Part shown: one piece after another, positions 1-26,081 of the stretch
Position numbering within the stretch: position 1 is the first letter of the stretch
Layout: each line of letters begins with the position of its first letter
IMG/VR virus record: IMGVR_UViG_3300011339_000331
Location: 1-26,081 of that record
Origin: a virus
Taxonomy: Duplodnaviria; Caudoviricetes
Direction: 5' to 3' (one strand)
Length of the DNA stretch: 26,081 nucleotides
Made by a program: the position numbers and the translations under genes
Notes under the pieces: model-generated
Database searches by the model: none
Told to the model about the DNA's origin: nothing
The model's input: the letters and a program-made list of their open reading frames with translations, nothing else

Positions 1-1056
1 GAGACGCTGAACCTGCTGCCGATCGAGCTCCTGCCCAAGGGCTACACCGAGCGCACCCACGCGCCCAGCATGCGCATCGTGAACCCTGAGAACGGCTCGA
101 CCATCGTCGGCGAGAGCGGCGACAACATCGGCCGAGGCAACCGCACCTCGATCTACTTCAAGGACGAGTCGGCCTTCTACGAGCGCCCCGACGCGATCGA
201 CGCGGCGCTGTCCCAGACCTCCAACTGCAAGGGCGACGTGAGCACGCCAAACGGCGCAGGCAATCCGTTCTACCGCAAGCGGCATGGTGGCCGGATCAAG
301 ATCTTCGTGTTTGACTGGAAGGACGACCCGCGCAAGGACGAAGCCTGGTACGAGCGCCAGAAGTCGACGCTGGACCCGGTCATCGTGGCGCAGGAGATCG
401 ACCGCGACTACACCGCCTCGGTGTCCAATGCCTGGATCTCTGGGCCCATCGTGCTCGAGGCCATGCGCCGGGGCCCGGCTGACGTGCAGGCCATCGGGCC
501 GCTGATGGTCGGCGTCGACGTGGCTCGGTTCGGCAACGACAAGAGCTGCATCACCTTCCGCAAGGGCCGGGTGGTCTACCCGCAGATCGTCTTCGGCATG
601 TGCGACGTGGTCGACGTGGCCGGCCGCGTGAAGCAGGCGATCGAGGCCTGGGGCGAGGCACCTAGCCAGATCGCGGTGGACACCATCGGCATCGGATCCG
701 GTGTGGCCGACATCCTGCGGCGCGAGTTCAAGCGCCAGGTGGTGGACGTCAACTCGAGCCTGCGCCTGTCCGACGGCCAGAACTACAACCTGCGGGCCAG
801 GATGTGGCGCGACCTGCGCGAGTATCTGAAAAACGGGGCGTCGATCCCCAATGATCCCGAGCTGTCGACTGACCTCACAGCCCTGCAATACGAGTTCCGT
901 GGCGGTGAAATGCTGATGGAATCGAAGGATGACGCCAAGAAACGCGGCATCAAATCACCAGACAGGGCAGACAGTTTGGCGTTAACATTCGCCCATCCCG
1001 CGCGCGACATGGCAGATCTGCCTGCGCGTGCTCACACCGAATACGCAATTTTCTAG
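1..1056 (+). CDS. terL: Terminase large subunit, 5'-truncated (C-terminal part of the ATPase plus the RNase H-like nuclease)
   Basis: Frame is open from base 1. Motifs: GRG, Walker B-like IYFKDESAF, coupling motif VSTPNG, nuclease motifs GVDVARFGNDKS, AVDTIGIGSGV and SPDRADSL. Lies upstream of the portal. Confidence 0.95.
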   Translation, partial: ETLNLLPIELLPKGYTERTHAPSMRIVNPENGSTIVGESGDNIGRGNRTSIYFKDESAFYERPDAIDAALSQTSNCKGDVSTPNGAGNPFYRKRHGGRIKIFVFDWKDDPRKDEAWYERQKSTLDPVIVAQEIDRDYTASVSNAWISGPIVLEAMRRGPADVQAIGPLMVGVDVARFGNDKSCITFRKGRVVYPQIVFGMCDVVDVAGRVKQAIEAWGEAPSQIAVDTIGIGSGVADILRREFKRQVVDVNSSLRLSDGQNYNLRARMWRDLREYLKNGASIPNDPELSTDLTALQYEFRGGEMLMESKDDAKKRGIKSPDRADSLALTFAHPARDMADLPARAHTEYAIF

Positions 1057-1065
1057 GAGTTCATC

Positions 1066-1272
1066 ATGGGTGGATTGTTCAGCAAGCCAAAGGTCCAGCA
1101 GGCCCCGACCCCTGTCGAAATCAAGGCACCCGTGGTCAACACCGAGCAGGTAGAGCGCACAGCCACCGACATCATGCGCCGACGCAGAGGCACGCAGGCC
1201 ACCATCACAGGGGCCGGCGAGATCGGATCCACCTCTGGTTCTGTCGCAGCCAAGTCGCTGCTGGGAGCCTGA
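1066..1272 (+). CDS. Small virion-associated protein between terL and portal (paralog 1, MGGLF...RRRRG...KSLLG)
   Basis: AGGAG RBS at 1055-1059; 68 aa; occupies the usual position of small basic pre-portal genes in podoviruses; paralogous to the next gene. Confidence 0.8.
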   Translation: MGGLFSKPKVQQAPTPVEIKAPVVNTEQVERTATDIMRRRRGTQATITGAGEIGSTSGSVAAKSLLGA

Positions 1273-1274
1273 TC

Positions 1275-1526
1275 ATGGGTGGATTGTTTCGCAAAAAACC
1301 AGCCGCTGCTGCACCCGCCGCCGCACCCGCTGCTGCACCAGAAGCCACTTCCGCAGCTGCTGCTACCGAGCCGGCAAGCACTACACCACTGACGGCGCAG
1401 GAACAAACCACGGTCGCCGCACAGGTGCGCCGCAAGCGCAACGGCTTGGGCAGCACGATGACTGGCGCTGCGGCCGCAGGCACGACTGCCGGATCGGTGG
1501 CGTCGAAGGCTTTGCTCGGCCAATGA
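1275..1526 (+). CDS. Small Ala-rich protein, paralog 2 of the preceding gene
   Basis: GGGAG RBS at 1263-1267; same MGGLF start and RR-x-R-x-G...T-x-TGA...GSVA-x-K-x-LLG end as 1066-1272. Confidence 0.8.
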   Translation: MGGLFRKKPAAAAPAAAPAAAPEATSAAAATEPASTTPLTAQEQTTVAAQVRRKRNGLGSTMTGAAAAGTTAGSVASKALLGQ

Positions 1527-1527
1527 T

Positions 1528-1544
1528 GATGCGATAATCTCAAC
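1528..1544. promoter_or_regulatory. 17-bp palindromic operator-like site overlapping a possible extended -10 (TGcGATAAT) upstream of the portal
   Basis: GATGCGATAATCTCAAC, the same family as sites at 5047, 6937 and 20300; AT-rich intergenic gap. Confidence 0.55.
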
Positions 1545-1564
1545 AATACTAGGAGCGCCTCAAC

Positions 1565-3223
1565 ATGGCCGATTCACGCGCAGACACCTGCCTTTCCCAG
1601 CACGACCGGCTGAAGACCCAGCGCTCCACCTTCGAGAAGGTGTGGCAGCAGATCGAGGACCGGATCAACCCGACCGACGTGCAGTTCTCGTCGACCGTGG
1701 CAAACACCACCAAGGGGCAACAGAACACCGAGAAGGTGTTCGACTCGACGCCCGGCCTGGCGCTGGACCGCTTCAAGGCGGCGATCCACTCGCTGGTGAC
1801 GCCCCGCAACCAAACCTGGCACAAGCTCAAAGCCTCCGACGAGGCCCTGGCTGACGACCAGGAGGTCACCCGCTACCTCGAGGAGGTCAACAAGCGGCTG
1901 TTCTCGGCACGCTATGCGGCCAACTTCGACACCGAGGTACAGGGCTCCTACTACCAGGCCGGCAAGTTCGGCAGTATGGGCATGTTCGTTGGCGAGCGCC
2001 CAGGAAAGTCGCTGTTCTACCGCTCGGTGCCGATGAAGCAGCTGTTCTTTGCCGAGAACGAGTTTGGCATTGTCGACCTGGTGCACCGTGATTGGTTCTG
2101 GACGGCTCGCCAGGCGTTTCAGCGCTGGGGCAACAAGCTGCCGCAGGCCATCCAACGGGCTGCCGAGAAGTCGCCCGAGGCTGAGTTCCGCTTCCTGCAT
2201 GTGGTCAAGCCGCGCGCCGACGCCGACGTCACACGCAAGGACTACCGGGGCATGGAGTTCGTGAGCTACTACATCTCCTTCGACACTCGCGAGGTGATCG
2301 AGGAGGGCGGCTTCCGCGCGTTCCCATACCCGGTGAGCCGCTACGACCTGACGTCTGGCGAGGTCTACGGCCGCAGCCCGTGCATGACGATCCTGCCCGA
2401 CGTGAAGATGCTCAACGAGATGAACCGCACGACCATCCAGGCCGCGCAGCTCAAACTGCTTCCGCCCATGCTGGCGCATCGTGACGGCATCCTGGACGCT
2501 GTGCGCTTGACGCCTGGCGCTCTGAACTACGGCGGCGTCGACGACAACGGCCGGCAGATGATCCAGCCACTCGATGTGGGTGGCGACATCAACATCGGCA
2601 TGGAGATGATGAACCAGAAGCGCTCGGTCATCAACGACGCGCTGCTGTCCACGCTGTTCCAGATCCTGGTCGACAAGCCCAACATCACGGCCACCGAGGC
2701 CATGCTGCGTGCGCAGGAGAAGGGCCAGCTGATCGGCCCGACTGGTGCCCGTATTGAGTCCGAGTTTCTGTCCAACATGCTTTACCGTGAGCTCGACATC
2801 CTGGCCGCTGCCGGCCAGCTGCCCGAGATGCCCGAGAAGCTGGCAGAGCGTGGCGGTCTGTTCGAGATCGAGTACGACAGCCCACTGTCTCGCGCCCGTG
2901 AAGCCGAGGGTGGCGTCGCGATCCTGCGCACCTTCGAGCAGCTCGCACCGATCGCCCAGATTGCTGGCGCTGCGGTCTACAAGCGCTTCAACGTCGACAA
3001 GATCAGCGAGGAACTGGCGCGCTTGAACGGCATGCCGGCCAAGCTGCTCTACACCGACGACGAGATGGAAGGCATCGACGCAGCAGCAGCCGAGCAGGCC
3101 CAGATGCAGCAGCTGCTGCAAGCCGCACCCGTGGCTGCCAGTGCGGCCAAGGACATCGCCCAGGCTTCGGCTCTGGCTGGTGCACAGCCCAATGAAGTAA
3201 TCCCCGGCCCGCTGCCATCATGA
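1565..3223 (+). CDS. Portal protein (head-tail connector, BPP-1/T7-like podovirus type)
   Basis: 552 aa; AGGAG RBS; motifs FDST, FPYPVSRY...GEVYGRSP, TATEAMLRAQEK...GP and IEYDSPL typical of podovirus head-tail connectors; synteny. Confidence 0.93.
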   Translation: MADSRADTCLSQHDRLKTQRSTFEKVWQQIEDRINPTDVQFSSTVANTTKGQQNTEKVFDSTPGLALDRFKAAIHSLVTPRNQTWHKLKASDEALADDQEVTRYLEEVNKRLFSARYAANFDTEVQGSYYQAGKFGSMGMFVGERPGKSLFYRSVPMKQLFFAENEFGIVDLVHRDWFWTARQAFQRWGNKLPQAIQRAAEKSPEAEFRFLHVVKPRADADVTRKDYRGMEFVSYYISFDTREVIEEGGFRAFPYPVSRYDLTSGEVYGRSPCMTILPDVKMLNEMNRTTIQAAQLKLLPPMLAHRDGILDAVRLTPGALNYGGVDDNGRQMIQPLDVGGDINIGMEMMNQKRSVINDALLSTLFQILVDKPNITATEAMLRAQEKGQLIGPTGARIESEFLSNMLYRELDILAAAGQLPEMPEKLAERGGLFEIEYDSPLSRAREAEGGVAILRTFEQLAPIAQIAGAAVYKRFNVDKISEELARLNGMPAKLLYTDDEMEGIDAAAAEQAQMQQLLQAAPVAASAAKDIAQASALAGAQPNEVIPGPLPS

Positions 3224-3224
3224 C

Positions 3225-3410
3225 GTGCGCATCATGCTGACCACCATCGTGGTGACGTTCGAGTCGACCGAGGGTCGGCTCGTTGATGGTGACCCGACAG
3301 GCTGGCTGGCTGTGATCGATGAGCTCCCCGAGTTCGTGGGCCACGGCCACAGCGAAGACGAGGCGGCGGCAAATTTGTGTGAACAGTTGAATGAAATCGT
3401 ATGGCACTGA
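3225..3410 (+). CDS. Orphan HicB-like antitoxin domain (partial RNase H fold, no DNA-binding domain); start GTG 3225 or ATG 3234
   Basis: GWLAVIDELPEFVGHGHSEDEAAANLCEQL fits the HicB N-terminal pattern (A-x-x-P/D-E-L-P-x4-G-x-T/S-x-E/D-E-A-x-x-N-L). Fills the gap between the portal and the next gene. RBS unclear. Confidence 0.65.
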   Translation: MRIMLTTIVVTFESTEGRLVDGDPTGWLAVIDELPEFVGHGHSEDEAAANLCEQLNEIVWH

Positions 3411-3691
3411 ACGTCTCGATGTTCCTGAAGTTTTGGAACCTGCGCGAGCATTACCGCGCCGTCTTTTGGCGATCTGAAACCGATGAGGCGCACCTGCGTG
3501 CGATCATCAACGACCTGCGCGAGTTCTGTCGCGCGGACCAATCGTGTGTCGTGGTGGCGAAGGATGGCCGCATCGACACGCATGCGTCGGCTGTAGCGGA
3601 AGGCCGGCGCGAAGTGTGGCTGCGGATCACGCAGACCCTCAACCTTTCCGACGAAACCCTGCAACGCTTTAAGGAGCAAGAGAATGACTGA
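3401..3691 (+). CDS. Bbp19-like small head-module protein
   Basis: Y-x-x-VF...IINDLREFC...AVAEGRREVWLRI pattern; conserved position between portal and scaffold. Confidence 0.8.
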   Translation: MALNVSMFLKFWNLREHYRAVFWRSETDEAHLRAIINDLREFCRADQSCVVVAKDGRIDTHASAVAEGRREVWLRITQTLNLSDETLQRFKEQEND

Positions 3692-4202
3692 ACCCATTGC
3701 GCAATACATCGGCGTGAAGCTGATCAACGCCAAACCAATGACTCGCCTAGAGTACAACACCTTCCGTGGCTGGGCCCTACCTGCTGACGAAAACGGCGAC
3801 GATGAAGGCTACCTGGTCGAATACCTCGACGGCGGCAAGGCCAACCACAAAGACTACGAGGGCTACATCTCTTGGTCGCCGAAGGACGTGTTCGACCGGG
3901 CATATGGCCCGACCACTGGCATGACCTTTGGCTTGGCGATCGAGGCCTTGAAGAAGGGCTCCAAGGTGGCGCGAGCTGGCTGGAATGGCAAAGGCATGTG
4001 GCTTGTGTTGGTGCCAGGCACAAAGGACGTCGCACTGCGTGCGGGCACGCCATACGAAAAGGCGCTCGGCGATGTTCCTCCGATCGAAATCCTTCCGCAC
4101 ATCGACATGTGGACGACGAACGCACAAGGCCGTCGCGCGATGCTGCCGGGCTGGCTCGCCAGCCAGACTGATATGCTTGCCAACGACTGGTCGATTGTTT
4201 GA
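3684..4202 (+). CDS. tad2: Two-domain protein: N-terminal YIGVK...GYLVEY...SWSPK domain fused to a C-terminal DUF2829/Tad2-family nucleotide-signal sponge
   Basis: C-terminal half (from M80, base 3921) has MTFGLAIEALKKG-x-KVARAGWNGKGMWL...W-x-x-SQTDMLA-x-DW, the DUF2829/Tad2 signature; TAAGGAG RBS. Confidence 0.85.
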   Translation: MTEPIAQYIGVKLINAKPMTRLEYNTFRGWALPADENGDDEGYLVEYLDGGKANHKDYEGYISWSPKDVFDRAYGPTTGMTFGLAIEALKKGSKVARAGWNGKGMWLVLVPGTKDVALRAGTPYEKALGDVPPIEILPHIDMWTTNAQGRRAMLPGWLASQTDMLANDWSIV

Positions 4203-4228
4203 CCGCCACACACCAAGGAGCCTAAGCC

Positions 4229-4987
4229 ATGACTGATCCCGTATCGAATCCCGCACCGGCCGCACCTGCTGCACCGGCACCAGCCGTAGCTGCCGCGCCT
4301 GCTGCACCCGTGAACGCTGCTAGCGCTCTGATGGGCGACCCTGCCGCCGCTGCTGGCGCTGCTGCTGCTCCGGCCGCACCGGCTGCCGCTGATCCTGCTG
4401 CGGATCCAGCCAATCCCGCCGACCCTGCACCTGCCGCGCTGACTATGCCCGGCAAGGACGCGACGCCCGAGGAGTGGTCCGCGTTCTACGCCCAGATCGG
4501 CCGGCCAGAGACGCCCGAGGGCTACGAGCTGCCGCTGCCTGAAGGCGACGACGGCGCGTTCGCCAAGCAGATGGCCCCGATCCTCCACAAGCATGGCGTG
4601 AGCGCCGAGCAGGCCAAGGGCCTGGCTGCCGACTGGAACGCGATGGTGGCCGCACAGGTCGCCGAGATGGATGCAGCCGATGCTGCACACGCCACAGCCA
4701 TGAACGCCAAGAACACGGCCGAGGCTGCCGATCTCAAGAACGAGTGGGGCCAGGCGCACGACGCCAACATGCACTTTGCCAAGCTGGCGGTGCAGCAGTT
4801 CATGCCCGCCGAGAAGGCCGGCGACGTGATCGCGGCGATCGAGTCCAAGCTCGGCTACAAGGCGACGATCCAGTTCTTGCACGGCATCGGCAAGGGTCTG
4901 GGCGAGCATGACGCGGCCGGCATGGGTGCCAACAACAGCGCAGCCCCAAGAACATTGGCCGAGCGTTTGTACCCTGGCGCGACCTGA
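4229..4987 (+). CDS. Capsid scaffolding/assembly protein
   Basis: AAGGAG RBS; Ala/Pro-rich N-terminus, GRPETPEGYEL, helical core with LKNEWG, C-terminal LAERLY; immediately before the major capsid gene. Confidence 0.85.
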   Translation: MTDPVSNPAPAAPAAPAPAVAAAPAAPVNAASALMGDPAAAAGAAAAPAAPAAADPAADPANPADPAPAALTMPGKDATPEEWSAFYAQIGRPETPEGYELPLPEGDDGAFAKQMAPILHKHGVSAEQAKGLAADWNAMVAAQVAEMDAADAAHATAMNAKNTAEAADLKNEWGQAHDANMHFAKLAVQQFMPAEKAGDVIAAIESKLGYKATIQFLHGIGKGLGEHDAAGMGANNSAAPRTLAERLYPGAT

Positions 4988-5006
4988 TCTGTTGTTTTAA
5001 CGCAAC

Positions 5007-5036
5007 AAAGCCCGCTTCATCGCGGGTTTTCTTTTT
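5007..5036 (+). terminator. Rho-independent terminator after the scaffold gene
   Basis: Stem AAAGCCCGC / GCGGGTTTT, loop TTCATC, followed by CTTTTT. Confidence 0.85.
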
Positions 5037-5046
5037 GCGGCCGCGC

Positions 5047-5082
5047 ATTGCGAGATTCGCATCAGTGTTGTATATTCACAAC
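5047..5082 (+). promoter_or_regulatory. Sigma70-like promoter for the capsid gene, overlapped by two palindromic operator-like sites
   Basis: TTGCGA (5048-5053), 17 bp, TATATT (5071-5076); palindromes ATTGCGAGATTCGCATC (5047-5063) and GTTGTATATTCACAAC (5067-5082). Confidence 0.7.
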
Positions 5083-5149
5083 CGATTGGTGCCGAATTCT
5101 CCGACGAGGCATCGAGTGACCCCCGAAGTCTCATTTTTGGAGCTTATCA

Positions 5150-6199
5150 ATGGCAACTCTCCCCACCAAGGCTGGCGCGGTCACTTTGACTGATTTCGCC
5201 AAGTCCATCGACCCCAACGGCTCTACAGCCACCGTCATCGAACTGCTCTCGCAGTCCAATGAAATCTTGCAGGACATGACCTTCATCGAAGGTAACCTGC
5301 CCACCGGCCACCAGAGCACGATCCGCACTGGCCTGCCTACTCCGACATGGCGCAAGCTGTATCAGGGTGTGCAGCCCACCAAGAGCACTCGCGCACAGGT
5401 CGTCGACACCTGCGGCATGCTGGAAGCCCGCAACGAGATCGACGTCAAAGTCGCCTCGCTGAACGGCAACACAGCTCAGTTCCGCATGTCCGAAGCCATG
5501 TCCGAGATCGAAGGCATGAACCAGGCCCTCGGCGAAACTCTGATTTACGGCGACACGTCCGTGAACCCTGAGCGCTTCACCGGCTTGACACCTCGCTACA
5601 ACACCCTGTCCGCTTCTGTGCCCACAAGCCAGAACGTGATCGACGCTGGCGGCACCGGCTCCGACAACACCTCGGTGTGGTTGGTGGTCTACGGTGAGAA
5701 CACCATCACCGGCATCTATCCAAAGGGCTCGCAGGCTGGTTTGAACCACCAAGACCTGGGCGAGATCGACGCCTTCGACGCATCCAACAACCGCTATCGC
5801 GCTTACGCCGATCTGTGGAAGTGGGACGTGGGTTTGGCCGTTCGCGACTGGCGCTACGCCGTGCGCATCGCCAACATCGACGTGTCCGACCTGGTCGCCC
5901 AGAGCGGCACCCAGGCATCGACTGCCGGCACTGCACTGATCAAGACCATGATCCGCGCAATGGCTCGCATCCCGATGATGGGCATGGGTCGCCCTGTGTT
6001 CTACGCGAACCGCACAGTGAAGGAATTCCTGAGCATCGCCGCGATGGACAAGTCGAACGGCGCACTGGCTGTCCAGCCTGCCGCCAACCAGTTCGGCACT
6101 GTGGCTCCTGGCTCCGTGAATAACGGCACCACGACCTTCCTGGGTATCCCGGTTCGCACCGTGGACCGCATCCTGTCCACTGAGGCCCGCGTGGTCTGA
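5150..6199 (+). CDS. Major capsid protein (epsilon15 gp7 / BPP-1 Bbp17-like, HK97 fold)
   Basis: 349 aa; IELLSQSNEILQDM, RTGLPTPTWRKLYQGV, F-x-GL-x-x-RY, DWRYAVRIANID and C-terminal GIPVR-x-x-D-x-ILSTEARV; strongly biased codon usage. Confidence 0.95.
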   Translation: MATLPTKAGAVTLTDFAKSIDPNGSTATVIELLSQSNEILQDMTFIEGNLPTGHQSTIRTGLPTPTWRKLYQGVQPTKSTRAQVVDTCGMLEARNEIDVKVASLNGNTAQFRMSEAMSEIEGMNQALGETLIYGDTSVNPERFTGLTPRYNTLSASVPTSQNVIDAGGTGSDNTSVWLVVYGENTITGIYPKGSQAGLNHQDLGEIDAFDASNNRYRAYADLWKWDVGLAVRDWRYAVRIANIDVSDLVAQSGTQASTAGTALIKTMIRAMARIPMMGMGRPVFYANRTVKEFLSIAAMDKSNGALAVQPAANQFGTVAPGSVNNGTTTFLGIPVRTVDRILSTEARVV

Positions 6200-6202
6200 T
6201 CA

Positions 6203-6228
6203 AGCTAGGGGCTTCGGCCCCTGGTTTG
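6203..6228 (+). terminator. UUCG-tetraloop hairpin after the capsid gene (leaky terminator or mRNA stabiliser)
   Basis: GCTAGGGGC-TTCG-GCCCCTGGT with only a short U tract. Confidence 0.7.
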
Positions 6229-6256
6229 TCCTCCCCCATTTTTCAAGGAACCCATC

Positions 6257-6688
6257 ATGATCCTCGATACCCAAGAAACATTCAGCGACGCCCAGAGCGT
6301 TGCATCCGCTGCTGGCGACGTGGCCTCGACCAACGTCTACGACACCGGCGCTGCTGCCGACATCGGCATCGGCAATGACGTCTACCTGTACGCCAAGATG
6401 AACGCCGCCCTCGTTGGTGCTGGCGCGTCCATCGCTGTCGTGTTGCAGGACTCGGCCGACAACTCCACCTTTGCCGACGTGCAAGTGGTCAGCAAGGTCA
6501 CTCCCGTGGCCTCCGCTGTCGCCAACGCCGAGCTGGTTCGCGCCCGCCTGCCGATCGGCCTGCGCCGCTACATCCGCTTGGCCTACCGCATCTCTGGCGC
6601 GACCACCACTGGTGGCACTGTGACTTCGGCCCTGGTGCTGGATGTGCAGGCCCAGCAGTACGGCGCTAGTGGCTTCACGGTGGCCTGA
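6257..6688 (+). CDS. Bbp16-like capsid cement/decoration protein
   Basis: MILD...FSDAQ...STNVYD...DIG-x-G...LQDSADNSTF...RRYIRL-x-Y pattern; directly after the capsid gene. Confidence 0.85.
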   Translation: MILDTQETFSDAQSVASAAGDVASTNVYDTGAAADIGIGNDVYLYAKMNAALVGAGASIAVVLQDSADNSTFADVQVVSKVTPVASAVANAELVRARLPIGLRRYIRLAYRISGATTTGGTVTSALVLDVQAQQYGASGFTVA

Positions 6689-6888
6689 TGCGAGTCGTAG
6701 CCAACTCCATCGGCTACTTCGGTGCACTGCGCAGCGCAGGCGACGAGTTCGAGGTGCCAGACGGCACCAAGGGCTCCTGGTTTGCGCCCGTAGCGCCCGA
6801 GGGTAAGGCGAAGTCAGCCAAGAGCAAGGCCAAGAGCGAGAGCTCTGAGCCTGAGCAACCAGGCGACGAAGTCTCAGACGCGATCTGA
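6688..6888 (+). CDS. Small head-associated hypothetical protein
   Basis: TGATG overlap with the previous stop; GYF-x-x-LR-x-x-GDEFEV...SWF beta-rich core and a Lys/Ser-rich tail, as seen in small post-capsid genes. Confidence 0.75.
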   Translation: MRVVANSIGYFGALRSAGDEFEVPDGTKGSWFAPVAPEGKAKSAKSKAKSESSEPEQPGDEVSDAI

Positions 6889-6911
6889 GGCGCGCCCAAG
6901 GGCAAACGAAC

Positions 6912-6935
6912 ACGGGCGCTTTATGCGCCCGTTTT
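6912..6935 (+). terminator. Rho-independent terminator
   Basis: ACGGGCGC-TTTAT-GCGCCCGT followed by TTT. Confidence 0.8.
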
Positions 6936-6936
6936 C

Positions 6937-6966
6937 ATTGTGATAACCGCATCAGCGGGATAGAAT
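6937..6966 (+). promoter_or_regulatory. Sigma70-like promoter with a palindromic operator-like site over the -35
   Basis: TTGTGA (6938-6943), 17 bp, TAGAAT (6961-6966); palindrome ATTGTGATAACCGCATC (6937-6953); same geometry as 5047. Confidence 0.7.
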
Positions 6967-6991
6967 TCAGCAACACACACAGGAGCCCACC

Positions 6992-7315
6992 ATGGCACTC
7001 GTCAGCATGAAAACCGAGGGCGAGATGACCGCCCAGCCCATCAGCAACGAATACGGCTATGGCACCGAGATCCGTTTGAACGAAGACCAGTGCGCAGCTC
7101 TTGGCATCATGAAGCCGCTCGAGGCCGGCACCAAGGTGTCGATCGAGGCCGTGGCCTTCGTCAAGTCGGCCACCCAGAGCATCGGCGACGATGCCGACGA
7201 CACAGCCCCCGAGGTCTACATGTGCCTCCAGATCACCGACCTGGGCATGAAACCCATGGCCGGCCGCGACAAGAAGGTCATGGCGAAGTCGCTCTACGCA
7301 GACGGCGAGGAGTGA
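6992..7315 (+). CDS. Epsilon15 gp10-like capsid staple protein
   Basis: AGGAG RBS; MALVSMK...YGYG-x-x-I-x-L...LGI...G...V...LQITD pattern as recalled for gp10-like staples. Confidence 0.7.
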   Translation: MALVSMKTEGEMTAQPISNEYGYGTEIRLNEDQCAALGIMKPLEAGTKVSIEAVAFVKSATQSIGDDADDTAPEVYMCLQITDLGMKPMAGRDKKVMAKSLYADGEE

Positions 7316-7318
7316 TCC

Positions 7319-7909
7319 ATGGCGTCCGATGTCTCCATTGCCAACCGCGCCCTGACCAAGCTGGGCGCTGATCGCATCCTGCTGCTTACCGATGAGACGC
7401 AGGCGGCGCGCACAATCAACTCCATGTATGCCGACGTGCGCGACGCGGAGATCCAGCGCTATCACTGGAAGTTTTCGATCAAGCGGACCAGCCTGTCTGC
7501 GCTCGTCGCTGCTCCTGCCTGGGGCTACGACTACCAGTACCCGCTGCCGGCCGACTACCTCGGCCTGGTGCAGGTCGGCGAGTATTACGCCCGCGCACTG
7601 AATGACAAACGCGCGCCCTGGTCGGTCGAGAACGGCATGATCCTGACCAACCTCGAGGCCCCACTCAAGCTGCGCTACAAGGCCCGCATCGAGAACGCGG
7701 CGATGTTTGATCCGCTGTTCGTCGAGGTGTTCGCCAGCAAGCTGGCGATGGAAGCCTGCGAGACGCTGACACAGTCCGCCTCCAAGTACGATGCTGCCGC
7801 GCAGGGCTACAAATTCGCGCTGAGTGAAGCCGCACGCCAGGACGCCATCGAGAACCCGCCGGACGAGTACCCCTGGGGCACTTGGCTGGACTCGCGAGAG
7901 GCTGACTGA
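7319..7909 (+). CDS. Tail adaptor (tail tubular protein A-like)
   Basis: 196 aa; I-x-N-x-AL-x-x-LG, H-x-W-x-F, Y-x-Y-x-LP-x-D and FDPLF...KLA motifs; position before the nozzle. Confidence 0.85.
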   Translation: MASDVSIANRALTKLGADRILLLTDETQAARTINSMYADVRDAEIQRYHWKFSIKRTSLSALVAAPAWGYDYQYPLPADYLGLVQVGEYYARALNDKRAPWSVENGMILTNLEAPLKLRYKARIENAAMFDPLFVEVFASKLAMEACETLTQSASKYDAAAQGYKFALSEAARQDAIENPPDEYPWGTWLDSREAD

Positions 7910-10134
7910 TGACCAAAGCCTCCCCCATTCTCGAGAACTTCAACACGGGCGAGATGTCGCCCCTGCTGGCTGGCCGTGTCGGGTTCGACAAGTACCCCAA
8001 CGGCGCGTCGATCCTGGAGAACTTTATCCCGACGACGCAGGGCCCCAACCAGCGCCGCGCCGGCACTCGCTACGTCTACCCGGTCAAGGACAGCGACAAG
8101 AAGGTGCTGCTGGTGCCGTTCGAGTATTCCGTCACCCAGGCCTACATGCTGGAGTTCGGCGACTTCTACGTCCGGTTCTACACCTGGGACGCGGTGACCA
8201 AGGTGCGCGGCATCTTGTTGTCTGGGGGCGTGCCTGTCGAGGTGGCGACGCCTTACTCTGTGGCTGATCTCTACAACGCCGACGGCACACCTCGCCTGCG
8301 CTACGTTCAATCGGGCGACTTCCTGTACCTGACGCACTCCAAATACCAGCAGCGCATCTTGAAGCGCCTCACCGCAACCTCATTCACGATGACGGTCTAC
8401 GACTTCACGGGTGGCCCGTGGATGTCGCTCAACGACACGGCGGCGACCGTCTACTCCAATGCTGAGACAGGCTCCGTCACCCTGACGGCAAACGTCGACA
8501 TCTTCGAGTCCGGCCATGTCGGCTCGCTGTTCTATCTCGAGGCACGCGACACCAACTCTGTGCCGGCCTGGGAGGTTGGCAAGGCCATCACAGCTGGCGC
8601 GCGTCGACGTTCCGACAACAAGACATACGAGGCACTGAACTCGGCCACCACCGGGACCAGCAAGCCCGTGCACACCGAGGGCGCACTGATCGACGGCGAC
8701 TCTGGCGTGCAGTGGCAGTACCGAGATGCTGGCTACGGATATGTGCGCATCACCGGCTACACCAATGCAAGAACCGTGACGGCTACCGTGATTGACCGCC
8801 TGCCATCGCAGGTCGTTGGCTCTGGTGCCGCGACCTCCCGCTGGGCCTATGGCGAGTGGTCAACCGTCGAGGGCTGGCCGTCCGATGTGGCGTTCTTTCG
8901 AGAGCGCCTGTGGTTTGGCAGAGGCCAGACAGTGTGGGGCTCGGTGTCTGCCGACTTTACCGACTATGCGCCCAAGACCTACGGCCAGGTCACTGCCGAC
9001 ATGGCGATCACCGTGACGCTGGTGTCTGGCAAGATCAACGACGTGCAGTGGATGGCAGCCGACAAGGATCTCGTCGCTGGCACGGCTGGCGGTGAATTCG
9101 CCATCGGCGAGCTGACCAACGGCGAGCCCCTGGGCCCTGCCAACAAGCGCTCACGCCTGATGAGCGCATTTGGATCGCGGGCCATCCCTCCGATCAAAAA
9201 CGTCGAGTCGCTGCTATTCATTCAGCGGTCTGGCTTGAAAGCGCGCGAGACGTTCTTCGACTTCGGATCCGACGGCTACAAGTCGAGCGACACCACCGTG
9301 CTGGCCGAGCACATCACAGCCAGCGGCATCACCCAGATGGCGTTCGCGGCTGACCCTGACCAGGTTGTTTGGTGCGTCAGAGCCGACGGCATGCTGCTGG
9401 GGTTTACCTGGAACAACGAGCAAAGCGTGCGCGGCTGGCACCGTCACCCGATTGGCGGCTCTGGCATTGTCGAGTCGATCGCAGTCATGCCAGCGGCAGA
9501 GGGCGACCGCTCCGAGCTGTGGCTGGTGGTGCGCCGCACGATCAATGGCGTCACCAAGCGCTATGTCGAATACCTCGAGCGCCAGTACCGCATCGGCGAT
9601 AGCCAAGCCTCGCAGTTCTATGTCGACAGCGGCCTGACCTACACCGGCACGGCCACCACGACGATCTCAGGCCTCGGCCACCTCGAGGGCCAGACCGTCA
9701 GCGTGCTGGTGAACGGGGCCCCGCATCCCAACGTGGTGGTGACCTCTGGCGCGATCACGCTCCAGATCGCTGCGACCACCGCGCAGATCGGCCTGCCCTG
9801 CCCAGCCCGCTACCGCTCCATGCGGCTCGAGGCCGGAGCTCAGGACGGCACCAGCCAAGGCAAGACCAAGCGGATCCACAAGTGCGTGCTGCGGCTGCTC
9901 TACACAGGCGGCGGCAAGTACGGCGCGATGAACGGTGGCCCAATGGACAACCTGCTGCTGCGCTCGTCGACGGCAGCCATGAACCAACCAGCCCCGCTGT
10001 TCACGGGCGACAAGGTGGTTCCGTGGCCCGATGGGTACAACACTGAGGCCTATGTCGGCTTTGAGATCGACCAGCCCGTCAACGCCGTCCTGGTGGCGGT
10101 CATGCCGCAGATCGTGACGCAGGACGCGCGATGA
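7909..10134 (+). CDS. Tail nozzle (tail tubular protein B-like)
   Basis: 741 aa; NFNTGEMSP, G-x-x-x-RR-x-GT, WPS-x-V-x-F-x-x-ERL-x-F, GWHRH and GLGHLEG-x-TV motifs; TGATG overlap. Confidence 0.9.
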   Translation: MTKASPILENFNTGEMSPLLAGRVGFDKYPNGASILENFIPTTQGPNQRRAGTRYVYPVKDSDKKVLLVPFEYSVTQAYMLEFGDFYVRFYTWDAVTKVRGILLSGGVPVEVATPYSVADLYNADGTPRLRYVQSGDFLYLTHSKYQQRILKRLTATSFTMTVYDFTGGPWMSLNDTAATVYSNAETGSVTLTANVDIFESGHVGSLFYLEARDTNSVPAWEVGKAITAGARRRSDNKTYEALNSATTGTSKPVHTEGALIDGDSGVQWQYRDAGYGYVRITGYTNARTVTATVIDRLPSQVVGSGAATSRWAYGEWSTVEGWPSDVAFFRERLWFGRGQTVWGSVSADFTDYAPKTYGQVTADMAITVTLVSGKINDVQWMAADKDLVAGTAGGEFAIGELTNGEPLGPANKRSRLMSAFGSRAIPPIKNVESLLFIQRSGLKARETFFDFGSDGYKSSDTTVLAEHITASGITQMAFAADPDQVVWCVRADGMLLGFTWNNEQSVRGWHRHPIGGSGIVESIAVMPAAEGDRSELWLVVRRTINGVTKRYVEYLERQYRIGDSQASQFYVDSGLTYTGTATTTISGLGHLEGQTVSVLVNGAPHPNVVVTSGAITLQIAATTAQIGLPCPARYRSMRLEAGAQDGTSQGKTKRIHKCVLRLLYTGGGKYGAMNGGPMDNLLLRSSTAAMNQPAPLFTGDKVVPWPDGYNTEAYVGFEIDQPVNAVLVAVMPQIVTQDAR

Positions 10135-10562
10135 ACATCGTCGCCTTCAAGGCCGTCCACCTGCAATGGCTCGAGCTGCAACAGGCCCAGGCCTATCTGA
10201 GCGCCGAGATCGCGCAGCCTGAGCATGCGCGCATGATCGAGCAGGCCGGGCAATCCTTCACAGCGATGGTGGGCGACAAGGTGATCGCCTGCTCGGGCAC
10301 GGCCGAAGTCTGGTCTGGCCGGGCGGTGGCCTGGGCGCTGATCTCCAAGGACGCTGGCCGTCACATGGTCGGCATTCACAAAGCGGTCGCTGGGTATCTT
10401 TCTGCGGCAAAATACAAGCGCATCGAAGCGTGGGTCGATGAAGGGTTTGAGCCCGGCATGCGCTGGCTCGAGCTGCTCGGCTTCACGCGCGAGACGCCGC
10501 TGCCCATGCGTGGGTTCCGGCCCGACGGTGGCTCCTGCTTCCTATTTTCTAAGGTGAAATGA
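10131..10562 (+). CDS. GNAT-fold/T7 gp13-like protein preceding the ejection genes
   Basis: 143 aa; IA-x-x-G...W...RIEA-x-V...RWLELLGF-x-x-E pattern; conserved position after the nozzle. Confidence 0.75.
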   Translation: MNIVAFKAVHLQWLELQQAQAYLSAEIAQPEHARMIEQAGQSFTAMVGDKVIACSGTAEVWSGRAVAWALISKDAGRHMVGIHKAVAGYLSAAKYKRIEAWVDEGFEPGMRWLELLGFTRETPLPMRGFRPDGGSCFLFSKVK

Positions 10563-10563
10563 C

Positions 10564-11130
10564 ATGGCTTTTGTAATGCCCCTTTTTGCTGCGCTGGGCA
10601 CTGCTGCCGGTGCATCTGCCGCAACGGCCGGCATCGCCGGTCTGTCGCTTGCCTCTGGCGCTCTCGGCGTCGTGGGCGCGATCCAGCAGGGCAAGCAGGC
10701 CAACGCCGCCGCGCAGTCCGAAGCCAACATGGCCGAGTACAACTCCAAGATGGCCGAGATCCAGGCGCGCCAGGCTTACGCCGCTGCCGGGGTCCAGGAG
10801 GACGAGATTCGACGTCGTGGCCGTGTGGCCCTGGGCAACCAGCTGGCGTCCAGCGCCGAGGCCGGAGCAGGCCTCAATGGCGACCTGCTGCGCGAGTCGG
10901 TCTTCGGCATTGAGTCTGATGCCATGGCGATCCGCTACGAGGGCGATCTGAAAGCTCAAGGCCTGAAGGACAACGCTGCCCTGCAATCGTCTGCCGCTGC
11001 TGTGGCGCGCGATCGCGGCAAGCGAGCCGTGACCGCCTCCTATCTCAACGCAGGCGCTTCAGTCCTGAATTCTGCAACCAGTTACTACGGCGCGACCTCT
11101 AAGATCGCATCTGCCGGAAAGGTCGCCTGA
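10564..11130 (+). CDS. Small ejection/internal virion protein (T7 gp14-like)
   Basis: Ala/Gly-rich hydrophobic N-terminus followed by a long Ala/Gln helix; first gene of the ejection cluster. Confidence 0.8.
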   Translation: MAFVMPLFAALGTAAGASAATAGIAGLSLASGALGVVGAIQQGKQANAAAQSEANMAEYNSKMAEIQARQAYAAAGVQEDEIRRRGRVALGNQLASSAEAGAGLNGDLLRESVFGIESDAMAIRYEGDLKAQGLKDNAALQSSAAAVARDRGKRAVTASYLNAGASVLNSATSYYGATSKIASAGKVA

Positions 11131-13769
11131 TGGCACGCGCAATCCCAACCTACCAGCGCCAGAACCTGGCCGGCGGCATCCAGTCCGCACCCAACGCCTC
11201 GAGCAGCGTCTCGGCCAATGACCCGGTGGCGCAGGCCTTGGGCAATATCCGCCAAGCCGCAGGCAATGCCGGCAATGCGCTGGCTGACGATGCCATCCGC
11301 TTGGCGGCAGAGGGCCGCAAGCAGATCGAGAACGCCGCTGCGGTCGATGTCTCCCACGTGCTGTCGCAGGGCGATGTGTACTGGCAGGAGGACTCCACCA
11401 AGCGCATGCAAGCCTGGAAGGTTGGCGACCCTGACCTGCGCGAAGGCATCGGCGCTGACTTCGATAAATGGACGGCCGAGTCTGCGGCCAAGCTGCCGAC
11501 CGAAGCCTCGCGCAAGTATTTCCAGCAGCACGCTGCGGGCATGAAGGCACGGCTCCAGACCAATGCCTTCTCGTTCCAGGAAAAGTCTGCCACCGCCAAG
11601 CTAAACGCCGACAGCGATGCTGGGCAACAGGCTGACGAGAACGTGGTCTACAACGAACCAGGCCGCTTTGGCGAGATCTACAAGCGCCGCATCGAGCCTT
11701 TGCTGGCCCGCACCGACATCTCCGAAGCCGAGAAGATCAAGGCTGCCGACATCTACAAGCGCAAACTGAGCCTGGCCGTCGAGCGTGGCGAAATGCAACG
11801 CGATCCGGTGGGCTGGTATCGCAAGCGCTTTGGCGAGTTTCGGCCAGCCGAAGCAGCACCGACCACTGGCGCGAGTGGCGGCGGTGCAGGCTTTGATGCA
11901 GTCATGCCGCGCATCTTCGCTTCCGAGGGCGGCTATTCAGCCAGCGACGGCAACACTGGCAAGCCCGTAAACTTTGGCATCAATCAGGGCGCAAACCCTG
12001 ACGTAGACGTCAAGAACCTGACCAAGGAAGGCGCGGCCAAGATCTACAAGGAGCGCTACTGGGACGCCATCAAGGGCGACACCCTGCCAGCAGCCCTGCA
12101 AGGCACGGCGATGGATGCTGCGGTCAACCAGGGCCCGGCCAACGCCAAGAAATGGATCGAGGCATCCGGTGGCGATCCGGTCAAGTTCAACCAGCTGCGC
12201 CGAGATCACTACGAGATGCTGTTGCAAGACCCGGTGAACCGGAAATACCGCAACGCATGGATGGGACGGCTGACGTCGTATGAGCGCGACGCGACCGGTG
12301 GCGGGGGAACAGCTTCCGCTCCTGGCGCACCTTCTGGCGATCGAGCGGCACCAGCTTCGCGGCCTGTCATCGAGCAGCCGGCCACCTTCAAGGGCATGGA
12401 CTGGGAGCAGCAGGACGCCCTGAAGTCGATGGCCGAGACGCGCATGCGTCAGGACCAGGCACGCCTTCAGGCCGAGGTGGATCTCAAGGTGCGCGACGCT
12501 ACGGCCATGCAGGCCGACGGCAAGGTCGACCCGTTCAACTTCACGCAAGAGACGTTCACCCAGGCCTACGGTGCCGACGGGGCCCGCCGCTTCCAGGACT
12601 ACCAGAGCGGCCGGGTGATGGCTGCCGACATCGGCTCCTACATGACCATGTCGCCGACCCAGATCGAGGCCTCGCTCCAGGCGAACCAGGAACGTGTCAA
12701 CGGCGTCGCGTCTGGCGGTGGGTCTGGCTATGCCGCCGCTGATCAGCGCCAGCAGCTGCGCATCCGTGCCGCTCAGTCGGTGGTGAAGATGCAGCAGGAA
12801 GACCCGCAGGCCTATGCCGTCAAAGCTGGCCTGTCGACGGCCAAGCCCCTGGACATGGGCGACCCTGCCAAGTTTGGTGCCGAGCTCGCAAGCCGAGCGG
12901 CCACGGCCTCCATGCTGCGCGACACCTACAAAACGCCCTTCACGCTGCTGATGAAGAACGAGGCGACCGCGCTGTCGGCCGGCTTCAACAAGATGAGCAG
13001 CGAGCAGAAGCTGGCCTACCTCGGCGCTGTGGCGAAATCCGTCACCGACCCGCAGGCGGCTGCGTCCGTGTTCCAGCAGATCGCGCCTGACAGCCCCGTC
13101 ACCGCTGTGGCCGGCAAGCTGATGACCATGACCGGCTCGAGCCCGATCGGCGCGGGCATGTTCTCCAGTGGCACGACCTACAACCCCAAGACCGTCGCCA
13201 CGATGATCATCCAGGGCGAGGAGCTCCTGAACCCCAACAAGGCCATGAAGAAGGAAGACGGCAAGCCCGTGAACCTGATCATGCCCAAGGAACAGGATCT
13301 GCGCGACCCGTTCAACAATGCGGTGGGCGCGGCCTTCACCAACCAGCCCCAAAGCGCCGAGGTCGCCTACCAGTCGGTCAAGGCCTACTACGCGGCCAAG
13401 ATGGCCCAGCTCGGCGACTACTCCGGCAACGTCAACACGTCGGCGGTCAAGGAGGCGATCGAGGCTGTGACCGGTGGCGCGTCGGATTTCCGCAACACCA
13501 AGGTGATCCGACCCTGGGGCATGTCCGACGACAACTTCAAGGACAACGCCAAGAAGGCCTTCGATGCCGAGATGGTGCGCCTGGGTCGCAAGGGGCCGGC
13601 TGCCAACTTTGCCTCCTACGGCATGGAGAACTATGGCGACGCCTACCGGCTGCGCGCAGGCACTGGCTATGTCGAGGAACGCCCAGGCGTGCCCCTGACG
13701 CTGTACGTCACCGGGCCCAGCTTTGCTGGCGCTGGTCGTGGCATGATCAACCCATCACCAGCACAGTAA
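11130..13769 (+). CDS. Ejection protein with an inserted GH108-like (EGGY) lysozyme domain
   Basis: M-x-x-x-IPTY start; helical body; domain at about 11892-12275 with EGGY (11925-11936), FGIN, V-x-NLT...A-x-x-IY-x-x-RYW, DAAVNQG and W-x-x-R, flanked by Gly/Pro linkers. Confidence 0.85.
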   Translation: MARAIPTYQRQNLAGGIQSAPNASSSVSANDPVAQALGNIRQAAGNAGNALADDAIRLAAEGRKQIENAAAVDVSHVLSQGDVYWQEDSTKRMQAWKVGDPDLREGIGADFDKWTAESAAKLPTEASRKYFQQHAAGMKARLQTNAFSFQEKSATAKLNADSDAGQQADENVVYNEPGRFGEIYKRRIEPLLARTDISEAEKIKAADIYKRKLSLAVERGEMQRDPVGWYRKRFGEFRPAEAAPTTGASGGGAGFDAVMPRIFASEGGYSASDGNTGKPVNFGINQGANPDVDVKNLTKEGAAKIYKERYWDAIKGDTLPAALQGTAMDAAVNQGPANAKKWIEASGGDPVKFNQLRRDHYEMLLQDPVNRKYRNAWMGRLTSYERDATGGGGTASAPGAPSGDRAAPASRPVIEQPATFKGMDWEQQDALKSMAETRMRQDQARLQAEVDLKVRDATAMQADGKVDPFNFTQETFTQAYGADGARRFQDYQSGRVMAADIGSYMTMSPTQIEASLQANQERVNGVASGGGSGYAAADQRQQLRIRAAQSVVKMQQEDPQAYAVKAGLSTAKPLDMGDPAKFGAELASRAATASMLRDTYKTPFTLLMKNEATALSAGFNKMSSEQKLAYLGAVAKSVTDPQAAASVFQQIAPDSPVTAVAGKLMTMTGSSPIGAGMFSSGTTYNPKTVATMIIQGEELLNPNKAMKKEDGKPVNLIMPKEQDLRDPFNNAVGAAFTNQPQSAEVAYQSVKAYYAAKMAQLGDYSGNVNTSAVKEAIEAVTGGASDFRNTKVIRPWGMSDDNFKDNAKKAFDAEMVRLGRKGPAANFASYGMENYGDAYRLRAGTGYVEERPGVPLTLYVTGPSFAGAGRGMINPSPAQ

Positions 13770-13773
13770 AACC

Positions 13774-16700
13774 ATGAACCTCTTTTCAGTCGGCGGGACA
13801 GAACAAGCCAACCAGGATTCATTTGCACGGGCGAACCCGCTTAAAGCGGACGACCTAAAGGCTGGGTTCTTTGAGGGCATCCCACAGGCAGCCGCGCTCG
13901 GCGCTGGTGCTGCCGTCAACAACTATGCAAGGCCCATGGCCGATGCCGCCAAGGGCATCGACAGCATGTTCAAGACGGACATGTCTGGCTGGCTGGCGAA
14001 GGAACAGGAAAAGACGCAGCAGGCCTCGCGCGACCTGACCCCGAACCCCGCGACCGTCGGCTGGTTGGGCCAGCAGGTCTACGGCGCGACCAACATGATC
14101 GGCAGCGTTGCCATCGGCACGATCGCCACCGGCAACCCCATCACGGGTGCTGCTGTGGGTGCCGCGGCCATGGGTAACAGCGCCTTCAATCAAGCGCGCG
14201 AGGACGGCCTCGACTTCAACACGTCGGTCGGCATGGGCGGCATCACGGCAGGCTCCACCTTCATCGGTGCGTTTCTGCCTGTTACGGCCACCACCAACAT
14301 GGCGACAGGCCTGCTGGGTAAAGCCATGGGCGCAGAGGTCGCAGGCAATGCGGCCACGGCAGCCGCCCTGTACACAGCAGCTGGGGCAACAGCCACCATC
14401 GCCACCAACCTCCCGTCCAAGATCGCCGCAGCTGGCGCGATCAACACGGCCACCGGCATCCCTACCCGAGGCGCGACATCGGCGCTGCTCGAGGCCAATG
14501 GCTACGCCGACATGGCGAAGCAGTACGAGGCCTTCAGCATGTCCGAGATGATCAGCGACTTCGCGGTCGGCTCGATCTTCGGCCTGGGCATCCATGGCTA
14601 CCAGAAGTGGGAGCAGGCCAACCAGAACAAGATCCCGGCTGCGCAGATGTCCGACCTTGATGCTGTGCTGGCGCTGACCAACGCAGCCCACATCGAGATC
14701 AAGACATCGCCCGGCATCCCGACCGACCCGGCCACTCGCGAGGCGCACGTCGCTGCCATCAACAAGGCGCTGACCGACCTGGCCGAGGGCCGTCCTGTCG
14801 ATGTCGGCCAGGCCGTCACCGAGGGCAACTTCATCGAAGACCCCACAGCTGTGCAGACCCGGACGGACATCGTGCGTGTGGTCGAGGATCACATGGGCCC
14901 AGAGTGGGAAGGCTTGCAGGCAGATCTCGCCGCACGCGGCATGCCGACCGACACGAACCTGTACCAGGTGACCCGCACGCCGGCAAACCAGATGTCTCAG
15001 GTGCGACCGACCATGGAGGTCAACCGCATCATCGAGCGCGGCAAGGCCGAGGGCTGGGACACCGAGCGCATGATCACTGAGCTCGAGACGCTGAAGGGCA
15101 AGCTCGAGCAGCGCAACGAAGCCCAACTCGAGGCCAGGACAGGCGATCGCGTGCGTGGCGAATTGTGGGTGCGTGAGCGCCTGCTGCGTGCCGAGCGCAA
15201 TGGCGAGCTGCCACCCGAGGCTGTCCGCCTGGCGAACTGGCTGATCGACCAAAACCCGAACCTGGTCGCCGACATCGGCCTGTCGTTCAAGAAGTCCGGC
15301 GATGTGCAGGGCGAGGCCGGCGGCTACAACCCGCTGGCGCGCATCGTGACGCTGATCAAGGGCCGGGCCAACGACGAGACGGTCATTCATGAGATCTTGC
15401 ACCACGCCGAGCGCATGATGCCGGAGGGCGTGCAGAAGGCGATCCAGGCCGAGTGGTTCAAGGAGTTGCGCGCCGTCACCCAGATGGCGACCCGCACCCA
15501 GAACCAGACGCTGATGAAGGCCACAGACGATGCGCTGCGGGCTGCCAACGGCGACGAGCGCGCCTTCCGCAACCTGGCCGAAGCGATCGCCAACGGCGAG
15601 GCCGACGACCGCTTTTACGCCCTGGCGAACCCATCCGAGTTCTGGGCCGTCAATGGCTCCAGGATCCTGCGCGAGCGGGCCAGCGAGGGCTGGGTGCAGC
15701 AGGCCAAGCAGTGGCTGGCCGAGTTCATCGAGAAGGTCAAAGCCACCTTCGGCCTGCGCTCTGACGCTGCCGTGATCCGTGGCCTCAACGATGTGCTGAA
15801 ATCCGACGGCGCGTTCCTGAACGACAACCTGCTGGCCGATGCTGCCGTGCCGCGCATGAAACAAGTCACCCGCGACAGCGTCGAGCGCCCAGGCCGCGAC
15901 ACTGCCCAGGAAAACCTGAACGGCTTCGAGCCGGACCTGCGCGTGCGCGTGCCCATGGGCAAGATCGAACTGCCGGCCAAGCCGCTGGTGCTGACCGGCA
16001 CCAACAAGAAGAACGCCGCGCGCCAGATCGCAGGCATCGACGAGACGCTGGCGAAGTTCCCCGACGCCGACACATCGCCGCTCGAGTGGTCCAAGATGAT
16101 GGCCTACGCCATGGCGACCGACGACGTGCCAGTCCCGCCCTACCGGTTCCTGAAGGACATCAACAGCGACGGCGCTTTCCGCAGCCTGTCGCGCCTGTCG
16201 GCCGGCCAGATCGCCGACGCCAAGCACGGATTCGAGAACGCCCAGGCCTTCCGCGACGCCTACGTCAACAAGGAGCTGGACGTCGAGACGACCGGCAAGC
16301 TGTTCATGTGGTCGTTCCTGTCGCGTGGCGTGAGCCCGTACACACAGGAGGGCCTGTTCATCGACGGCTTCAAGGGCGCTGGCGACTGGATCAAGAAAGC
16401 AGCCGACGGCAACCTGACCGAGGCCGACTTCCCCGCCTACAAGGCATGGGCAAAGTCGGTCGCGCCGCAGGGCTCGGGCCAGCCAGGCTCTGGTGCCACG
16501 CATAACCTGAACGCCTTCGGCAAGCTGTTCCTGTTCAAGATGGGCCAGAAGGACGAGAACGGCGTCTCGTTGCTCCAAAAGATGCACACCCTGATGGAAG
16601 ACCCCGAGGTCACCGGGCAGCAGATCCGTCGCTGGTTCATCGAGAACACCGAGGGCGTCGGCATCGACAACAAGGTCGTGTCGTTCACGCTCCTGGTGGC

Positions 16701-17607
16701 GGGCTTCAAGGATCTGATGGTGCTCGACCGGGTCCAGATCCGGCAGCTGTGGGACGATGGCCGCTTTGGCGATCGCAACCTCTATGACGGGCGCAAGGTC
16801 GACGGCAAGCCCGTGGCCGGCTCGGCGCTGTCGGAGATCACCTACGGCGCACGCGGCCTGCTGATCTACGAGGCCATCGAGCGCGCTCTCGAGAAGCGCA
16901 TCGTCAACCTCTACACCTCGCTGGGCCGTCCAGAAGACGGCAGCGTCGGCCGCTACCACTGGGAGACGTGGGTCGCCGACAGCCAGCAGGAGGCCAGCCA
17001 CGGCACGCTGGACGCGATCCTGATGGACGCCAAGGGCAACACCGAGATGATCCCGCAGGTGACCGCCAACGACGGCGAATACGGGGCCTATGCCTACGGC
17101 GCGCGCTACGGTCGCGATGCGGACGGCCAGCCCTATTTCATGTACGGCCTGAACGGTGGCGACGAGTACCGCTTCACAGTCGGGGCTTTCCGCGAGTTCC
17201 TCGATGCCGTAAAATTACCCAAGAACGGCGTCGTCCCGACAAAGTTCAAAGTCACGGAAGCCGGCAATGCCCCTTGGTACGAACGACCCGAAGTCAACAG
17301 ACAAGCCCTCGACGAGCTCGCCCAGCGCTACGCCGGAGAGCCCGGCACGGGCGAAGGAGCGGGAACTGTTCCAACGGATGGCGCGGGTCAAGCAGTACCC
17401 GATAGCGCCGGACGAGGAGCCACAGGCCCCGACCCCTACAGCGCCGAAACGGTAATCATCAACAACCCTGCACTGACGATCATCGGAGCCGATGGCGAGA
17501 TGGTGTCAGCCGGTCGTGCGCTTACCGCAGCTGATGCGGAAATCGCTACGGCAAAGCAGGAATCGCAAGGCTACGATGCGGCTGTGGCCTGCGCCCTGAG
17601 AGGCTGA
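13774..17607 (+). CDS. Large ejection/polyvalent protein: N-terminal hydrophobic Ala/Gly region, HExxH metallopeptidase module, HhH-GPD glycosylase-like domain, short C-terminal helix
   Basis: 1277 aa; HEILH at 15388-15402 plus downstream EFWA (15637); GVGIDNK...VLDR at 16654-16731; C-terminal AVACALRG; sits inside the ejection gene cluster. Confidence 0.85.
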   Translation: MNLFSVGGTEQANQDSFARANPLKADDLKAGFFEGIPQAAALGAGAAVNNYARPMADAAKGIDSMFKTDMSGWLAKEQEKTQQASRDLTPNPATVGWLGQQVYGATNMIGSVAIGTIATGNPITGAAVGAAAMGNSAFNQAREDGLDFNTSVGMGGITAGSTFIGAFLPVTATTNMATGLLGKAMGAEVAGNAATAAALYTAAGATATIATNLPSKIAAAGAINTATGIPTRGATSALLEANGYADMAKQYEAFSMSEMISDFAVGSIFGLGIHGYQKWEQANQNKIPAAQMSDLDAVLALTNAAHIEIKTSPGIPTDPATREAHVAAINKALTDLAEGRPVDVGQAVTEGNFIEDPTAVQTRTDIVRVVEDHMGPEWEGLQADLAARGMPTDTNLYQVTRTPANQMSQVRPTMEVNRIIERGKAEGWDTERMITELETLKGKLEQRNEAQLEARTGDRVRGELWVRERLLRAERNGELPPEAVRLANWLIDQNPNLVADIGLSFKKSGDVQGEAGGYNPLARIVTLIKGRANDETVIHEILHHAERMMPEGVQKAIQAEWFKELRAVTQMATRTQNQTLMKATDDALRAANGDERAFRNLAEAIANGEADDRFYALANPSEFWAVNGSRILRERASEGWVQQAKQWLAEFIEKVKATFGLRSDAAVIRGLNDVLKSDGAFLNDNLLADAAVPRMKQVTRDSVERPGRDTAQENLNGFEPDLRVRVPMGKIELPAKPLVLTGTNKKNAARQIAGIDETLAKFPDADTSPLEWSKMMAYAMATDDVPVPPYRFLKDINSDGAFRSLSRLSAGQIADAKHGFENAQAFRDAYVNKELDVETTGKLFMWSFLSRGVSPYTQEGLFIDGFKGAGDWIKKAADGNLTEADFPAYKAWAKSVAPQGSGQPGSGATHNLNAFGKLFLFKMGQKDENGVSLLQKMHTLMEDPEVTGQQIRRWFIENTEGVGIDNKVVSFTLLVAGFKDLMVLDRVQIRQLWDDGRFGDRNLYDGRKVDGKPVAGSALSEITYGARGLLIYEAIERALEKRIVNLYTSLGRPEDGSVGRYHWETWVADSQQEASHGTLDAILMDAKGNTEMIPQVTANDGEYGAYAYGARYGRDADGQPYFMYGLNGGDEYRFTVGAFREFLDAVKLPKNGVVPTKFKVTEAGNAPWYERPEVNRQALDELAQRYAGEPGTGEGAGTVPTDGAGQAVPDSAGRGATGPDPYSAETVIINNPALTIIGADGEMVSAGRALTAADAEIATAKQESQGYDAAVACALRG
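17187..17260 (+). promoter_or_regulatory. Putative gene-internal promoter and RBS for the nested ORF
   Basis: TAAAAT at 17210-17215, formed by rare codons GTA AAA TTA; weak -35 TTTCCG (17187-17192) at 17-bp spacing; GGAAG at 17256-17260, 6 nt before ATG 17267. Confidence 0.4.
17267..17455 (+). CDS. Putative nested (+1 frame) 62-aa protein overprinted in the ejection gene
   Basis: ATG with RBS and upstream -10. Over 17332-17452 the host frame falls to 22/40 G/C-ending codons while the nested frame has 32/40 (hand count). The host frame is a low-complexity linker here. Confidence 0.45.
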   Translation: MPLGTNDPKSTDKPSTSSPSATPESPARAKERELFQRMARVKQYPIAPDEEPQAPTPTAPKR

Positions 17608-17608
17608 C

Positions 17609-20266
17609 ATGAAAGACAAATGCGTTGCCGCCGGCGCCCAGGCCATTGGCCGCGACATCACCACGCAGGAAGCCCAAGGCCTCGAGGACCGCATCCTCAA
17701 GAACATGCGCTTCGAGGCGTCCAAGGATCCGGCGGCGTTTCGTGCGCTGTCGTCCGATGAGCGTCTCAAGCTGGGCGCAAGCCTGGCAGCCGACGAGCTG
17801 ATCAAGGAGGCCGACCTCAAGAAGCGCCGCATCGTCATGACCATCCAGGCGCATGACCGCATCGAGGGCTTTTTGGGCGAGGCACGCGCTGCCGGCATGG
17901 AAGACCTGGACGCCCTCAAGCGCACCCTGGTGTTCGTCGCCGACGGCAAGAGCAACACCATGTCGGTCGAGAGCCGGGGCACAGCCATCCGCAACGATGC
18001 CGTGCGCCAGCTGGTGGACACCTTCGAGGCTGTCGATCCGCGCTTCTGGGGCCTGTTCGAGAGCCCCGAGGGCGTCAAGATGCTGACCCGCGCGATCTTC
18101 GGCGAGAAGACCGGCAACGCCCAGGTCGACAAGGGCGCGCAAGCCTGGCTCGACGTGGCCGCTCAGATGCGCGACGCCTTCAACAAGGCGGGCGGCAAGA
18201 TCGGCCTGCTGGAGAACTGGTCGCTGCCGCAGCACCACAGCCAGGCCAAGGTCAACAAGGCCGGCGCTGACACCTGGATCCAGGACACCCTGCCCAAGCT
18301 GAACCGCGAGAAATACGTCAACGACGACGGCACGCGCATGAACGACCAGCAGCTCGAGGAAGTGCTGCGCAATGCCTGGCTGACGCTGGCGACCGGTGGC
18401 ATCAACCAGATCACGCCTGGCGCACCTGGCGGCGGCATGCTGGCAAACCGGCGCGCTGCGCACCGCGAGCTGCACTTCACTGACGCCGACGGCTACCTGG
18501 CCTACCAGGAAAAGTACGGCGACAAGTCGCTGTGGGGTGTGATCACCGGCCACATCGAGGGGCTCTCCAAGGAGATCTCGATGCTGGAAACCTACGGCCC
18601 GAACCCCGACGCGACCTTCAACCTGTTCCTCGAAAAGAGCGTGCAGAAGCAGGCGATCAACGACCCGGCCTCCACCGAGGCAGCCCAGCAGGAAGCCCGT
18701 CGGCTGTCCTCGCTCTACGACTACACCACCGGCAAGACCACGCCGATCGTCAATGAGAACCTGGCTCAGACCTTTGACACGCTGCGCAACTGGCTGGTGT
18801 CCTCTCGCCTGGGCTCGGCCGTCATCACGTCGCTGACCGACGAGGCGACACTGCACCTGACCGCGCAGGTCAATAACCTGCCCGAGGTCCAGTTGATCCG
18901 AAACGAGCTGGCGGCTCTGAACATCGCCAACAAGACCGAGGAGAACCTGGCGCACCGCGCAGGACTTGGCCTCGACACCATGCTCAACCACCTGAACCGG
19001 TGGGGCGCTGACAATCTGGGCCCGACGTTCTCGTCAAAGATGGCGAACACCGTCATGCGGGTGTCAGGCATGGAAGCCCTCGACGGGGCCCGGCGTCGCG
19101 CGTTCGGCGTGACCATGATGTCGTCGCTGGGCGAGGTGGTCGGCAAGTACGACAGCCTGGGCAAGCTCGATGCAGACGACAACCGGATCCTGCTGTCCAA
19201 GGGCATCACCGAGACGGATTACCAGATCTGGCGCTCGGCCCAGCTTGAGAAGTGGGGCGCTGGCAATGGCGTGCTGACACCCGAGTCGATCATGCGCATC
19301 CCCGAGGCCGCGATCTACGAGGCATCCAAGGGCCGCATCGCCGAGCTGCAAGCCGAGCAGCAGGCCAAGATCGACGGCATCAATCAGATGTCGGCCATGA
19401 CGCCCGAGGCCAAGGCCGCATCCATCGCCGACTGGTCCAAGGTCTACGGCGAGCAGATCGCCAACGTCACCGACACAGCCCGCCGCAATGCGGTGCTGCG
19501 CCTGCTGGCTGTGGTGCAGGAAGAAACCGACATGGCCGTCATCCGGCCAGGCGCGGCCGACAAGTTTCTGACCGGTGCCGGCATGGAGCGCGGCACCTGG
19601 AAGGGTGAACTGACCCGCTCGTTCTTCCAGTTTAAAGCCTTCCCCCTGGCGATGATCTCCCGGCACTTCATGCGCGGCATGAGCATGGAGACGGCTGGCG
19701 GCAAAGCGCTTTACCTGGGCAGCCTGATCGCCGGCACCACCATCCTGGGCGCTGTGTCGCAGTCCGTGAATGACCTGCTGTCCGGCAAGGATCTGCGCAA
19801 CTACAACCCGTTTGAGGGTGAGCACGGGGCCAAGAACTGGATGGCCGCGTTTTTGAAGGGCGGCTCGCTGGGCCTTTACGGCGACTTCCTGTTCTCCGGT
19901 GCAACCCAGCACAACCAGGCGGGCCCGATCGCCGCGGCGCTGGGCCCTGTGGCCGGCCTCGTCGAGGAAGCCTTCAAGATCACCCAGGGCAACATCGTCC
20001 AAGCCATGCAGGGCAAGGACACGAACTTCGGCGCGGAGGCCGTGCGCTTCGTCAAGGGAAACACGCCAGGGGCCAACCTCTGGTACGCCAAGGCGGCGCT
20101 CGACCACATCATCTTCCACCAGCTGCAAGAGTATTTCAGCCCAGGCTACCTCGCGCAGATGCAGCGCCGGGCTCAGAACGAGTTCGGCCAGCAGTTCTGG
20201 TGGACGCCAGGCACCGGCACGGAAGGCATGCGAGCCCCAGATCTGGGCCGGGCTGTCGGCCAGTAA
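17609..20266 (+). CDS. Large ejection/internal virion protein (last of the cluster; C-terminal membrane-inserting region)
   Basis: 885 aa; LPQ-x-H, R-x-LHF, GPNP, GT-x-x-GE-x-x-R-x-x-x-QFK-x-FP, GG-x-LG-x-YGDFLF and P-x-x-NLWY motifs typical of this podovirus group. Confidence 0.85.
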   Translation: MKDKCVAAGAQAIGRDITTQEAQGLEDRILKNMRFEASKDPAAFRALSSDERLKLGASLAADELIKEADLKKRRIVMTIQAHDRIEGFLGEARAAGMEDLDALKRTLVFVADGKSNTMSVESRGTAIRNDAVRQLVDTFEAVDPRFWGLFESPEGVKMLTRAIFGEKTGNAQVDKGAQAWLDVAAQMRDAFNKAGGKIGLLENWSLPQHHSQAKVNKAGADTWIQDTLPKLNREKYVNDDGTRMNDQQLEEVLRNAWLTLATGGINQITPGAPGGGMLANRRAAHRELHFTDADGYLAYQEKYGDKSLWGVITGHIEGLSKEISMLETYGPNPDATFNLFLEKSVQKQAINDPASTEAAQQEARRLSSLYDYTTGKTTPIVNENLAQTFDTLRNWLVSSRLGSAVITSLTDEATLHLTAQVNNLPEVQLIRNELAALNIANKTEENLAHRAGLGLDTMLNHLNRWGADNLGPTFSSKMANTVMRVSGMEALDGARRRAFGVTMMSSLGEVVGKYDSLGKLDADDNRILLSKGITETDYQIWRSAQLEKWGAGNGVLTPESIMRIPEAAIYEASKGRIAELQAEQQAKIDGINQMSAMTPEAKAASIADWSKVYGEQIANVTDTARRNAVLRLLAVVQEETDMAVIRPGAADKFLTGAGMERGTWKGELTRSFFQFKAFPLAMISRHFMRGMSMETAGGKALYLGSLIAGTTILGAVSQSVNDLLSGKDLRNYNPFEGEHGAKNWMAAFLKGGSLGLYGDFLFSGATQHNQAGPIAAALGPVAGLVEEAFKITQGNIVQAMQGKDTNFGAEAVRFVKGNTPGANLWYAKAALDHIIFHQLQEYFSPGYLAQMQRRAQNEFGQQFWWTPGTGTEGMRAPDLGRAVGQ

Positions 20267-20297
20267 GGTGTTGTGAAATCACAACGCCTGCTTTTTT
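20266..20297 (+). terminator. Rho-independent terminator whose stem contains an operator-like palindrome
   Basis: AGGTGTTGTG-AAAT-CACAACGCCT followed by GCTTTTTT. Confidence 0.75.
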
Positions 20298-20299
20298 GT

Positions 20300-20327
20300 G
20301 GTGTGAAAACCACATCATTGATAGAAT
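20300..20327 (+). promoter_or_regulatory. Tailspike promoter: operator-like palindrome plus extended -10
   Basis: GGTGTGAAAACCACATC (20300-20316); TGaTAGAAT (20319-20327). Confidence 0.6.
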
Positions 20328-20353
20328 CCCACCAACGAATTTAGAGGCCATCC

Positions 20354-23300
20354 ATGACCGTCCCAACAAGCACCGCCAAGTCCGGCCCTTATGCGGGCTC
20401 GGGCACGACTGGACCCTTCACCGTCGGATTTCGATTTCTGGAGAATTCACACCTTCAGGTCATCCGCACCTCCAGCACGGGCGTCGACACGACCCTGGCG
20501 CTGACCACTGACTACACCGTGTCTGGCGCTGGAGGCGCTTCTGGTTCCGTCACCCTGGTGGCAGCCTTGGCCGTCGGCCAGCAGCTGACCATTATCCGCA
20601 ACGTGCCATTCACCCAGGATGCCGACTACGTCCAGAACGACGCCTTCCCGGCCGAGTCGCATGAGCGCTCGCTGGACAAGCTGACCATGCAGACGCAGCA
20701 GCTGCTCGAGGCCGTGGACCGCGCGGCCAAGCTGCCTGTCACCAGCACAGCCGACTCCGAGGAGCTGGCCGCAGACATCACGCTGCTGGCGAACAACATC
20801 ACCAACCTGACTGCCGTCTATAGCGCGATCCCAGCGATCACGACCGTGGCCAACGATCTGAACGAGCCGGTGTCCGAGATCAACACGGTGGCGACCTCGA
20901 TCGCCAACGTCGACGCGGTGGGCACGAACATCTCCAACGTGAACACGGTGGCCGGTGTCTCTGCCGCAGTCAGCACCGTGGCGACCAACATTGCCTCAGT
21001 AAACAGCGCGGCTTCCAACATGGCCGCGATCATCGACGCACCTGCGCAGGCAGCTTCTGCTGCGGCATCGGCTGCTGCCTCTGCCGCCTCTGCTGCCTCT
21101 GGCCTGTACAGCGCCGTGCAGGCTACAAGCGCCGACTACACCGTCGTGGCTGGCGATGCTGGCGACCTGATCCGTGTGACCACCACAGGCGGCGCGCGCA
21201 CGATCACCCTGCCTGCGATCTCGTCGGTGTCCGACGGCTTTAAGGTGGCGATCGTCAAGTGGACGGGCGACGCCAACGCGGTGACAGTGGCCCGCTCTGG
21301 CTCCGACACGATCAACGGAGCAACCAGTTTTGCGCTTGGGACGCAGTACTCCAGCGCGATCTTTGTTGCTGATTTTGAGACGTCTCAATGGTTCGCCTCG
21401 GCTTCTGGCTTTGGCACGACCAGCGTGGTGGTAGACCGTTTCAGCGGCAATGGCTCGACAGTCGGGTTCACGCTGACTGGAGATCCAGGCACGGTGAACA
21501 ACACATCGGTGTTCGTTGGTGGTGTCTACCAGCAGAAGAACACGTATTCGGTTTCGGGTGTAACGCTCACGTTCAGTTCGGCACCTCCGTCTGGCACAGG
21601 TAACGTCGAGGTGGTTTGGACGCAGCCTTTGGCGATCGGCGCGACAACTTCTGATCTCGTGAAGTACGCACCAGCAGGCACAGGATCAGTCGCCACCACA
21701 GTGCAAGCTAAGCTGCGGGAGAGTGTGAGTCCTGAAGATTTTGGAGCAGACCCTAGCGGCGCAACAGATAGCGCGGCAGCTTTTACACAGGCGCTTGCAG
21801 CATCCAAAGAAGTAAAAGGCACTCCCGGTGCCGTCTACTTAATTGCGTCAACTGTTACTGTAACCAGCGATAAAACTCTTACAGCAAATGGAGCTTCGTT
21901 TAAAGGTTCATTGGGAGTAACGTGCTTTCGTCTAACTGGGAATAACAACACGTTTCAAGGATGGAAAGTCGCGGCTGAGAGCGCCTTGTATTTCATACGT
22001 AACGACGGTCAGCGAAATTCTTTCCAGAACAACACATTCAGCGGGAACGTGGGCCACTACATCTTTTCGCCAGGTGCGCTCTACACGAAAGTTATCGGAA
22101 ACGCTTTTGAGTGTGAGTCGGACACCGACGTGACGACGTGCGTGGTTTTTGAAACCTGCCAACACTTCGTATTCAGCGGCAACTCATCCAACGGCGTGCC
22201 GATTGGGTGGACGGTACAGGTGCGCAGTTCCTCACAAAGCGGCGTCATCACAGGAAACACGTTCCGACAATTCATCTGGCAGGACACCAAGACCGCCACT
22301 GCAGGGCAAACGGTTTTTAACTTCACCCTGGGCTCGGTGGTGAATTTCAAGGGCATCCAAGTTAACGGCAAGCCCGTGACGCAGGGCTACACCATCACCG
22401 GCACTGGGCCCAGCTACACCGCCACGTTTGCAGCCGGGCGCACTGCTGGCGAATCCATCAAGCTGGTCGGCTACCGGGGCGCGGAGAACGTGCAGTTGAA
22501 TACGTCTGCGTTTGACATCACGGTAGCCAACAACGTCATCAACGGTACGGGAGACTCTGGAATTGTCTGTCTTGCGGACCGCGTGACGATTACCGGCAAC
22601 ATCGTCAAGAACGCGGCCTACTGTGGCATTGCGCTGTACGGCGGTCAGAACAACATCACGGTTAGCGGTAACGTCATCAGCGACTGTTCGCAACTGGATG
22701 ATGGTCTTGCCAGCCCCGAAAACCCTGGGCTGGCATCCACGTTCAACGGCGGCATCATGGTCAGCGGTTCTCAGATCGCCGTCACTGGCAATGTGATCGT
22801 CAACGACTCCGGGACGATGGCTTATGGCATCCGCGTCAACACAGTGGACAACGTGGAGGACGGCAGCTCGGACAAAGCGATCAAGATCGGCAACAACGTC
22901 TTCCGAGGTTCGTTCTCGGCCGGCAAGGTGTGGATGCCCCAAGACACCTTTGGAAAGCGGATCGCCTCGGTAACGATCACAGATGGCCTGATCACGCAGT
23001 ACCCCGGAAAAATTGCCATGGATGCTGCTTGGGTGAACGTCCCGACAAGCAACGATTACTGGACGAATTCAGGTTTCGGCGGGACGTATTCCGTGCGCGA
23101 TACGGCGACAAAGCTAGGCGGAGTAGCTTCATTGCGTACCGTCGCCGGTGAGTACGTTGACTTTGCTCCGACCGCCAAGGGGATGTTCAAAAATTGCATT
23201 GTAAAGATCAATTTCTGGGCAAAGAACAACAGCGGGTCGTCGTACTGCTCAGTCTTCTCTGTGCTTTCCGGGCTTAATGCTGCGGTCACGGTGAACATCA

Positions 23301-23437
23301 CGGACACAAACTGGCGTGAGTACACGCTGATGGTTCCTCTTACAGAGAACTTGACTGAGTTGGGCTTGATTCGATTTGGGGCCAATAGTGGAAACGCAAA
23401 CATCCAGCATATTGATGTATCGATGATCCGTATCTAA
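20354..23437 (+). CDS. Tail fibre/tailspike with a right-handed beta-helix (pectin lyase-like depolymerase)
   Basis: T7 gp17-like N-terminal anchor (Y-x-G-x-G...F...L-x-x-x-TDYTV...HE-x-x-LDKLTM), stalk repeats, V-x-x-KLRE-x-VS-x-x-DFGA junction, many I/V-x-GN repeats and a C-terminal beta-sandwich. Confidence 0.9.
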   Translation: MTVPTSTAKSGPYAGSGTTGPFTVGFRFLENSHLQVIRTSSTGVDTTLALTTDYTVSGAGGASGSVTLVAALAVGQQLTIIRNVPFTQDADYVQNDAFPAESHERSLDKLTMQTQQLLEAVDRAAKLPVTSTADSEELAADITLLANNITNLTAVYSAIPAITTVANDLNEPVSEINTVATSIANVDAVGTNISNVNTVAGVSAAVSTVATNIASVNSAASNMAAIIDAPAQAASAAASAAASAASAASGLYSAVQATSADYTVVAGDAGDLIRVTTTGGARTITLPAISSVSDGFKVAIVKWTGDANAVTVARSGSDTINGATSFALGTQYSSAIFVADFETSQWFASASGFGTTSVVVDRFSGNGSTVGFTLTGDPGTVNNTSVFVGGVYQQKNTYSVSGVTLTFSSAPPSGTGNVEVVWTQPLAIGATTSDLVKYAPAGTGSVATTVQAKLRESVSPEDFGADPSGATDSAAAFTQALAASKEVKGTPGAVYLIASTVTVTSDKTLTANGASFKGSLGVTCFRLTGNNNTFQGWKVAAESALYFIRNDGQRNSFQNNTFSGNVGHYIFSPGALYTKVIGNAFECESDTDVTTCVVFETCQHFVFSGNSSNGVPIGWTVQVRSSSQSGVITGNTFRQFIWQDTKTATAGQTVFNFTLGSVVNFKGIQVNGKPVTQGYTITGTGPSYTATFAAGRTAGESIKLVGYRGAENVQLNTSAFDITVANNVINGTGDSGIVCLADRVTITGNIVKNAAYCGIALYGGQNNITVSGNVISDCSQLDDGLASPENPGLASTFNGGIMVSGSQIAVTGNVIVNDSGTMAYGIRVNTVDNVEDGSSDKAIKIGNNVFRGSFSAGKVWMPQDTFGKRIASVTITDGLITQYPGKIAMDAAWVNVPTSNDYWTNSGFGGTYSVRDTATKLGGVASLRTVAGEYVDFAPTAKGMFKNCIVKINFWAKNNSGSSYCSVFSVLSGLNAAVTVNITDTNWREYTLMVPLTENLTELGLIRFGANSGNANIQHIDVSMIRI
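20790..21035 (+). repeat. Approximately 10-residue periodic stalk repeat in the tailspike (I-x-x-V-x-T-V-A-x-N)
   Basis: INTVATSIAN / VDAVGTNISN / VNTVAGVSAA / VSTVATNIAS / VNSAASNMAA; boundaries approximate. Confidence 0.7.
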
Positions 23438-23489
23438 ACGTGTAATTCAGCCAGTGCGTAGTATTTAAAACAGTAACATACAGGCAAAG

Positions 23490-23729
23490 ATGACCCCAAT
23501 AGAACGCGCCGAATTCATCGCAGACGTGGCGGCTGCAATCCAGATCGCCCCACCTGCTTTGACTGACGACGAGCAGCGCTGGGTTCGCATGGCGATACAG
23601 CGTGAGGCTCAGTCGATCGAGCTGCGCCGGGCCATCATCGAGAAAACTTTAAGCGGTCTGGTGTGGTCGATGCTGATCGCGGTCGGCTACCTTATCGCAG
23701 ACTTTTTCAGAAACCACGGCTTTAAATGA
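23490..23729 (+). CDS. Small membrane protein with one C-terminal TM helix (holin-like or lysis accessory)
   Basis: 79 aa; hydrophobic LSGLVWSMLIAVGYLIA; first gene of the lysis cluster. Confidence 0.65.
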   Translation: MTPIERAEFIADVAAAIQIAPPALTDDEQRWVRMAIQREAQSIELRRAIIEKTLSGLVWSMLIAVGYLIADFFRNHGFK

Positions 23730-24220
23730 TCGACCCCATCACCGCCCTGGCCGCTGTCACAACTGCCGTCAATCTGGTCAAGAAGGCCGTCAAGACAGTT
23801 GAGGATGTGCGCAGCCTTGGGCCTGTGCTGGGCAAGTATTTCGACGCCAAGGCCGATGCGGTGAAGGTGCTGGAGGAGGCCAGCAAAGGCGGCTTTGGCG
23901 GCTCCAATATGGGCAAGGCCGTCGAGCTCGAGCTGGCTGTCGAGAGTGCTCGCCAGTTCGAGGAGCAGGTCAAAAGCCTATTCTTTCCGAACAACATGGA
24001 TGTTTGGGAGAAGATCGTCAATCGTCGCAAGCAGATGGACGAGGACGACAAGGCGCAACGGCGACGCGCGACAGATGCCGCAATTCAGCTGCGCAAGAAA
24101 CGCCGAGAAGCCCTCGAATTTTGGACTGCCATCACGCTGGCGGTAATTGTGTTTGTGGTGCTGATGTGGATCGGCATCGAGGTGCTGATGTATTGCAAAT
24201 CCGCCAGGTGCGGTAACTGA
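23726..24220 (+). CDS. Hypothetical coiled-coil protein with a C-terminal TM helix
   Basis: Overlaps the previous stop; MIDPIT start; charged helix followed by FWTAITLAVIVFVVLMWIGI. Confidence 0.75.
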   Translation: MIDPITALAAVTTAVNLVKKAVKTVEDVRSLGPVLGKYFDAKADAVKVLEEASKGGFGGSNMGKAVELELAVESARQFEEQVKSLFFPNNMDVWEKIVNRRKQMDEDDKAQRRRATDAAIQLRKKRREALEFWTAITLAVIVFVVLMWIGIEVLMYCKSARCGN

Positions 24221-24229
24221 GGACACAAC

Positions 24230-24694
24230 ATGGACTTACTGCTCAACCTGCTCAAGGGCGTCGCTCCGGCGCTCGCCACTGTTGTGGCTGGCCCACTGGG
24301 TGGTGCTGCAATCACAGCGATTGCCAACAAGCTGGGCGTGGAGGACACGCTCCAAGCCGTCACGGCTGCCGTGAAAAACGACCCCGAGGCCGCAGCGAAG
24401 CTGGCCGAGATCGACCTGGCTCAGTTTGAGGTCGAGCAGACCAACGTCACCGACCGCTGGGAAGCTGACATGGCAGCCGACTCCTGGCTGTCAAAGAACA
24501 TCCGGCCACTGGCCTTGCTGCTCATCCTGGGCGCGTACTTCTTGTTCGCCATGATGTCGGCCTTCGGGCTGAACGCGCAGGAGTCCTACGTCCAGCTGCT
24601 GGGCCAGTGGGGCATGCTGGTCATGTCGGCTTACTTCGGTGGCCGCACGCTTGAGAAGATCATGGAAATGAAACACCAGGGGCCGGGCAAATGA
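24230..24694 (+). CDS. Holin (GTA 3TM-holin-like)
   Basis: GAGGA RBS; AP-x-LAT-x-x-x-GP-x-GG, DSWLSKNIRP, two TM helices and YFGGR; adjacent to the endolysin. Confidence 0.85.
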   Translation: MDLLLNLLKGVAPALATVVAGPLGGAAITAIANKLGVEDTLQAVTAAVKNDPEAAAKLAEIDLAQFEVEQTNVTDRWEADMAADSWLSKNIRPLALLLILGAYFLFAMMSAFGLNAQESYVQLLGQWGMLVMSAYFGGRTLEKIMEMKHQGPGK

Positions 24695-25293
24695 TCACCG
24701 TCGACTTTCTTCAAAAGGCGACCGACTCGTCGCCAGGAAACGCGGTCAAATACATCGACGCCATAAACGCTGCGATGGAGCGCTTCGAGATCAACACGCC
24801 CAAACGGATCGCTGCCTTCCTGGCGACTGTCTCGATCGAGTCGGCCAGGCTGTCGGCTGTCGAGGAGGGTCTCTACTACTCCAGCCCAGAGCGCCTGGCG
24901 TCGATTTTTAAGCGCGCCTTCCGGGATGCGGATGACGCAAGGCCCTATGCGAAAAACCCAAAGTCACTGAGCTTAAAGCTGTACCAAGGCTTCCATGGTC
25001 GCGGACTGATCCAGCTGACCTGGGAGGCCAACTACCGCAAATGCGGCGAGGCCCTGGGCGTGGACTTTGTGGCCGATCCTGCGCTGCTGACGACGCCAAA
25101 ATATGCGGCTCTGTCTGCGGCCTGGTTCTGGAAAGCCAACGGCTGCAACGCAGCAGCCGACCTGGGCGACATGACCAAGGTCACGGCCATCGTGAACGGC
25201 CCAGCCAAGCTGCACCTGGCCGAGCGCAAGGCACAATACATCATGGCGCTGGGGGCCTTCCCTGCCGCCGACAGCAACGGGGCTACGGCCTAA
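24691..25293 (+). CDS. Endolysin, glycoside hydrolase family 19
   Basis: R-x-AAFLA...ES...EE, GRGLIQLTW-x-x-NY, AA-x-SAAWFW, T-x-x-VNG; ATGA overlap with the holin. Confidence 0.93.
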   Translation: MITVDFLQKATDSSPGNAVKYIDAINAAMERFEINTPKRIAAFLATVSIESARLSAVEEGLYYSSPERLASIFKRAFRDADDARPYAKNPKSLSLKLYQGFHGRGLIQLTWEANYRKCGEALGVDFVADPALLTTPKYAALSAAWFWKANGCNAAADLGDMTKVTAIVNGPAKLHLAERKAQYIMALGAFPAADSNGATA

Positions 25294-25304
25294 CAGGGAG
25301 GTTT

Positions 25305-25808
25305 ATGCCACTGACACTTGTTCCGACTTCAATGATGGGCTCAGGCGCTGCCGTTCAGGTGGTGTCCGCATCCAACGCGGCAAACACGGTTATCTCGGCC
25401 ACGATACCTGCGGACAACACCATCCCGCAGATCACCGAGGGCACCCAAGTTCTGACTGCCACGATCACTCCAACGTCAGCGGATAGCATCTTGCAAGTCG
25501 ATGCCGTGGTGCACGGCTCCGAGCTGACCAACGTCGGTGACTCAATTCTTGCCGCGCTGTTTCGTGATGCAGGGGCCAATGCCGTAGCGGCTGGCTTCAT
25601 AGGCGGCATGAACGGCGGTGGCAACTTCCTGACAAGCGGCACTGCTGTCATTCGCTATCGGGTGGTGGCTGGTTCAGTTGCGGCCACCACGTTTACTGTG
25701 CGTGCGGGCAATAACACAGGCTCGATGACGCTGAACGCCACACACCAGAACATCAATCTTGGCGGGCTCATTGCGTCCAGCCTGACGATCACCGAGATCA
25801 AGGCCTAA
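25305..25808 (+). CDS. Short tail-fibre-tip-like beta-sandwich protein (167 aa; true start 25305, not 25041)
   Basis: GGGAGG RBS at 25296-25301; QVV...TITPTS-x-x-S-x-L-x-V...SSLTITEI pattern common in phage fibre C-terminal domains. Confidence 0.7.
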   Translation: MPLTLVPTSMMGSGAAVQVVSASNAANTVISATIPADNTIPQITEGTQVLTATITPTSADSILQVDAVVHGSELTNVGDSILAALFRDAGANAVAAGFIGGMNGGGNFLTSGTAVIRYRVVAGSVAATTFTVRAGNNTGSMTLNATHQNINLGGLIASSLTITEIKA

Positions 25809-26081
25809 GCCTGCCCCATGGCGATCGCCTTGCCCGTCAGATCGGCTGCGGCCTTTGCGGCACCGGTCTGCATGTAGGCATAGCCGGCCGTGGTGTCTGT
25901 CGACGCATGGCCGAGCAGCGACCCCACAGCTTCAAGCGTCAGGCCAGCTGACAGGCCCGTGGAGGCGTAGAAGCGACGCAGGGCGTGCATCCGCAGGTTC
26001 GTGACCTCGGCGCGCTTTAGCACCCCTTTCCATCCGTTCTTTGGCGACTGCAACGCTGTGCCCTCAAGCCGGCCGCAGCTC
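25805..26081 (-). CDS. int: Tyrosine recombinase/integrase, C-terminal end only (5' part lies beyond the window)
   Basis: HALRR (H-x-x-R), LLGH and TTAGY catalytic motifs; frame is open to the window edge. Confidence 0.92.
   Translation of the reverse strand, partial: SCGRLEGTALQSPKNGWKGVLKRAEVTNLRMHALRRFYASTGLSAGLTLEAVGSLLGHASTDTTAGYAYMQTGAAKAAADLTGKAIAMGQA

Follow-up and report, generated by a model that had tools for sequence, protein, structure and literature searches.

Does a short reading frame that lies out of phase inside a large virion gene, directly behind a glycosylase-like domain, encode a protein of its own, and if so, what might that protein do? The question arises in a 26,081-base virus record, the whole of which is called the window below. 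For this record an earlier note had proposed an overprinted gene with its own promoter, encoding an immunity or inhibitor peptide. Annotated in the window are terminase, head-tail connector, capsid, tail tube and nozzle genes, as well as internal virion protein, tail spike and lysis genes. Judged by a match to Bbp16 and by its gene order, the virus may be a temperate podophage of the BPP-1-like type, and a temperate phage is also suggested by a C-terminal fragment of a tyrosine integrase at the right end of the record (25874-26047, minus strand), with an E value of 2.9e-7 that falls below the family cut-off. The coordinates of the principal features are collected in Table 1.

Table 1 Features of the host gene and of the nested gene, in window coordinates.
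Feature	Position	Strand	Remarks
Host gene	13774-17607	+	1277 aa; polyvalent virion protein, probable ejection protein
HEILH (HExxH) motif	15388-15402	+	Read in translation; possible zincin-like metallopeptidase domain
Cargo domain	15874-17340	+	489 aa, host residues 701-1189
Ogg2-like HhH-GPD core	about 16150-17001	+	Structural match to 3n0u
Predicted catalytic Lys	16672-16674	+	K267 of domain
Predicted catalytic Asp	16726-16728	+	D285 of domain
Predicted -35 box TTTCCG	17187-17192	+	Identical in 11/11 close-clade loci
Predicted -10 box TAAAAT	17210-17215	+	17 nt behind the -35 box; 11/11 close-clade loci
Shine-Dalgarno-like GGAAG	17256-17260	+	GGAG/GGAGG in relatives
Nested gene	17267-17455	+	62 aa, +1 frame of 13774-17607, starts with ATG
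Conserved peptide core, K30-I46	17354-17404	+	Amphipathic helix with L34/F35/M38, then invariant Pro45

Elsewhere in the window, a protein of 172 aa, whose C-terminal part matches a Tad2-like (anti-Thoeris-like) domain (E 2.1e-24), is encoded on the plus strand at 3684-4202, between the head-tail connector and capsid genes. A terminator-like hairpin with a T run (20266-20289, plus strand) directly follows the last virion gene before the tail spike, and within the tail-spike gene the GC content is 0.49-0.57 (21500-23500) compared with about 0.63 elsewhere, as expected of a swapped receptor-binding module.

The host gene is flanked by internal virion and head genes (phrog_308, 418, 992 and 684). 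Its product comprises an N-terminus matching phrog_1145 (residues 1-358, the only part to match PHROGs), an HExxH region, the glycosylase cargo domain and a short C-terminal tail. The HExxH motif and a later Glu were recognized by eye in a region without Pfam or PHROG match, and a zincin-like identity is suggested by comparison with section 8 of Iyer et al. 2017 (PMC5512222). In that paper, polyvalent phage proteins are multi-domain proteins of the virion module that are predicted to be injected with the DNA. The protein in the window resembles them: it belongs to the virion module, has an HExxH region and a predicted enzymatic cargo, and combines at least two disparate domains (structural N-terminus, HExxH region, glycosylase) in one polypeptide; its relatives carry PF18760, PF18834, PF18838, PF18857 and PF13508. 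It differs in its glycosylase and its embedded frame: the main text of PMC5512222 has no mention of a glycosylase, of overlapping or of a linker, and its abstract and section 8 describe no nested genes or cognate inhibitors. The preceding plus-strand gene (11130-13769) encodes a virion protein of 879 aa that contains an internal glycosyl hydrolase 108 domain; two of its N-terminal stretches were tested and gave no host-frame match in close relatives.

The cargo domain was modelled with AlphaFold (AF2; pLDDT 88.9), and the model was compared with known structures in a wide VIA-align search. The best match was Thermotoga Ogg2 (TmOgg, PDB: 3n0u; Z 15.2, RMSD 3.2, 207 of 209 residues), and the runner-up had a Z of 9.8. 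K267 and D285 are invariant across 43 domain sequences and align with the HhH-GPD motif of MjOgg (PDB: 3fhf), albeit in a weak profile match (E 0.024). A PDB sequence search with the single protein returned no match, an ESM Atlas search returned only leads below 0.9, and the family had no match among 50,697 annotated phage records. The family was counted at 344 proteins among 7996 scored candidates, with 452 clusters at 50% identity.

In Ogg2 enzymes, according to PMC3397491, a strictly conserved C-terminal Lys distinguishes 8-oxoG from G through its carboxylate. This 8-oxoG sensor is absent from the cargo domain: the last residue of the template 3n0u, 207, aligns at model residue 376, which is an internal invariant His, and the chain continues for 110 more residues and a linker, so that no terminal Lys is possible. 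The domain is thus like Ogg2 in its fold and its HhH-GPD Lys/Asp pair and unlike it in its length (489 aa versus about 209), in being part of a polyprotein and in lacking the sensor. From the model we conclude that it probably works like an Ogg2-type glycosylase/lyase, yet lies outside Ogg2 itself, since fold and Lys/Asp are shared and the terminal Lys is missing.

Two further observations concern the domain. Residues 396-459 (about 17060-17250, plus strand) weakly resemble PC4/Pur-alpha nucleic-acid-binding folds (Z 2.9-3.0), which we regard as a lead only. In seven loci (L010, L025, L067, L068, L069, L075 and L076) the copies of the domain are 40-60 residues longer than that in the window and free of stops, and in several proteins the profile match breaks near position 310, which suggests a variable insertion site.

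Behind this domain, the window contains the 62-aa +1 open reading frame described in the earlier note, beginning with its ATG 6 nt downstream of GGAAG. The TAAAAT box is built from three codons that are indeed rare in the host gene (GTA, 3 of 73 Val; AAA, 8 of 57 Lys; TTA, 1 of 95 Leu) and is the only plus-strand copy in the window. Host-frame GC3 does drop at the nested frame, to 22-25 per 40 codons compared with mostly 30-39 upstream. The reported contrast between 22 G/C-ending host codons and 32 in the nested frame was reproduced for the 40-codon window starting at 17333; eleven other windows gave 23-25 versus 32-34. The caveat attached to that contrast holds: GC3 of the +1 frame is simply GC1 of the host frame, which ranges over 20-32 per 40 codons elsewhere in the gene. 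The GC3 comparison is therefore weak by itself and was dropped as evidence. The length of the frame was likewise discarded, as eleven ATG-started frames of at least 50 aa occur in the +1 frame of ten window genes (6486 codons). Two more GC3 dips with raised A3 (24-30 per 40 codons) lie in the host gene on the plus strand, at 13774-13900 and about 14250-14430; the +1 frames at 14108 and 14348 were tested against relatives and are not conserved. By itself the window makes a weak case, and it is the comparison with relatives that lifts the nested frame above chance.

For this comparison, 80 viral loci were used (79 anchored loci and the window), of which 44 representatives below 90% identity were retained. 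Left out before counting were L078 and L139, which have no anchor, loci at least 90% identical to others, and loci with too little flank; L029 was omitted from alignments A1 and A2, and L047 and L058 from A2. Over a core of host codons +19 to +51 from a conserved Trp, the +1 frame is free of stops in all 44 representatives; synonymous resampling predicted 15.9 ± 3.3 stops for this core, whose limits were picked after inspection. In the flanking windows, +1 stops were near expectation (34 versus 29.0, and 43 versus 50.3). Since the core had been chosen post hoc, it was applied to new loci: it was open in 19 of 19 held-out representatives and in 10 of 11 of a third set, where the single stop was the peptide's own end.

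An HMM of the peptide matched the site in the +1 frame in 73 of 74 non-redundant representatives (29 of 30 held-out ones) and gave no off-site match when all six frames of these loci were scanned. At host codon positions 1, 2 and 3, nucleotide identity is 0.63, 0.61 and 0.34 in the domain and 0.42, 0.52 and 0.57 in the core; the phase of conservation flips from the host frame to the +1 frame in the core. Among 13 close loci, synonymous codons made up 11% of differing codons in the host frame (76/688) and 45% in the +1 frame (298/658), in pairs that are not independent. Twelve alternative-frame ORFs in and around the gene were tested, and the nested one alone was free of stops while agreeing with relatives no less well than the host frame does. 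In a subfamily with 39% identity to the domain, an ATG-started +1 frame with a similar core was found in 11 of 11 representatives; of its 18 loci, 13 match the peptide profile at E < 1e-5 and the others match weakly or by eye. All locus counts are inflated by shared ancestry. These comparisons make it very probable that the nested frame is a genuine embedded gene overlooked by annotation; it has a start codon and ribosome-binding site of its own and is linked to the glycosylase-like domain, as the earlier note had proposed.

The start signals are conserved together with the frame. GGAG precedes the ATG used in the window (offset -3) in 42 of the 43 representatives that start there, and in 0 of 30 that start elsewhere; the sole exception is the window's own GGAAG, which is weaker than the motif of its relatives. 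The other starts lie at offsets -16, +1, +4, +12, +18, +22 and +24, mostly with an SD-like motif of their own; in L183, for example, a GTG start follows GGAGG. In a quick tree of 71 rows, these alternatives fall in separate branches, and the start has moved several times. ATG and SD relocate together between lineages. Among 485 codons examined for synonymous bias, three of the top sites are AAT, which makes the ATG, ACG/TCG, which makes the SD, and codon +3 in the overlap. These signals bear on the possibility that ribosomes reach the +1 frame by programmed frameshifting, which would make it an alternative C-terminus. The frame does overlap the end of the domain, where a shift would neatly truncate the polyprotein; we nevertheless consider frameshifting very improbable, given an ATG and SD that are conserved and move together, and a clade starting at +12 that has an in-frame TAG immediately ahead of its ATG.

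A conserved promoter-like element occurs in one part of the tree. The boxes TTTCCG and TAAAAT are conserved throughout the window's clade, where TTTCCG requires a T-ending codon that the gene's own usage would give with a probability of 0.01-0.15, and TAAAAT is preserved despite amino-acid changes at V/L/I-K-L/S; the combination xTA AAA occurs in 0 of 20 other V/L/I-K dipeptides. The element at 17187-17215 has one origin, with a tree support of 89, and is restricted to this clade. The proposal of an own promoter is thus supported, as a conserved promoter-like element, in the window's clade; the other clades lack the element at that position. A consensus promoter scan of 13000-21000 gave no sites, the -35 box matching at only three of six positions. 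Promoter-like sites in other clades lie at -79, -115 or about -132 nt. A weight matrix built on approximate frequencies gave its top rank to the upstream window in all 11 loci of the clade and in 18 of 52 others (about 5 expected), although these loci are not independent; promoters outside the window's clade are suggestive only. Contigs from four RNA runs contain scattered pieces of 15500-18500, with small shares only in the three runs on record as RNA; as assembled contigs they are silent on start, strand and level.

Which of the two frames leads in the core is indicated by where each ends. Of 85 representatives, 11 have a host-frame stop within the peptide, whose own frame runs on past it; the host frame continues for fewer than 60, 60-120 and at least 120 codons in 3, 22 and 49 of 74. 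Host stops within a continuing peptide suggest that the linker is probably the read-through of a cassette of enzyme plus partner. In the core, the peptide frame is thus probably the one under constraint, with the host linker resembling a read-through of it, so that the term 'overprinted' probably has the direction wrong there. An ORF that merely reflects linker composition and codes for nothing is a scarcely credible explanation: frames of this length are common in +1 phase, but this one shows higher conservation than the host frame and persists past host stops.

A known parallel is lambda Rz/Rz1, where, according to Kongari et al. 2018 (PMC6139136), an embedded same-strand +1 gene missed by gene callers encodes a product that partners the host product. 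The nested gene shares with Rz1 the same-strand +1 embedding, an own start and ribosome-binding site, the oversight by gene callers and a second frame kept by selection inside another gene. Spanins, however, act in lysis at the membrane and have a TMD and a lipobox, whereas here a soluble 62-aa peptide without Cys, linked to an enzyme domain, would be encoded in the virion module. PMC6139136 also raises loss of a stop codon as a route to embedding. In our simplest reading, in which the order of events is inferred, an ancestral tail-to-head cassette would have held the enzyme and a small partner gene with overlapping ends; embedding probably came about by loss of the enzyme's stop codon, upon which the other frame of the partner gene would have become a linker to further domains.

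The peptide has no Cys and no hydrophobic signal. Across 73 loci, L34 is present in 64, a hydrophobic F/M/L at position 35 in 73 and P45 in 73; the ends are variable and dispensable. An AF2 model predicts a helix at residues 26-39, with an overall pLDDT of 71.9 and a pTM of 0.29. As in the earlier note, a Gly/Pro-rich host linker underlies the helix, but the first 20 or so codons of the peptide overlap the folded last motif of the domain. The core carries a mean net charge of +0.7 and is not acidic, so a DNA mimic was rejected. As an alternative, the earlier note took the peptide for a decoy of a peptidase that would cut hydrophobic-x-Gln linker motifs. Such motifs occur from 25 residues upstream of the domain to 5 residues into it in 31 of 43 hosts, a count made with no chance control, and the host protein has its HExxH region. 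The residues that matter to this proposal are poorly kept, with the Gln of LFQ retained in 10 and the Gln of VKQ in about 30 of the 73 peptides, while conservation falls on L34, hydrophobic 35/38 and P45; we regard the decoy as highly improbable.

Linkage to the domain is close and extends over many uncultured phages. A small ORF lies immediately behind the domain in 73 of 74 representatives and in 11 of 11 distant ones. All seven loci located by the peptide alone were contigs already known to carry the domain, and are close relatives only; queries P0130, P0256 and P0249 gave no loci, so the most distant subfamilies and any peptide without the domain are thinly sampled. The most divergent locus, L083 from an Acidimicrobiia MAG (46% identity; searched behind the match at 4942-6633), keeps the Lys/Asp motifs and has no recognizable peptide. 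A rather improbable alternative is a small effector with a role of its own, for example in superinfection exclusion or binding of a host factor, that travels with the domain only by embedding. The peptide's own promoter-like and SD signals would suit such an effector, interaction with the domain being itself a proposal, but the frame stays directly behind the domain across downstream architectures, down to 39% identity, and the peptide-only searches led back to the domain.

On balance, with moderate confidence, we favour a cognate inhibitor that would bind the Ogg2-fold domain. An inhibitor or immunity role is plausible by analogy and linkage, and this reading draws on the tight linkage, the predicted separate promoter and the position of immunity genes behind MuF toxins. 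Immunity genes of MuF polymorphic toxins, as described by Jamet et al. 2017 (PMC5576092), usually take the form of a small ORF that directly follows the effector. The window is similar in that a head-module effector of a temperate phage is directly followed by a small ORF, which in their case is thought to confer immunity. It differs in that no MuF domain was matched by Pfam in the host protein, the effector often has an internal position, and the small gene, instead of following the effector gene, is nested in another frame of it. Dag antiviral HhH glycosylases, according to bioRxiv 10.1101/2025.10.29.685425, are host-encoded defences against modified phage DNA. They are HhH glycosylases repurposed for conflict, as the enzyme in the window may be, whereas that enzyme is phage-encoded virion cargo.

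Under the inhibitor reading, the glycosylase would be a late product that is packaged into the virion and enters the cell with the injected DNA. The peptide would be translated from its own start on late mRNA while the cargo accumulates, and would also be made in the lysogen from a sigma-70-like promoter inside the coding sequence of the enzyme, keeping the enzyme inactive in both the producing cell and the lysogen. Left behind at injection, it would allow the enzyme to act only in a newly infected, peptide-free cell. Several observations speak against this reading. The closest structural relatives of the domain are repair enzymes, and toxicity is an assumption of the model; L083 has the catalytic motifs without the peptide; the core lacks the acidity of a DNA mimic; linkage may persist by physical neighbourhood without binding; the promoter at this position is a feature of one clade; and the window's own SD is weaker than that of its relatives.

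The linkage of domain and peptide applies equally to a positive partner that binds the domain as an activator, as a specificity subunit or as a chaperone for folding or packaging. The domain has no terminal Lys as in Ogg2, and a peptide acting in trans could make good a missing part, for example by replacing the C-terminal sensor. We consider a positive partner unlikely, if well worth keeping in view: an internal promoter separable from late transcription fits protection of the lysogen better than assembly, and the enzyme motifs of L083 occur without a peptide.

Among the listings and abstracts covered by the literature search, neither this glycosylase family nor any nested gene in a polyvalent protein was described, and we found no protein inhibitor of an HhH-family glycosylase. 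Inhibitors of uracil glycosylases of the Ugi type are known, and if the peptide inhibits the enzyme, it would be a candidate protein inhibitor for the HhH family. The gene belongs to a class that annotation drops: gene callers yielded 26 such peptides, mostly on short contigs, compared with 452 domain clusters, and the built-in antidote that the gene likely encodes is of a kind missed by standard annotation.

The arrangement offers a solution to a design problem, namely how a dedicated partner gene can stay with an effector that sits inside a polyprotein. Tentatively, and as a possibility we rate below the inhibitor reading itself, polyvalent proteins may be strings of effector-plus-antidote cassettes in which some 'flexible linkers' are the out-of-frame read-through of antidote genes, the present case being an injected glycosylase with a promoter-driven inhibitor in the same ORF. 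This would offer a concrete reason for the odd Gly/Ala/Arg-rich linkers of giant injected phage proteins, and makes protection of the producer from its own polyvalent cargo a testable question. If it is true, an antidote inside the same ORF would render enzyme and antidote inseparable when the domain shuffles between virion proteins, and lysogens would be immune to the cargo of their kin.
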